Assembly: GCA_048940645.1 (NCBI GenBank)
Contig: JBHLOI010000001.1
Location: forward strand, 32,001 to 96,000
Reading direction: 5' to 3'
Length of the DNA stretch: 64,000 bases
Origin: Promethearchaeota archaeon
GTDB taxonomy: Archaea > Asgardarchaeota > Lokiarchaeia > Sigyniarchaeales > SOKP01
This document shows, piece after piece, positions 1 through 64,000 of the stretch (positions within the stretch are counted from its first letter, which is position 1; every line of letters starts with the position of its first letter). Below the pieces are notes generated by a model, which saw only the letters and a list, made by a program, of their open reading frames with translations, was not told where the DNA came from and ran no database searches. The translations under genes were made by a program, and so were the position numbers.

Positions 1-135
1 TTTGTAGTGATTAGTATTGCTGTTGCATTTTTAACAATACTTACTTGGAAAAAAATATCCATAATAAAGGGATATCCAATAAAAGAAATAAAATTTGATT
101 AAGTTCATAGATAATTTTCTATAAAGGTATTATTC

Positions 136-903
136 TTAAAAAGTTCCATAATATACTTCTGTATCATATTCCAGTTTTATTGTCCCATCATGTTGATATT
201 TATCAAAAATAAAAGCTAATTCTTTTATCATATCCTCATATTCGGGGCTATTTTCGAGAGGAATATAAGAAGCAGACAATAAACGCCCCTTTAAACCTTC
301 AAAATCAAAATCTTGGTAATTATAAAACACTTCTTTTTCATATTTAAAGAAATTATTGATATCCGTTTCATCTTTACGTGTAAATTTATAATCTTTACCA
401 TATTTTATGATAAATTTCTCATATTCAGTCGAAAATCCACTATCTGATTTCTTGCGATTATTCCAAATTAGTATGACATAACCTCCTTCTTTAAGTATTC
501 TCCTAAATTCTTTTTGCGTTTGTTTAATATCAAACCAATGGAAAGCCTGACCAACAGTTATAATGTCAATGCTTTTTCCTTTTAGATTAGTACTTTCAGC
601 TGAACCATCAACAGTTATGAAATCTGAATAGTTTTCTAATAATTTTTCAGCAGCGTTTCTCATATCTGCATTTGGTTCAATCCCATATACTACATTTCCA
701 TTTTTTAAGAAAATTTCACTTAAGATACCTGTTCCTGAACCAATATCTGCGATAATTGAATCTTTTATTAAGATCTTTTTTTCTTTCAAAAATTTTATAA
801 TTTCAGAGGGATAATTTGGTCTAAATTTGATGTAATTCTCAACACGAGATGAGAATCTCTTTTTAGGGTCTAATATGAATTTCTTCTTCGGCATACAATT
901 CAA
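136..903 (-). CDS. Class I SAM-dependent methyltransferase
   Basis: Motif I IADIGSGTG, IEPN acidic residue, GQAFHW motif; start may be the second Met (MPKKK). Confidence 0.9.
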   Translation of the reverse strand: MNCMPKKKFILDPKKRFSSRVENYIKFRPNYPSEIIKFLKEKKILIKDSIIADIGSGTGILSEIFLKNGNVVYGIEPNADMRNAAEKLLENYSDFITVDGSAESTNLKGKSIDIITVGQAFHWFDIKQTQKEFRRILKEGGYVILIWNNRKKSDSGFSTEYEKFIIKYGKDYKFTRKDETDINNFFKYEKEVFYNYQDFDFEGLKGRLLSASYIPLENSPEYEDMIKELAFIFDKYQHDGTIKLEYDTEVYYGTF

Positions 904-943
904 ATAAAAAAATGAAAAAAGTAAAAAAAAGTTATTTTAAATA

Positions 944-2881
944 TTAATTGGCATGTTTTTGTTTAATTAATGTAAGTTTCCCACCAGCTTTCAATTCCTC
1001 AATTTCAGTTTGACTAAGAGAATGAGTTAATTGAATTTCAGTATTTTTAGTTAAGTTTTTTAAAGCTACTCTTCCTGTTTCTAAGGTAGTGAGATCAATT
1101 TCAAATTGATCTCCTTTTTCTATTTTATCATAATCGCCCTTGTCAACAAAAGTTAAAGGAACAATACCAAAATTAATAAGGTTTGCTAAATGAATACGAG
1201 CAAAAGATTTAACGATAACTGCTTTTACTCCTAAATACTTAGGAGCTATTGCAGCATGTTCTCTACTGGAACCTTGACCATAATTATCTCCACCAACTAT
1301 AAACCCCCCTCCTTTTTCTAAAGATGCGTCATGAAAATTTTCATCAATTACACTAAATACAAATTTACTGATTTCAGGGATATTAGATCTTAAGGGAAGG
1401 ATTTTAGCTCCTGCTGGCATTATATGGTCAGTAGTAATGTCATCCTCCACTTTAAGTAAGACTTCACCTTCTAATTTTTCTGGTATTGGATTAAACTCTG
1501 GTAATGGTTTAATATTTGGTCCCCTCACTATTTCAACCTTTTTAGCTTCTTCTGGAGGTATAGGAGGAATAATCATATTATCATTAACTATAAATTTCTT
1601 GGGCATATCAATTTGGGGTAATTTACCAAATTTACGTGGATCCGTGATAATACCTTCAATTGCAGCCATAGCTGCAGTTTCAGGACTAACTAGGTATACA
1701 TTTGCACTTTTAGTACCAGATCTACCCAAAAAATTCCTATTAAATGTTCTCAAGGATATTGCGTCTGTTTTTGGAGCTAATCCCATTCCAATACAAGGTC
1801 CACAAGCATTTTCTAAGATACGAGTACCAGCTTCTACTAAATAAGTCATTTCTCCCGAATGAATCATATGGTCTACTACTTGTCGAGAACCAGGAGAAAC
1901 TGTTAGGACAGTATGTTTGCTGATAGTTTTTCCTTTTAACATATTAGCTGCAATTTTAAGATCCCTCAGAGAGGAGTTCGTGCAACTACCGATACATACT
2001 TGATCGACGTTTAATCCTTCAAGTTCTTTTACGGTTTTAACATTTCCAGGACTATGTGGTTCAGCAATAAGAGGTTCCAACTCACTTAAATTTATCTCAA
2101 TTACTTCATCATACTGAGCATCTTCATCTGGTTCTAAGCTTATCCATTGATCTCCCCGTTCTTGTGATTCTAAAAACTGTTTCGTAATTTCATCAGAAGG
2201 AAATATTGAAGTTGTAGCCCCAGTTTCTGTACCCATATTAGCAATAGTTCCTCTTTCAGGAACAGATAATGTTTCAACCCCTGGACCCGTATATTCTAGA
2301 ACTTTATTAACAGCTCCTTTAACACCAATCCTTCTTAAAACTTCCAATATAACATCTTTTGCAGAAATAAAGTCTTGTAATTGCCCTGTTAGATAAACTT
2401 TAACTATTTTTGGCATTCTTAAGCGAAATGATTCACCTGCCATTGCTGCTGCTACATCTAAACCACCAGCGCCAATAGCAATCATTCCAACACCTCCACC
2501 TGTAGGCGTATGCGAATCTGAACCAAGTAGAGTTTTTCCAGGTCTAGAAAATCTTTCTAAATGTAATTGGTGACATATACCATTTCCAGGTCTAGAAAAA
2601 TAGAGTCCATATCTTGCTGCTATACTCTGAAGGTATCTATGATCATCTGGATTTTTAAAGTCTGTTTGTAAAGTATTATGATCTACATAGCTTACAGATA
2701 ATTCAGTTTGAACGCGATCTATGCCCATAGCTTCAAATTGAAGGTAAGCCATAGTACCTGTAGCATCTTGAGTAAGAGTTTGATCGATTTTTATAGCTAT
2801 ATCTGCATTTTTTTCTAAAGTACCTTCTACTAAGTGTTGTTCTAAAACTTTTTCAGTTAGGGTTTTTCCCATAAATTCCAA
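944..2881 (-). CDS. acnA: Aconitate hydratase (single-chain aconitase)
   Basis: DQTLTQDATG, VDHN, GICHQ, GSDSHT, IGSCTN, CGPCIG, FNRNF, TTDHI, YGQGSSREHAA aconitase motifs. Confidence 0.93.
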   Translation of the reverse strand: MEFMGKTLTEKVLEQHLVEGTLEKNADIAIKIDQTLTQDATGTMAYLQFEAMGIDRVQTELSVSYVDHNTLQTDFKNPDDHRYLQSIAARYGLYFSRPGNGICHQLHLERFSRPGKTLLGSDSHTPTGGGVGMIAIGAGGLDVAAAMAGESFRLRMPKIVKVYLTGQLQDFISAKDVILEVLRRIGVKGAVNKVLEYTGPGVETLSVPERGTIANMGTETGATTSIFPSDEITKQFLESQERGDQWISLEPDEDAQYDEVIEINLSELEPLIAEPHSPGNVKTVKELEGLNVDQVCIGSCTNSSLRDLKIAANMLKGKTISKHTVLTVSPGSRQVVDHMIHSGEMTYLVEAGTRILENACGPCIGMGLAPKTDAISLRTFNRNFLGRSGTKSANVYLVSPETAAMAAIEGIITDPRKFGKLPQIDMPKKFIVNDNMIIPPIPPEEAKKVEIVRGPNIKPLPEFNPIPEKLEGEVLLKVEDDITTDHIMPAGAKILPLRSNIPEISKFVFSVIDENFHDASLEKGGGFIVGGDNYGQGSSREHAAIAPKYLGVKAVIVKSFARIHLANLINFGIVPLTFVDKGDYDKIEKGDQFEIDLTTLETGRVALKNLTKNTEIQLTHSLSQTEIEELKAGGKLTLIKQKHAN

Positions 2882-2898
2882 CCTTTCAAGCTGTAAAT

Positions 2899-2940
2899 AA
2901 TTAATATTTCAATATTTTAGTATTGATAGTGAAACCCTTT
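2899..2940. promoter_or_regulatory. 42-bp conserved upstream element, copy 1 (between a TATA-like box and the aconitase start)
   Basis: aattaatatttcaa..tttt agt...gata.tgaaacccttt; 36/42 identical to 4312-4353; contains the TTTCA...TGAAA dyad. Confidence 0.55.
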
Positions 2941-3056
2941 ATTTAAATTAGTCAATTATAAGAATTAGAAAATTAATAGAAGCTATGAATTCCCATTTAC
3001 TTCCCTTATCAATTAATAAAAATGAAGTGATTAATGTTTTTTTAAAATATAAATTT

Positions 3057-4169
3057 TCATTTTCGAACTACCCAGAAATAAGTTCCCTTATCTTTTATGA
3101 ACTCTGCTCTATTAAAAGGTGTAGAATCAACAAATTCTTTAAAAGATTTCTCATCGTAAAAACCTGCAAAATCAGCTTCAAGAAACTTATGCATAACATC
3201 AAAAAGTTGGAATTCTTCTGGTGGATCAAAGGTTCCGTGAATCATACTCTCTGCAACTAGTAAAATTCCATCTTCTTTCAATAAAGTATTGAGATCATTG
3301 AAAACACTCAATCGATAAGCTTTATCCTTTTCCATCTCATGAAGTACTTGATTTAGTAATATCAGATCAAATTTCGTTTCTGATTGTTCAGTATATTTAT
3401 CAATTGAAGTTTCAAGAATTTCAACTCTATCACTCCAATTATTTTCTTCTATTAACCTTTGAGAAGCTGATATCCCTCGAGAATCAATGTCGATGCCTAC
3501 AAACCTTGCTTTCTTATACTTTTTTGCCCAAATTGCTAGAGTATAACCATAACCGCATCCAACTGATAAAATAGAAGATTCTTTTCGTAAATTTCTACAA
3601 AAATCCTTGAAATTCTTAGCAAATAGCCTTTCAATCAATGATCCAACCCTAGAACTCATCATCTGCGTAGCTCTAATTACTTCTTCAGGATAGTCGTTAT
3701 AGAATTCGCTAGTAGATAACTTTCCTGCTCCTTTAATATATTCAAGTATTGAATCTTGATATGGTGCAAGATAATAAAATGCTCCAATAGTGTCTCCAAC
3801 ATAAAACATATGATTGCGATCAATTAATAAACTATATACATGTGGTGCAGTTTTTATTTCTCTTTTAAATGAATCATTAATTTCGAAAAGACCACACTCG
3901 AGACCTAAATGAACCCAAGCATCTACATATTTTAGATTTAAATTGAGGTTTTCAGAAATTTCTTCTATTGTAAAAATCATTGAAGATATAGTAGTTGTTT
4001 CAGATAAAAATTTGGCTTTTTTGTAAAGATAATCGAAAATACCAAGCCGTAGACCAAGACCATATGTTAATATTGTATTAAATCCATAAAAGCCTTTTAT
4101 CAAAAATTTTTTCATTTGTTCTTTTATTGTGATTTCTTTTTCATTTTGAGACATATTAGTTTCACCCAA
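3057..4169 (-). CDS. SAM-dependent methyltransferase with N-terminal winged-helix/dimerisation domain
   Basis: ILSVGCGYG, FVGIDID, FDLILLNQVLHE; N-terminal GLRLGIFD helix-turn-helix-like region. Confidence 0.85.
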   Translation of the reverse strand: MGETNMSQNEKEITIKEQMKKFLIKGFYGFNTILTYGLGLRLGIFDYLYKKAKFLSETTTISSMIFTIEEISENLNLNLKYVDAWVHLGLECGLFEINDSFKREIKTAPHVYSLLIDRNHMFYVGDTIGAFYYLAPYQDSILEYIKGAGKLSTSEFYNDYPEEVIRATQMMSSRVGSLIERLFAKNFKDFCRNLRKESSILSVGCGYGYTLAIWAKKYKKARFVGIDIDSRGISASQRLIEENNWSDRVEILETSIDKYTEQSETKFDLILLNQVLHEMEKDKAYRLSVFNDLNTLLKEDGILLVAESMIHGTFDPPEEFQLFDVMHKFLEADFAGFYDEKSFKEFVDSTPFNRAEFIKDKGTYFWVVRK

Positions 4170-4311
4170 AAAATTAGTTAATTTTTATGTAATATCTAGT
4201 TATATATCAATTTATAATTTAGGTTTAAGAATTAGTTATCTTAAGGAAGAAAATATTCAAAAATAGTACAAAAAGGTTTAGTTATAAGGATTAGAACTCC
4301 CAAAAACAAAA

Positions 4312-4353
4312 AATTAATATTTCAAAGTTTTAGTTAAGATAATGAAACCCTTT
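4312..4353. promoter_or_regulatory. 42-bp conserved upstream element, copy 2 (divergent intergenic region)
   Basis: 36/42 identity to 2899-2940. Confidence 0.55.
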
Positions 4354-4481
4354 CTATTGATTTTCCATATTTGTATAGATCCAGTTTCAAACAGATAAAT
4401 CTTTAAATCTTTAAATAATTCAAATAATAATAATCGTATTTTTAAATTATACTGGTTTTTAGGTTAATTAATAGTTAATAA

Positions 4482-4973
4482 TTGGTGGAAATTATTAAAC
4501 AAGAGGAACATATTAAAACAATTAACAGAGATATTAGAGCAGAAAATCTTGTTAGGGAAACCAAGGTGCTTAATATAGCAAGATTAGCTAAAATGCTTGT
4601 AGATTTGTTTGGTTTAGATGAACCTTTCCAGGATATTGGAAAAGAATTAGAAGGTCAAGAAGTTGAATTATATTTAAAAAATTTAAATGGATATATTACT
4701 TTCATTTTAACATCAGATAGGCAGAAATTTGATTGTCACGCAGAAAAAGCCAATAATCCAATTGCTAGACTTATCATTACGATTAAAGAAGAAAAAATTA
4801 TTAAGGTCATCAGTGATATAATACGCTCTAAAAACAATATATTTGGATTAGCTAAATTATTGAAGTATTTAATTCCAGGTAAAGCAAAGGTAAAAGGGTC
4901 TCTTAAAGCAGCATTAAAGTTGGTCAAATGCCTAATGATTGGTAAAAATGATGTGTATAAAAAAAGGAAATAA
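4482..4973 (+). CDS. SCP2 (sterol carrier protein 2)-like lipid-binding protein
   Basis: C-terminal GKAKVKGSLKAALKL resembles the SCP2 signature; first gene of the dehydratase operon. Confidence 0.55.
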   Translation: MVEIIKQEEHIKTINRDIRAENLVRETKVLNIARLAKMLVDLFGLDEPFQDIGKELEGQEVELYLKNLNGYITFILTSDRQKFDCHAEKANNPIARLIITIKEEKIIKVISDIIRSKNNIFGLAKLLKYLIPGKAKVKGSLKAALKLVKCLMIGKNDVYKKRK

Positions 4974-4984
4974 GGTTAACTTTT

Positions 4985-6136
4985 ATGAGTCTAAAAAATG
5001 ATTTTTTTTTGAACATTTCGACTTCAATTATAAATCCGTACATAGAGGATTGGCAGAAATCCAATAGGAAAGTGGTGGGTTATTATTGCACTTACATTCC
5101 TGAAGAATTACTCCATGCTGCTGAATTGCTTCCTTTTAGAATAAGGGCAACAGGGACTAAAGATACTGATTTAGCTGATATCTATATGGTGAGATTCACT
5201 TGCTCTTTTGTAAGGGCTACTTTGGATTTGGCGCTTAGAGGAGGTTATGATTTTCTTGATGGATTTCTAGTATGTAATAGTTGTGATCACAGTAGAAGAA
5301 TGTTTGAATTATTCAATCTAAAGGTATTTAATAGAGAAAATTTCAATAAGAAGGTTCCTCAATTTTACATAGCATTGCCACATGTGATAACAGATGAAGG
5401 TTTTGAATGGTATAAAAAGGAAGTTGAAGAATTAAAGGAAGAACTGGAAAAAGCCTACCAAATTAAAGAGATTACAAATGAAAAGTTATTAAAATCGATT
5501 CATATATACAATGAAAATAGAAAATTACTAAGAAGTATCCACGAGCTTAGACTTCAGGAAAAACCAAAACTTACTGGTAGTGAGTTTTTAAAGATAAATA
5601 TAGCTAATTCGTCAATCCCAAAAGAGATCGCTAATCAAGAATTAAATAGAATAATTATTGCTTTAAAAAGTCGCAAGTCTATAGATGTAAGTAACAAAAA
5701 AAGAATCTTACTAGTTGGAAGTATTGTAGATAACCTTGATTTTACACAATTAATTGAAAACTCAGGTGCTTTCATTGCCTCTGATTTTCTTTGTTTCGGA
5801 ACTAGATATTTCTATGATGATGTACAATTGGTAAATCGTGATGATCCCTTAGAAAATATCACTAAGCGAGTATATTATAGAATTTCTTGCCCTAGAATGA
5901 TGGATGACCATTTAAGACGTTTAGATTTTTTAAAAGAAGAAATAAATCGAGCTAAAGTCGATGGTGTACTTCTACAGAGGATTAACAATTGCGATCTTCA
6001 CGGGTGCGATAATATGCTTTTTACGCATGAATTAAAGGAATTAGATGTCCCAGTTTTGAATATTGATAGGGAATTTTATCAATCTGACACAACTCGTTTA
6101 CAAACTCGGATCGAAGCATTTATAGAAATGATTTGA
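4985..6136 (+). CDS. 2-hydroxyacyl-CoA dehydratase / benzoyl-CoA reductase family subunit (HgdB/FldC-like)
   Basis: GYYCTYIPEELLHAA, CSFVR, NSCD, CDLHG, TRIEAFIEMI. Confidence 0.88.
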   Translation: MSLKNDFFLNISTSIINPYIEDWQKSNRKVVGYYCTYIPEELLHAAELLPFRIRATGTKDTDLADIYMVRFTCSFVRATLDLALRGGYDFLDGFLVCNSCDHSRRMFELFNLKVFNRENFNKKVPQFYIALPHVITDEGFEWYKKEVEELKEELEKAYQIKEITNEKLLKSIHIYNENRKLLRSIHELRLQEKPKLTGSEFLKINIANSSIPKEIANQELNRIIIALKSRKSIDVSNKKRILLVGSIVDNLDFTQLIENSGAFIASDFLCFGTRYFYDDVQLVNRDDPLENITKRVYYRISCPRMMDDHLRRLDFLKEEINRAKVDGVLLQRINNCDLHGCDNMLFTHELKELDVPVLNIDREFYQSDTTRLQTRIEAFIEMI

Positions 6137-7452
6137 AACTATTTAAATTTACAGTGATTATCATGTCTAACAAAAATCAAAACGGAAATCGAATAATTCC
6201 TTATAAAATGTTTTTAAAAGCATTATTAACAACACGAGAATTAATTGAAAGAATATTACCTAAACAAGGAGTTCCCTCATTAAGAATAGGAACAAAAAAA
6301 ATAGAATCTGTTATAGCTAGTTATATTGAAAAAGCAGAGGAAGGTCTTCCAGTTATTGGGTATCATTTTTCTTTTCCTGTTGAATATCTTAAGTGTTTTG
6401 ATTGTGTTCCTGTCTGCTTAGAAGCGACATCATATTTCATGGCTACACTCTTAGAGGGCGGTACGGAAAATTATTACGATCTCATGAATAGCTGGGGTCA
6501 TCCATTTCATACTTGCACATCTCAAAAGGGAGCGATGGGAATGACTTTAGAGGATCTATTCAAATTTGATGCTATTATAACCCCTACAGCTCCCTGTGAC
6601 TGTACTATTGCATCTTATCCATTTTTTAAATATAAGAAAAACTTTCCACTTGTTATGGTTGATTTACCGTTTCTACATGAGGAAAAAAGTTACCTTTATT
6701 ATGCAGATCAGCTTAAATCTGGATTATTAAACCTTGGTAAGATTATTGGTCAAGATCTCAATTATAAAAAACTTAAGGAAGCTATAGATATTGAAAATCA
6801 AGTTAATAAAATAAAATTTGAGATATTTGACTTAATCAAAGCTGTACCTAGCCCAATCGAAAATTTATACAATCCTGTTTCTGCTGGAGCCTATATATTT
6901 ATAGGAGGTATGCCTGAAAATCTTTCCTTCCATAAAGAAATGCTAGAAATAACCAAACTGAGGTATAAAAATAAAGAACATCATGGTGGAGAAGAAAAGG
7001 TAAGAAGTATATGGCCTTATATGATAACTTGGTTCTCTATAGATTTAATGGAATGGTTGGATAGAAATTTGGGCTTAAGTGTTTTATTCGATATTTTCAA
7101 TTACAATTTTTCAGAGCCTATTAATACAAACTCTGATTTGGATACGATTTTCTTAGGTATGAGTAAAAAAGGAATGGATTTTTCTATGATAAAGCAATCC
7201 ACTGAATTTTTTGAACCTTTTATTGAATATTGCATTAGTTTTGCGAAAGAGTTTTCTGCAGATTGCTTTATATACACTCAGAGCATCGCATGTAAGCAAT
7301 TTGGTTCTGTTCCACAACTTTTAAAAGAAGCATTAATGGATGAGGTTGGGATCCCTATGTTGCTCATTGAGTTTGATGCAGGCGATGCTCGTATGACTTC
7401 TCTTAAAACATTTAAAGAAAAAATAAGTATCTTTGTTCAAACATTAATTTAG
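6133..7452 (+). CDS. 2-hydroxyacyl-CoA dehydratase family subunit (HgdA/FldB-like), paralog 1
   Basis: HTCTSQKG, TAPCD, ACKQ, GIPMLLIEFDAGDAR; probable start at MSNKNQ (about 6163). Confidence 0.85.
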   Translation: MKLFKFTVIIMSNKNQNGNRIIPYKMFLKALLTTRELIERILPKQGVPSLRIGTKKIESVIASYIEKAEEGLPVIGYHFSFPVEYLKCFDCVPVCLEATSYFMATLLEGGTENYYDLMNSWGHPFHTCTSQKGAMGMTLEDLFKFDAIITPTAPCDCTIASYPFFKYKKNFPLVMVDLPFLHEEKSYLYYADQLKSGLLNLGKIIGQDLNYKKLKEAIDIENQVNKIKFEIFDLIKAVPSPIENLYNPVSAGAYIFIGGMPENLSFHKEMLEITKLRYKNKEHHGGEEKVRSIWPYMITWFSIDLMEWLDRNLGLSVLFDIFNYNFSEPINTNSDLDTIFLGMSKKGMDFSMIKQSTEFFEPFIEYCISFAKEFSADCFIYTQSIACKQFGSVPQLLKEALMDEVGIPMLLIEFDAGDARMTSLKTFKEKISIFVQTLI

Positions 7453-7485
7453 ACTTTCAATATTATAAAATCAATTTAGAATAAA

Positions 7486-8796
7486 TTGAAAAATTGGGAT
7501 AAAAGTATGGTCAACAGAATTAAAATGGAAAATCGCATCATTCCCTATAAAATGCTTTATGAAGCTGTGGTTTCTACTCAGAGATTAGTTAATGGAATTC
7601 TTCCAGAAGATGGTATTCCTTCTTTAAAGTTGGGTCTAGGGCACATAAAATCTGTTATGGAAGACCTTATTAATAAAGCCAGAGAAGGATTCCCGATAAT
7701 TGGACATCATTTTTCATTTCCAACTGAATATTTATATTGTTTTGATTGTGTACCTGTCTGTATTGAAGGAACATCATATTTTTTAGCTGCTTTATTACCT
7801 AATGGTTCTGAACCCTATTATGATTTGATTACACAATGGGGTCACCCGTTTCATACTTGTAGCTCCCAAAAGGGTACTATGGGGATGACTCTTGACGATT
7901 TATTTAAATTTGATGCTATTATCACTCCTACTGCTCCATGTGATAATACTTATGCTTCATATCCTTTTTTTAAGTATTACAAAGAAATTCCTTTAATCAC
8001 CCCAGATTTACCATTTCTTCAAGCAGAAAAGAGTTATCGATATCATGCTGACGAAATAAAATTGGGATTAGAAAAAGTTGGAAATATTATTGGTCAGGAA
8101 CCTAATTATAATAAATTAAAGCAAATATTAGAATTAGAAAATCAAGTAACCAATCTTCAATTGGAAATTTTTGAATTGAAAAAAGCAACCCCATGCCCTG
8201 TAGAGAATATGTTCAATGTAATGGCTGCCGCAGCTCAAATTTATCTAGCTGGTCGAGAAGAGAAACTTGAGTTCTATAAACAGATGTTAGAAATTGCAAA
8301 AACTAGATACAAAAAGAAAGAGCATCATGCGGGAGAGGAAAAAATAAGAAGCATTTGGCCTTATATGATCGTCTTCTTTGACTTAGCTATGTGTGAATGG
8401 TTAAATCGTGATCTTGGAATGTCGATTTTATTTGATATCTTTAATTATAATTTCGCGGATCCTATCAATACAAAGTCAGATTTAGACACTATGTTTTATG
8501 GTATGGCGAAAAAAGCAATGGAAGCTCCAATGACTAAACAGAGTGCTGAATTTTATTATCCTTTTATTGAAACCTGTGTTCAATTAGCTAAAGATTTTTC
8601 AGCAGATTGTTTCATTTTTACTTCTCATATTGGATGTAAGCAATTTGGTAGCATACCTCAAATTCTACGGGAAGCCTTAAGGGATGAGATTGGAATTCCT
8701 ATGTTATTAGTTGATTTAGATGTTGGTGATGCACGGTTCGCATCTGAGAAGATTATTAGAGAAAAAATAAAGTTGTTTGCTCAAACATTACTTTAA
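7486..8796 (+). CDS. 2-hydroxyacyl-CoA dehydratase family subunit (HgdA/FldB-like), paralog 2
   Basis: Tandem paralog of 6133..7452 (HTCSSQKG, TAPCD, GCKQ, GIPMLLVDLDVGDAR). Confidence 0.85.
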   Translation: MKNWDKSMVNRIKMENRIIPYKMLYEAVVSTQRLVNGILPEDGIPSLKLGLGHIKSVMEDLINKAREGFPIIGHHFSFPTEYLYCFDCVPVCIEGTSYFLAALLPNGSEPYYDLITQWGHPFHTCSSQKGTMGMTLDDLFKFDAIITPTAPCDNTYASYPFFKYYKEIPLITPDLPFLQAEKSYRYHADEIKLGLEKVGNIIGQEPNYNKLKQILELENQVTNLQLEIFELKKATPCPVENMFNVMAAAAQIYLAGREEKLEFYKQMLEIAKTRYKKKEHHAGEEKIRSIWPYMIVFFDLAMCEWLNRDLGMSILFDIFNYNFADPINTKSDLDTMFYGMAKKAMEAPMTKQSAEFYYPFIETCVQLAKDFSADCFIFTSHIGCKQFGSIPQILREALRDEIGIPMLLVDLDVGDARFASEKIIREKIKLFAQTLL

Positions 8797-8898
8797 TTTC
8801 AAATAATATCTAATAAAATGATAAGTAAATCATATAATTTTTTTGCTTTGTCATATTTTTAAATTGAATAATTATTATTTTTGCTTAGGTTATAAATA

Positions 8899-9414
8899 TT
8901 GAGAGAAGATTTAATTAAATTGTCCAAGGAAGAGTTAATAGATTATATTGAACATATATCCAAGCTATGGCTTGCTATTGACGGGACTTGGTTTCAAGTT
9001 GCTGAGAAGGAATATGGATTGGATAAAGCCATAGATATCGATGTTAAACAATGGAAAAGATTTACAGTAATCGAAGCAAAAAGAATTATAAACTTACTTA
9101 ATCTTCCTAAAAATGGAGGGATTCCAGCTCTAATTAAAGCTCTTAAATTTAGAGTTTATGCTAATATTAACATTCAAGAAATTGTAGAAGTCTCTAAAAA
9201 TAGATGTGTGTTCCGGATGAAAAATTGTCGTGTTCAATTTGCAAGAAAAAGTAGAAATCTTCCTGATTTTCCTTGTAAACCAGTAGGTTTAGTTGAATAT
9301 GGTGATTTTGCTAATATTATAGATTCACGTATTGAGACAAATTGTATTTGTTGTCCCCCTGATTCTCATCCTGCTGATTATTACTGCGCTTGGGAATTTA
9401 TCCTAAAAGATTAA
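8899..9414 (+). CDS. DUF6125-like conserved protein (Cys-rich C-terminus)
   Basis: WLAIDGTWF, CRVQ.AR, FPCK, CICCPPD.HP...CAWEF pattern. Confidence 0.7.
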   Translation: MREDLIKLSKEELIDYIEHISKLWLAIDGTWFQVAEKEYGLDKAIDIDVKQWKRFTVIEAKRIINLLNLPKNGGIPALIKALKFRVYANINIQEIVEVSKNRCVFRMKNCRVQFARKSRNLPDFPCKPVGLVEYGDFANIIDSRIETNCICCPPDSHPADYYCAWEFILKD

Positions 9415-9505
9415 CCGAAACTGTCAATCTTTTTTAATTGTATTTATATTATATCCATTTTTCATTTTAAATAATAATTCATTAAAATACAAAATTGATA
9501 AATTT

Positions 9506-10528
9506 ATGTTTGACAAATCACATTGTGCTGAATGTAATAATGTTGATTGCTTAATACGCTGTCACTACATAGTTTTTTCTGGTGATGATGAAGCTCGACT
9601 AGAGATGACTAAAATGATTAATGGAGAGGAATCTAGAGTGTTATCTGATTGCGTAACGTGTTTTGCGTGTGATGAGTATTGTCCCTATGAATCCCATCCA
9701 TTTGATTTGATTATAGAATTGCAGGAAAAATACAATAGTCTAAATCTAAATCCAGAAATTGTAGAATCGACGATCAAGCGTTATCAACCTCACGCTGAAT
9801 TACGATTAAAAGATATAAATCCAAATAAACCAGTATTAAATAAATGCGCTTTTCCAAGAACAAATGCGAGAAATATGCAAGGTCAATTGTTTGATAATCT
9901 TCAATATGTTAGCGGTCTTTCTTATTTTTGTAATTTAGCTTATCACCATTATGGGAAAGATTCTATAACACGAGAGAGAGCAACAATAATTATTAATAAT
10001 ATTAAAGCTCAAGGAATAAAAGAGATGATATGCTTCCATGATGAATGCTACGGTTTTTATGCTTCTTATTGTCCTAGAAATAATATAGAATTACCAGAAG
10101 ATTTCAAACCAATGCATCTTTTTGAATATCTTTATCATTATTTGAAAGAGCATGAATCAGAAATTACAAAACTTAATTTGAAAATTGCTTATCAACGACC
10201 TTGTTCTAATCGTTTTTCACCCGGAATCGATGAATGGGTTGATAAGGTCTGTGAATTGATTGGAGTTGAAAGAGTTGATAGAGAATATGATAGAGAAAAT
10301 GCTTTATGCTGCGCTGGTACAATTGTTTCTTTAGGAAAGAAAAAATTAGCTCGAGAAGTTCAGAAAAAGAATGTTGAAGATATGATAAAACATGGAGCAA
10401 AAATATGTGTATATAATTGTCCTGCTTGCATGGATTCTTTGGGTTCAAGAGTAGTAAGAAGCGGTTTGAAAAATTACTTTCTCAGTGATTTATGTCGAAT
10501 GGCATTAGGAGAAAAACTAGACTATTAA
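9506..10528 (+). CDS. Fe-S binding protein with C-terminal CCG domain (HdrD/GlpC-like)
   Basis: CxxC...C, CVTCFACDEYCP ferredoxin motif, YQRPC, CCAG, NCPAC. Confidence 0.8.
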   Translation: MFDKSHCAECNNVDCLIRCHYIVFSGDDEARLEMTKMINGEESRVLSDCVTCFACDEYCPYESHPFDLIIELQEKYNSLNLNPEIVESTIKRYQPHAELRLKDINPNKPVLNKCAFPRTNARNMQGQLFDNLQYVSGLSYFCNLAYHHYGKDSITRERATIIINNIKAQGIKEMICFHDECYGFYASYCPRNNIELPEDFKPMHLFEYLYHYLKEHESEITKLNLKIAYQRPCSNRFSPGIDEWVDKVCELIGVERVDREYDRENALCCAGTIVSLGKKKLAREVQKKNVEDMIKHGAKICVYNCPACMDSLGSRVVRSGLKNYFLSDLCRMALGEKLDY

Positions 10529-10647
10529 AGTTGGATAGATCTAAAATAACCAACTGGGTATTAATTAGTGCAATAAAAAAAATTTTTATCTTACAAAAAA
10601 TAAAACAACCTAATACAAAATTGAAAAATTAAAAAGGAACATGCAAA

Positions 10648-11064
10648 ATGGCTGAAGAAGAAATTAGAACTAAAATTAGTGATTTAAAGGACGATATAAC
10701 TCGGATTGAAGAAGATGCGACTAAAAAGGAAGCAAATGCCGAGAAAGAGATAGAAGCAGATTGGGATTCCAAAATCCATAATACAAAATCAAATTTAGAT
10801 ACAGCTGAAACAGATATAAAAGAAGCTATTGAAAAAGCAGACGAATGGGTATCCAAGAGAAATAGATTAACAGTGGAAGTGAAATCGTTAAAGAAAGAAC
10901 ACGCTAATTTGCTTAAAGGTAAAGATAAAGCGTTAAAAGATAAATTGAATAATATTGAAAAAGAAAAGAAATCTAAGATAAAAGCGAAGGAAAAGGATAT
11001 AGCTTCCTTAGATAAAAAATTAGAAAAACTAGAAAACGAAAAACTGAAGCAAAAATTAGCTTAA
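10648..11064 (+). CDS. Coiled-coil hypothetical protein
   Basis: K/E-rich heptad pattern over the whole length. Confidence 0.7.
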   Translation: MAEEEIRTKISDLKDDITRIEEDATKKEANAEKEIEADWDSKIHNTKSNLDTAETDIKEAIEKADEWVSKRNRLTVEVKSLKKEHANLLKGKDKALKDKLNNIEKEKKSKIKAKEKDIASLDKKLEKLENEKLKQKLA

Positions 11065-11109
11065 ATTATTTAATTCATTGACTTTTTATTAATTTTTTAT
11101 TTTTAAATA

Positions 11110-11661
11110 ATGATAGTTTTAACTGGTTTTGAAAAGTTTGGTAAATATCCTCTTAATAATAGTGAAGAGATTGTGAGAAGTTTTCCAGAAAATTTCGAAG
11201 GTTTTCTATTTATAAAAAAAGTTTTACCTGTAAGTTGGAAGAGAAGTATTAAAGATTATGAGAGAATATTACAAATACTAAAGTGTGATCCAAGATTAGT
11301 AATCCTTACTGGAGTTTATTCAGGTAAAAAAATTTTAATCGAAAGATGTGGATGGAATTTAGCTTTTGGATTAGATAATGAGAATAAATTTAGAATAGGA
11401 ATTGTTAAATTTAAAAAATCTATGAGATTAAAAATGATTCTAAATGTAGAAAAAATAATATCAAATAGGATAAGTTCTAAAATTATATCGTTATCTAGTT
11501 ATGCTGGTCTTTTTCTCTGCAATTATATCTATTATTGGGCTTTATATTTAGCAAAAGGAAATTATCCCGTAATATTCATCCATTTACCATCAAAAGGGAA
11601 TATTAACAGTATAAAAAAGAATTTTTACAATATAATTAAAGCTATTTTGGCCTTAATTTAA
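11110..11661 (+). CDS. pcp: Pyroglutamyl-peptidase I (peptidase C15) family
   Basis: LTGFEKFG, IER (Glu), AGLFLCNY (Cys), FIHLP (His) catalytic triad motifs. Confidence 0.85.
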   Translation: MIVLTGFEKFGKYPLNNSEEIVRSFPENFEGFLFIKKVLPVSWKRSIKDYERILQILKCDPRLVILTGVYSGKKILIERCGWNLAFGLDNENKFRIGIVKFKKSMRLKMILNVEKIISNRISSKIISLSSYAGLFLCNYIYYWALYLAKGNYPVIFIHLPSKGNINSIKKNFYNIIKAILALI

Positions 11662-11674
11662 TAATTTTACATGT

Positions 11675-11818
11675 TTATAAATTAAGAGGTAATTTCTGAC
11701 CTTTTTCATTTAAAATATCTTTGGAGAGCTCTTTTTGTAATTTTAACTCATCATATAGCCAACTTAATAATCGCATCTTAGAATTATAAATTTCAATTTC
11801 TTCCTCAAATAATTCCAT
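11675..11818 (-). CDS. Possible small protein (47 aa, MELFEEEIEIYNSKMRLLSWLYDELKLQKELSKDILNEKGQKLPLNL)
   Basis: Read by hand; fills the intergenic gap with protein-like helical composition; below the ORF-track cutoff. Confidence 0.35.
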   Translation of the reverse strand: MELFEEEIEIYNSKMRLLSWLYDELKLQKELSKDILNEKGQKLPLNL

Positions 11819-11899
11819 GTAATAGTCAGAAGTTCTTATGGTTGTCTAATGATATGAATTGCTGTGAAAACACATATTATTGATTATAATATGCGGATA

Positions 11900-12835
11900 T
11901 TATTCATTAGATCTTTCTAATAAATCGTTTAATTCAGGTAATTTAAATTGTGGCAGATTATATTTTGAAAACCTTGAATTAACACGTTTAAGAGATTTGG
12001 ATAACATTTTCTCATAAATAAATATGGGGATCGCCAAAAGTCCTGTAATTATAAAAGGCAGAAAAAGTACAATTAGAGGGGTTAAAATTGCTGGATCAAA
12101 AGGTGGCATTTGACCAACTACGCGAAATGTAACATAGATTTGACGAATATAAGCAAGTATTGTAGCTATACCCGTATATGTTTCTAATACTTTGAAATAT
12201 GAATTATGCACACCCTCAATTATGGGAGTTCTACGTTGTTCTGGAAATGTTCTATATAGCATTAATCCGCAATCCTCCAAAAGCCAAATTGGTAAAAATA
12301 AAAGTGAACAAAATGATGTAAGAAAGAATGCCATGAAAAAGGTACCCTCAGCAACATATAAGTATTTTAAATCAGGATTAAGAATTAAATCTGACCATGA
12401 AAATCTTCTAAATGCCTGTGGAGGTAAATCTAAAAGTTGCATAACTAATATTGTTGTACTAAATGTAAAGAAACTTAATATTATTGCGCGATATAAAATG
12501 CGTGTTGGTTTAATATCCCTATTGAATTCTAAAAATCCATATTCCGGTTTTTTCCTGAAAGTGTATGTTAGTTTATTGATTTTAAACAGCATTTGAACCA
12601 GAAAAGGAGAAATAGCGAAAAAGATTAAATAAATTAGAATAGGGAAAAGATAGAAAAAAATCGTATCGGTATACATTGTCCCTGGAAGCAAAGGAAGAAA
12701 CCAATATACATATTCTATAGGAATCAAATCTAAACCAGGATTATTAACAGTCAAGATTCCCAAAATCAAAAATGTGAGAAAAACTATAATTGAAAAGATA
12801 AAACATATTAAAACGGGTACGAATTTCTTCTCCAA
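11900..12835 (-). CDS. Multi-pass membrane protein, unknown function
   Basis: About 6 hydrophobic segments; GGTGA SD-like sequence upstream of the TTG start. Confidence 0.75.
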   Translation of the reverse strand: MEKKFVPVLICFIFSIIVFLTFLILGILTVNNPGLDLIPIEYVYWFLPLLPGTMYTDTIFFYLFPILIYLIFFAISPFLVQMLFKINKLTYTFRKKPEYGFLEFNRDIKPTRILYRAIILSFFTFSTTILVMQLLDLPPQAFRRFSWSDLILNPDLKYLYVAEGTFFMAFFLTSFCSLLFLPIWLLEDCGLMLYRTFPEQRRTPIIEGVHNSYFKVLETYTGIATILAYIRQIYVTFRVVGQMPPFDPAILTPLIVLFLPFIITGLLAIPIFIYEKMLSKSLKRVNSRFSKYNLPQFKLPELNDLLERSNE

Positions 12836-12854
12836 TTATATCACCTTTAATTAA

Positions 12855-13271
12855 TTAATCCCTTTTATACATATTTTTGATTTTCTCTAATTCATAGGCA
12901 ATATTTTCAATAGGATCTCCATTAATAACCTTATCTAAGCGTTCTATTAGGTCTTTAGGGAACATATCTATTTCTGAAGCACCCTCTCTAAAGTCTTTAA
13001 AATCATCTGTAATCATGTATTCACTTGTACTCCTTTTAGTATCAAATTCATTCATAACAACCTTCTCGAAAGTATCAATTATATTATTCATTAGATTATC
13101 TTCTAACAATTTTACATCTTGTTTCACATCATCAACCATGTGATCATATTTCTTATTGACTTCTGCTAATTCTTCTTGACGTGATAGTTCAACCTCCTCT
13201 ATTTTAGGTCTAACTTCCCTTTTTTTAGCTTCTAATTCTTCCAATTTAGATTTAATCTCTTTTATTGCCAT
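12855..13271 (-). CDS. Hypothetical protein with N-terminal coiled coil
   Basis: 138-aa ORF with ATG start, co-oriented 19 nt upstream of the membrane protein gene. Confidence 0.7.
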   Translation of the reverse strand: MAIKEIKSKLEELEAKKREVRPKIEEVELSRQEELAEVNKKYDHMVDDVKQDVKLLEDNLMNNIIDTFEKVVMNEFDTKRSTSEYMITDDFKDFREGASEIDMFPKDLIERLDKVINGDPIENIAYELEKIKNMYKRD

Positions 13272-13420
13272 AGAACAATCTATAAAATTTTTAATTATAA
13301 CTTTTTAAATTAAGAAGTTACTTAAAAATTTATTTAAATCATATGTGCTCTTAAAATAAAAGTTATATTTTCTAAACAATTACCTAGCAAAAGATAATTA
13401 AACAAAATATCTCTTAGATT

Positions 13421-14329
13421 ATGCCTAAAAAAATTGTTGTTCCCGAACCAGAAGATGGGCTTAAATTTATTGATGTTCATTGCCATTTACCATTTCCGAG
13501 ACCTAAGAAAAATAATAGATTACCTTCAGACGAGTTACAATACAGAGATTATTTTAAGATTGGAGGAATTTATTTAATAACAAGTTCTATTGATAACACG
13601 ACTCTTGATTTAATTTTAAATTTTATAAAAGATAAACATAATATTGGTTTTACGTGCGGATGGGCGCCACAAACGGTTACCTATACTCCCAAGACACAAT
13701 ATAAGGGAAATTGGAATAAATGGATTGATTTTATCAGAAATAATAAAGATAAATATTTAGCTATAGGTGAAATCGGATTAGATTTTCATCATGCTCAAAG
13801 TCTTGAAAAAAGGGAAAAGCAAGTCTCTGAGTTAAAAAAAATCTTTGAAATAACAAAAAGTTTCGCAAAACCCTATGTTCTTCATGTTAGAAATGCTGCT
13901 GAACGTGAATATGATAGGGAAAACCCTAAGCACAGATATAATAAAAGAGATGGTGCTTCTAAGGAGATTTTAAACATAATTAAAGAATTTAATATTAATC
14001 CAAAAACAATTATGTGGCATTGTTTTTCTGGACCAGATGATTATGGAATTATATTACCTAAACAAGGATTTAAATTATCAGTACCAAGTTCGGCGTATGG
14101 TAATAGTAGATGGCGTAATCTTACTAAGAATTCTCCTTTAGATGCTTTATTAACTGAGACAGACAGTTATTATCAACACCCCTATCTCAGAGGGCCGATT
14201 AATGTGCCATCAAATGCTCGTTTTTCTATTGCCGCGATTGCTTATTCTCATAATGTTTCTCAAGAATTAGTTAGTGAAAAAACAATTGAGAACGCAGAAA
14301 AATTCTTTAATTTAGATTTGGCAAACTAA
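13421..14329 (+). CDS. tatD: TatD family metallo-hydrolase/DNase
   Basis: DVHCHL, AIGEIGLDF, VLHVR, WHCFSG, LTETDS. Confidence 0.9.
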   Translation: MPKKIVVPEPEDGLKFIDVHCHLPFPRPKKNNRLPSDELQYRDYFKIGGIYLITSSIDNTTLDLILNFIKDKHNIGFTCGWAPQTVTYTPKTQYKGNWNKWIDFIRNNKDKYLAIGEIGLDFHHAQSLEKREKQVSELKKIFEITKSFAKPYVLHVRNAAEREYDRENPKHRYNKRDGASKEILNIIKEFNINPKTIMWHCFSGPDDYGIILPKQGFKLSVPSSAYGNSRWRNLTKNSPLDALLTETDSYYQHPYLRGPINVPSNARFSIAAIAYSHNVSQELVSEKTIENAEKFFNLDLAN

Positions 14330-14440
14330 ATTGTTTTTAGTATAAAATTGTCTTAATTTCAAGTCAAATTGCAAAATTTTTATTTAATCATAGTTTAGAA
14401 GCAAATATTATAATAAAATTAGTTTAAGATTGAGTAGGCA

Positions 14441-14956
14441 ATGAAAATACTCATAACTTTTTATAGTCAATCTGGAAACACAAAGATGATTGCTGAAGCA
14501 ATAAAAAATGGCTTATCGACTGAAGGAGTAGATCTTAAGCCAATTAATGAGATGGAACCGACGGATTTTGGTAGATATGATCTAGTTTTTCTCGGTTCTG
14601 GAGTTTATGCTAGTAGAGTACATAGCTCTGTTGTAAATCTAATGAAAAAAGTTACCGAATTTCCTATTAAATTTATATATTTTTGTACCCATGCAAGTTT
14701 AAAGCTTTATCAGACTCCCTTTGCAAAAGTAACTAAAATTCTTGAGAAAAATAATTGTAAAATCATAGGAAAATTTGACTGTGTCGGTGAAAATAAGGTT
14801 ATGTCGTTAGAAAGTCGAATGCAAGCAATAAATAGTTTACCTGCTGAAGAAAGAGATAAAGCTCTAAAAAACTTAAAATTAACAGAAGGACATCCTAATG
14901 AAGATGATATAAAAAGCGCTGAAAAATTTGCCGAATTTATTTTACAAAAATTTTAA
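14441..14956 (+). CDS. Flavodoxin family protein
   Basis: YSQSGNTKMIAEAI FMN-binding loop, FLGSGVY, GHP.E.D. Confidence 0.88.
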   Translation: MKILITFYSQSGNTKMIAEAIKNGLSTEGVDLKPINEMEPTDFGRYDLVFLGSGVYASRVHSSVVNLMKKVTEFPIKFIYFCTHASLKLYQTPFAKVTKILEKNNCKIIGKFDCVGENKVMSLESRMQAINSLPAEERDKALKNLKLTEGHPNEDDIKSAEKFAEFILQKF

Positions 14957-15077
14957 ACCAAATTCCTTTTTCCCTACTTTTTAAAATAAAGGCTTATAAA
15001 AATTAGACTAAATTTTATTTAAATACCAACCTTTAATATCATTTCATAATACTAAAAAAAAAAAATTGTGATAAATT

Positions 15078-16172
15078 TTGAGAAAAAATGTTAGAACTGC
15101 AATAATAGTTCTTTCAGCATTGATTGGTGGGGGCGCAATTGGTTTTGTTATAACAGGTTTTGCGATGTCAGGTACAATCGAGGAATCTTTCACTTTTCAT
15201 TATCAAGCTGTTCCTTCATCAATGGAAGACCTAACTTTAGATGTTGGTCTTGGATCTTTAGATATTCGATATAACACGTCTAATACTCCCTACCTAGTTA
15301 AAATTGATGTAGATATAAAAATTTCAGGACTATTCATGGCAAATAGAGGATATGCTGAATTTTTTGGACCATCTACAGATTGGTGGCAAAATACAACCTT
15401 CCCCCCAATTACTTTTAGATTGGATCCTCTCCCACAAACTTGGTTTAATCCTACATTTTGGTTCAAGTCATATGATATCGATGTAAATGTTACATTGAGA
15501 ACGGATGTTATATATAAAATCAATGCAGATACAGGTACTGGATCAATAAAAATAGTTACACTTAATAATGTGATTTTAAACGATTTATCTCTTTCTTCTG
15601 GTACTGGGAGCATTTATTTAGATATATCCGATAATACGACAATCCAAGATACTTTAGATTTAGATGCTGGAACTGGTAGTATATCTCTCTATGGTAAAAG
15701 TGCAAATTTTTCAAAAGGGTTATTAATGGATGCGGGTACAGGATCCATAGTCGCAAATCTCAGTAATAGTATTATTGGCGGCGATATTGCTTTATCCACG
15801 GGTACCGGAAGTATAGGTTTTAAAACATATCATATAGAATATGCTAAGAACAGTGCTTGGGCATTATCTACCGGAACCGGTGGAATAGATGTTGTTATAA
15901 ATCAACATGGTCTTATGGGTGCAAATGTTACAGGGACTCTATCTACTGGAACTGGAAGTATTAATATTATATATATAGACACAAGTGCTAGTGTGGGAGC
16001 AAGTTTCTTTGGAAGTACAGGAACCGGAAGCTTTAATCGAATAAATTCTGGAGGTTTCACTCCTACTAATTTTAATCCATTTATGTCACTTGATTTCCCA
16101 ACAACATACCATTATAATTTTAACATAAATACAGGAACTGGAAGCATTACAGTGGATGGTTCAAGTAGTTAA
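15078..16172 (+). CDS. Membrane-anchored beta-solenoid protein (DUF4097/adhesin-like) with (S/T/A)GTGSI repeats
   Basis: N-terminal TM helix; about 9 GTG(S/G) repeat units; many N-x-S/T sequons. Confidence 0.7.
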   Translation: MRKNVRTAIIVLSALIGGGAIGFVITGFAMSGTIEESFTFHYQAVPSSMEDLTLDVGLGSLDIRYNTSNTPYLVKIDVDIKISGLFMANRGYAEFFGPSTDWWQNTTFPPITFRLDPLPQTWFNPTFWFKSYDIDVNVTLRTDVIYKINADTGTGSIKIVTLNNVILNDLSLSSGTGSIYLDISDNTTIQDTLDLDAGTGSISLYGKSANFSKGLLMDAGTGSIVANLSNSIIGGDIALSTGTGSIGFKTYHIEYAKNSAWALSTGTGGIDVVINQHGLMGANVTGTLSTGTGSINIIYIDTSASVGASFFGSTGTGSFNRINSGGFTPTNFNPFMSLDFPTTYHYNFNINTGTGSITVDGSSS

Positions 16173-16281
16173 AATCCTTTACTTTTTTTTATTTTTTTTG
16201 TACTTATTACTCTTTTTTAGGAAATTTTTATTAGATTAATTTTAATAAGAACTACAAATTAAATAGTTGTTAAAAATAGAA

Positions 16282-16977
16282 TTACCAGCAATACATGTCA
16301 TAAGTTGGTTTTTCACTTAATTCTCCATCTTTAATCCAAATATTTTTTCCTAGAGGATGTTCTCCGACAACTTGTGCTATCCGAGGATCATGAGTAACTA
16401 TTATTATAGTTTTCTGTTCTTCTTCAGCTAGCTTGATCAATAATTGTATAATCGATTTTCCTGTCTCTGAATCTAAGTTCCCAGTGGGTTCATCTGCTAG
16501 TATTACTTTTGGGTTATTAATGAGAGATCTTGCAATCGCTACGCGCTGTGATTCTCCACCAGATAATTTTCCTACCTTACTGTGAGCTCTATCTCCTAAG
16601 CCTACTATGCTTAATAATTCTTGAGCTCGTTCTCGATCTTTATCATTAATTCTATATGGAATTAAGGGTATAAGAACATTCCCTATAACATCAAGGTTAG
16701 GCAATAAGTAAAAACTCTGAAACACAAACCCTATTGTTTCCTTTCGATATCTCGCTAGTTTACGCTCAGGCAAACTTCCTATATCAATCTCATTAATTAA
16801 TACTTCTCCTGAGGTTGGTTTATCCATAGCACCCAGAATGTTTAATAAAGTGCTTTTTCCGCTTCCTGAGGGTCCCATTATGGTAAAAATCTTTCCTCCT
16901 TCAATTTCTAAGTCTACTTGATTAAGTGCTTTTATAGTAGTTCTCTCTTCGCCATAAATTTTGCTCACATTTTTCAA
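16282..16977 (-). CDS. ABC transporter ATP-binding protein (LolD/MacB type)
   Basis: GPSGSGKS, LSGGESQRVAIAR, ILADEPTGNLD, VTHD. Confidence 0.95.
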   Translation of the reverse strand: MKNVSKIYGEERTTIKALNQVDLEIEGGKIFTIMGPSGSGKSTLLNILGAMDKPTSGEVLINEIDIGSLPERKLARYRKETIGFVFQSFYLLPNLDVIGNVLIPLIPYRINDKDRERAQELLSIVGLGDRAHSKVGKLSGGESQRVAIARSLINNPKVILADEPTGNLDSETGKSIIQLLIKLAEEEQKTIIIVTHDPRIAQVVGEHPLGKNIWIKDGELSEKPTYDMYCW

Positions 16978-17007
16978 ACTTATGAGTGAAATTTTTTTCT
17001 CACCTCA

Positions 17008-18252
17008 TTACTCACCTTTTAAGACCACTACAGGTCTAACTCTTGATGCTTTAATTCCAGGATATAATCCACCCACTACGCCTAAACCTAAAGCGTATGC
17101 TAGGACTTCAATAACACCTTCTAAAGTTACTATTGCTGATGCTCCTCCGAATGGACTTGCACCACTTCCTAATACAATGATTAATATACCGCCAATACCC
17201 ATCCCAATTGCAGCCCCTAAAAAGCCTAAAGTGAGAGATTCATACACTACATTTAAGAAAATATGACGATTTTTCCATCCAGTCGATTTTAGTATAGCAA
17301 ATTCTTTCATTCGTGCTGTTACCGACATCAATTGGGTAACAATTATTGCCATTCCTCCCGCAATTACTGTTATAATGCCTATTATTCCTGCAAAAGCGTT
17401 AAAAATAGCAAATGTCTCCTCTATAGATTTAAAAAATGTAGCAAGTGCAACAGCTGTAATAAAAGTAGGGGAATATCCTCCACCATCAGAATTTTCATTA
17501 ATTAAATCGGCGAAATTTTCTGTTTCTTCCGTGGTTTCAACATTAAATCTCAAATCAATTGTGCTATACACGTTAGTCTCCTCTCCAGCTAGATATAAAT
17601 AATTCCACAGAGTTTGAATATCTGTATAAATATAATATTCTCTAGGAACAAAATCAGGAGCCCCAATATCTTCTTCTTCATATATACCTACAATGGTTAA
17701 AGTTGTTGTGTTAATTCCACCTGGATCAAGACTTATTGTAATATTCACTCCTATGGATACTGGAAATTGAGCAGCATCTAATAAACGATTATCTACGATT
17801 GCTTCATTATTTCCGATAGTAAAGGATCTTCCTTGCAGTAATTTTGTAGTTGATCCTCCCCAATTTTGATCCAGACTCTGATTTAAACCTATTAAAGTTA
17901 ATGTATCACCTAAATTTTGTAATTTTGAGGGACCTGAATAATTAGATGTGAAATATATAGGCGCTTGAGTTTCAACATTATGGTTAATTATAAAATTTCC
18001 TACATTAGGAGTCTCATATAATTTATTTGGTAAATTTAATGGTAAATGACTATTTGCTCGACCTTCAACATCCTTTTCTATAATTTCTACAATACCAATA
18101 CTTCTTGTTAAACTATCTTGGAATTGAGCGTTTACTCCTGCTGTAAATGCTCCTATAACAAAAACAAGCATTAATCCAAATCCAACACCAATACTAGCTA
18201 AAATTGCGGTTCCTTTTTTTCTAAACGCATTTTTTATACTGAATTTTAGCAA
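17008..18252 (-). CDS. ABC transporter permease (MacB/FtsX type)
   Basis: N-terminal TM, large extracytoplasmic domain, R.KEFAILK..GW, GLYP..KASR..P...L. Confidence 0.9.
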   Translation of the reverse strand: MLKFSIKNAFRKKGTAILASIGVGFGLMLVFVIGAFTAGVNAQFQDSLTRSIGIVEIIEKDVEGRANSHLPLNLPNKLYETPNVGNFIINHNVETQAPIYFTSNYSGPSKLQNLGDTLTLIGLNQSLDQNWGGSTTKLLQGRSFTIGNNEAIVDNRLLDAAQFPVSIGVNITISLDPGGINTTTLTIVGIYEEEDIGAPDFVPREYYIYTDIQTLWNYLYLAGEETNVYSTIDLRFNVETTEETENFADLINENSDGGGYSPTFITAVALATFFKSIEETFAIFNAFAGIIGIITVIAGGMAIIVTQLMSVTARMKEFAILKSTGWKNRHIFLNVVYESLTLGFLGAAIGMGIGGILIIVLGSGASPFGGASAIVTLEGVIEVLAYALGLGVVGGLYPGIKASRVRPVVVLKGE

Positions 18253-18453
18253 TTTTAAACATAGCTCTTAATATTTTGCTTTTTGGGTAAATATAAATTA
18301 ACAAATCGGTTAATTTTTTTAGGATAATGAGATTTTTATTATTTCTCCTTTTAATCTATAAATACTAATTTAGAAATAATATACAGAATAATTGACTCCC
18401 ATTCTTTTATGAAAATAAATTTAGAGGGTTTAAATTTGAAACAAAGGCTTTAT

Positions 18454-20415
18454 TCACTTGAATATCTCTTTAATTAATTTTTCAATAGATTTTTCGATTT
18501 TGAATTGTGTTTTAGTAATACTGGAAAAAAGAACTCCATTATGAAAACGAGCAACTGCCTTTTGACCTAGAGTTCTCGGTTTATTGCTGATCTGTTTCAA
18601 AATCTGTAAAAAGTGCTTTACTTCTTTTTCATTATTTTCAATACCAAAACTCATCCTAATAATTCCTGGAAGAATCATATCTGTCATTTCTGGGATCAAA
18701 CTTGCAAGTAGAATAGAACCATATGTCCTAAAAGCATTAATCTTGAGCAACTGTCGAATTAGAATATGCGCACAAAAGCATCCATTACGAATACCTATAC
18801 CTCCTTCTTCTGTAAGTTCTTTTGCAGCAAGATTATGTGGAACTTTTTTCATACTAAAAGTGATAATACCTCCCTTTCTATTGAACTTGGGCGATTGTAT
18901 ATCCTGCAAACCAAAAATTTCAATATCTTCTATAGCATTAAGGCCTTTTAAAGCGATTTTAGTCAACTTCCTCTCATAATTCTCAACTATTTTCATCCCT
19001 ATTCTTTTTAGTAACAATAGCGCTTTCCCCATGGCAGCTATTCCCGCTGTATTTTCTTCTCCTGATAATTTGATTGCCTTTAATCCACTTGGGTTAAATC
19101 TCAAAAGGTTTTTTTTAGCTATCAGAACCCCAGTACCAAACGGTGCATATAGTTTATGACCAGCAAAAGCAAAATAGTCAATATCAATTTCTGCTAATTT
19201 AACTTTGCGATGTCCTACTAATTGTGCTGCATCTACTAATAGATGTGCACCATATCTGTGGGTTATTCTACTTATTGCTTTAAGATTATTAAAAGACCCT
19301 AAGACATTAGAGGCTCCACATATAGCTACAATTTTAATTCTCTTTTTTCCATGTTTATGATTTTCATTATAATCCCGAAGGAGGTGTTCTAATTTTTTTA
19401 AATGTATAAAACCATCATTATCTATTGGATTTCTGATTAAATAAGCACCAGGAATATAACGCCAAGGAAGTTCATTAGAATGGTGCTCTAATTTTGTGTT
19501 GAGAATGACTAGTTTAATACTTTCTTCAAATGTAAGAGAAACATTTTGAGTAGCAATGTTAATTGCTTCAGTTGTATTTGATGCAAATATAATATCATAT
19601 AGTTCTAATGGTGCCTGTAAAAATTCTGAGCAAATTTTTTTAACTTCTTTAACAATTTTCTGTTGCATTTCTCTCGGTTGAATTAAAGTTTGGCGGAAGG
19701 CATCCCAAATTGGCCGAAATGTAGGTGTACTAGCAGCATTATCAAAGTTAACATAATGATTTTTTCCCTCTACAGTTGGAATTAATAAACCATAGCCAAC
19801 CAATTCTTCTCTGAGTTTAAATAATAAATCCTTACCTTTGTATTTTAATAAATTATCGAAATAAAGAATTTTCTCAACGGATAAGTTTCGACTTTTTTGC
19901 TCTTTAGTAAAATCATTTCCAGTATCTTTTTTTATTAAAAGCGCTTTAGCAAAAGCAATAACATTTATGATGTTTGGCGTTCCAGCCTCAAATTTTTCTG
20001 GAATTTCAGCCCAAACAACAGACTTTGCGGCGACATGCTTTATCATTCCGCCTCCTGTATGAAATAGGGGTACCCTTTTTAAATCTTTTACTTTTACTGC
20101 AATTGCTCTTATTCCCAAAGGCAAACCAATCTCTTTACTTGAAAGAATGTGGAGTGATGTTTTTTTAAGCTTTCTCTTAAATCTTTTCATTCTTAGAGAA
20201 GTTGTGAAAATAACAACATATTTCTCTTTATCTAAATCTAGATACTCAAGTATAATCTCTCTTGCTCTCTCGTATAAAGCAGTTGTTACCATTGAATTAT
20301 ATCCAGTGCCTCTATGAACATTGGAATATGTCTCTAATGCCACATACACACTTCTTTCGAGTTCTGTTAGAGCTTTTGAATGTACAATCTCAGACTCCAT
20401 CACGGCTAAACACAT
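18454..20415 (-). CDS. Class V aminotransferase / cysteine desulfurase (SufS-like) with N-terminal partial duplication
   Basis: FDNAAST, NTTEAIN, EHHSN, DAAQ, AGHKLYAP (PLP Lys), RNGCFCAH (catalytic Cys), IRMSFG; extra N-terminal part of about 200 aa with YSNVHRG and FEAGTPN. Confidence 0.88.
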   Translation of the reverse strand: MCLAVMESEIVHSKALTELERSVYVALETYSNVHRGTGYNSMVTTALYERAREIILEYLDLDKEKYVVIFTTSLRMKRFKRKLKKTSLHILSSKEIGLPLGIRAIAVKVKDLKRVPLFHTGGGMIKHVAAKSVVWAEIPEKFEAGTPNIINVIAFAKALLIKKDTGNDFTKEQKSRNLSVEKILYFDNLLKYKGKDLLFKLREELVGYGLLIPTVEGKNHYVNFDNAASTPTFRPIWDAFRQTLIQPREMQQKIVKEVKKICSEFLQAPLELYDIIFASNTTEAINIATQNVSLTFEESIKLVILNTKLEHHSNELPWRYIPGAYLIRNPIDNDGFIHLKKLEHLLRDYNENHKHGKKRIKIVAICGASNVLGSFNNLKAISRITHRYGAHLLVDAAQLVGHRKVKLAEIDIDYFAFAGHKLYAPFGTGVLIAKKNLLRFNPSGLKAIKLSGEENTAGIAAMGKALLLLKRIGMKIVENYERKLTKIALKGLNAIEDIEIFGLQDIQSPKFNRKGGIITFSMKKVPHNLAAKELTEEGGIGIRNGCFCAHILIRQLLKINAFRTYGSILLASLIPEMTDMILPGIIRMSFGIENNEKEVKHFLQILKQISNKPRTLGQKAVARFHNGVLFSSITKTQFKIEKSIEKLIKEIFK

Positions 20416-20443
20416 TAAATTACTTTTCTATTATATTTCAATT

Positions 20444-20956
20444 TTAATTAGGTTGATAATTTTTCAATTTTGGAAATATTGCATGTACATTCTTTTTATA
20501 GTGAATGTATTTTTCACCAAATTTTTTCAAACAATAGTTTTCCTCTTGTATAATAAAGATTCTAAAGATAATATAAAATACAAATGGAAGAAAATAGAGA
20601 ATCCAACTATTAATGATAATTACTATTCCAGGAATAATTAATAATATAACTGAACCATACATAGGATGCCTCATATGTCCATAAAATCCTGTTACAAGTA
20701 ATTCGGATGCATTGTATGCTTTTCTTAGAAGGATTTCAGATTTTATAAAGATAAATACTCCAATTATTATTAACACAATACCTAGAGGGATCATCCAAAT
20801 TTGATATATAGGAAGTTGAGAAACTGAAGAAAAAATAAAATTCAATATACCTAGCAGCACTATGAATGGAACTAATGTTAATGTCATTTTTGGGCCTACA
20901 CCATATATTGAAATCTCGTCATTTTTGTTAATAGATTTATCTCTACTTTTTTCCAT
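20444..20956 (-). CDS. Isoprenylcysteine carboxyl methyltransferase / PEMT family membrane protein
   Basis: LLVTGFYGHMRHPMY, EE..C.KKFGEKY..YK..V. Confidence 0.85.
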   Translation of the reverse strand: MEKSRDKSINKNDEISIYGVGPKMTLTLVPFIVLLGILNFIFSSVSQLPIYQIWMIPLGIVLIIIGVFIFIKSEILLRKAYNASELLVTGFYGHMRHPMYGSVILLIIPGIVIIINSWILYFLPFVFYIIFRIFIIQEENYCLKKFGEKYIHYKKNVHAIFPKLKNYQPN

Positions 20957-20957
20957 C

Positions 20958-22499
20958 TTAATTCCTTATTTCTAATAAACACGTTGGATCTGTTCCTAGT
21001 GCGCTTCCTGATGTTATAAATACCTTGGCTCTACAACCCCCACATATAGTTTTATAATTACATTTACCACATTGACCTTCGTATTTCAAACCACGATATT
21101 TATTTAGAATTGGCGAGCCAAGCCAGATCTTTTGGACATGATGTTTTTTTATATTACCAAGAACCGCAGGATTTAAAGGACAAGGTGTCACATCTCCATT
21201 TGATTTAATATGCAAAGTAAAAACCCCACACTCACATCCACTTATAAAAGGGTCGAAAGGGCTTTGTTTACTAAAAACACCGCTACTAAGCCTTTCAGAA
21301 AAATTGAAGTATGAAAGTGCCTCTTTTGAGAATATAATTTTAAAAAAGGGAGCTATAAACACTTTTGGAAATCTTTGGGCCATAATTCTAGCAAAAACAG
21401 GATTTTTATATGAAAGAGTTAAGGGATAATCTTCTTCAATAATTTTTTGCCAAATATCACATACTATAACACTAAACTTTTCTATCTGGAGAGGTGTCAA
21501 TGATATGTGGGCTTGTGAAGCTGCTTTACCAGAGGGAACAAAATCAACCATCTGAAATTTTTGAATTTTTAAGGCTTTAGCCAGATCAACTATTTCATAA
21601 ATTTGATGGACATTTAATTTCGTAATTGTAGTCCCTATACAAGTATATATACCTTCGTTAAGACAATTTTTAATAGCAGATATTGCCTTTTCAAAGGCGC
21701 CATTACCACGTATTTGATCATGGACATCTTTTAATCCATCAATGCTAACTTGAACATAACCAACACCTATATCCTTTAACTTTTTAGCCATTTCTGTGTT
21801 TATTAAGGTTCCATTGGAGGCGAGAGCAACATTGATGTGTTTTTTTGACGTATATTTCATAAGATCAAATATATCTTCACGAAGAAGAGGTTCACCTCCG
21901 AAAAAAACGAGAATAAAATTTTTAGCTTCAGATAATTGATCTATGACAGTACAAGCTTCTTCATAAGAAAGTTCATTTGAATCTTGGTCAACATAACAAT
22001 GAGTGCAATTCAAATTACACCGTTGAGTTACTGACCAAAATACAACTGGGGGTCCTATAGGGATAGTTGGTAATTTAAAACCATACCTACCGATTCCCTC
22101 TATATAAGATAATGCTAATTGTTTTAAAGGTTCACTTTCTCTCAAAATTTCTGAAAACTTTTTTTTAGGTATATTTAAACTACGACTCACAGCATTTAAA
22201 ACGAAGGAAATCAAAGTTGTATAAAAAAGCGTCTTATATTTGCATTTCCTACATAAAATCTTTTTGTTTATATAATAGTCTATAAAAATTTCAGAATAAT
22301 TTCGACCACATGTTGGACATTGTTTTATAAATAAATGAAAAAACCTAGTGATATGAAATTTATTTATTAAATTCCAAATTGCTAAATCTATCTTTATGGC
22401 TTTTGTTTTTAATTTTCTTTGCTCAATTCTTTTTGGAAATTCTTTGCTTACACTTTCTGGTAATTCAATATAGCTTAACTTTGAATATACTTTTACCAA
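20958..22499 (-). CDS. Radical SAM protein with SPASM domain and N-terminal Zn-ribbon-like extension
   Basis: CNLNCTHC, GGEPLLR, VSIDG, GDVTPCP, CGKC...ICGGCRA...DPTC; N-terminal CPTC/CRKC. Confidence 0.92.
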   Translation of the reverse strand: MVKVYSKLSYIELPESVSKEFPKRIEQRKLKTKAIKIDLAIWNLINKFHITRFFHLFIKQCPTCGRNYSEIFIDYYINKKILCRKCKYKTLFYTTLISFVLNAVSRSLNIPKKKFSEILRESEPLKQLALSYIEGIGRYGFKLPTIPIGPPVVFWSVTQRCNLNCTHCYVDQDSNELSYEEACTVIDQLSEAKNFILVFFGGEPLLREDIFDLMKYTSKKHINVALASNGTLINTEMAKKLKDIGVGYVQVSIDGLKDVHDQIRGNGAFEKAISAIKNCLNEGIYTCIGTTITKLNVHQIYEIVDLAKALKIQKFQMVDFVPSGKAASQAHISLTPLQIEKFSVIVCDIWQKIIEEDYPLTLSYKNPVFARIMAQRFPKVFIAPFFKIIFSKEALSYFNFSERLSSGVFSKQSPFDPFISGCECGVFTLHIKSNGDVTPCPLNPAVLGNIKKHHVQKIWLGSPILNKYRGLKYEGQCGKCNYKTICGGCRAKVFITSGSALGTDPTCLLEIRN

Positions 22500-22520
22500 T
22501 TATTATCCCCCATATTCCTA

Positions 22521-23885
22521 TCATTTCTTTGCCTCAAGCCACCATTGACCGGTTAATCTACCCTTATAACCCCCTTTGTACTGCGGATTTTTCGCTAATG
22601 AAAACTTTTCAAAAGTTCCTAAATGATCCTTTATTTGAGATAATAGTTCTTCTTTTGAAAGGGCCACATTGAATTCTTTCACTACTATTTCAGCCCATGC
22701 ATCCTCTCGGTACCTTCCATGCTTGAAACCATAATCTATCGGAGCATAACATCCCGTACAAGGCACATTAACATTTATACACTGTGCTCCGCATCCTGCA
22801 TTAGTTCTTGGACCCAAGCAAATATATCCCTGCTCTATAAAACAATCTTCTTCATTTGGCAATCCTTCATAGTCTCTTTTAACTCTCGTCATTTTCATTC
22901 TTCCCCTAATTCTTCCGCAAGTATCACAAACAGAGGATAATGGAATGAAATCTGAAGAGAGCTTAAGCCTCTTTGGAAATCTTGTGAATCGTAAGAAATC
23001 AACAATCTTTACTATAATTTCTTCAGTTTCTGAAGGCATTTGAGGTAGTTTCGGCCCTACTAAGAGAAAATTCGCTAGCATTGGTAGGTTTAGGAATAGA
23101 GGATAGAATTCTTGTAAAGTCTTTCGACTTATTTCATCTAAATTATCTAAATTATTGGTAATCTCTTTTAATTTTTCTGCCTTAGATGACAGAGTATTTG
23201 AAGGGCCTCGGCAACCCACGCATGGTGATTCCTTACTTGTGCATCTTGTTGTGCAGCCAGAGCTAGTTATTGGCCCAAAACAAAGAGTTCCTGAATCCAA
23301 AAGACACCCAGAATTATCTAATATACATTCATTACAGTAAGGATCATCCATCATCGGGAGTGGAGTTTTCCCTAATAATGATAGTATATTACTTACTATT
23401 GCTTCCGTCCTAGGTGGACAACCCACAAAATATGCATCAATGTTGATGCAATCGTCAATACCTTTAACGGATTCTTCGAAACCAGAAAGATGAGTAGTTG
23501 GTTCTTTTGAATTCTCAGTTGTTATAGATTCGACTTCCATAAATTTTCGTTTTATTAAATCTTCTAATGGAAAATTATTTGCCATTGCAAATACACCCCC
23601 CTGACATGCACAAGTTCCAAATGTAGTAAGTAATTTACACTTCTCTCTCATTAGTCTTAAATTTTCTAAATCTTGTTTTGTTCTTACAGCGCCCTCAACT
23701 ATTCCAACATCAATTTCACCATCTTCCCTTGCTTTCAAAGAATCGAGTTTATAATCCAGTACTGCTGGCCAATACACAATCTCTAACTCAGGTAAAACAG
23801 GCAGTAATCCGAGATGAGCATTTAAAAGACTTTGGTGGCAACCCCAACAACTGGATAATTGCACAAAAGCTATTTTAATTGACAT
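22521..23885 (-). CDS. mvhG: F420-non-reducing [NiFe]-hydrogenase small subunit-like protein (MvhG/VhuG) with duplicated C-terminal Fe-S domain
   Basis: SCWGC, VEGAVR, FGTCACQGG, GCPP; two copies of C..C...C(L/F)...G..C(F/L)GP.T..GC...C....PC.GC. Confidence 0.8.
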   Translation of the reverse strand: MSIKIAFVQLSSCWGCHQSLLNAHLGLLPVLPELEIVYWPAVLDYKLDSLKAREDGEIDVGIVEGAVRTKQDLENLRLMREKCKLLTTFGTCACQGGVFAMANNFPLEDLIKRKFMEVESITTENSKEPTTHLSGFEESVKGIDDCINIDAYFVGCPPRTEAIVSNILSLLGKTPLPMMDDPYCNECILDNSGCLLDSGTLCFGPITSSGCTTRCTSKESPCVGCRGPSNTLSSKAEKLKEITNNLDNLDEISRKTLQEFYPLFLNLPMLANFLLVGPKLPQMPSETEEIIVKIVDFLRFTRFPKRLKLSSDFIPLSSVCDTCGRIRGRMKMTRVKRDYEGLPNEEDCFIEQGYICLGPRTNAGCGAQCINVNVPCTGCYAPIDYGFKHGRYREDAWAEIVVKEFNVALSKEELLSQIKDHLGTFEKFSLAKNPQYKGGYKGRLTGQWWLEAKK

Positions 23886-24089
23886 TATTTTTGCAATATT
23901 TTATACTATTAAATTAAGATATAAGCTAAAATTATAGAATCATATAAAAACATATACAAAAATTTACACAAATTTGTAATCAAAAATGAATATTCAAAAC
24001 TGATATTGGAAACATTTACTTTTTCCGAATTTCATTTTATGCTAATTAACCTTTAATGCAAGCAAAATAAGTGGAAAGAAAATTATCCT

Positions 24090-24356
24090 TTATTTTTTAT
24101 AATGTGTTATTAAAAAGCTAATTAATTTGATTAATAAGAAGAAGCAAACTATCCAAATTGCGCAATCAAAAAATAAATTAAGCCAAGAAACTTCAACTGG
24201 GGCATTAGGATATATTGCTTGACTTAGCCAATAAAGTGGATAACCCCATTTCTGAGTACCAATTAAATCTCCCGTTGGATAAGGAACAAAACCTAAAATA
24301 ATATTTAAAACAATCCCGCTTATTATTGAAAGAATAAGAATTAATTTATTTTCCAT
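24090..24356 (-). CDS. Small two-TM membrane protein
   Basis: Two hydrophobic helices flanking WGYPLYWL. Confidence 0.7.
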   Translation of the reverse strand: MENKLILILSIISGIVLNIILGFVPYPTGDLIGTQKWGYPLYWLSQAIYPNAPVEVSWLNLFFDCAIWIVCFFLLIKLISFLITHYKK

Positions 24357-24440
24357 GAGCCTTACAAAAATCTATCTTATTTAAGATTTTCACTAAATTT
24401 GTTCAGGTGTCAAAATAAAGAAAGAAAATTAATTAAGTTG

Positions 24441-25628
24441 TTATTTAACCTCTACTTCTATTTTATCAATTATTTCTATTAAATCTAATACTTCAAAGTT
24501 AAAATTATAGTTATTATTGGCATCGCTTAGATTTCTGTGACAGAAAGGGCAAGTAGATGATATTATAGCTGCTCCAGTTTCTTTTGCTTCCTCTAGTCTT
24601 TCTTTTGAAATTTCTACTGACCATTCTGGATAACCAATTTTTACTCCACCTCCTGCACCGCAACACCAAGCAAAATTTCTGTTTCTTTTCATTTCTACTA
24701 GCTTTAGACCAGGAATTTGTTTATAAATATCGCGAGGAAGTTCATAAATCCCCATATGCCGCCCCAAATGACATGGGTCATGATATGTAACTGTTTTATT
24801 ATATTCTGATTTAAATTCTATTTTTCTTTCATCTAACAATTGTTTAACTAATTCGAGTGTATGAAAAACCTCAAAATCATGATCCTCTCCAAATTTTTCA
24901 AAATCTTTCATGAAAGTTCTGTAACAACCAGCACAGGAAGTTATTACTTTTGTAGCTCCAGTATCTTTAATTTGAGCATTGTTGTAATTCATATAATCTT
25001 TAACAATTCCTAATTGGCCTGTTCGTATCATTGGACTTGTACAACAATGTTCATCAATTAAAGTAAAATCAATGCCTACTTTTTTTAAAAATTTGAGAGT
25101 AGCATCTCGTATCGATTGCTGTCTATAGTTTGAGGTACAACCTATAAAGTAGACCCATTCTGCTTTATCTGGGAGTTCATATTCCTTCTTTAAATCCTCA
25201 TTATTAGAATTTATCTCTCCATATGGATTACAATTTTCTTCACATCGAGAGACTAAATAGTTCTGATTTTTGGCTGGGCCAATATGCTTCACGGCTAATT
25301 CTCTCAATGCTTCAATCATATCTACAATATAGTCTCTGTGAGGTGCTTGACAGGCATCCATACAAGCGCCACAAGTGGTACAAGCATAAATAGGATCTAT
25401 TAATTCATCATTCCATTCTAATTCTCCTCTCAAAGTACCACGAATGATTCTAATACGACCACTAGGCCAATATGATTCAAATAAGTATTTTTCACCTGAT
25501 GGGCATATTTTATCAAAACTCTTATATCCATATTTACACGAACTACATTTTATACAGTAATCGAATGCCATGTCAAGAAAATCTTTTCCATGCAATTTTT
25601 TATCAACTTCAACCATTACAAGTTCCAC
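24441..25628 (-). CDS. Fe-S oxidoreductase with two CCG domains (GlcF/GlpC/HdrD-like)
   Basis: CIKCSSC, CTTCGACMDAC, YFIGC, HCC, SCAGC, YHDPCHLGR, CCGAGGG, CPFC; true start probably 25616 (TAATG overlap). Confidence 0.9.
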   Translation of the reverse strand: MELVMVEVDKKLHGKDFLDMAFDYCIKCSSCKYGYKSFDKICPSGEKYLFESYWPSGRIRIIRGTLRGELEWNDELIDPIYACTTCGACMDACQAPHRDYIVDMIEALRELAVKHIGPAKNQNYLVSRCEENCNPYGEINSNNEDLKKEYELPDKAEWVYFIGCTSNYRQQSIRDATLKFLKKVGIDFTLIDEHCCTSPMIRTGQLGIVKDYMNYNNAQIKDTGATKVITSCAGCYRTFMKDFEKFGEDHDFEVFHTLELVKQLLDERKIEFKSEYNKTVTYHDPCHLGRHMGIYELPRDIYKQIPGLKLVEMKRNRNFAWCCGAGGGVKIGYPEWSVEISKERLEEAKETGAAIISSTCPFCHRNLSDANNNYNFNFEVLDLIEIIDKIEVEVK

Positions 25629-27094
25629 CTTCCTGGATTAAAGATATTATTAGGGTCCATACAGTTTTTAATTTTTTCAAATAATTTAATCCATCCTGGA
25701 TTGATTTTTCTTCTCATCTTTTCAGTCATCCATGTTGGTGTTTTATATGGAATACACCCATATTCTAAACAGATATCTGTAATCTCTTCCATTATTTTAT
25801 GAACGTGTTCTTCTTCCTTATATTTATTATAAGGTAGAATAGGACGAAATATTCCATAATGCCCATATTTCATGATTTTTCCATAAAGGATAGGGTTCTG
25901 AAAATCATGTTTCTTAAAAATTGCATCAACTTTTTCGATCAATTCTTCAAATTTATGGGTTGGAGCATAACTCCCGAACCATGTAAGGCCAGATTTAGGA
26001 ACGGTCGGAATTACAACAGCTGGTAAATCATATGCACATCGAGCTCTAAGATCAAAAATCCTAGCAAAATCATCTAAGTCAAGTAAAATAATATTCTTGC
26101 CTTGTTCATTTAGGTCACTTATGACTTTATGTAATAATTTCTCCTTAGCTTTAAATAATTCTTCAGTTTTCGCAGATATAGGCATAACAGCGATAAATTC
26201 AGGCTCACCAGGAAATTTCTTTGGATTTTCAATTTCAACTACTAATTTTACGGCTTGAATATTGAAATAAGAAATATCATCTACAGTTTCAGATTTACCT
26301 ACCTCTCTCAATAAAGCTGCAATATCAGTCAGACCAAAAAGTGCAGCAACAATTCCTTTCTGATAGGGATCATTTGGCCATAGTTGTACTGCACATTTAG
26401 TAACCAATCCTGTTGTACCTTGCCAATTAACAAACAATCCCATTAGATCTGGCATAGGATAACGTGACCACCATGAATCTGGATCAGATTCTTCTTCACC
26501 ATAAAAACAAGAACCAATTCTTGCTATTGTTCCATCCGCGAGAATGACCTCTAATCCATTGATAGAATCTCCCATTGAACCGATTTTACATGATAAATTA
26601 TTCATCCCACATAATATTGCATTGCCTACAACTCCTGCGTAGGGAGGAGCATAAGGATAACTATATCTTAAATTTGGATAATTTTTATCTAAATAATTTT
26701 TTAATTGACCAAAAGTAACACCAGGTTCAAGGATAGCATACATCATAGTTTCATTAATATGGAGAATTTTATTCATTTTTTTACCAAAATCTACAATAAT
26801 CCCCCCATGCTCCGGTATAGTAAGACCTCCTACATTATTTCCAGTAATATAAGGTGTAATTGGGATTTGATTAACGTTACAATATTTAACCAACTCTATT
26901 AACTGATTATTATTCTCTGGGATGACTACAAAGTCAGGCATATGAGGTTTAGATTCAGTCATATCATAAGAATAAGGGTATAAATCAACTTGTTTAGACG
27001 TTACATTTTCTATACCAAAAATATCTTTAAGTTTTTTAAAAACATCTTCCTTACTAACTTTTTCAAATATATTCCTCTCTTCTATTTGGGTCAT
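25616..27094 (-). CDS. FAD-binding oxidoreductase, VAO/GlcD/alkyl-DHAP-synthase family
   Basis: PDFVVIP, EPGVTFGQL, GLEVILADG, QGTTGLVT, DPNNIFNPG. Confidence 0.88.
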   Translation of the reverse strand: MTQIEERNIFEKVSKEDVFKKLKDIFGIENVTSKQVDLYPYSYDMTESKPHMPDFVVIPENNNQLIELVKYCNVNQIPITPYITGNNVGGLTIPEHGGIIVDFGKKMNKILHINETMMYAILEPGVTFGQLKNYLDKNYPNLRYSYPYAPPYAGVVGNAILCGMNNLSCKIGSMGDSINGLEVILADGTIARIGSCFYGEEESDPDSWWSRYPMPDLMGLFVNWQGTTGLVTKCAVQLWPNDPYQKGIVAALFGLTDIAALLREVGKSETVDDISYFNIQAVKLVVEIENPKKFPGEPEFIAVMPISAKTEELFKAKEKLLHKVISDLNEQGKNIILLDLDDFARIFDLRARCAYDLPAVVIPTVPKSGLTWFGSYAPTHKFEELIEKVDAIFKKHDFQNPILYGKIMKYGHYGIFRPILPYNKYKEEEHVHKIMEEITDICLEYGCIPYKTPTWMTEKMRRKINPGWIKLFEKIKNCMDPNNIFNPGRWNL

Positions 27095-27105
27095 TTCTCA
27101 CTTTC

Positions 27106-27528
27106 TCATCTCGTTTTTTTATTCAATTCATAGTAATTTAGGTTTTCTTGTTGAGCAACTCTCTGTAAACTAACCATAAAGATACTATAAAATCTAGCCA
27201 ATTTAGAACTATCTTGACCTAATCCTTCAATTTCCATATGTCCCTCCTCGATAGCAAAAAAAGGGTTTATTCTTTCATATGCCATATCTAGCATAGCGTT
27301 AATATGCATTTTAACCTTCAAATCAGGAATTTCAGGTTCGCCTATTTGGAAGGATATTTGATCTCCTTCAAAAACAACTGTTACAGGATAAAATGGTTCT
27401 ACATAAATAACAATTTTTTTATTCCAGTTATGGACTAGCTTATAAAACTCCTTTTCATCTTTTCTCTTGGAAAGCACATTATATAAGGCTATAGAAATCA
27501 AGTCTTCTGGTTCTTGTATTGAAATCAT
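27106..27528 (-). CDS. SCP2-like lipid-binding protein
   Basis: PDLKVKM...INPFFAIEEGHMEIEG resembles the SCP2 C-terminal signature. Confidence 0.65.
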   Translation of the reverse strand: MISIQEPEDLISIALYNVLSKRKDEKEFYKLVHNWNKKIVIYVEPFYPVTVVFEGDQISFQIGEPEIPDLKVKMHINAMLDMAYERINPFFAIEEGHMEIEGLGQDSSKLARFYSIFMVSLQRVAQQENLNYYELNKKTR

Positions 27529-27669
27529 TTTTATTTCCCTCTTTATTTCCCTCTGTTTTTAATAAAAAATATTTTCAATCTTAAATTATAAATAATTAAT
27601 TATTTTGAAAATAAATTGATTTCTAATAAACAATGAAGTCTAGTTAGGATTTAGGCAGACAGTTTAAAA

Positions 27670-28929
27670 TTAGGGGAACAAACCTCTCAATTCATGGGAT
27701 TTAGCTACATTTGAAATTGCTATCATGTAAGCAGCATTCCTAAGTGAACAATTTTGATTTTTTGATAGGTTCCAAACTTTTTCAAACGCTTCCAGTAAGA
27801 TTGTTTTCATTTCGCTATTTACTCGTTCCAAATCCCAGAAATAAGCATGAATGCTTTGAATATATTCGAAATATGATACAATTAAAGCTCCACTATTTGC
27901 TAAAATGTCAGGAACAACAATGATTCCTTTCTCATCTAGCACTTTATCCGCTTTGGAAGTCACAGGTCCATCAGCGCCCTCAAAGATAATCTGACAGTTA
28001 ATCTCATCAACGTTTTTGCTTGTTATTTGATTTTCAATAGCAGCAGGTATCAAAATATCACATTTAATTTTAAAAATATCTGGGATCATAATGTTTTTAA
28101 TCCCATCTGCTTTAAAATCCTTAAATTGTTTTCCTTCTTGCTTCCATTTTAAAAGGCTATTAGTAATCTCTAGACCTTTTTCTGAATAAATTCCCCCAGT
28201 ACTATCAGTAACCGCTAGAATCTTACAACCCTGTTCATGGAGAATTTTTGCGATTACACTACCTACTTTACCAAATCCTTGTATTACAATCTTTAAGGAT
28301 TTTAAATTAAAATTAAGTTTTTCAGATAATGCCTGTAATATATAATACATACCTCTACCTGCAGCTTCGTCCCTTCCTACTGTACCTCCTATTTCCAAAG
28401 GTTTGCCAACAGCTACACTGGGAACGGATCTTCCTTTTTGCATTGAATAGACATCCATCATCCAAGCCATTGTTTCTTCATTTGTATTTACATCTGGGGC
28501 AACGATATCTATATCAGGACCAATCATATTTATTATTTCAGCTGTATATCTTCTTGTAAGTCTCTCTAATTCTTTTTTAGATAAACTCTTTATATCCACC
28601 CGTACTCCCCCCTTAGAGCCTCCTAATGGGATTCCTAATAACGCATTTCTAAACGTCATTAAAAACGCTAAAGCTTTAATATCATCAAGTGTTAGATCAG
28701 GTAAATATCGTATGCCTCCTTTTGCTGGTCCACGAAGAGTAGAATGATGAACCCTATATCCTTCAAAAATTTTAAGTGACCCATCATCCATAATAATAGG
28801 AATGGAAACTATTAACGAACGTTCAACACGTTTAAGATATTCAATAGTATTAGGATGTAGATTAATTAAATGAGCAGCTATTTCTAATTGCTTTTTCCGA
28901 GTTTCGTATGGATTGGGTCTTGGAAGCAT
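27670..28929 (-). CDS. gdhA: Glu/Leu/Phe/Val dehydrogenase family protein (glutamate dehydrogenase-like, atypical active-site residues)
   Basis: GYRVHH, GPAKGGIRY, GGSKGG, APDVNT, IQGFGKVG, PAAIEN, VPDILAN. Confidence 0.85.
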   Translation of the reverse strand: MLPRPNPYETRKKQLEIAAHLINLHPNTIEYLKRVERSLIVSIPIIMDDGSLKIFEGYRVHHSTLRGPAKGGIRYLPDLTLDDIKALAFLMTFRNALLGIPLGGSKGGVRVDIKSLSKKELERLTRRYTAEIINMIGPDIDIVAPDVNTNEETMAWMMDVYSMQKGRSVPSVAVGKPLEIGGTVGRDEAAGRGMYYILQALSEKLNFNLKSLKIVIQGFGKVGSVIAKILHEQGCKILAVTDSTGGIYSEKGLEITNSLLKWKQEGKQFKDFKADGIKNIMIPDIFKIKCDILIPAAIENQITSKNVDEINCQIIFEGADGPVTSKADKVLDEKGIIVVPDILANSGALIVSYFEYIQSIHAYFWDLERVNSEMKTILLEAFEKVWNLSKNQNCSLRNAAYMIAISNVAKSHELRGLFP

Positions 28930-28967
28930 TATTTCACACTTATTAAATATTTTTTATTTATAAATCC

Positions 28968-30002
28968 TTATAAATTTACTAAACAATATTCGACAAATTT
29001 TAGAGGGTCTATAGCACATCCTCCTGAATCTAAACCTCCCAATTCATTTAATATACTCTCATCAATTGGATTTTCATTGAGCCATAAACCCTTCAAGTTC
29101 AATAAAGATTCTAAACCTTTAATTTTAGATATTTCGTTATTACCTAAATCTAAAGTCTCTAATTCTTGTAGTGTTTCTAATCCTTTAATTACGGAAATTT
29201 GATTTCCAGAAAGAAATAATTGATTTAATTTTACCAAAGGATATAATCCACTTATTTGACGTATTTTATTATTCTTTAAATTTAATACTTGTAAATTTTT
29301 ACAATTCTCCAATCCTTGGATTTTTTCTATTTGATTTGAAGTAATCTGAAAAGTATTCAAGTTTTTGAGTGAGCCTAATCCTTTTACTTCTGTTATTATA
29401 TTATCATTAAGATATAACTCTGTGAGGTCAATTAAGTTATCCAAGCCTTCTATTTCGGTTATTTGGTTTCCCGCAAGATTTAAAACTTTAAGCTTTTCCA
29501 AATTTTCAATCCTCTCTATTTTCTTAATTTGATTCCCAGCTACCCACAGAACTTCTAAATTCTCCAGATAATCAAGTCCTTTTAGTTCAGTGATCTCATT
29601 CCATGAAAGATCTAATTTTTGAACTGCTTCTAAAGTATCTAAACCTTTTATTTCTTCTATTCTATTACCTCGAAGATATAATTCTTTTAAATTAGTAAGG
29701 TTTTCTAGTCCTTTTATTTCAGTGATTTGATTTGAGATTAGGTGTAAAATCTGTAAATTTTCTAATTGATCCAGTCCTGATATATCAATTATACTATTAC
29801 TTCCAAGGTTTAAAATTTCTAGAGAAATTAGATGTCCTAAGCCTTTAATTTCAGTTAAGTCATTAGAGCTCAATTCAAGATTTTTTAAATCAATTGACTC
29901 TAATCCCTTAATTTCAGAGATGTCTTCGATACCTAATAATCCAAGATCAAGGAAATCCTCCTCAACTCCATATCTCTCACCCTTATATTCTACATAACTC
30001 AT
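28968..30002 (-). CDS. Leucine-rich repeat protein (SDS22-like 22-aa repeats)
   Basis: About 13 repeats of L..L.L..N.I.EIKGLE.L. Confidence 0.93.
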   Translation of the reverse strand: MSYVEYKGERYGVEEDFLDLGLLGIEDISEIKGLESIDLKNLELSSNDLTEIKGLGHLISLEILNLGSNSIIDISGLDQLENLQILHLISNQITEIKGLENLTNLKELYLRGNRIEEIKGLDTLEAVQKLDLSWNEITELKGLDYLENLEVLWVAGNQIKKIERIENLEKLKVLNLAGNQITEIEGLDNLIDLTELYLNDNIITEVKGLGSLKNLNTFQITSNQIEKIQGLENCKNLQVLNLKNNKIRQISGLYPLVKLNQLFLSGNQISVIKGLETLQELETLDLGNNEISKIKGLESLLNLKGLWLNENPIDESILNELGGLDSGGCAIDPLKFVEYCLVNL

Positions 30003-30136
30003 AACATTCCCATGACTAAAAATAACTATTTAAATAAAAATGGAAGCTCTGAAAAATATATTAATTCATATAAAATTTATAATTTATCTTTATAAAATTA
30101 GAATTTCATTTTATTTGATAAAAATAATGTGAAAAA

Positions 30137-31096
30137 TTATGAGAAAATATAATTATCAATATTATTATCCATTTCTAATACTTCATTTATCATCATCAAC
30201 AATTCTTCATGATTGAACTTATCTACATTTATAAACTTATTTGCTAATTCATAATATTTATGATAAATTTCACGCTCTACTAAATTTTTTAATTTAGAAC
30301 TAAAAGAATAAAGATAAGAATAAACCTCCTTATATTGCCCATGAGTTACTGATCCTTTAGCTAAAACCAAATTTAGTGATTCCTTTGCTTGGCTTAAGTA
30401 ATATCGTAATTTAGCTTTTCTTTCCTCTATTTCATTTATTAATGTTTTTGCACTTTTCTGGAATTCCACTAATGTATTTTTATCTAATAATTTCTCACTA
30501 ATGTTGATTATATCTTGGCATTTCTCGAGCTTTTTGAGTAAAATGATTTCCTTTTCAAAATTTTTTATTAGCTCATCTCTTTCTATTCTAAGTCTTTCTA
30601 TCTCATCCTTTATTTTTATAGAAATTTCTCCCTTTTGATCCCATATAGACTTTAAAATATCCCCGCGTTTCTCTATAATAAAATTTGGATCTAAAATACC
30701 TTTTTGAGATAACATTATTTCATTTATATCTTTATTAAAATTCTCGAATAAATCGCGGTTTACTTGATTTTCTTCAAACAAATCTTTATATTGTAACATA
30801 AGAGCGGTAATTTTTGGATTTAATTTACTGATATTTTTGCTGTCTTCTTTATCAGCTATTAAAATAAGATCAATTGAAAGTTCTGGAATTTGGGAAATAT
30901 AAGCATTAACTTCTCCTAATCCGACTGTTTTTAACTCATCTTTTTTATCGGACATGACTCCAGAAATAAACGCCTTCAATGCAGTATAAAAAGAGCCAAA
31001 CATATCCATATGTTTTTTATCCTTAACTTGAAAATCTTTATCGTATAAGAGTATTCCCGAATCAGATCGATAAAGAAATAAAAAGTAAAGCAACAA
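30137..31096 (-). CDS. Longin-like N-terminal domain protein with helical/coiled-coil C-terminus
   Basis: FLYRSDSGILLY.KDF...MFGSFYTAL..F...V pattern typical of Asgard longin-like domains. Confidence 0.6.
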   Translation of the reverse strand: MLLYFLFLYRSDSGILLYDKDFQVKDKKHMDMFGSFYTALKAFISGVMSDKKDELKTVGLGEVNAYISQIPELSIDLILIADKEDSKNISKLNPKITALMLQYKDLFEENQVNRDLFENFNKDINEIMLSQKGILDPNFIIEKRGDILKSIWDQKGEISIKIKDEIERLRIERDELIKNFEKEIILLKKLEKCQDIINISEKLLDKNTLVEFQKSAKTLINEIEERKAKLRYYLSQAKESLNLVLAKGSVTHGQYKEVYSYLYSFSSKLKNLVEREIYHKYYELANKFINVDKFNHEELLMMINEVLEMDNNIDNYIFS

Positions 31097-31256
31097 AATG
31101 ACCTCTCTATGGTGATATCTTAAAAAATGTTAATTTTTAATACTTATATTTCAATTACTTCTTGATATTATAAATATAATAAGAAATATTTATTCTACCT
31201 TTATTCCATAACTTTAAATTTTATAATTTTTCAAATAAATATCTAAATGAAATAAT

Positions 31257-31367
31257 ATGTTGATTTGTAGAAATTGTGGTATGATAATTGATGGGAACAA
31301 TGAAGGATATCTTTTCTGCCGTTCTTGTAATAAGATTACATATTTTATATCATATAGATTTAAGTGA
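31257..31367 (+). CDS. Zinc-ribbon microprotein 1 (36 aa, MLICRNCGMIIDGNNEGYLFCRSCNKITYFISYRFK)
   Basis: Read by hand: ATG 31257, TGA 31365-31367; CxxC-x13-CxxC. Confidence 0.65.
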   Translation: MLICRNCGMIIDGNNEGYLFCRSCNKITYFISYRFK

Positions 31368-31583
31368 TAAAAAGTATAATTTAAAAAGAATTTTGAAAAT
31401 AGAATGAAGCTTGCATTAAAATATTAGATGCAAGTTGACGACCCTGCGAGGGTGCTTTTTTGACCTAATTTATGAAATATTACTATTTCTTAAAATTTGA
31501 GTTATCTAGTTAAGATATTAATATAGAACTATTTCTGTATTAAAATAAGAACTTTTTAAAAGTCAATTCTTTATTCATTTAGT

Positions 31584-31748
31584 ATGAAGGTAGTGGCATG
31601 TAAAGAATGTGGATTCTCCATTGAAAATAAGGATCCTGGAGTTTATTATTGCGAAAATTGCGCTAAAAATAAGAAATTTTTTACAGTTCAAGCTTTTTGC
31701 GGCGCAAAACCTGATAGTGAACTCTATGAACATGAAGAAGCTTCATAA
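31584..31748 (+). CDS. Zinc-ribbon microprotein 2 (54 aa, MKVVACKECGFSIENKDPGVYYCENCAKNKKFFTVQAFCGAKPDSELYEHEEAS)
   Basis: Read by hand: ATG 31584, TAA 31746-31748; CxxC-x13-CxxC. Confidence 0.72.
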   Translation: MKVVACKECGFSIENKDPGVYYCENCAKNKKFFTVQAFCGAKPDSELYEHEEAS

Positions 31749-31831
31749 AAGTTAAAAAAAGTATCCTTTTTCTTTTGATTTTTAATTTTATTGTGCAATA
31801 ATATTTTATTAAACCGCTCTTTCCTTATACT

Positions 31832-32539
31832 ATGACAGAAGCGTTATATATGGACGACTCCTATCTTAAGAAATGGGATGCGAGTGTTGTTAGTGTAAAG
31901 GAAGGTAAATACATCGTGCTAGATAAAACTGCATTTTACCCTAAGGGAGGAGGCCAACCTTGGGATGAAGGTTATATTGGTAAAAATGGTAATATGTTCA
32001 AGGTTGTTTATGTTGGTAAATTTTCGGGACAAATAAGTCATGAAGTCGATAAACCCGGACTTAAAGAAGGAGATCAAGTCTCATGTGAAATCGATTGGGA
32101 TCGCCGATACACATTTATGCGATATCATACTGCTTCTCATTTAATTTCTAATATTCTATTCCGAAGGGCTGATGCCAAAATTACTGGCAATCAAATTGAG
32201 TTGGATAAAACCAGAATGGATTTCTCGATGAAAGATTATTCTCCTGAGAAATTGAAAGAATTTGTGGAAGAAGCAAACATGATTGTACAGCAAAATTTAC
32301 CAATAACAATTGATTATATGTCAAGAGAGGAGGTTATGGGTAAACCAGAGCTTGCCAGGCTAGCCATGGGACTGCCTGAAAAACTTAAAGAATACCGAAT
32401 TGTTAGAATAGGAGATATCGATGAACAAGTAGATGGGGGGACTCATATAAGGAGTCTAAAAGAAATTGGTGAAATAGAGGTTACTAAGACTGTCAATAAG
32501 GGAAAAGATAACCGAAGAATTTATTTTATTGTCAAATAG
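31832..32539 (+). CDS. alaXM: Alanyl-tRNA editing protein AlaX-M
   Basis: LDKTAFYPKGGGQPWD, MRYHTASH (HxxxH), DGGTH. Confidence 0.92.
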   Translation: MTEALYMDDSYLKKWDASVVSVKEGKYIVLDKTAFYPKGGGQPWDEGYIGKNGNMFKVVYVGKFSGQISHEVDKPGLKEGDQVSCEIDWDRRYTFMRYHTASHLISNILFRRADAKITGNQIELDKTRMDFSMKDYSPEKLKEFVEEANMIVQQNLPITIDYMSREEVMGKPELARLAMGLPEKLKEYRIVRIGDIDEQVDGGTHIRSLKEIGEIEVTKTVNKGKDNRRIYFIVK

Positions 32540-32593
32540 TTAATTTGCTGTTTCTTAAGCCTATACTATCCTTTTATAGTAGTTTATTATTCT

Positions 32594-32654
32594 CTACAAA
32601 AAAGTTAAATATAAGCTTATAATCAATTATCAATGATCGTCACTGATCATTGAT
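32594..32654 (+). promoter_or_regulatory. BRE/TATA-like promoter followed by a perfect 10-6-10 palindrome (putative operator)
   Basis: aaaagTTAAATATA, then ATCAATGATC-gtcact-GATCATTGAT (32629-32654). Confidence 0.55.
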
Positions 32655-32726
32655 CCAATAAAAAAGGTTGGAAACTGATAATTTTAACAAGAATCATGTT
32701 TATAATCGATCAATAATCAGTTTAAG

Positions 32727-33644
32727 ATGATCAATTTGAGAAAAAAAAGTTGGCATAAAATGAATAGAATTAAAACAAAAAAATTAGCACTTCTTACCAC
32801 TGTAGTAGTTTTAACCTTGTGTCTCTTACCAACAGCTCAAGCTTATGGCGGAAGTAGCTGCAGTTGTATAAAAATACGACCTATCGAGGATTGGCTCTAT
32901 GCTGGTAATCCATTCGGTTCTGGACCCGGATTTCTGGATCCTGATAATATGTTAATACAGCGATTACTTGAGTTTGTCTTTGACGCAGAATCATATGAGG
33001 GTTCTATTGTTGAATGGTTGATGAAAAGTGGTTCGCTTCTTTATTATTTGTCTATAAAAGTAAAAGGTATATCCATAGCAATACGCGATGCTAATGCGAT
33101 TGGAACCCCCGAAGAGTGGATATTCGTAGGTGAAGTAGATTATACGTATAGAGCGATGTTTGTCCTCGAAAAGGAAATACCTGGAGGACCATTAATGGAT
33201 TGGGATTTTGGACCTCCAGTTCCTGATGAACATGGAAACCCTCAACCGCTTATTGTACCATTTGCGGAAATTCCAGAAGGTGAAAGAGGGCAAGGCGCTG
33301 ATCTTCCAGCATGGTGGGTACTTTATTTTTACGCGCGTGAACTTGGCGGTCATTTTAAGTGGCTTCACTTTAAATCTTATGGTTCTGGCTACTATATTGA
33401 GCCTGGATGGAATCCTCCATTCCAGGGGGGGACTGGGGATCCTATTAGTACAGGAGAAGAAGGAACGGTCGAAGTCAATCAAATGGCGTTTTACAGCTAT
33501 GGCCTTCCTCTGGATGATCCCGATGTATTTCAATTAACCGTATGGTCTGTGCCAGAGGGTGTATTTTATGAAGGAGGACCCGTAGTGCAATCTCCTTTAT
33601 GCATGCCTGAAACTTGGCCTATTGAATACGTTAAATTATACTGA
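32727..33644 (+). CDS. Secreted hypothetical protein
   Basis: Basic N-region, hydrophobic stretch and AQA cleavage-like site; Pro/Gly-rich mature part; visibly more GC-rich than the flanks; start probably MNRIK (32760). Confidence 0.75.
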   Translation: MINLRKKSWHKMNRIKTKKLALLTTVVVLTLCLLPTAQAYGGSSCSCIKIRPIEDWLYAGNPFGSGPGFLDPDNMLIQRLLEFVFDAESYEGSIVEWLMKSGSLLYYLSIKVKGISIAIRDANAIGTPEEWIFVGEVDYTYRAMFVLEKEIPGGPLMDWDFGPPVPDEHGNPQPLIVPFAEIPEGERGQGADLPAWWVLYFYARELGGHFKWLHFKSYGSGYYIEPGWNPPFQGGTGDPISTGEEGTVEVNQMAFYSYGLPLDDPDVFQLTVWSVPEGVFYEGGPVVQSPLCMPETWPIEYVKLY

Positions 33645-33690
33645 ATGACCTAAATATAAATAAACTAAAAGTAATAAATTTTAAAATAAA

Positions 33691-33787
33691 ATATAGAAAG
33701 CGGAGGAAATAGTTTAGATATACGGCATTGGGCATACCCTAACCTAAACCAAACATCCTCCTACTCTATATATCTTTTTTTTCTTTT
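33691..33787 (+). terminator. Long 3' hairpin plus U-tract, copy 1
   Basis: atatagaaagcggagga...tcctcctactctatat stem with inner gtttag/ctaaac and ggg/ccc helices, followed by a T-run. Confidence 0.55.
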
Positions 33788-33960
33788 TAAATTTTTGGCA
33801 AGAAGTTCATTAATAGTCAAAAAATTAAAACTGTAAATATGGGGAATTATAAATGTAAAATATATTTCATTCTCAAATAGTTCATTTACTTTTTCTTGAG
33901 CCATTTTCTTTACCCGGTTTTGCTTGTTTATCATAGAAATGATATTTACAAAAAGTTAAT

Positions 33961-33997
33961 ATTCGAACTTCGTGAAAAGTTTCGAAGCTAAATCTAA
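33961..33997 (+). repeat. 37-bp palindromic element, copy 1
   Basis: ATTCGAACTTCGTGAAAAGTTTCGAAGCTAAATCTAA; 36/37 identical to the reverse complement of 44947-44983. Confidence 0.85.
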
Positions 33998-34104
33998 AAA
34001 TTACTTTATGTGATAAATTTTAGTTAGCACCAATTTAAAACACAAAATTGCTGCTATCATGAAATCTTATGTAAAAAAATCAAATAAAAAAATGGTCTAA
34101 AAAA

Positions 34105-35415
34105 ATGAAAATGAAAACAAAGGCAAGTCTATTAATCGGAATCTTTGCATTAGCAATGGTATTTGGAATATTTACTATGGTAATCGCACCAATTCGCGCT
34201 GATCCAGGTACTTTTATTGTATCTCCATCAGGTGGAGACGATACTGGAGCCATACAACAAGCATTCGAAGATGCCAAAGCAGCAGGTCCAGGAAGCACCG
34301 TTCAGCTAACTGCTGGACAATTTTATACAAATGCTACTTTTGTTGAAAATTTCTATGGTACATTTAAGGGAGCAGGCAAGGATCTTACTACAATTGATGT
34401 TCTTAAAGGAATATATCCTGAAGAGGGAGGAGTAGTTGGTCCTTATGGTAATCATCTATTTACGTTTGAAGGGGGCGATATATGCATTTCAGATTTAGGT
34501 TTTGAGATTACACCTGAAAAGCCTGCTGGATTATCATATGATGGTACTTACGATTTATTTACAATTTTAATAACAGGGGAAATAAATTCCCGAATTGAAC
34601 GTGTTAAATTAACTGGTCATGAAGGAGATCAATCAGGGTATCCAGTTGGGCATCCTCTTTCGGAAAAGACTTATAATGTGAGATTAGGAGTTGAATATAT
34701 GGCATGTCTAAATGGAAAACACACTTTTACTAAATGTGAATTTGACTCATTATGGTTAGGTATTACTGTGTGGATGGTAATGAATTGTGAATTGACAATT
34801 ACATCAAATTCAATTAAAGGAGGTGCTATTGGAATAATTAATGCGATAAATGACAACTCAAAATTTGAGATTTCTAGTAATTATATTGAGACAACTTATT
34901 TTGGTGGCATTTGGGCAATACAGGATCTTCCCGTGGAATCTGCTTCCCAGTGGCTTATAACTCATAATACTATAAAAGTATTATCTAGCGACTCCGATGG
35001 TATATTTTTGGCGGATTTTTTGTCGTTCAAATCACTTGAAGCAGTTGTTTCGAATAATGAAATTACTTTAGATGATGCAAATTGGGGCGGAATTTGGACA
35101 TTTGGGTTAGAGGATGCTTTTATCTATAGAAACGTCATTCGTGGTGCAGGCCTTTATGGGATTGGATGCGTTTTTATCAGTGATAGCTTGATTCTTAGCA
35201 ATAAAATATCAAATAGTGAAAATAATGGAATGAATTTTTTCCAAGCAAGCAATAACTTAATTCTAGGAAATTATATTAGAAACAATGGAGGCTGGGGGTT
35301 ATTTATGGCAGGAAGCAATGATAATTGCATAGCTGTGAATCTATTTTATAATAATGCTCTAGGCAACATTTATGATGACGGTATAAACAAGTACAAGTGG
35401 AATATACAATTTTAG
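34105..35415 (+). CDS. Secreted right-handed parallel beta-helix protein (pectin-lyase/NosD-like)
   Basis: Signal peptide, DDTGAIQQAF..A....TVQL..G.F, repeated I..N.I....GI motifs. Confidence 0.82.
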   Translation: MKMKTKASLLIGIFALAMVFGIFTMVIAPIRADPGTFIVSPSGGDDTGAIQQAFEDAKAAGPGSTVQLTAGQFYTNATFVENFYGTFKGAGKDLTTIDVLKGIYPEEGGVVGPYGNHLFTFEGGDICISDLGFEITPEKPAGLSYDGTYDLFTILITGEINSRIERVKLTGHEGDQSGYPVGHPLSEKTYNVRLGVEYMACLNGKHTFTKCEFDSLWLGITVWMVMNCELTITSNSIKGGAIGIINAINDNSKFEISSNYIETTYFGGIWAIQDLPVESASQWLITHNTIKVLSSDSDGIFLADFLSFKSLEAVVSNNEITLDDANWGGIWTFGLEDAFIYRNVIRGAGLYGIGCVFISDSLILSNKISNSENNGMNFFQASNNLILGNYIRNNGGWGLFMAGSNDNCIAVNLFYNNALGNIYDDGINKYKWNIQF

Positions 35416-35472
35416 AACAGGAAAGAACCACTAACGAGTAAATTTTTCATTTCCATATATTTGTAATGAAAT

Positions 35473-35530
35473 AATAGAGAATGGAGGAAAAGTAACAACC
35501 TTTTCCTCCTATTCTATTCCTTTTTTTTTT
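35473..35530 (+). terminator. 3' hairpin plus U-tract, copy 2
   Basis: aatagagaatggaggaaaag / cttttcctcctattctatt followed by T10; arms similar to 33691-33771. Confidence 0.6.
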
Positions 35531-35702
35531 AAACTTATCCGAGATAAGATAATTTTTTTTACACATCTTAGTTCATAAATGATCAAAAACCTTAATTATG
35601 AATATATCTAATTTTTATTCTATAGCATTTTTGTGAAATCTAAAAAAAGTATCTATTATAATAATCTTAATTAAATAAGAAATGACCGAAGTGTAGTTTA
35701 AG

Positions 35703-37523
35703 ATGAGTACAGATAATAAACCACCAAAGAAAAAAATACCTAAAAAGGAAGGCCGATTATTAACGAAAAAGCCAATTGTAGTTTTTGGTATAGTGGCTAT
35801 TGTAGCTACAGCAGGGATTTTTGGCGGTATATTTATCTTTATAAGCATACCAGAGGAAAAAGTACTATATGTCTCATATATGGGTGCAGCTGGAGGTATT
35901 GATCCTCTTCAAACATGGGCTCCAACAGATTATGAGATAATAAGTCAAGCTGCTGAAGGTTTATTCACTCATGATTCGGCTAACGAACAGTCCCAAATAA
36001 TCCATAACCTAGCTGTAAGTCATTCCTGGAATGTGAATGCGACAGAATTAACATGCCAGTTAAGAAGATTTGTCCGGTTCCATGATGGGACTCGTTTTGA
36101 TGCTGAGGCCGTTCAGTGGAATATTGATAGAATATACACTTTAATCGACAATTATCAAATGCATTGGACGAAGGCACAATATTGGATATTTCCCGATGGA
36201 AATCGAACGAACATGCATAAACATCATATTATAAACAAAACAGTTATTGATGGTGATTATAATGTGAAGTTTATATTAAATAGGCCCTATATATCCCTCA
36301 CTGCCTTATTAGCCTCTCATACTGCATTTATGTTATCTCCTGCTTCTACACCAAGTGATCTTTTTATTGATCGTGTAAATGGAACGATAATCGGAACGGG
36401 GCCATTTATTTATGATTCAGCTGACTTTATATACGAGCCAATTATAGACTTTTTTATTAACGTTAAGACCACATTCTCCTCCAATCCAAACTATTGGGGT
36501 GGCAAACCACAGATAGACAAATTAATTTTCAAGCGTTATCCAACTACTGAAGCTAGATATAATGCGATTTTATCAGGAGAACTTTCTGTTTTAAGTGGAT
36601 ATGTTGAATTACTTATGGATACAGATCAGGTTATTAATATCTACTATGATAATGACATCCTAGATACATTTATAAATCATCCCGATATTATAGTAGAAGA
36701 AGGGCCTCCTGCTACAACTTTTCTTTATCTTATAATGAACAACGAATTAATCAATGTAACTATGAGAAAAGCAATCTCATATGCTTTTAATTACTCAGCT
36801 TTTATTGATAAATGGTTAAACGGTCATGGAACAATACCAAAGTCCCCTATACCAGAGGGAGTATTATATTCAAATTCTACTGATATTGATATTCCTTATT
36901 ATAATATTTCAATAGCAAGACAAACGTTAAAAGATGTTAATTGGAGTGGATTAGCTGGAGCTTTAACCGTTGATAATAATGTTTCTACTGGTAACGAATG
37001 GGAAAAATTAGTAGATGATGGGACACCTCTAATTACATACAACTATACAACTCTTCCATCACCATTTTCTGATACACTTTTGGATATTTTGACGGAAAAT
37101 TTAAAACAAATAGGTATCAAAGTAGTAGATGCCAATGTAACAATTAATGAATATTTTTCTATATTTATGGAAATACCACCTTATCATTTGAACATGGTTG
37201 AACTTAGCTGGGTGAATTTTGTTCCTAAATTTAATGATCCTAGCAGTATTATCAACATTTTATGTTCAAATAATGCATTAGATTTAAATTATTGTCAGAT
37301 TAATGACAATTCTACTCAAGATTTAATGGAACTTGCTCTAGCAGAAACTAATGAGGTTGTAAGAGAACAACTATACTACCAAATTCAAAAGCGTTTAATT
37401 GAAGAGGTCTTTCCAATGTGTTATCTTTATAATAAACATTATTTTAACATATATCGATCCAATGTAAGGGGATTACAAGTTAATCATTTTTGTTCAACAT
37501 ATAAAAACGTGGATTTCATATAG
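35703..37523 (+). CDS. ABC-type peptide/nickel solute-binding protein (family 5), paralog 1
   Basis: N-terminal TM anchor, LAVSHSW, VRFHDGTRFDAEAV, IGTGPF, NPNYWG, MRKAISYA. Confidence 0.9.
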   Translation: MSTDNKPPKKKIPKKEGRLLTKKPIVVFGIVAIVATAGIFGGIFIFISIPEEKVLYVSYMGAAGGIDPLQTWAPTDYEIISQAAEGLFTHDSANEQSQIIHNLAVSHSWNVNATELTCQLRRFVRFHDGTRFDAEAVQWNIDRIYTLIDNYQMHWTKAQYWIFPDGNRTNMHKHHIINKTVIDGDYNVKFILNRPYISLTALLASHTAFMLSPASTPSDLFIDRVNGTIIGTGPFIYDSADFIYEPIIDFFINVKTTFSSNPNYWGGKPQIDKLIFKRYPTTEARYNAILSGELSVLSGYVELLMDTDQVINIYYDNDILDTFINHPDIIVEEGPPATTFLYLIMNNELINVTMRKAISYAFNYSAFIDKWLNGHGTIPKSPIPEGVLYSNSTDIDIPYYNISIARQTLKDVNWSGLAGALTVDNNVSTGNEWEKLVDDGTPLITYNYTTLPSPFSDTLLDILTENLKQIGIKVVDANVTINEYFSIFMEIPPYHLNMVELSWVNFVPKFNDPSSIINILCSNNALDLNYCQINDNSTQDLMELALAETNEVVREQLYYQIQKRLIEEVFPMCYLYNKHYFNIYRSNVRGLQVNHFCSTYKNVDFI

Positions 37524-37576
37524 GGATTTGTTGTATACTAACCTTAATTTAAATCATATTTTTTTAAATTATCGAT

Positions 37577-38578
37577 TCAAATATTTTGGATATCGAGATC
37601 ATAATAGCCATTTGGTAAACTAAACGATAGATTATAATTATTTAATGCTGGATAATCATTAGAGTTTAGCGTATAAATATCAATCCCATCAACAACAACT
37701 AAATCTGGCTCTTCAAACCCTACAATCTGAGTAAGTTGTTGTTGGAACTGGGCATCATTTGGGTTTGGACATAATATAAAATGAGCACCAACATCAACAT
37801 TACTATCTAAATAAGCCAATCTATAATTTCCAATGTGCGTCATAACTGTACCAGTTATATTTGCACCCATAGTTATATGTTGATTGATTTCAATAACAAT
37901 GTTTCCAATATCAGTAGTAAAAGTCCATAAATTATTTTTCATGTATTCCACATTATTCGTTTCTAATTTTATATTCCCTGTTTCTTGGACAATTCCCGTT
38001 ATTTCTCCTTCCAATATACAATTTGAAAAGTAAAAATTTATATTACCTTTCGTAACATTACTTAAAATATCCCCAATAGAATGGTAATATGGAACTGTTA
38101 TCTTAACATCTCCCTCAATATTAACAATTACACTAATATCACAAAAAACATCTGCTTTAAGAGTTACAGTAATTTTAACATTCTTTATTACTGATAATAC
38201 TCTAGCGTGGTCTATACTTGTTTTTAACTCCACCGTAAAATTTACAATACCGCTAGTATTTTGCCAAATAATATTAAAATAATCAAAATATGATTTTTCA
38301 GCTAAACCTGAACCAAGCATTTCAAGATTGAGTTCTACTCTTGCAGAATAATCAACTGGTTCATAAATATAGCCTATTTCAATATCTCCTATATCTGTAT
38401 TGATATTCAACTCTTTCATAAAAGAAGAATTACTAGGGTTATAGTAGAAGGGAATTGACTCTTCAATTTTACCATAAGGCGCGAGAGTAGTTGATATAAT
38501 AAAGATAGGAATAGAAATAATTAGACTCATACCGAAAATTAAAGTTATGCTAATTGCTAATGTAATTTTATTTGCCAT
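37577..38578 (-). CDS. Membrane-anchored DUF4097/adhesin-like protein, paralog 1
   Basis: N-terminal TM; repeated (T/D).G(D/N)I beta-units; related to 15078..16172 and 40735..41736. Confidence 0.7.
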   Translation of the reverse strand: MANKITLAISITLIFGMSLIISIPIFIISTTLAPYGKIEESIPFYYNPSNSSFMKELNINTDIGDIEIGYIYEPVDYSARVELNLEMLGSGLAEKSYFDYFNIIWQNTSGIVNFTVELKTSIDHARVLSVIKNVKITVTLKADVFCDISVIVNIEGDVKITVPYYHSIGDILSNVTKGNINFYFSNCILEGEITGIVQETGNIKLETNNVEYMKNNLWTFTTDIGNIVIEINQHITMGANITGTVMTHIGNYRLAYLDSNVDVGAHFILCPNPNDAQFQQQLTQIVGFEEPDLVVVDGIDIYTLNSNDYPALNNYNLSFSLPNGYYDLDIQNI

Positions 38579-38815
38579 CGTTGAATTTCCATGAGTAAAA
38601 TTATAGATTCTTTAATTAATTATATATATGATAATCTTATTTAAACTATTTCTTAAATTCGCACGCAAATCTTAAAAAACAAGATAAATCAGCATTAAAA
38701 TTCAAATTTTCCGTTAAAAATAGATTACTTCAAAGTAGAATGAAACGAAACTGGTCTATTAATGATCAAAAACCTTAATTATGAATCTACCTAGTTATTA
38801 TTTTGCATCACTATA

Positions 38816-40636
38816 GTGAAATCTAAAAGGGTTTTAATAGGAGTAATCAAGATGTATTTTAAGATGAATTCAGAAAATAAAGCACCAAAGAAAAAATTAC
38901 CGAAAAAGAAAGGCCGATTATTAAGAGAAAAACCAATAGTAGTTTTTGGAATAGTTGCTGCTGTGGCCATAGCAGGGCTTATTGGTGGAATAACTATCTT
39001 TATAAGCATACCAGAGGAAAAAATACTATATATCTCATATAAAGATTTAGCTTTTCTTGATCCACATCAAACCTGGGTTCCTGATGATTACGAGATAATT
39101 AATCAAGTTACTGAAGGTTTGTTTGCTCATAACTCGACTAATGGACAGTCCCAAATTATCCATAACCTAGCTGTAAGTCATTCCTGGAATGTTAATGCGA
39201 CAGAACTAACATGCCAGTTAAGAAGATTTGTTCGATTCCATGATGGAACTCGTTTTGATGCTGAGGCCGTTCAGTGGAATATTGATAGAATATACACTTT
39301 AATTGATAACGGTAAAATGCATTTTGGAATAGCTCAATACTGGTTATTTTCCGATGGAATGCATATTATAAACAAAACTGAAATTATAGATTATCATAAA
39401 ATAAAGTTTATTTTAAACAAACCCTATATCCCTCTCACTGCATTATTAGCTTCTGCAATTTCATTTATAGTCTCGCCTACTTCTACTCCTAAAGATGATT
39501 TTATTGATAAATATACAGGAGCTTTAATTGGTACTGGTCCTTTTATGTTCAAAGTTTATAAAGAATTTCATAGTACAATATTCGCTTCTAATCCAAATTA
39601 TTGGGGTGGAATCCCAAAGTTTGATAAATTAATTTTCAAATTCTATGTAACCCCTGAAGATAAATTTGAAGCAATTTTGTCTGGAGAATTGTCAATGTTA
39701 AGTGGCTATAATGAATTAAATTCTCATGGCTTTTATTGGGATTCCTATGGAATTTATGATAATGATGTCTTAGATTCATTTATAAATCATCCTGATATAA
39801 TAGTAGAAGAAGGCCCACCAACGACCAATTTTGATTACCTTTTAATGAATAACGAATTGATTAATATAACTATGAGAAAAGCAATATCCTATGCCTGTAA
39901 TTATTCAGCTTACATAGAAAGGTGGCTAGATGGTCATGGAACGAGACTTAGATCTCCTATTCCAGATGGATTTTTATACTCTAATACAACAGATATTAAT
40001 ATTCCTTATTATAATATTTCATTAGCGCGACAAACGTTAAAGGATGTGAATTGGAATGGATTGGCCGGTGCTTTAACAGCTGATGATAACATTTCTGCAG
40101 GTAATGAATGGGAAAAATTAGTAGATGATGGAACACCTCTTGCTACATATAACTTTACATATCTATTAGGTATGCTAAATGGCATTGTTTTTTTTAATAT
40201 AACAAAAGAAAATCTTAAACAAATTGGAATAAAGATAGAAGCTGTTAAATTAACTCCTGGAGTATTTATGCAAATTTTTTGGGAAATACCACCTTATCAC
40301 TTGAATATGGTTGAACTTTCTCATATGGGATATATCACACGATTTAATGATCCTAGCAGTATTATTAACATTTTATGTTCAAATAAAGCATTAGATAATA
40401 ATTATTGTCAAGTTAATGACAATTCGACTCAGGACTTAATGGAACTTGCTATAGCAGAAACTAATGAAGTTGTAAGAGAACAATTATACTATCAAATTCA
40501 AAAGCGACTAATTGAAGAAATCTTCCCAATGTGTTATCTTTTCGTAAGAAATCATTTTAAAATTTACCGATCGAATTTAAATGGATTAGATGTTAACCAT
40601 TTTAATCCTGTATATAAAGATATTTATTTTATTTGA
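38816..40636 (+). CDS. ABC-type peptide/nickel solute-binding protein (family 5), paralog 2
   Basis: Paralog of 35703..37523; true start probably ATG 38864 (MNSENK) by alignment. Confidence 0.9.
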   Translation: MKSKRVLIGVIKMYFKMNSENKAPKKKLPKKKGRLLREKPIVVFGIVAAVAIAGLIGGITIFISIPEEKILYISYKDLAFLDPHQTWVPDDYEIINQVTEGLFAHNSTNGQSQIIHNLAVSHSWNVNATELTCQLRRFVRFHDGTRFDAEAVQWNIDRIYTLIDNGKMHFGIAQYWLFSDGMHIINKTEIIDYHKIKFILNKPYIPLTALLASAISFIVSPTSTPKDDFIDKYTGALIGTGPFMFKVYKEFHSTIFASNPNYWGGIPKFDKLIFKFYVTPEDKFEAILSGELSMLSGYNELNSHGFYWDSYGIYDNDVLDSFINHPDIIVEEGPPTTNFDYLLMNNELINITMRKAISYACNYSAYIERWLDGHGTRLRSPIPDGFLYSNTTDINIPYYNISLARQTLKDVNWNGLAGALTADDNISAGNEWEKLVDDGTPLATYNFTYLLGMLNGIVFFNITKENLKQIGIKIEAVKLTPGVFMQIFWEIPPYHLNMVELSHMGYITRFNDPSSIINILCSNKALDNNYCQVNDNSTQDLMELAIAETNEVVREQLYYQIQKRLIEEIFPMCYLFVRNHFKIYRSNLNGLDVNHFNPVYKDIYFI

Positions 40637-40734
40637 TACATCAAATAGCTAATAATTAGATAAATTGTTAAAATTAGATAAATCATTAAAATTTTTATAC
40701 TTAAAAGTGTAATTAAATAAAATCAGAGACTTCT

Positions 40735-41736
40735 CTAAGTGTTGTGAAGCTCTAGCTCTTCAAATATTCCAAATGGAAAATTAAACAACCAATTATAATT
40801 ATATTGTGAAGGATAATCGTCGGAAGTTATATGATAAACATCTGTATTGTTTACAGGTAATACAATATATGCAAACCCTGTAATCTCCGTAATCTTTTGA
40901 TTGATAGCATAATCATCTGGATGTACATGTAATATGAAATATGCACCAACATCATCAGTATTGTCCCTATAAATAAATAGGTAATTACCAGTAATTGTTG
41001 TAATAATACCAGTTATATTAGCATTCGCAGCTTCATTTTGATCGATTTCAATAAGGATATCGCCAATATTAGCATAAAGAGACCACATGCTATTTTGGTA
41101 ATATTCTACATTATAGCTTTTTATTTTTATATCCCCTCTATCTTGGATAATTCCAGTAATATTTCCCTTTAAAATGCAATTAATAAAATCGTATTGAATC
41201 CCACCTTTAGTAACGCTACTTAATATATTCCCAATAGAGTGAAAAGATGGAACTGTTATCTTTACGTTTCCTTCAAGATTAACGAGAATATTAATATCAC
41301 ATAATACATCTGCTTTGAGAAATACACTTATGTTTACATTTTTTATTTGGGATAATACTTCAACATAGTTTATACCTGTTTTTAACTCCATGGTCAAGTT
41401 TACAAGACCACTTGTATTTTGCCATAAAATATTAAAATAGTCTAAATATGTTTTTCCAGCTAAACCTAAACCGAGCATCTCAATCTCTATTTCTACTTTC
41501 GCACAATAATCAACTGGTTCATTAATATATTTTATATCAATCTCCCCTACATCTGCATTGATATTCAAGCTTTCCATAAAAGAACTATTACCAGGGTTAT
41601 AATAGAATAGAATTGACTCATCAATAATGCCATAAGGTAAAAGAGTAGTTGAGATTATTAAAGCAGGTATCGAAATAATTAGAGCGATTCCGAAAACGAT
41701 AATTATAATAATTATTATTCCAGTTTTATTCGCCAT
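40735..41736 (-). CDS. Membrane-anchored DUF4097/adhesin-like protein, paralog 2
   Basis: Same length (333 aa) as, and clearly similar to, 37577..38578. Confidence 0.7.
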   Translation of the reverse strand: MANKTGIIIIIIIVFGIALIISIPALIISTTLLPYGIIDESILFYYNPGNSSFMESLNINADVGEIDIKYINEPVDYCAKVEIEIEMLGLGLAGKTYLDYFNILWQNTSGLVNLTMELKTGINYVEVLSQIKNVNISVFLKADVLCDINILVNLEGNVKITVPSFHSIGNILSSVTKGGIQYDFINCILKGNITGIIQDRGDIKIKSYNVEYYQNSMWSLYANIGDILIEIDQNEAANANITGIITTITGNYLFIYRDNTDDVGAYFILHVHPDDYAINQKITEITGFAYIVLPVNNTDVYHITSDDYPSQYNYNWLFNFPFGIFEELELHNT

Positions 41737-42016
41737 CGTAAATCTCTATGAGCAGCATTAAAGTTTCTATATTTATTTATATAGATGATAATGGTATTTA
41801 AACTAATTCTTCAAAACAAAATTTTTTATACTGATATCTCTTATAAGCTAATTATTGTAAATTTCATTTTTTTTGTGATTCCAAACAATTCTTCTTCAAA
41901 TCTTTGATCCTTTAGAGCGTTTCTTTTCTAGTGGGGCAATAATTATACTAATTGTTAGTAGCCTATTCTATATATCCCAAGGTCGCAAAAAGGAAACTTC
42001 GCATGAAAAAACCTTA

Positions 42017-42931
42017 ATGTACGGGTTTGCATGTTTTTGGCTTAGTATTGCGGTGGTACGCGCTTTTTTTTATTTTTCTGATTATATCTTAGAAGGAACT
42101 TATACGGGTGATTTAAACGTAATAATTCTATCTTTTGATATTACAAGTTATATTCTTCTTTACTTTTATTTATATTTATTCATATATATTTTCATTAGTA
42201 TAATCTCTGTAAATTTATTGTTTATTTGGTTTTCTATAAGATCAAAAAAAGAATTTCAAGCAATATCATCGGTGGTAACTATCGGTTTTACTGTAGTTTT
42301 AATAGGATGGGCGTTTGAAACAATAGCTATAAAAGAATTGAATCTAATTTCTCCAATACTACCCCCAATATTCGTGATAGTAGGCACTATAATCGCGATA
42401 TTACCATTAATTTTAAATCTTGAGTTTTTTTCCAAAGCTTTAGCTAATTGGCTCGTTCTAATCTCAATTATTTTTATCTTAGTATTTTTAGGTTTGACTG
42501 TGTTCACAAATTTGCCATTATTTATTATAAGTCAAGTAATCATTTGGATTTCAACCTTTGTTTTGGTTTTGGTGATTATCTATATAATTTCCTACTTAGT
42601 TAAGAGAGGTAGAGCTCCAGAAACTTCTTTGGAGGATAAAAAATCTGAAATCAAGGATTTTATAAGGATATTTACTAAACCTTTGGATTTTAGTATGAAA
42701 GAAATAAAATTTTATAGAGATAGAGGATTATGTTTGGTATGCAAAAACGAGGTTTCTGGTCTGACCTATGTTTGCCCTAATTGTGACGCATGGTATTGTA
42801 TTAAATGTTCTAAAGCTTTAACTGAGTTAGAAAACGTTTGTTGGGGATGTGGAAAACCAATTAATCTATTTAGACTCTTAAAGTATGAAAAAGAGCACAG
42901 TAAAGAAATTATTAAAGAAAAAGACAAGTAA
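42017..42931 (+). CDS. Multi-pass membrane protein with C-terminal RING-like C8 zinc finger
   Basis: 6-7 TM segments; C-x2-C-x10-C-x2-C-x4-C-x2-C-x10-C-x2-C; frame stays open upstream to 41879, probable ATT start at 41888. Confidence 0.75.
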   Translation: MYGFACFWLSIAVVRAFFYFSDYILEGTYTGDLNVIILSFDITSYILLYFYLYLFIYIFISIISVNLLFIWFSIRSKKEFQAISSVVTIGFTVVLIGWAFETIAIKELNLISPILPPIFVIVGTIIAILPLILNLEFFSKALANWLVLISIIFILVFLGLTVFTNLPLFIISQVIIWISTFVLVLVIIYIISYLVKRGRAPETSLEDKKSEIKDFIRIFTKPLDFSMKEIKFYRDRGLCLVCKNEVSGLTYVCPNCDAWYCIKCSKALTELENVCWGCGKPINLFRLLKYEKEHSKEIIKEKDK

Positions 42932-42943
42932 ATCAACAACGAT

Positions 42944-43201
42944 GTGAAACATGTGATTGATTATTTTAAACCAATTGCTTTGATTAATGATATCTATTCT
43001 ATATTCAACTTACTTCTCTTAATTTTCATTATTATTCCAATTTTTTTCTTAATACTTATTTCGATTTGGGTTTATAAAGATGCTAAAAAAAAAGAAATGA
43101 ATGCTTTTGTTTGGATTTTGATAATTTGGTTAATACCATTTTTTGTTGGATTAATTGTTTATCTAAAAGTAAGAGATCAGTACTCTACTCCAAGAGAGTA
43201 A
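42944..43201 (+). CDS. Small membrane protein (PLDc_N-like)
   Basis: IWVYKDAKKK...WILIIWLIPFFVGLIVYL. Confidence 0.72.
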   Translation: MKHVIDYFKPIALINDIYSIFNLLLLIFIIIPIFFLILISIWVYKDAKKKEMNAFVWILIIWLIPFFVGLIVYLKVRDQYSTPRE

Positions 43202-43403
43202 TCAATTTTTTCTGCCATCTTTTTTTGATTTATCATCATTTTAATTAATAAGTGTATCTATAATTAAATATAGTGTAAATATAAAAAAGAAAAGCTAAAT
43301 TAAAACAAAAAATGCAAATTTTAGCTTCTCTATGAACCTCCGGCAATACTAAGAATATATAGATAACAACAGAACTTAAATCAAATCATCTAACATATTT
43401 AGA

Positions 43404-44633
43404 ATGGTGTTTAAATTAAAACCTCCTGAAATCTTATTAACGGGAGAAAAGGGAGTAGGTAAGTCGACAATATTAAATCTGCTCCCGGGTGAGAATATTT
43501 TAGAAATAGACCTAAATTTAAATGAAATTATAAAGAAACCAATCAATATTGAAAATCTAAAAGGAATAAATCAATGTGTTTTGAGAATTATTGATTTAAA
43601 TGATTTAGTTAGAAATCTGATATCGTATAGGGCTCTATTAGAATCAATTAATATTATTTGCATTATTATAGATTCAACTAAAACAAATTTAGAAAGTACT
43701 CAACAATTCTACTTGGAATTAAAACAACATGTGCAAAATCCTGATTATTATCTTATTGCTAATTTTCAAGATAATAAAAAAAATGCATTAAAAGCTGAGA
43801 AAATTGAGGAATTTTTCGGAATAAAAAGTTATGGATTTTCAGCGATTCAAAAAGATTCTCATGAAAAATTAAGTACCATTATTGAAGATGTCTTAAAATT
43901 ATCGATTATACAAAAAGAAGAAGCTGACGTGGTCGAACCAAAACAGGTATCAAATGATATTGGGATCGTTATACTAAAAGAAACATATTCAAATATTTGG
44001 TCAGAAATAGAAGAAGCTGCGATTTTAGGAAAACAAGGGGATCATATTTTAGCTGCCAAAAAATTTTCAAAAGCTGTCTTCCAACTTAAGGATTATAATG
44101 CAGAAACAGATTTAAAGGAAGAAAGGGAAAAAATTAACGTATTATCCAATCTATGTAAAGCATGGGAGAGCATGGAACTTGCTGAGGAATATAATGAACC
44201 TGATAAATATTTAGAAGCAGCGAATTTCTTTATCGAAGCTGGTAGTTTTACTAATGACAATAAATTACGATTATTCCTAATGGGAAATACTAAGTTTTGT
44301 AAGGCTCTACAATTAGGATTAGAATTTGATATTGTAAATGACATTGATTTTAAAGCAAAAAGTTACCATAAAATAAAAACGTTGATAAAAGAATCAGCTG
44401 ATTTATTCAAAGAGGGCGGGTTTAAAACGGAAGCAAAGTGGGTTTTAGCTACTGCATCTTATTTTAAGGCAATTTGGTATTTAATAAAAGCAGATATGGA
44501 ACACAATTTAGAAGTGAAGAAGAAAACACGAGATCAAGTTTCTCTACTTCTTAAATCAGCTGCTAATTTGTTTAGAGAGGCAGGTTATAAAGAAAAAGAA
44601 AAAGAAGTTTTGGATCAATTGAATTTGAACTAA
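43404..44633 (+). CDS. Divergent small-GTPase (Ras/Arf/Roc-like) domain fused to a TPR/SNAP-like helical domain
   Basis: G1 GEKGVGKS, IIIDS, G4-like ANFQD, G5-like FSA; G3 degenerate (DLND); C-terminal AA..F..A helical repeats. Confidence 0.7.
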   Translation: MVFKLKPPEILLTGEKGVGKSTILNLLPGENILEIDLNLNEIIKKPINIENLKGINQCVLRIIDLNDLVRNLISYRALLESINIICIIIDSTKTNLESTQQFYLELKQHVQNPDYYLIANFQDNKKNALKAEKIEEFFGIKSYGFSAIQKDSHEKLSTIIEDVLKLSIIQKEEADVVEPKQVSNDIGIVILKETYSNIWSEIEEAAILGKQGDHILAAKKFSKAVFQLKDYNAETDLKEEREKINVLSNLCKAWESMELAEEYNEPDKYLEAANFFIEAGSFTNDNKLRLFLMGNTKFCKALQLGLEFDIVNDIDFKAKSYHKIKTLIKESADLFKEGGFKTEAKWVLATASYFKAIWYLIKADMEHNLEVKKKTRDQVSLLLKSAANLFREAGYKEKEKEVLDQLNLN

Positions 44634-44652
44634 AAAAAATGTATATCCTCGC

Positions 44653-44907
44653 TTAACCTCCGATCACTTTAGCCCATAATTGTAATGTGTCATTTTCTTT
44701 TAAACCAAACTTTTCAATTGCATCCCTAATAGATATTGTATTAGGTAATTCCTTTCCATGATGAACTAATGTATAAGATCTTTGTTCAGAACTTATTACT
44801 CCCATGTGTTTTACAACTACATTTATGATACTTTCAATCTGATGTTTTTCATTTACATCTATTTTGATTACCTTGGATCTTCTCGTATCTTCAACAGATA
44901 ATATCAT
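44653..44907 (-). CDS. Ubiquitin-like protein with exposed C-terminal di-glycine
   Basis: 84 aa; beta-grasp pattern LVHHGKEL...GLKENDTLQL...GG-stop. Confidence 0.82.
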   Translation of the reverse strand: MILSVEDTRRSKVIKIDVNEKHQIESIINVVVKHMGVISSEQRSYTLVHHGKELPNTISIRDAIEKFGLKENDTLQLWAKVIGG

Positions 44908-44946
44908 AATTTATTCATCAAAAAAATGATATTCTACTAACTTTTA

Positions 44947-44983
44947 TTAGATTTAGCTTCGAAACTTTTCACAAAGTTCGAAT
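44947..44983 (-). repeat. 37-bp palindromic element, copy 2 (inverted relative to copy 1)
   Basis: Reverse complement ATTCGAACTTTGTGAAAAGTTTCGAAGCTAAATCTAA; starts at the stop codon of the wHTH gene, upstream of the ubiquitin-like gene. Confidence 0.85.
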
Positions 44984-46281
44984 TATATGTGGGGATACTT
45001 TTTTTTAAATTCATTTAAAATTGCATATTTCGGGAAATCTTTTAAAATTGGTGTTATAGGTCTTCTTACGGGTGTCAATTTCTGAAAATCATCCAAATCT
45101 AATTCTAATAAATTTTTTAAAGCTAATCCTTTGAATTTATCAGATATATCGTCCAAATGAGCGCTTTTTTGAAATTTTGAGTATAAAAAGCGAGTATATT
45201 CCTGTAAAAAGACTAAAATTGAAGATTTTATTTTTTTGTTAAATAACTTATTAGTAATATCACTTAAAATATTCTCAAGTAAATTTATAGTTTGTATTTT
45301 CTTCTGTTCATCGGGAATATCTGGTTCTAATTTATTTAGATAGCTAAATTTCTCAATATTCTCATCTATAATTAAATATAACATCTTCTCAAACTTTTCT
45401 CCTTCTCGAAAGTAATAGACACCATTTCCATCGACTGAAAATTTGAAGAATTTTGTTGAATATAAATCCTCTTCTACAATATTTTGCACAATATAGTTGA
45501 TTGTTCCTAGTTTTGTATCATATTTTTGAGAAAAATCTTCAGGTAATATACATTCTGGATATTTATTTGGATGATTTAATGACAAGAATAATAGAATTTT
45601 ATAAAAATCCTCCTCTGATGGAAGTAAACTTTCAATTTTAGAATAATTTAAATGATTAATTAAATCTAAAAATATTAATTTAGTCTCATCATCATCAATT
45701 TCATATTTTTCAAAGAAATTTTTTGCATTTTTCTTGATATCTTCGATTCTTTCTACCTCTTCTTCCAAAATTGTTTGATAATCTAAATGATAATTTTTTA
45801 ACATTTTAGAATATTGTAATTCTCCGGGTTTAGTAACTCGATATTCCATGTTTTCGCTTTCTACAAAGCCCTTTTTTATTAGAAGATTTAGATTTTTAGA
45901 TAGAGAATGATGATTAATTGAAAGAGGCTTTTCAAGGAAATCTGACCATTTACAAAAATCATTATTACACAACATCCAAAGAATAGTATGATTATAATTT
46001 CTTTTATTTAAAATTATTTCTGGAGGGTATCTTAACTTCCTTTCAAATGAATCCTTAAACCTCAAGTCGAAGTAGCGTTTTCTCCCTTCAGATGTTACTG
46101 TATAAACTCCCTTACTTTTCTTTTCAGCATATCCATTTGTAATTAATATATTCATATATTTTGATAATGTTGCTAAACTAATTTCTAATGGTTCTTCTAA
46201 GAAATTAGACCAATTGCACTCTTCATTATTATTTAGCATCCACAGAATAATATATTCAAAGTCTTTCTTTTCAACTCCCAC
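44983..46281 (-). CDS. Protein with two tandem winged-helix (MarR/ArsR-like) repeats; putative transcription regulator
   Basis: Two copies of YPP..I...(F/Y)...ILWML.NN..C.WS.FLE.PL.I....LSK.L..L...G..E....Y.VT..G; probable ATT start at 46329. Confidence 0.78.
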   Translation of the reverse strand: MGVEKKDFEYIILWMLNNNEECNWSNFLEEPLEISLATLSKYMNILITNGYAEKKSKGVYTVTSEGRKRYFDLRFKDSFERKLRYPPEIILNKRNYNHTILWMLCNNDFCKWSDFLEKPLSINHHSLSKNLNLLIKKGFVESENMEYRVTKPGELQYSKMLKNYHLDYQTILEEEVERIEDIKKNAKNFFEKYEIDDDETKLIFLDLINHLNYSKIESLLPSEEDFYKILLFLSLNHPNKYPECILPEDFSQKYDTKLGTINYIVQNIVEEDLYSTKFFKFSVDGNGVYYFREGEKFEKMLYLIIDENIEKFSYLNKLEPDIPDEQKKIQTINLLENILSDITNKLFNKKIKSSILVFLQEYTRFLYSKFQKSAHLDDISDKFKGLALKNLLELDLDDFQKLTPVRRPITPILKDFPKYAILNEFKKKYPHI

Positions 46282-46451
46282 GGGATTTATTATTTCTTGT
46301 GGAGGGTAATTTAATTCTTTATGAGAAATTTTATAGAAACACCTTAGGCTTAATTAATAATAAACATTAATTTTAACCTTCCTAAATCTTAAACTTATGC
46401 TATTTATATAAATTTATGTAAAAAGTGTTTAAATAGTTTAATTCTATTTCA

Positions 46452-46478
46452 ATTCGAACTTTGTGCGAACTTTCAAAA
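46452..46478 (+). repeat. Degenerate third copy of the palindromic element, upstream of the wHTH gene
   Basis: ATTCGAACTTTGTGcgAAcTTTCaAAa; 22/27 match to copy 2. Confidence 0.6.
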
Positions 46479-46524
46479 GTAAATTATTTGAATATGGATC
46501 TAAGATGAACAATACTAAATCGTT

Positions 46525-47466
46525 CTAAATATTAAAGCCATCATCTAAATCATCATACTCCTCTTCAAATCTTTTTAATTCTTCCTCTTTAAGCTTCTTT
46601 TTAAGCTTTTTACGTTCCTTGTGAGTGTAATGCTCATCATAACGCTTAATGTACATTTTTTCATATCTCTCTCTGAGTTTCTCTACGCTTTCTACTTGTC
46701 CAATTTTATCTTGTAAATTATCTTCAAAAAACCAGTTTCTCTTAAACTCTTTTGCTGGAATACCTACATAAATCCATCCATACTTTAATTCTTGACCAAC
46801 CGTAGTGACTGAGTTTGCTGCTAATACACTACGCGTACCAATATGGGTACCTGGCATTACTATAGCATGGGACCCTATACGAACTTCATCTTCTATTATT
46901 GTTTTCCGAATAATAAGCAAATTTCCGATTATAACACTTGATTGGATAATAGCGCCTTGACCTACAACCACATTTTTTCCAAATTCCAAAAATTCCGTGT
47001 CACACCAGCCTTCAAATAAAGAATTAGAAAATTTTGTCTTAACTCCAAAAACCTTAAAACAAATATTATCTAAGAAGGGAAATGGAAATTTATGAGCTAG
47101 CCAAAAAGGAAACCTTTTTATGGTGCTTCTTATACTCCAATACCGATAATCTTTATCAGAAGGGTGCCTAAGAAATGTACCTTCGCGAGGTTTATGAATT
47201 GCATTCACAAATAAAAGAATGATTTTTGCAAAAAATATCGCTGAGAACACTGCTGTAACATACATTCCAAAACATAAAAGAGGTAAAAAGGTGTAAAAGT
47301 GAAGTGGTCTAATGTCATCCCATAACCATTGCCAATATGCCCAAAATATCAGTAAAAGTGGGATAATCGTCGCCCAAATAATTATTATATAAAAGATTAA
47401 ATATCTCTTTCTAACGAGAACCGTTGGTAAAAATGGTCCTACTCGCATAGTATTAGGTACAGACAT
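46525..47466 (-). CDS. 2TM + left-handed beta-helix (hexapeptide) acyltransferase-like protein, module C (Pls C-terminal-domain-like)
   Basis: Two TM helices, HKPREGTF...DYRYW.IR, FGKNVVVGQGAII, IEDEVRIGSHAIVMPGT.IG, WIYVGIPAK. Confidence 0.8.
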   Translation of the reverse strand: MSVPNTMRVGPFLPTVLVRKRYLIFYIIIIWATIIPLLLIFWAYWQWLWDDIRPLHFYTFLPLLCFGMYVTAVFSAIFFAKIILLFVNAIHKPREGTFLRHPSDKDYRYWSIRSTIKRFPFWLAHKFPFPFLDNICFKVFGVKTKFSNSLFEGWCDTEFLEFGKNVVVGQGAIIQSSVIIGNLLIIRKTIIEDEVRIGSHAIVMPGTHIGTRSVLAANSVTTVGQELKYGWIYVGIPAKEFKRNWFFEDNLQDKIGQVESVEKLRERYEKMYIKRYDEHYTHKERKKLKKKLKEEELKRFEEEYDDLDDGFNI

Positions 47467-47472
47467 GGTTAC

Positions 47473-49350
47473 TCACTCCTCTTTAGTTTTTACTAATTTC
47501 TTTTTCTCCTCTTCAATATTTACTTCATGTTCCATTTCAAACTTTGTGGACTCATCCACATCTCTTTTTATAATAAGATCCCTTCTTTCTTCAGCATACT
47601 TATTTTCTTTTAGTTTTATTGCAGGGATACCAAAATAAATCCAATTGGGTTCTAAAACTTGTTTGAATGCAGTAGTAGAGATTGCTCCCACTACAGAGTC
47701 GTGTCCCATAATTGTTCCTGGGGCAACTGTAGTATGCCCTCCTACTAGAACAAAATCATCAAACATCACCCTTTTTATTACCAAATATTTGCCCACAACC
47801 ATAGAAGACATAATTGTAGCTCCTTGACCTATCAAATTTTTCCTCCCAAAATCTATAAATTCTCCATCACACCATGCATCATTAAGATGACTCGAGAAAT
47901 CCATACTTATGCCAAACCATCTGAATGCTAATGCATCTATCCAAGGAAGCGGCGAATTTCTCAAGAGCCATAAAGTTATCTTTTTTAATTCAGTACGCAA
48001 CATCCAAAATTCATAATCGGTATCTCCAATTTGTGCTAAAAATGTACCCTCTTTGGGTTTATGAATAAGATTTACAAGGATTAATATTAATTTACTGAAA
48101 AGTAATATTCCTAAAATAAACAAATATAACATAGAAATAAGGGCGATAGGAAGAAATATAATAGAGCTCAGTTTTACACCCTCCATCGAATATCCATACC
48201 AATATATCGCAACAAGAAGACCACTTAACCAGAAAATTGGGAGATAAACCACTAAGAATTTTATATTAATTCTACTAATAGCACTACTCGTTGTAAAATC
48301 TAAAGCTAAATCTTCATTTGTTAAAGTTGACACATCCTTATATTCAATTTCTTCACTAATATCAATATCTTCCTCGATATCCTCTTCTTCTTCCTCCTTT
48401 TCTTCTTTTATTTCTTTTTCTTCATCATCCTCTTTTGCCTTACCTTTCTTCTTTTTTATATACATCTCTGGATTTTTATTTTTCCTTATATCTTCTTCAC
48501 TTAAACCTAGCCAACTCATTGTCTTTTTCTTAAAAATCTTACGCATAGGAATTCCAAAATAATAATTATGATTTCCTTTAATAACACTATGTTTGGTGCA
48601 AGAAGCTAGGGGTAGCATATAGGCTTCATTAGATATTTCAGATCCTGGACCAATCTGATTCATAGAAGCAAGAGTTACATTATTACCAAGATGAATCTTA
48701 AAATGATTAATATTTCCAAATATTCCAGTGAGAAGATGACTTGCTAAGGTAGAATTAACACCAATATAGCAATTTTTACCAACATCGATAAATTTATCAG
48801 AACCTACGGATTCTTCTATAGTAGTTCCTTTTCCTATTTTACTCGTTCCAATAAATTCATAGAACCAAGTTGATAACCAAGGAAATAAACCTTTAGAAAA
48901 CACATTTTTTCCATACTTTAATATAAAACTTCTTAAGTGGTAGTAATTAGCTGTTTTAGAACGAATATTTCTTGGAATAATTCCATCTTTAGACGGTGAG
49001 ATTTTTTCTGTTATTTTCCAGAAAATTTTAGTAATAATTCCAACAAGGAGTAATCTAACATAATATCCAATGATTAATACTAAAGGCATTGCAAATAATG
49101 CCATTAATGGCTTAATTTCAGTAAATATTGCGAAAAAATTTGTAATATCTAAAAAATAGGGTTTAAAAATGAGAAGTACATATGAGAAGAATATAAATCC
49201 AGGTATTAACCACGAACCATAATAAATTATAAAAAATAAAATAATGTATAGATGAAATTGGAGACTTTGTTCTTCCTTAACGAATTCTTCTCCAGTTTTA
49301 TTATCTGAATCTTCACTGTTTTTTGAATCTTCAGACATTTTTATCATCAA
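47473..49350 (-). CDS. Fused double 2TM + LbH protein, modules A+B (Pls C-terminal-domain-like)
   Basis: Two TM-pair/hexapeptide units separated by a K/E/D-rich linker; PSKDGIIPRN, IGKGTTIE, YFGIP; HKPKEG...FWMLR, WIYFGIPA. Confidence 0.8.
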   Translation of the reverse strand: MMIKMSEDSKNSEDSDNKTGEEFVKEEQSLQFHLYIILFFIIYYGSWLIPGFIFFSYVLLIFKPYFLDITNFFAIFTEIKPLMALFAMPLVLIIGYYVRLLLVGIITKIFWKITEKISPSKDGIIPRNIRSKTANYYHLRSFILKYGKNVFSKGLFPWLSTWFYEFIGTSKIGKGTTIEESVGSDKFIDVGKNCYIGVNSTLASHLLTGIFGNINHFKIHLGNNVTLASMNQIGPGSEISNEAYMLPLASCTKHSVIKGNHNYYFGIPMRKIFKKKTMSWLGLSEEDIRKNKNPEMYIKKKKGKAKEDDEEKEIKEEKEEEEEDIEEDIDISEEIEYKDVSTLTNEDLALDFTTSSAISRINIKFLVVYLPIFWLSGLLVAIYWYGYSMEGVKLSSIIFLPIALISMLYLFILGILLFSKLILILVNLIHKPKEGTFLAQIGDTDYEFWMLRTELKKITLWLLRNSPLPWIDALAFRWFGISMDFSSHLNDAWCDGEFIDFGRKNLIGQGATIMSSMVVGKYLVIKRVMFDDFVLVGGHTTVAPGTIMGHDSVVGAISTTAFKQVLEPNWIYFGIPAIKLKENKYAEERRDLIIKRDVDESTKFEMEHEVNIEEEKKKLVKTKEE

Positions 49351-49464
49351 TTTATTATATTGCGATCTACTAGTAATAATGTTTTTAATCTTTACTTAAA
49401 ATTTCTATTTTATAGTTTTATAGATATATTTGTTATCTTTTAAAGTTATATTATTAACAATTTC

Positions 49465-49908
49465 ATGGATTTTTTTGTGTCTATAATTAAAATATCAGTA
49501 ATTATCATGAATAAAATAAAGCAAATTTGTAAAGATTGCGGAAAGTGTTGCCAAAAAACAGAAATGCTATTATCAGAACAAGATATTTATTTAATTGAAG
49601 AAAAAATTTCAAGTATAAGAAGAGATGAATTTACTGAATTGAATGAAAATGGGATTTATCAATTAAAAAATAGAAATAATCACTGCATATTCTTAGATAT
49701 TGCATCTAAATTATGTACTATATACAAATTCAGACCACAGGGCTGCAGATTCTATCCTATTATTTATGATAATGAGAAAGAAATTTGTATTTATGATGAA
49801 GAATGCCCCAGAGTCTCTTCTTTTTATTTAGTACTTAAAAAGTTTAAAAAAACATGTAATGATATTAAGAAATTTATCAAGATGGAACTAAAAATAGAAT
49901 TTTCCTGA
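49465..49908 (+). CDS. YkgJ-family cysteine-cluster (CxxCxxCC) protein
   Basis: CKDCGKCC, CIFLD, CTIYKFRPQGCRFYP; start probably MNKIK. Confidence 0.85.
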   Translation: MDFFVSIIKISVIIMNKIKQICKDCGKCCQKTEMLLSEQDIYLIEEKISSIRRDEFTELNENGIYQLKNRNNHCIFLDIASKLCTIYKFRPQGCRFYPIIYDNEKEICIYDEECPRVSSFYLVLKKFKKTCNDIKKFIKMELKIEFS

Positions 49909-49911
49909 GAT

Positions 49912-50919
49912 TTAAAATGTCAGAATAGTTTTGATATGATCTTTACTATTTCTATATGAAGTAAAAGCTTCACTAATCCTTTCTAAAGGAAATTTTTTTG
50001 AGATTAAATCTTTTACTTGGATATTTCCTGATTTTAGGCCGTCTATTGCTTTGTTAAATGGACCACATCTACTAGTATATATTGTAATTTCCCGTACAAC
50101 CAAATCTGTGAGATTCACGGGAGTATCTAATCCATGGGTGCTTTTAATATGAATTTTTCCCCTAGTTCTACATGAAGCAATAATATCTGAAAATACATTC
50201 GGATTTCCAGTAGCATCCACAACGATATCTGCACCTAATCCCTTTGTAATTTCCTTAATTTTATTAGGAATATTCTTTACTTTTAGGCGATTTATCAAAT
50301 GTCTTGCACCAAATTTTTTAGCTAATTCAAGTTTTTTATTCGAACCATCTACTACTATTAAATCTAAACCCATTAATAGAGCAACTTGAACTATTAATAA
50401 ACCTAATTTTCCAACTCCAAAAATAACCATATTAGTATCATTATGACTAATAGGCATTGTCTCAAATATCTGATAAGCCGCAGCTAAAGGTTCAATAAAG
50501 GTAGCATCATTAAATGAAATCGAATCAGGTATCTCATGTATTAAGTATGACTCAGCAGTAAGAAATTCTGCGAATCCGCCATTGATATCAATACCTATTG
50601 CTTTTCTCGATAAACATTGAGTAAACATATCTCTCCTACAGTAATAACAATTAAAATCTATATTGCTGTTAATTTCAGACACAACTCTTCTTCCTAACCA
50701 TGAGTTTTCGACATCTTCTCCGACTTTTACAACCTCACCAGCTATTTCATGTCCCAAAATAAGTGGAGTTGGTATTGGAAGAATACCCTTGACAATAGCT
50801 AAATCTGTACCACATATTCCCGCAGCTTTAACCTTAATCAATACTTGAGATTTAGTAAGCTCTGGGATTGGAACTTCTTTCACATTAATCGCTTTTCCAT
50901 CAAATACAGCTGCTTTCAT
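49912..50919 (-). CDS. Zinc-dependent alcohol dehydrogenase (MDR family)
   Basis: GICGTD, LGHEIAG, GGFAE, IEPLAA, IFGVGKLG. Confidence 0.92.
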   Translation of the reverse strand: MKAAVFDGKAINVKEVPIPELTKSQVLIKVKAAGICGTDLAIVKGILPIPTPLILGHEIAGEVVKVGEDVENSWLGRRVVSEINSNIDFNCYYCRRDMFTQCLSRKAIGIDINGGFAEFLTAESYLIHEIPDSISFNDATFIEPLAAAYQIFETMPISHNDTNMVIFGVGKLGLLIVQVALLMGLDLIVVDGSNKKLELAKKFGARHLINRLKVKNIPNKIKEITKGLGADIVVDATGNPNVFSDIIASCRTRGKIHIKSTHGLDTPVNLTDLVVREITIYTSRCGPFNKAIDGLKSGNIQVKDLISKKFPLERISEAFTSYRNSKDHIKTILTF

Positions 50920-51136
50920 AAATAATATAAATAAATTTAGAATTTTTTAAATATTAATAAAACACAATGACATAAATATGCTCAACCAAAATCATAATTT
51001 TGAAATTATAAGATCCAAGTAATCTACTCAAATTATCAATAGCAATTTTACAAAAAAAATTTATGAGTCCTAACCAGTTTTAATATATTTCTTGGTTCCT
51101 TTAATTCAAGTAATAAATTAACAAATAAATTGTGAT

Positions 51137-51679
51137 TTGATGAATAAAAAAGTTTTAATTTGGGAGATTATCGGCATAGTTTTTATTATATTTCTAGGTT
51201 CATTCATGCATTTTCTTTTTGAATTAACAGGATCTTGGCCGCCTATTGGTGCTATAGCAGCAGTAAATGAAAGTACTTGGGAACACTTGAAATTAGGGTA
51301 TTGGCCCTTGATGTTCTTTGCTTTAATTGAATATAAGTTTATAAAAGAAGAGGTTAATAATTTTGCGCTCGCTAAATTTGTGGGCTCCTTATTGATTTTT
51401 GGAGTTATTATCATCTTTTTTTATTCTTATACAGCCATATTAGGAGAGGATTTATTAATACTTGACATATTTAGTTTTATACTTTCAATAATCATAGCTC
51501 AATTAGTAAGTTATAAAATTTTAACAATTAAAAGGCTAAAAAATAGTGTTTCTATCATATCATTGGTTGGACTCGTAATTCTGGGATTGTTATTCATACT
51601 ATTCACCTACTTTCCTCCACAGATATTCCTTTTTCAAGATCCTGTATCTGGTGGCTATGGAATAGTAGAACATCTCTAA
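51137..51679 (+). CDS. Membrane protein (DUF6512-like)
   Basis: GSFMHFLFE, VNESTWEHLKL, FTYFPP..FLFQDP. Confidence 0.75.
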   Translation: MMNKKVLIWEIIGIVFIIFLGSFMHFLFELTGSWPPIGAIAAVNESTWEHLKLGYWPLMFFALIEYKFIKEEVNNFALAKFVGSLLIFGVIIIFFYSYTAILGEDLLILDIFSFILSIIIAQLVSYKILTIKRLKNSVSIISLVGLVILGLLFILFTYFPPQIFLFQDPVSGGYGIVEHL

Positions 51680-51793
51680 TTCAATTTAACTTTTTCTTCT
51701 TTTACTTTTTTTTAACTAAATAGTTATAAACTTAATTTATAAAATTCAAAAAATTAACATAATACAGGAAATTTATTTTAAAAAGTCGATTTT

Positions 51794-53449
51794 ATGAAAT
51801 GTTTTGATTTTGATGAAAGCGTTCAAAAAATATTAAATGATTCTTTTTCTGATATTGAACCTACAAACTGGAAGAGGTGGTTAGAAGTTTCATCCAGTGA
51901 AGAGTTTGAAGAATTATGTTTAAAAAACTCTGGATTATCTTCTATAAATGAAATTTTTAAAAGGGCAACTTCTGAAATTACAGATTCAAGAAGTTTTTCT
52001 ATTAATTTGGAAAATTTTCTTTCTGATTATAACCATTCTTATACTCCAATACTGTGTCATACATCAGGAACAACTGATAGTAAGATTTCAGCTCTTAAGT
52101 GGTTCTTTATGTCAAAAAGTGTAACTCAAAAAAATTGGGCTCCAGGTATGCAAGCTATATTCGAATCAAGCGGATTAGATTCTAAAACTTCTGCTGTAAT
52201 TTTTGTTCCTTCAAGGATTAAATTAGATGGTTTACAATATTTTGAAGGACAAGCATATATTTCACTTTATTCCTCTGAATTTTCTCAAAGAGTAATGCTT
52301 TCAATCATTAAACCAAAAAATTACTCTTTTTATGAATATAAAAATTCTAAAAGTATAGATGTAATCTCTAAAATTTTAGATTTGGATGATATTCGTGTTA
52401 TTTCTGCTCCTGCTTTAACAATTTTAGGATGGGCTGATTTAGAAAAGCTTAGATTGCGATTACAAAAAGCTCTTGATGATTTACCAGATTATAAAAATCC
52501 AATATTAGAGAATCTAATTTCGATAATTAAAAAAGAAGGTATACAAAAAGCATCAAAAATTATTCAAGAAAAACTTTCAGAAAAATTGTCTAAAGCTACA
52601 ATAATATTTAGCATAAGTTCCCTTTCAGAACAGAATTGGGATTTAATAAGGAGGTTTATGAAATGGGAAAAAGGAGAAGAAAGATTTACTAATCTTTATG
52701 TAGCATCTGAGATTGGACCTTTCGCATCTAGTATCTCTAAAGAAGACTTCGAAATATCACGTCAAAATAGGCTGTATGTTTTTCCTTTGACATTACCTGT
52801 TATAGAACACCATAACAAAAAAGAATTAATTTCTCGAGCTTCAAATCAAACAGGCAAGCTATTAGTGTCAAGAATGGATGGTTCTAACGCTCTAATTAAT
52901 ATTGATTTAGGTGATATTATTACTATAAAAGAAAATTATGGATTGCCGCAAATAGACGGAAAAATCATACGATCGAGCTTTAAATTAAAATATGACCTCA
53001 AGTTATCTGAAAAATTTACTATACCTTTCGATTATAGCATTTATGCTGGTGATTTTTTCTCTCTAAACGAATTTATAATTAATCAGCCAAGGAACTTAAT
53101 TAATTGCTTAAAAATTGCTTGTAATTTGGAAGTTGATGCGTTATTATTATTAAAGAATAATAAACAGTCTTGGGATCTAGTATTTCCATCTAATATTCAA
53201 GAAAATTGTAAAAGAAAAGAAAGATTAATAGAATTAATTTCTTCATGTCCGCATCAGGAGGAACTTACTCAAGTAATTATCAATAATTTAATCAATATCG
53301 ATTTTATTGATGATCAGCCAGTTGACTTCTTAGCTACGCGATCAGAAATATTAAATAAAGTTCGTGAAGGACAAGCACCTAAAGGCATATTGAAAAAATG
53401 GCCTTTATATGTAATTATTCCTGACAGCGATGAGAATACCCTTATATAA
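51794..53449 (+). CDS. Divergent stand-alone adenylate-forming enzyme (ANL superfamily; PaaK/LuxE/GH3-like)
   Basis: HTSGTT...K (A3 P-loop), NLYVASEIG (A5-like), GKLLVS, IDLGDII (A7-like), G...R hinge. Confidence 0.65.
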   Translation: MKCFDFDESVQKILNDSFSDIEPTNWKRWLEVSSSEEFEELCLKNSGLSSINEIFKRATSEITDSRSFSINLENFLSDYNHSYTPILCHTSGTTDSKISALKWFFMSKSVTQKNWAPGMQAIFESSGLDSKTSAVIFVPSRIKLDGLQYFEGQAYISLYSSEFSQRVMLSIIKPKNYSFYEYKNSKSIDVISKILDLDDIRVISAPALTILGWADLEKLRLRLQKALDDLPDYKNPILENLISIIKKEGIQKASKIIQEKLSEKLSKATIIFSISSLSEQNWDLIRRFMKWEKGEERFTNLYVASEIGPFASSISKEDFEISRQNRLYVFPLTLPVIEHHNKKELISRASNQTGKLLVSRMDGSNALINIDLGDIITIKENYGLPQIDGKIIRSSFKLKYDLKLSEKFTIPFDYSIYAGDFFSLNEFIINQPRNLINCLKIACNLEVDALLLLKNNKQSWDLVFPSNIQENCKRKERLIELISSCPHQEELTQVIINNLINIDFIDDQPVDFLATRSEILNKVREGQAPKGILKKWPLYVIIPDSDENTLI

Positions 53450-53471
53450 GAAAAAGAAGGAAAAAATGAAT

Positions 53472-53873
53472 TTATTGCCAAACGGCTAGAATTAAACCTG
53501 CGATTATGAATCCAATCAAGTAAAACCCATATTCTAATAGAAAAAGCTTTACTCCTCTATCATTAAAATTATTTTGGTTAATTCCTATAGTTGCAACAAA
53601 TCCTACCCATAAAAGGAAACTTATTATTAAAGCTGATAAAATATCATTCATACCAGTGAGATCAATGATAACCTCAATCATTAGAACTGACACAAAACTC
53701 GTTGGAATCATTATAATAGTATCTCTAATAATTTTTGATTTGGGTTCACTCTCTTTACCAACTAATTTGAGCCATATGTTTCCAAACACAAATGGAAAAT
53801 ACCAGAAAAAGTGAATCAGAAAATAAATAATTGCAACCACGATAACAGCTAACCAATTAATCATCAAAGCCAT
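53472..53873 (-). CDS. DUF1761 family membrane protein
   Basis: INWLAVIV...WY...FG..WLKLVG, four TM helices. Confidence 0.78.
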   Translation of the reverse strand: MALMINWLAVIVVAIIYFLIHFFWYFPFVFGNIWLKLVGKESEPKSKIIRDTIIMIPTSFVSVLMIEVIIDLTGMNDILSALIISFLLWVGFVATIGINQNNFNDRGVKLFLLEYGFYLIGFIIAGLILAVWQ

Positions 53874-53977
53874 TTATTTTCACTTTTTAAATTATAATTT
53901 GTAATTAAAAGGAATATAAATGAACGATATTTATTTCTTATTTGTTTAAATTATAAATTACAATAAGTGGATTACAC

Positions 53978-54451
53978 ATGAAAGATAAATTTAATTTAGT
54001 GGGAACAAAAATAAAACCATTTAAATTACCAAACTCGAGAGGCGAAAGTAATAGCATTCAGGACTTTTTAGGTCATAGTGTAGTAATTGTTTTGTTCCGG
54101 AGTAAAAATTGACCCTATGCTAAAGCCCATGCAGGAAAACTCGGTGATGATTACGATAAATTCAAAGAATATAATGCAATATTATACACAATCTTACCAA
54201 ATGATCTTGAAAGTGCTAGGAATTTTGAAGCCAATTTTGCCAAAAAAAAATTTCCAATTTATTATGATGCCACAAAAAAGGTAAATAAAATGTTAAAACA
54301 GGAAGTAAAACCTTTAAAACTGGGTAGAATGCCAGCACTTCTCATAATCGACGAACAAGGGATTATTAGATATGCATATTACAGTGATTCGATGAGTGAT
54401 ATACCAGACAATGAGGAAATTTTTGAAGTTCTCAAAAGTTTTAGTAAATAA
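53978..54451 (+). CDS. Peroxiredoxin-like (AhpC/TSA) selenoprotein, in-frame TGA = Sec45
   Basis: Read by hand: ATG 53978...VVIVLFRSKN-TGA(54110-54112)-PYAKAH...FPIYYD...GRMPALLIIDEQGIIRYAY...IPDNEEI...TAA 54449-54451; 157 codons; thioredoxin-fold motifs on both sides of the TGA. Confidence 0.85.
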
Positions 54452-54454
54452 ATC

Positions 54455-54527
54455 TGATTTGGTTCGAATAATATATGAAAAATGATTGAATTTTATTCGA
54501 TTAAGTTAGCCACACTTTACCAAATCA
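54455..54527 (+). other. 3'-UTR stem-loop downstream of the selenoprotein gene (candidate SECIS-like element)
   Basis: tgatttggt/accaaatca outer stem and tcgaataa/ttattcga inner stem enclosing ATGAAAAATGATTGAA; canonical SECIS geometry not confirmed. Confidence 0.35.
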
Positions 54528-54571
54528 ATCTATTTTTATTTATTTATATTTTGTCTTAGATGAATTACGGA

Positions 54572-56713
54572 TTAATATTTAAATTTTCTTCTGATGGGAA
54601 TCATGGAAATGAAACTTGCTATCGCAAGTAAAATGAATAGACTATTAATTATAATAATCGGAGCACTAATTTCTTTTATAACTGTAACCTCGGCAAAAGC
54701 AACATTACCTGCTTTATCTAATACATAAAATAAGATATTAATTGGACCATTTCCATATTTATTCCATTCAGTTTGGTCTATTGTTCCAGTGTTACTGAAT
54801 AATGGGATATTGGTTAATCCGTTATCTAATGTATACCATATTGAATCTAAATTCGATTCGATTATTGTAATTTCAAATATAGGAGGTTTATTTCCAAATA
54901 CTTCATTTTCATTAGGAGAAATAATAGTAACGGTTGGATTAATTAGATCTTTTATAACTGTTACTTCAGCAAAAGCAACATTACCTGCTTTATCTAATAC
55001 GTAAAATCTAAGATTGATTGTCCCATTACCATATTTATTCCATTCTGATTGGTCAATAATTCCATTAAGTAAACTATTTGATATATTCGTTATTCCATCA
55101 TCTAAAGTGTACCACATTAAATCAATATTAGATTCTATTACAGTGATATCAAATTCAGGAGATGTTTTACCGAACAATTCATTTTCAAGTGGAGAATTTA
55201 TTGTAATGAGTGGTTCTATTGTGTCTTTATTAATAGTAATTTCAGAATAACTTGAATTTCCCAATGTGTCATTAATATAAACTCGAAGATTCAGAGGGCC
55301 ATCCTCTTTTTTATCCCATTCTATTTGATCTATAGTTCCTGTTAGCCCTGAGAAAGTAATATTAGTAATTCCTCCATCAATAGTATACCAAGTAGTATCT
55401 ATTGAAGTTCCATAAATTGATATATCAAAATCGGGTGCAACATTACCAAAAACATCATTTTGAACAGGAGAATTTATCATAATTGTTGGCGTTAGCAAGC
55501 TTTTAACAACCAGCTCATATGGATATGGTTGATCATTGACATTAGGATCAAAATCGGAAGGAAGTCTCCTATACATAAGATATTGTCCATCAGGGGAATA
55601 AATTGGAAACTCATCGTTATATGGACCTATTTCTGTTAGTGGGACAATGCCAGTGCCATTCGTTTTTATCCTAAATAAATGCATATTGCCATCTAAACGG
55701 TTACTTGCCATTATCAGCTCCTTCCCATCGATAGGATTGTAATTCCACCGTCTGTTAAAGTATACATCATCAATAACTGTTCTTTCATTGCTCCCATCTA
55801 TATTAATTGCATATATACTCCCATTACTATGCCATATAACTGTATTTCCATCCGCTAATACTAGGGTCTGAGTTCTCTTCGAAAAAGATTTAATTGTATT
55901 CCGCTCTGAACCGTCTACATTGCATACCCTGAGAGTGGTAGGATTATTCCAATATGTTGCATGCCCCCATAAAAGCTTACTACCATTTGGGGCCATTCCT
56001 AATGTAAATGAATAATCGGGATAGGATCTGTCTTGCCAATTATCGGTACCGTCATCATTACAAACATATGATCTGTACCATCCATTACCGTTATGAGCAG
56101 AAAAATATACTAGATTTGTTCCTGGAATAAACATTCCAGTGTATACCGTTCCTTCATTTATCCATAAAGGATTCGATGATGTTGTTCTTATTCCATTAGT
56201 ATGAGTAAACGTAACCTGAGTGAGAGAGGTTCCATCAAATCTTATTTTCCAGAGTTCTCTCCTTCCATAGTACGAACTTGCGCTAGCTTCCTCAAATCTT
56301 ATTGAGAAAAGAATCCAATTATCTTTCCAATCATATAGACTATTATAAGCTGCCCCAGTATATATCAGTTGGTGGTTCGTGAGTTGTGCGCTGTTAGGAT
56401 TTTTGTCGGCAACCCAGAGTTCACAGTTCCATACCTGTTGATTTTGAGATTTTATATATGCTACTTTGGTTCCATCTGGTGACCAAATATGATCAGAAAT
56501 AGTCTCCCCAATTATGTATTCATTTGATCCCTTTACTTCTAAATTAGGATGAGTGCTAATATTTAGATTTCCTTGATCATTACTAAAGTCTATAATAAAA
56601 ATAAAGGAGAATCCTAAAATGATGCCTAAAATAGAAGAAATTATCTTCTTTTTTTGGTTAATTTTTCTCAATTTGGTTTGTTGAAAAATATGGATTATAA
56701 TATATTTTGTCAA
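54572..56713 (-). CDS. Cell-surface protein: TolB/PD40-like beta-propeller plus three Ig-like repeats and a C-terminal TM anchor
   Basis: WSPDGTKVAY, YSPDGQYL; three repeats of P.I.I.SP..N..FG...P.F.I...WYT.D.G.TN...G.IDQ.EW; hydrophobic C-terminus ending RRKFKY. Confidence 0.82.
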   Translation of the reverse strand: MTKYIIIHIFQQTKLRKINQKKKIISSILGIILGFSFIFIIDFSNDQGNLNISTHPNLEVKGSNEYIIGETISDHIWSPDGTKVAYIKSQNQQVWNCELWVADKNPNSAQLTNHQLIYTGAAYNSLYDWKDNWILFSIRFEEASASSYYGRRELWKIRFDGTSLTQVTFTHTNGIRTTSSNPLWINEGTVYTGMFIPGTNLVYFSAHNGNGWYRSYVCNDDGTDNWQDRSYPDYSFTLGMAPNGSKLLWGHATYWNNPTTLRVCNVDGSERNTIKSFSKRTQTLVLADGNTVIWHSNGSIYAINIDGSNERTVIDDVYFNRRWNYNPIDGKELIMASNRLDGNMHLFRIKTNGTGIVPLTEIGPYNDEFPIYSPDGQYLMYRRLPSDFDPNVNDQPYPYELVVKSLLTPTIMINSPVQNDVFGNVAPDFDISIYGTSIDTTWYTIDGGITNITFSGLTGTIDQIEWDKKEDGPLNLRVYINDTLGNSSYSEITINKDTIEPLITINSPLENELFGKTSPEFDITVIESNIDLMWYTLDDGITNISNSLLNGIIDQSEWNKYGNGTINLRFYVLDKAGNVAFAEVTVIKDLINPTVTIISPNENEVFGNKPPIFEITIIESNLDSIWYTLDNGLTNIPLFSNTGTIDQTEWNKYGNGPINILFYVLDKAGNVAFAEVTVIKEISAPIIIINSLFILLAIASFISMIPIRRKFKY

Positions 56714-56809
56714 GTTAATATTTAAATTTACTTTCAGAAATAAAAAAGATTAGAGATTAGGAATTTCCTCTTGATGAGAAGTTGACTAAATATAACTATT
56801 TTTAATTTT

Positions 56810-57331
56810 TTAAGTGGATTTTAACCCTATTGACGGTCCTACTTGTATGAATTTATATATAAGTTGACCTTCCCCATTAAATACATCCCAACCTTTATTA
56901 CTTTCAAAACCATGTGCAGATAAAAAATTTGTTGAAAATTTGCTCCTTGCAGACTGTACCATTTGATTAATAACCTCTATTTTCATTTCTTTATTTTCAA
57001 CTAATTCCAATTTACCCTGCATTGAAATAAAATAATAACTGCTAAGATCTGGTTCAAATTTTTCTATTGAAATGCAAACATTAGGGTTATTTGAAAGAAT
57101 TTCCTTCTTTTTGCCATAATCAGTAAAATGAAAATATAAAATATCATCAATAAAAGCGTATTGGAAAGGTGAAATATATGGATATTCATTATCTATGAAA
57201 GCAATTCTACATAAATTTTGAGAATTGATTGCTTCTTTTATCTCTCGTTCATTCATTTTTGGTAATTTAATAATTCTAATACTTAACACCAATTTGATTT
57301 TAATGGGATAAAAAACGTGGATCATATTCAA
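56810..57331 (-). CDS. Pyridoxamine 5'-phosphate oxidase-like flavin-binding protein
   Basis: LCRIAF...YPYISP..Y, YFH..YGKK...L..NPNVC; true start probably downstream of the track start. Confidence 0.82.
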   Translation of the reverse strand: MNMIHVFYPIKIKLVLSIRIIKLPKMNEREIKEAINSQNLCRIAFIDNEYPYISPFQYAFIDDILYFHFTDYGKKKEILSNNPNVCISIEKFEPDLSSYYFISMQGKLELVENKEMKIEVINQMVQSARSKFSTNFLSAHGFESNKGWDVFNGEGQLIYKFIQVGPSIGLKST

Positions 57332-58196
57332 GAATTTTTTTTGCTTTTAAAGCACTCCGTTCTTTATCTTTTATTTCTAACATAAGGTCAAAATCATAAT
57401 TTTTTGTTTTATTAATAAAGGTTTTAAAATGCTCGATTTGAATATTATCAGCATGACTTGGATGTCCTTTTATTTTATGTTGAGAGCTATAGTGTACGAT
57501 AGGCAAGCCATCTCGTTTATTCCATGTTTGTGTGAATTTGCTGAATACATCTTCAAAAATCTCACCTGTATTTAAACATTCATGATGATAAACATCAAAA
57601 ACAATAGGAATAAAAATTTCTTCATAAATTTCTAGACAATCTGCTAAATTAAAACTTTTATCATCATTTTCAATAACATATCGATTTTTAATTTTAGCTG
57701 AAAGCTTATTATATCTCTCAATAAATCTTTCTTTACTTCCCTTTTTATCGCCATAAATCCCCCCAATATGGGTCATAATTTTAGCTGTACAATCTAAATT
57801 CATTAAATCTAAAACATCAACATGATATTCCAACTCCTTTATACTTTTCTTAACAACCTTATCGTTTTTAGAATTTAGTACCGTATATTGGCCAGGATGC
57901 ATAGAGATTCTCATATTATACTTCATAATAAATTTCCCTATTTCATTAAACTTTTCTTTGAAGTAATCTTGCCATTCAAATTTCATAATAGGATGAGATG
58001 CAAATGGTATTAAATCAGATGTAAGTCTAAAGAAAAAAATTTTGTTATTTTTATTATATTCAAGAATCTGTTGTAAACAGTTTAAATTTCCATTTACAGT
58101 TTCAATAAATCTTTCTTCGGAATAATTTTTCAAACGAAAAGTTCTACTACTTTTGCATGCTAATGTAAGGTTTATGCAAGGATAACCTATCTTCAT
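57300..58196 (-). CDS. uvsE: UV DNA damage endonuclease
   Basis: IGYPCIN, FFRLTSDLIPFASHP, RISMHPGQY, HIGG.YGDK, IENDD, FDVYHH, HYS, MLEIKDKE. Confidence 0.95.
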   Translation of the reverse strand: MKIGYPCINLTLACKSSRTFRLKNYSEERFIETVNGNLNCLQQILEYNKNNKIFFFRLTSDLIPFASHPIMKFEWQDYFKEKFNEIGKFIMKYNMRISMHPGQYTVLNSKNDKVVKKSIKELEYHVDVLDLMNLDCTAKIMTHIGGIYGDKKGSKERFIERYNKLSAKIKNRYVIENDDKSFNLADCLEIYEEIFIPIVFDVYHHECLNTGEIFEDVFSKFTQTWNKRDGLPIVHYSSQHKIKGHPSHADNIQIEHFKTFINKTKNYDFDLMLEIKDKERSALKAKKILEYDPRFLSH

Positions 58197-58247
58197 TATA
58201 TCTCGATCTTAAAATTAAATAATTAAAATAGAAATTCTTTAATTCAT

Positions 58248-59090
58248 TCACACTTTTTTATCTTTTCGCCTTGTATAGAGTTCTTCATATTTCTTTCGTA
58301 ATTCCTCTATATCTTGCTCTTGTTCACTTATTATCTCTTCCAATCCATCTTCAAAGAACACATCTTCCTTATATTTTTTTGCCGGTGCGCCGAGATAAAC
58401 CCAACCTTCTTCTAATTCTTGACCAATGGTTGTGAGAGAACTAGCAGCAAGAACTGAATTCTTCTTCATATATGTTCCTGGCATTACAACTGAATGAGCA
58501 CCAATTCTAACATTATCTTCTATTATTGTTTTTCTAATTATAAAGAGATTTCCGATAATGACTGTAGATTGAATAACGCTAGCTTGGCCAACTACAATAT
58601 TCCTTCCAAAATCAATGAATTCAGTATCAACCCAGCCTTCAAATAGTGAGTTTGAAAATTTTGTTTTAACCCCAAACAATTTAAAGCAAATGTTATCTAA
58701 GAAAGGTAGGGGGAATTTATGTGCCATCCATGCGGGCCACTTTTTAATTGTATTTCTAATACTCCAATATCTATAGTCCTTATCGGATGGGTCTCTAAGG
58801 AAGATTCCTTCCCTTGGTTTGTGAAAGATATTCACAATAATGAGTAGAATTTTAGTAAAAAACAGAGATACAAATACTAAAGAGAGATATATTACAAATA
58901 TCAAAGCGGGAAGGAAAATTATGAAATGGATAAATTTACTGTTATATAAGAAGTTCCAATACCACCAAAATTCAAATTGGATAATAAAAATACTGATCCA
59001 AATCTGGAATATATAAAAAAGCAAATATTTTTTTTTTACTAATACATTAGATGTAAACGGCCCAGCTTTAAGATATGCAGGAACAGACAT
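58248..59090 (-). CDS. 2TM + LbH acyltransferase-like protein, module C (second copy)
   Basis: Close paralog of 46525..47466 (MSVP...GPF, HKPREG, DKDYRYWSIR, FGVKTKFSNSLFEGW). Confidence 0.8.
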   Translation of the reverse strand: MSVPAYLKAGPFTSNVLVKKKYLLFYIFQIWISIFIIQFEFWWYWNFLYNSKFIHFIIFLPALIFVIYLSLVFVSLFFTKILLIIVNIFHKPREGIFLRDPSDKDYRYWSIRNTIKKWPAWMAHKFPLPFLDNICFKLFGVKTKFSNSLFEGWVDTEFIDFGRNIVVGQASVIQSTVIIGNLFIIRKTIIEDNVRIGAHSVVMPGTYMKKNSVLAASSLTTIGQELEEGWVYLGAPAKKYKEDVFFEDGLEEIISEQEQDIEELRKKYEELYTRRKDKKV

Positions 59091-59995
59091 TATAATTCTT
59101 CCTCCTTATTGTTATTTACTAGTTCTTTCTTATCATCGTCTATATTAACCTCATGTTTAATTTCATATGTAATTTCTTCTTCAACATCCTTGATAGTTAT
59201 TTTATCACGTCTTTGTTCTGCATATTTATTTGGTTTATATTTCATGGCAGGGAGACCAACATATATCCAGCCTGGCTCAATAAAATGGTTAAAATTTGTA
59301 TTAGTAAATGCACCCGTTACCGATTCGGCTCCCAAAAATGTACCTGGTGCTATATTAGAAACACCTCCAGCAACGGTATAATCTCCAAATATGACCTTTT
59401 TTATTATTAAATATTTCCCAACAACCATTGAACTCATCACTACGCAACCTTGACCAATCGTAACATTTCTTCCAAAATCAATGAAATCAGTATCTACCCA
59501 TGCATCTTGAAGGTGGCTTGAGAAATCTATTTTAACTCCAAACCATCTAAATCCCCACATAACAATCCAAGGTAATGGGCTATTATTCATAAGCCATAAT
59601 GCCAACTTCTTTAATTCGACTCGTAGTCTCCAAAACTCAAAATCTTTATCTCCTTTTTCCGCCCTAAAAACACCTTGCCGAGGTTTATGTACCATATTAA
59701 CGATTAATAGAAATGCCTTGCTAAAAATAGCAACTCCAAAGATAAATATAAAATATAAAATAAATAACCAAAATGGTAGTAGAAACATAGTTATAATCCA
59801 ATTGTCAATAAGAGTAGCTACATCAAAAAAAACAGCAACTGCCATATATCCACTAACCCATAGAATTGGAATATATATAGCTAGAAATTTGATGCTAATT
59901 CTGCTAATAGCACTACTAGTTATAAAATCTATAGTATAGTCCTTCTTATTAACTTGAAGATCTTTGCTTTTTTCTGTTGGATTGCTACTAGTCAT
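59090..59995 (-). CDS. 2TM + LbH acyltransferase-like protein, stand-alone module B
   Basis: Matches the C-terminal half of 47473..49350 (DF.TSSAISRI.IKFL, FW.LR.ELKK, HEVNI). Confidence 0.8.
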   Translation of the reverse strand: MTSSNPTEKSKDLQVNKKDYTIDFITSSAISRISIKFLAIYIPILWVSGYMAVAVFFDVATLIDNWIITMFLLPFWLFILYFIFIFGVAIFSKAFLLIVNMVHKPRQGVFRAEKGDKDFEFWRLRVELKKLALWLMNNSPLPWIVMWGFRWFGVKIDFSSHLQDAWVDTDFIDFGRNVTIGQGCVVMSSMVVGKYLIIKKVIFGDYTVAGGVSNIAPGTFLGAESVTGAFTNTNFNHFIEPGWIYVGLPAMKYKPNKYAEQRRDKITIKDVEEEITYEIKHEVNIDDDKKELVNNNKEEEL

Positions 59996-60890
59996 TTACT
60001 CTCCCTCTTTGTTTTGAATTTTTCTCAATTTTTTTAATTTTAAGCTTTTCTGCTCTCTCAAGATCTTTTTCAGACACTTTTAAGTAATCCATCAATCGTT
60101 TTTTAAAAATCCGTCTTAATGGTGCTCCAAAATAGTAATTATTACCTTTTAAGAAGTTATGTTTAGTTGCACCTGTTATAGGTAAAAACCAAGAATTATC
60201 ATTTACTTCACTACCAGGGCCAATACAATTGAAAGCCGCTGTAGTGACATTATTTCCAATCTTTACTTTAAAATAAGTTATATTTCCAAAAATTCCTTCA
60301 ACAGCATGGGAACTGAAAGCGCCATTTACCCCAAAATAACAATTATTTCCTATTGAAATATATCTATCTGCACCAACATTCTCTTCGAGGGTTGTTCCCT
60401 TTCCTATCCAATTAGCTCCTATGAAATTATAAAGCCAATTTATTAGCCATGGAAAAGGTCCTCTTATAACAGCGTTTTTCGGATATTTAATTACAAAACT
60501 ACGTATATGATAGAAATTTAAAGTTTTACTGGGAACATTTCGAGGGATTATACCATCTTTGGATGGTGATATTTTTTCAGTGGTCCTCCAAATCCATCTT
60601 GTAATCAGCCCTACAAACAAAATATGAATTAAATAACATGACACTATTATTAAAGGCATAAAAATTGAAGCTAAAAGAGGTTCTAATTGTGTGAAGAGTA
60701 ATATAAAATTGCTGATATCTAAAAAATTTGGTAAATAAAAAAGCATGACATATACCATAAATATAATCGCGGGGATTAGAAAAGACCCGAAATAAATAAT
60801 GAAAAATAAAAATAAATACCAATGAAACTGTAAATTGATTTCTTCTTTTATGATTTCGTTATTGGTACTACTTTCAGATGAATTTTCCAT
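59988..60890 (-). CDS. 2TM + LbH acyltransferase-like protein, stand-alone module A
   Basis: Matches the N-terminal half of 47473..49350 (LQFH.Y, PSKDGIIPRN, YHIRSF, IGKGTT.EE.VG). Confidence 0.8.
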   Translation of the reverse strand: MENSSESSTNNEIIKEEINLQFHWYLFLFFIIYFGSFLIPAIIFMVYVMLFYLPNFLDISNFILLFTQLEPLLASIFMPLIIVSCYLIHILFVGLITRWIWRTTEKISPSKDGIIPRNVPSKTLNFYHIRSFVIKYPKNAVIRGPFPWLINWLYNFIGANWIGKGTTLEENVGADRYISIGNNCYFGVNGAFSSHAVEGIFGNITYFKVKIGNNVTTAAFNCIGPGSEVNDNSWFLPITGATKHNFLKGNNYYFGAPLRRIFKKRLMDYLKVSEKDLERAEKLKIKKIEKNSKQRGRVND

Positions 60891-61074
60891 CTTCTATTTC
60901 ATTAATGCTTATTTAGTTAAAATGTAATAAGTAGAATTACTTTTGTTATTTTCAGTGGTTCTTTAATTATTATGACTATTGAATTTAAAGATTATCAAAC
61001 ACTTGATTTTAGGAATAATATAAATATAAAAAATAAAAGTTTAAATATTATTTTTTATTAATTTTTAAAATTCA

Positions 61075-61920
61075 TTATGATTTCTTTTCTTTTTTAGGAA
61101 ACCAAGGGATAAATGAGCTAGTTCTTCTTTTATATTCAGCATATTCTTCATTACCTTCAAATCTTTTATCTAGAAGTTTTACACCAGATACATTTATTAT
61201 TTGAAATGTAATATAAGCTGGTCCTATAAAGGTTAAAAAGCCAAATGGAACTGCCAAAGCAATTATAAAAAGACCCCACCATTGAGTTACTTCTCCAAAA
61301 TAGTTTGGATGCATAGAATATTTCCATACGCTCTTCGTCATAATTTTTCCTTGATTTGCTGGATCCTTTAAGAATTTATAAAGAGAAAAGTCTGCTATAG
61401 TTTCAAAGAAAAATCCTATCAGCCATATAATGGCTCCTAACCATAAAGTTATTCCTCCAAAGTCTAATAGGCTGACTACAGGAGGATTTTCACTTATGTT
61501 TGTAAACCAAACTGGAATATCAACTAAAAAAACAATAATTCCTTGAAACATATATACTTTGAAGAAACTTTTCAAAGCTACATTTGTTTTCCATCTTTCT
61601 CGCATTGCTTTATAACGATAATCTTCAGGTTTTCCCCTATTCCTAATATATACATAGCTTGCTAATCTTATTGCCCAAACTAAAACTAGGCTAGTTGCTA
61701 TAATTTGCCGAATACAAAAAGATGATGTTAGTATTATATTAAGGATTAAACTCGTTATAGACACCACAAAATAAGCAGGACCATAAAAAATATCCATAAT
61801 TGCATTATTCTTCTTTACGGTTCCTACAATGAAAGCAATAAATATGTAAATAAAAAGAGCTATAGCTGAATAACCAATTATTAATAACATAGTCTCAATA
61901 TTTGTCATAATAAAGCACAA
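61075..61920 (-). CDS. DUF1295 family membrane protein (steroid 5-alpha-reductase-like)
   Basis: WAIRL, EDYRY, ETIAD, WKYSMHPNYFGE..QWWG, Y.EYKRRTSSFIPW. Confidence 0.88.
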   Translation of the reverse strand: MCFIMTNIETMLLIIGYSAIALFIYIFIAFIVGTVKKNNAIMDIFYGPAYFVVSITSLILNIILTSSFCIRQIIATSLVLVWAIRLASYVYIRNRGKPEDYRYKAMRERWKTNVALKSFFKVYMFQGIIVFLVDIPVWFTNISENPPVVSLLDFGGITLWLGAIIWLIGFFFETIADFSLYKFLKDPANQGKIMTKSVWKYSMHPNYFGEVTQWWGLFIIALAVPFGFLTFIGPAYITFQIINVSGVKLLDKRFEGNEEYAEYKRRTSSFIPWFPKKEKKS

Positions 61921-62008
61921 TTAAACTGTAAGATTATAATAACTAGTCAGAAAATACGAGAATATTTATAGTTTGTATTTATTAATTAAAGATTTTTATA
62001 AATAGGTT

Positions 62009-63829
62009 CTAAAGCTTTTCCTTTTTATCTTCTTCAATATTTACTTCATGCTCTACCTTAAATTTAACCTCTTCGTCAACATTTTTTTTCATGATAATAT
62101 CTCTTCGGGATTCAGCATATTTATTTGGCTTTAATTTAATTGCAGGAATTCCTATATAAATAAAGCCAGGTTCCAAAATTTGGTTATAAGTTGTGGTTGA
62201 GATGGCTCCTACCATTGTATCTTTTCCAACAATAGTACCTGGAGCAATAGTGGTATGTCCTCCAACAAGAGCATAATCATCAAGAAATATTTTTGAAATT
62301 ACGAGATATTTCCCTACAACCATTGAACTCATCAAGGTTGCACCCTGACCCACAACAACCTTTCTCCCTAAGTATAAAAATTCTCCATCACACCATGCAT
62401 CATATAAATAGCTCGAGAAATCCATTTTTATTCCAAACCATTTGAAAGCAATGACATCTGCCCATGGAATGGGGCTATTTCTCATGAGCCATAAAACAAT
62501 TTTTTTTAATTCAGTACGCAACATCCAAAATTCATAATCAGTATCTCCTATCTCAGCCAGAAACGTACCCTCTTTGGGTTTATGAATTAAATTAACCAAA
62601 AGTAGAAAAAGCTTGCTATATAAGAAACATCCAAGGATAAAAATAAAATATAATGCAAATAATATAACTGGTAAAAAAAAAGTAAACATAATCAGATTTT
62701 TAACGAAAAATGTGTAGGTATAAAATAACACTGCTACTTGTAACCCGCTTATCCAAAAAATGGGTAGATAAACTGCTAAAAATTTTATATTTATTCGACT
62801 TATAGCTGAGCTAGTTGTAAAATCAAGATTATAATCTACATTTTCATATTCAATTGCATTTTGTTCATTCACTTTTGGTTGGTTTGAATCTACTTCTTTT
62901 TTCTCTTGCTTTCTTTTAGTTTTTTTATTCTTATTTTTAGACTTCTTAACTTCGATATTTTCTAAAAGAATTTTATTTTTCTCTAAATCCTCAGGAGTTA
63001 AATCTAAATATCTCATAACTTTTTTATCAAAGATTTTCCTTAAAGGAATACCAAAATAATAATGATGATCTCCCTTTACAACATTGTGTTTAGTAGCGGA
63101 CGCTAAAGGTAAGAGATATGAATTACTATGAATCATTGTACCAGGTCCAATTTGATTATTTCCCGCAATAGTAATATTATCACCAGCTTGTATTTGAAAA
63201 TATGAAATATTCCCCCATACTCCGTCTATTAAATGTGTAGCTAATGTAGAATTAACTCCGATATAACAATTTTTTCCGACAATTGCGAACTTTTCGTTAC
63301 CAACAGATTCTTCAAAAGTGGTCCCTTTTCCAATAACCATTGAACCTACATAATTATATAACCAATTTGATAACCATGGAAATAATCCTTTAACAAATGT
63401 ATTTTTAGGATACTTCATAAGGAATGATCTTATATGATAATATTTCTCAGTTTTGCTTTTAATATTCCGGGGGATTATTCCATTTTTAGATGGTGATTTA
63501 CTTTCAGTATAAGCCCATATTATACGTGTGATTAAAGCAATGAAATATAATCGAATAAGATAACATACAATTAAAACGAGTGGCATTGTAAGTAAAGCCA
63601 TCAAGGGTTCGATTTCTGTAAAAATTGCTATAAAATTAGAAATTTCAAGGAAGTTAGGTAAAAAATATAAGAAAAAGTATAACATAAAAACTGTGATTGG
63701 TACTAAAAATGAACCTAGATAATTTGTTAATAATATCATAAATGATAATATCAGGGAATAACTCATTTCTTCCCTTTGAACTTCAGGTTTTAAAATTTTG
63801 GATGCTTTGCTTTTTTTTTTCGAATCCAT
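62009..63829 (-). CDS. Fused double 2TM + LbH protein, modules A+B (second fused copy)
   Basis: Full-length paralog of 47473..49350 with a Lys-rich linker. Confidence 0.8.
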   Translation of the reverse strand: MDSKKKSKASKILKPEVQREEMSYSLILSFMILLTNYLGSFLVPITVFMLYFFLYFLPNFLEISNFIAIFTEIEPLMALLTMPLVLIVCYLIRLYFIALITRIIWAYTESKSPSKNGIIPRNIKSKTEKYYHIRSFLMKYPKNTFVKGLFPWLSNWLYNYVGSMVIGKGTTFEESVGNEKFAIVGKNCYIGVNSTLATHLIDGVWGNISYFQIQAGDNITIAGNNQIGPGTMIHSNSYLLPLASATKHNVVKGDHHYYFGIPLRKIFDKKVMRYLDLTPEDLEKNKILLENIEVKKSKNKNKKTKRKQEKKEVDSNQPKVNEQNAIEYENVDYNLDFTTSSAISRINIKFLAVYLPIFWISGLQVAVLFYTYTFFVKNLIMFTFFLPVILFALYFIFILGCFLYSKLFLLLVNLIHKPKEGTFLAEIGDTDYEFWMLRTELKKIVLWLMRNSPIPWADVIAFKWFGIKMDFSSYLYDAWCDGEFLYLGRKVVVGQGATLMSSMVVGKYLVISKIFLDDYALVGGHTTIAPGTIVGKDTMVGAISTTTYNQILEPGFIYIGIPAIKLKPNKYAESRRDIIMKKNVDEEVKFKVEHEVNIEEDKKEKL

Positions 63830-64000
63830 TTGGAATAAAATCCTTTTGTAACTTTATTACTTAATTAAGATGCTATACAATTTGTATTTTTAGAATGTTT
63901 TTATCATTTTTTAAATTACTATGAATCGTATAATAATTATTATAAATTAAAAATCTTTTTTACAATTTTTCTTTAAATATTTTGTATCTATATCGAAATA

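Follow-up and report, generated by a model that had tools for sequence, protein, structure and literature searches.

Six genes on the minus strand of a 64,000-nucleotide stretch of DNA (the window) from a Promethearchaeota archaeon (assembly GCA_048940645.1, contig JBHLOI010000001.1, positions 32,001 to 96,000) encode proteins that join two transmembrane (TM) helices to a hexapeptide left-handed beta-helix (LbH), and the locus raises the question of which membrane enzyme they form. The original prediction held that three unit types, A, B and C, make up a machinery resembling the polymerase part of the poly-amino-acid synthetases Pls and PosA. In this study, we describe a real, family-wide system that seems undescribed in the literature searched, where no paper on an Asgard membrane hexapeptide acetyltransferase was found. 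With a probability of about 0.55, we favour a membrane-bound, heterotrimeric acyltransferase that would depend on acyl-CoA and have a single catalytic cleft and a membrane-held, lipid-type acceptor.

The six open reading frames were found to encode eight [2 TM + LbH] units arranged in the order A-B-C, in agreement with the original prediction. One cassette consists of a fused A-B gene of 625 amino acids with an acidic linker (47473..49350; TTG start, ATG at 49347), whose module A carries His205 in the motif LASHL, and of a gene for a 313-residue subunit C (46525..47466) located 6 nt downstream. Another is fully split, with subunit A (300 aa, 59988..60890), subunit B (301 aa, 59090..59995) and subunit C (280 aa, 58248..59090) encoded by genes that overlap by 8 nt (A/B) and 1 nt (B/C, TAATG), and a purine-rich, Shine-Dalgarno-like stretch lies upstream of each overlapping start. 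A second fused A-B gene of 606 amino acids (62009..63829; His199 in the motif LATHL) has no C of its own; such orphan AB fusions are common among relatives, and the gene probably borrows a C subunit from elsewhere. Scans of the region for sigma-70 promoters and terminators gave matches at chance level, the sigma-70 model being unsuited to archaea.

Each unit contains two hydrophobic segments, a P-x(2-3)-G linker with Y/W-x-x-R, hexapeptide repeats and a Y-x-G-x-P end; the W..R-like linker expected in all units is thus present as Y/W-x-x-R, but reads Y-H-x-R in module A. The LbH fold was supported by Pfam, with Hexapep matched in five of the six genes, and by fold search (Z 13-15). Subunit A of the split cassette comprises two TM helices, linker helices and an LbH domain with a hairpin loop. 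The units fall into three distinct types, as predicted: identity is 49-56% within A, 52-68% within B and 61% within C, and it drops to 16-23% between A and B or C and to 33-35% between B and C.

Linkage of the units was counted in about 70 loci from relatives. Another unit directly followed 113 of the 115 A units (47 were fused to B, 48 had an adjacent B, 11 were followed by another A and 7 by a B-like unit), and the median gaps between neighbouring units were 1 and 4 nt. B units directly followed an A in 95 of 96 cases and C units followed a B in 72 of 78, but as the loci were picked around A matches these B- and C-side figures are inflated, and the A-to-B count is the one to rely on. Twenty-three of the 96 B units had no adjacent C, on the basis of which assemblies of A and B alone may exist. 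In a draw of 301 genomes, 65 of 68 family genomes and one outside genome had both canonical A and canonical B, and the three family genomes without B also lacked canonical A. Independent occurrence of A, B and C, which the original prediction had named as evidence against itself, was seen in neither the linkage nor the presence/absence counts. The module was present in all 105 genomes searched of this Loki family and in 9/9 of the sister family, where two single-contig genomes (4.3 and 6.0 Mb) have 5 and 7 units. Separately, a genome from another Asgard group has a canonical A-B-C cassette, on a contig of 7.9 kb (G241:C82), which may reflect transfer or binning contamination.

Six family genomes, this one and five relatives, were scanned in full and contained 8-17 units each, every one of which fits an A-B-(C) set, a permuted second cassette type (C-A fused, then B') or an A'+D+E set. 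This genome has three further units outside the window, a lone A' (C60:44255-45067) and a D+E pair (C47:23583-25166), which we regard as a third, dispersed triad because a natural A'-D fusion (P0123) is followed by E; in one relative (G210), A', D and E are missing as a set. Two proteins (P0121, from Promethearchaeota, and P0122) carry C-A-B' in one chain. All fusions (A-B, the commonest, C-A, C-A-B' and A'-D) keep a single cyclic order, A -> B -> C -> A. Since arrays such as A-A-A-B-C and AB, AB, AB+C exist, A or AB can evidently be multiplied over a common C. Conservation of the TM residues and of the linkers close to them is strong and differs by type.

The loop of the beta-helix distinguishes the types further. 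In the cassettes, A carries LASHL, SSHAV or LATHL, B carries MSSM and C carries QSS or QST. Among relatives, the His was found in 115/115 A, 7/7 A' and 7/7 D units and in all single-gene relatives from other Asgard groups, whereas none of the 96 B, 78 C and 7 E units has it. The original statement that only A keeps the His is accordingly true of the A-B-C cassettes but not of the whole family, where D (and A') also carry it. One site per trimer is no family-wide rule, since two His are present in the A'-D-E set and more in the single- and double-gene relatives. Certain two-unit fusions (P0137, P0138, P0140, P0161, P0164, P0210; Helarchaeota where named) have a His in both units.

In LacA, a trimer with active sites between subunits, His115 is the general base and its mutation removes 90% of activity (PMC12775004). 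Alignment to the family profile placed His195 of the split subunit A (codon 60306..60308) in register with this residue; it also aligns with the His of the Pls C3 motif QTHLF, and is a putative catalytic base. Profile mapping also set the conserved K243 and R259 of A at LacA K166 and R180, and its conserved E169-E170 near N85. A has a bulky L236-P237 where LacA has G159-A160; B, which is without the His, keeps small-residue turns there (G228-A229) and at the G141-S142 position (G210-G211). Judged from this sequence mapping, the catalytic cleft would be completed between A and B, and such a cleft fits A-B being the usual fusion. LacA and Maa are the nearest solved LbH proteins and also share the C-terminal G-x-P-x-R; however, they are soluble homotrimers with three equal sites and no TM helices, and the match spans residues about 105-258 only. 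The Asgard proteins, by comparison, have two TM helices per unit and three unequal types, with the inserted-loop His of the LacA/Maa type in A and not in B or C.

The closest overall resemblance is to the C1-C3 repeats of Pls and PosA, which likewise consist of two TM helices, a strand, two helices and a five-turn LbH with a hairpin insert, in three unlike repeats with one constant His (PMC10522769). Atlas fold matching of the A model gave TM-scores of 0.55-0.58 over 203-221 residues against Pls/PosA-type models, versus 0.42 over 147 residues against a sugar O-acetyltransferase, and HHalign of the modules to the Pls repeats gave 97.6-99.2%. The unit profile retrieved many proteins of 1300-1500 residues with three matches each over TM2, linker and beta-helix, and for unit D the three best plasmid matches were Pls-type NRPSs, two of them annotated as such. 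The Asgard module and the Pls/PosA C1-C3 repeat are homologous, and the homology extends to the TM region. The predicted Pls-like architecture over TM, linker and beta-helix was therefore borne out by fold match and HHalign, and the better fit to sugar O-acetyltransferases that had been named beforehand as a contrary outcome was not observed. Among solved structures, none covering the TM part or Pls C1-C3 was found by sequence or fold search.

The relationship is not one of descent from a complete synthetase. Against TIGR02353, the genes scored 22-42 bits each (cut-off 423), A alone gave no match, and none of 11 genomes exceeded the cut-off; as foreseen, neither an adenylation nor a thiolation (carrier) domain was detected on any of the six frames. 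The proposed one-to-one equivalence of A, B and C with C1-C3 had to be abandoned: all three types match C1 best, the Pls repeats form their own clade (support 99/97) and an AU test rejected a clade of A with C3 (p=0.0024), in FastTree and IQ-TREE trees that are unrooted and built on subsampled rows. The same results rule out descent of the cassettes by fission of a Pls. What the two systems share is an asymmetry, since 65 of 87 three-repeat proteins follow the pattern xxH, with one constant His, in C3, and A aligns to Pls C3 with the His and a Lys in register. The C3 signature HLFEDR is replaced in Asgard by H-x-V-x-G-I-F-G-N, the His alone being common to both. The Asgard system further differs from Pls/PosA in being spread over one to three genes and in having three types that arose separately. 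In the Pls/PosA-type proteins of the set P0162-P0270, the His is constant in C3 alone (QTHLFEDR); it aligns with LacA His115 and is hence a candidate catalytic base.

Another independent triplication is represented by a distinct clade of TM-LbH proteins that have three repeats but no adenylation or thiolation domain (P0129, P0133, P0139, P0143, P0146, P0132; Elusimicrobiota where named), their His lying mostly in the middle repeat. Three-repeat relatives of this kind (bacterial where named) have SDRs, an acyl-CoA ligase and glycosyltransferases as neighbours or fusion partners.

Within the trees, the Asgard units form a clade of their own in which B and C are sisters. Several other Asgard groups have single His-bearing genes, the sister family has pairs of A with one B/C-type gene, and this family has three genes; the C-terminal extensions of the sister-family subunits contained no extra Pfam domain. 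On the unrooted tree, the direction that suggests itself is one of specialisation built up inside Asgard, from a single gene to two, to three and to fusions. As the clades are separate and the gene series is internal to Asgard, the one-site layout would be convergent with Pls, and a single phylum would display the whole course from a His-bearing single gene to a full fusion.

The identity of the donor bears most directly on function. Pls requires a carrier-bound thioester (PMC4668381). Searches with PF00550 (PP-binding) and PF01648 (PPTase) gave no match in this genome (89.6% complete) or in its near-complete relatives G204 (98%) and G276 (100%), and the matches present in G147 and G213 lie away from the cassettes. 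One frame of 3819 codons in the sister-family Asgard genome G213 (G213:C1:871000-875400) combines four carrier domains with a PPTase domain and is FAS/PKS-like. The window contains a gene for a GH3/ANL-like adenylating enzyme (51794..53449, plus strand; motifs TSGTT, YVASEIG and DLGD; no Pfam match), which recurs within 19 loci on the strand opposite the cassettes; 40 of 53 family genomes have it, against 0 of 8 others searched. It was not found in the remaining 13 family genomes, among them the 100%-complete G147 with its two A-B-C cassettes, or in 5/5 sister-family genomes, and these genomes with cassettes but without the gene rule it out as an obligatory missing adenylation domain. Acyl-CoA would be the economical donor, because three genomes contain no carrier or PPTase and many genomes with cassettes lack the GH3-like enzyme. 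On the same grounds polymer synthesis, one of the activities first proposed, was not upheld; the other, lipid or glycan acylation, now seems the likelier of the two.

Among NCBIfam models, YvoF (NF058585) matched the A-containing genes best, at 23-53 bits; with a cut-off of 300 bits, membership of that family was rejected. YvoF is a membrane-associated LbH acetyltransferase that modifies isoprenoid ether lipids with acetyl-CoA, in archaea too (PMC9179154; PMC12345273), and is the nearest characterised carrier-free relative, but it is a single 172-position family without a TM hairpin, and no subunit specialisation is reported for it in the literature consulted. Recurrent neighbours of the cassettes were a YkgJ/CxxCxxCC protein (33 loci, the most frequent; here at 49465..49908, plus strand, divergent from the 625-aa AB gene), a Zn-dehydrogenase (26 loci), a C-N hydrolase (about 20 loci, directly after C and co-oriented; in this genome on another contig) and a DUF1295/steroid 5-alpha-reductase-like membrane protein (18 loci). 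The last is encoded at 61075..61920 on the minus strand, co-oriented between the 606-aa AB gene and the split cassette, and is at most a candidate member of the system. These neighbours are not constant and may owe their recurrence to shared ancestry, and in the survey of loci no gene was constant enough to name the substrate.

In the mechanism that we propose, A, B and C would join 1:1:1 as a pseudo-symmetric trimer with six TM helices and three cytoplasmic LbH domains, in which one of the three inter-subunit clefts would be catalytic. A would give the general-base His and B most likely a matching face of small residues for the coenzyme, a division that would account for A-B being the commonest fusion; C would close the ring, and one C could serve several paralogues. 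The donor would be acyl-CoA rather than a carrier-bound thioester, and the acceptor a hydroxyl or amine at the membrane surface, most likely of a lipid or lipid-linked molecule. Granted this enzyme, a lipid-type acceptor is favoured on indirect grounds, in that the TM bundle would hold the site at the membrane, YvoF acts on ether lipids, and relatives adjoin SDRs, an acyl-CoA ligase and glycosyltransferases. Multiple cassettes and tandem A-A-A-B-C arrays would represent paralogues differing in specificity.

Three [2 TM + LbH] repeats occur as one unit in the form of three genes or natural fusions, and their physical assembly is predicted. AlphaFold2 modelling of the natural triple P0121 gave a pTM of 0.77, which may owe something to LbH trimers memorised by the network, and a pLDDT of 76; its modules are built like those of the published PosA model (PMC10522769). 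Prediction of an A+B+C+CoA complex scored 0.86 versus 0.77 for a control with B replaced, a result that we take neither way. The CA1-CA2-CAL gamma-CA module of plant complex I, itself an LbH heterotrimer with one potentially active interface (PMC7447434), shows that the principle is not new; it is an analogy only, as that module belongs to a zinc family with three-His sites and its subunits have no TM hairpin.

Several other readings of the cassettes were weighed. The same heterotrimer and chemistry might serve an acceptor that is soluble or passes through the membrane (an amine, polyol, sugar or peptide), the TM bundle acting as an anchor or coupling acylation to export. Galactoside and maltose O-acetyltransferases are indeed the closest solved structures to the LbH part, the invariant acidic E169-E170 of A lies near the LacA N85 position, and the C-N hydrolase following C resembles half of an acylation/deacylation pair; yet that hydrolase is on another contig in this genome, and the strong, type-specific conservation of the TM residues and linkers goes beyond what a plain anchor needs. 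We regard this as the most serious competitor, though a rather unlikely one. Doubtful, in our judgement, is a carrier-free, Pls-like polymerase and exporter that would use amino- or hydroxy-acyl-CoA (or GH3-like adenylates) to thread a polyamide or polyester through the six-helix bundle. Homology to C1-C3 over the whole module speaks for it, as do the like one-His-in-three asymmetry, the register of His and Lys between A and C3 and the nearby GH3-like gene, and to our knowledge the characterised enzymes with the full module are polymerases only, with no simple transferase among them, which counts against an acyltransferase. Weighing more heavily on the other side are the missing adenylation, carrier and PPTase domains, the genomes in which the GH3-like gene is absent, the replaced HLFEDR signature and the separate origin of A, B and C from the Pls repeats.

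Some LbH proteins have lost activity, as in dynactin p25/p27, eIF2B and possibly the complex I gamma-CA module, and a non-catalytic or sensing membrane scaffold would accommodate the His-less B and C, the bulky L236-P237 of A and the universal multi-copy retention in the family; in the fold search, moreover, inactive LbH folds reached scores as high as those of enzymes. An invariant His in every A unit and single-gene relative, together with K243 and R259 at the LacA positions, makes such a scaffold improbable. Most LbH acyltransferases are homotrimers, LacA included (PMC12775004), and the operon could in principle hold three independent homotrimeric paralogues. B and C would then have no catalytic His, and the repeated A-B, C-A and C-A-B' fusions, the overlapping genes and the matching presence/absence leave very little room for this arrangement. 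The heterotrimeric acyl-CoA-dependent acyltransferase thus remains our preferred reading.

If it is right, proteins now labelled hypothetical or isoleucine-patch protein perform a core membrane function of the Loki lineage, whose lipid chemistry is an open question (PMC9385802). The cassettes would also offer a compact model, free of a carrier, for the condensation region of Pls/PosA, whose structure has not been solved, and they point to the His of C3 QTHLF as the predicted catalytic base of Pls. Should the polymerase and exporter apply instead, which we think doubtful, Lokiarchaea would make an undescribed surface polymer, with swappable A subunits picking the monomer.

Two minor observations concern other genes. 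Inside the clusters of one locus (L004:10956-11774) and seven related loci, near the UvsE endonuclease gene, though not in the cluster of the window, lies a gene whose motif suggests a heliorhodopsin. In the window itself, a peroxiredoxin-like frame of 157 codons (53978-54451, plus strand) contains no Cys and has an in-frame TGA at codon 45 (SKN-U-PYA); it is open if TGA is read as Sec, and is a candidate selenoprotein.
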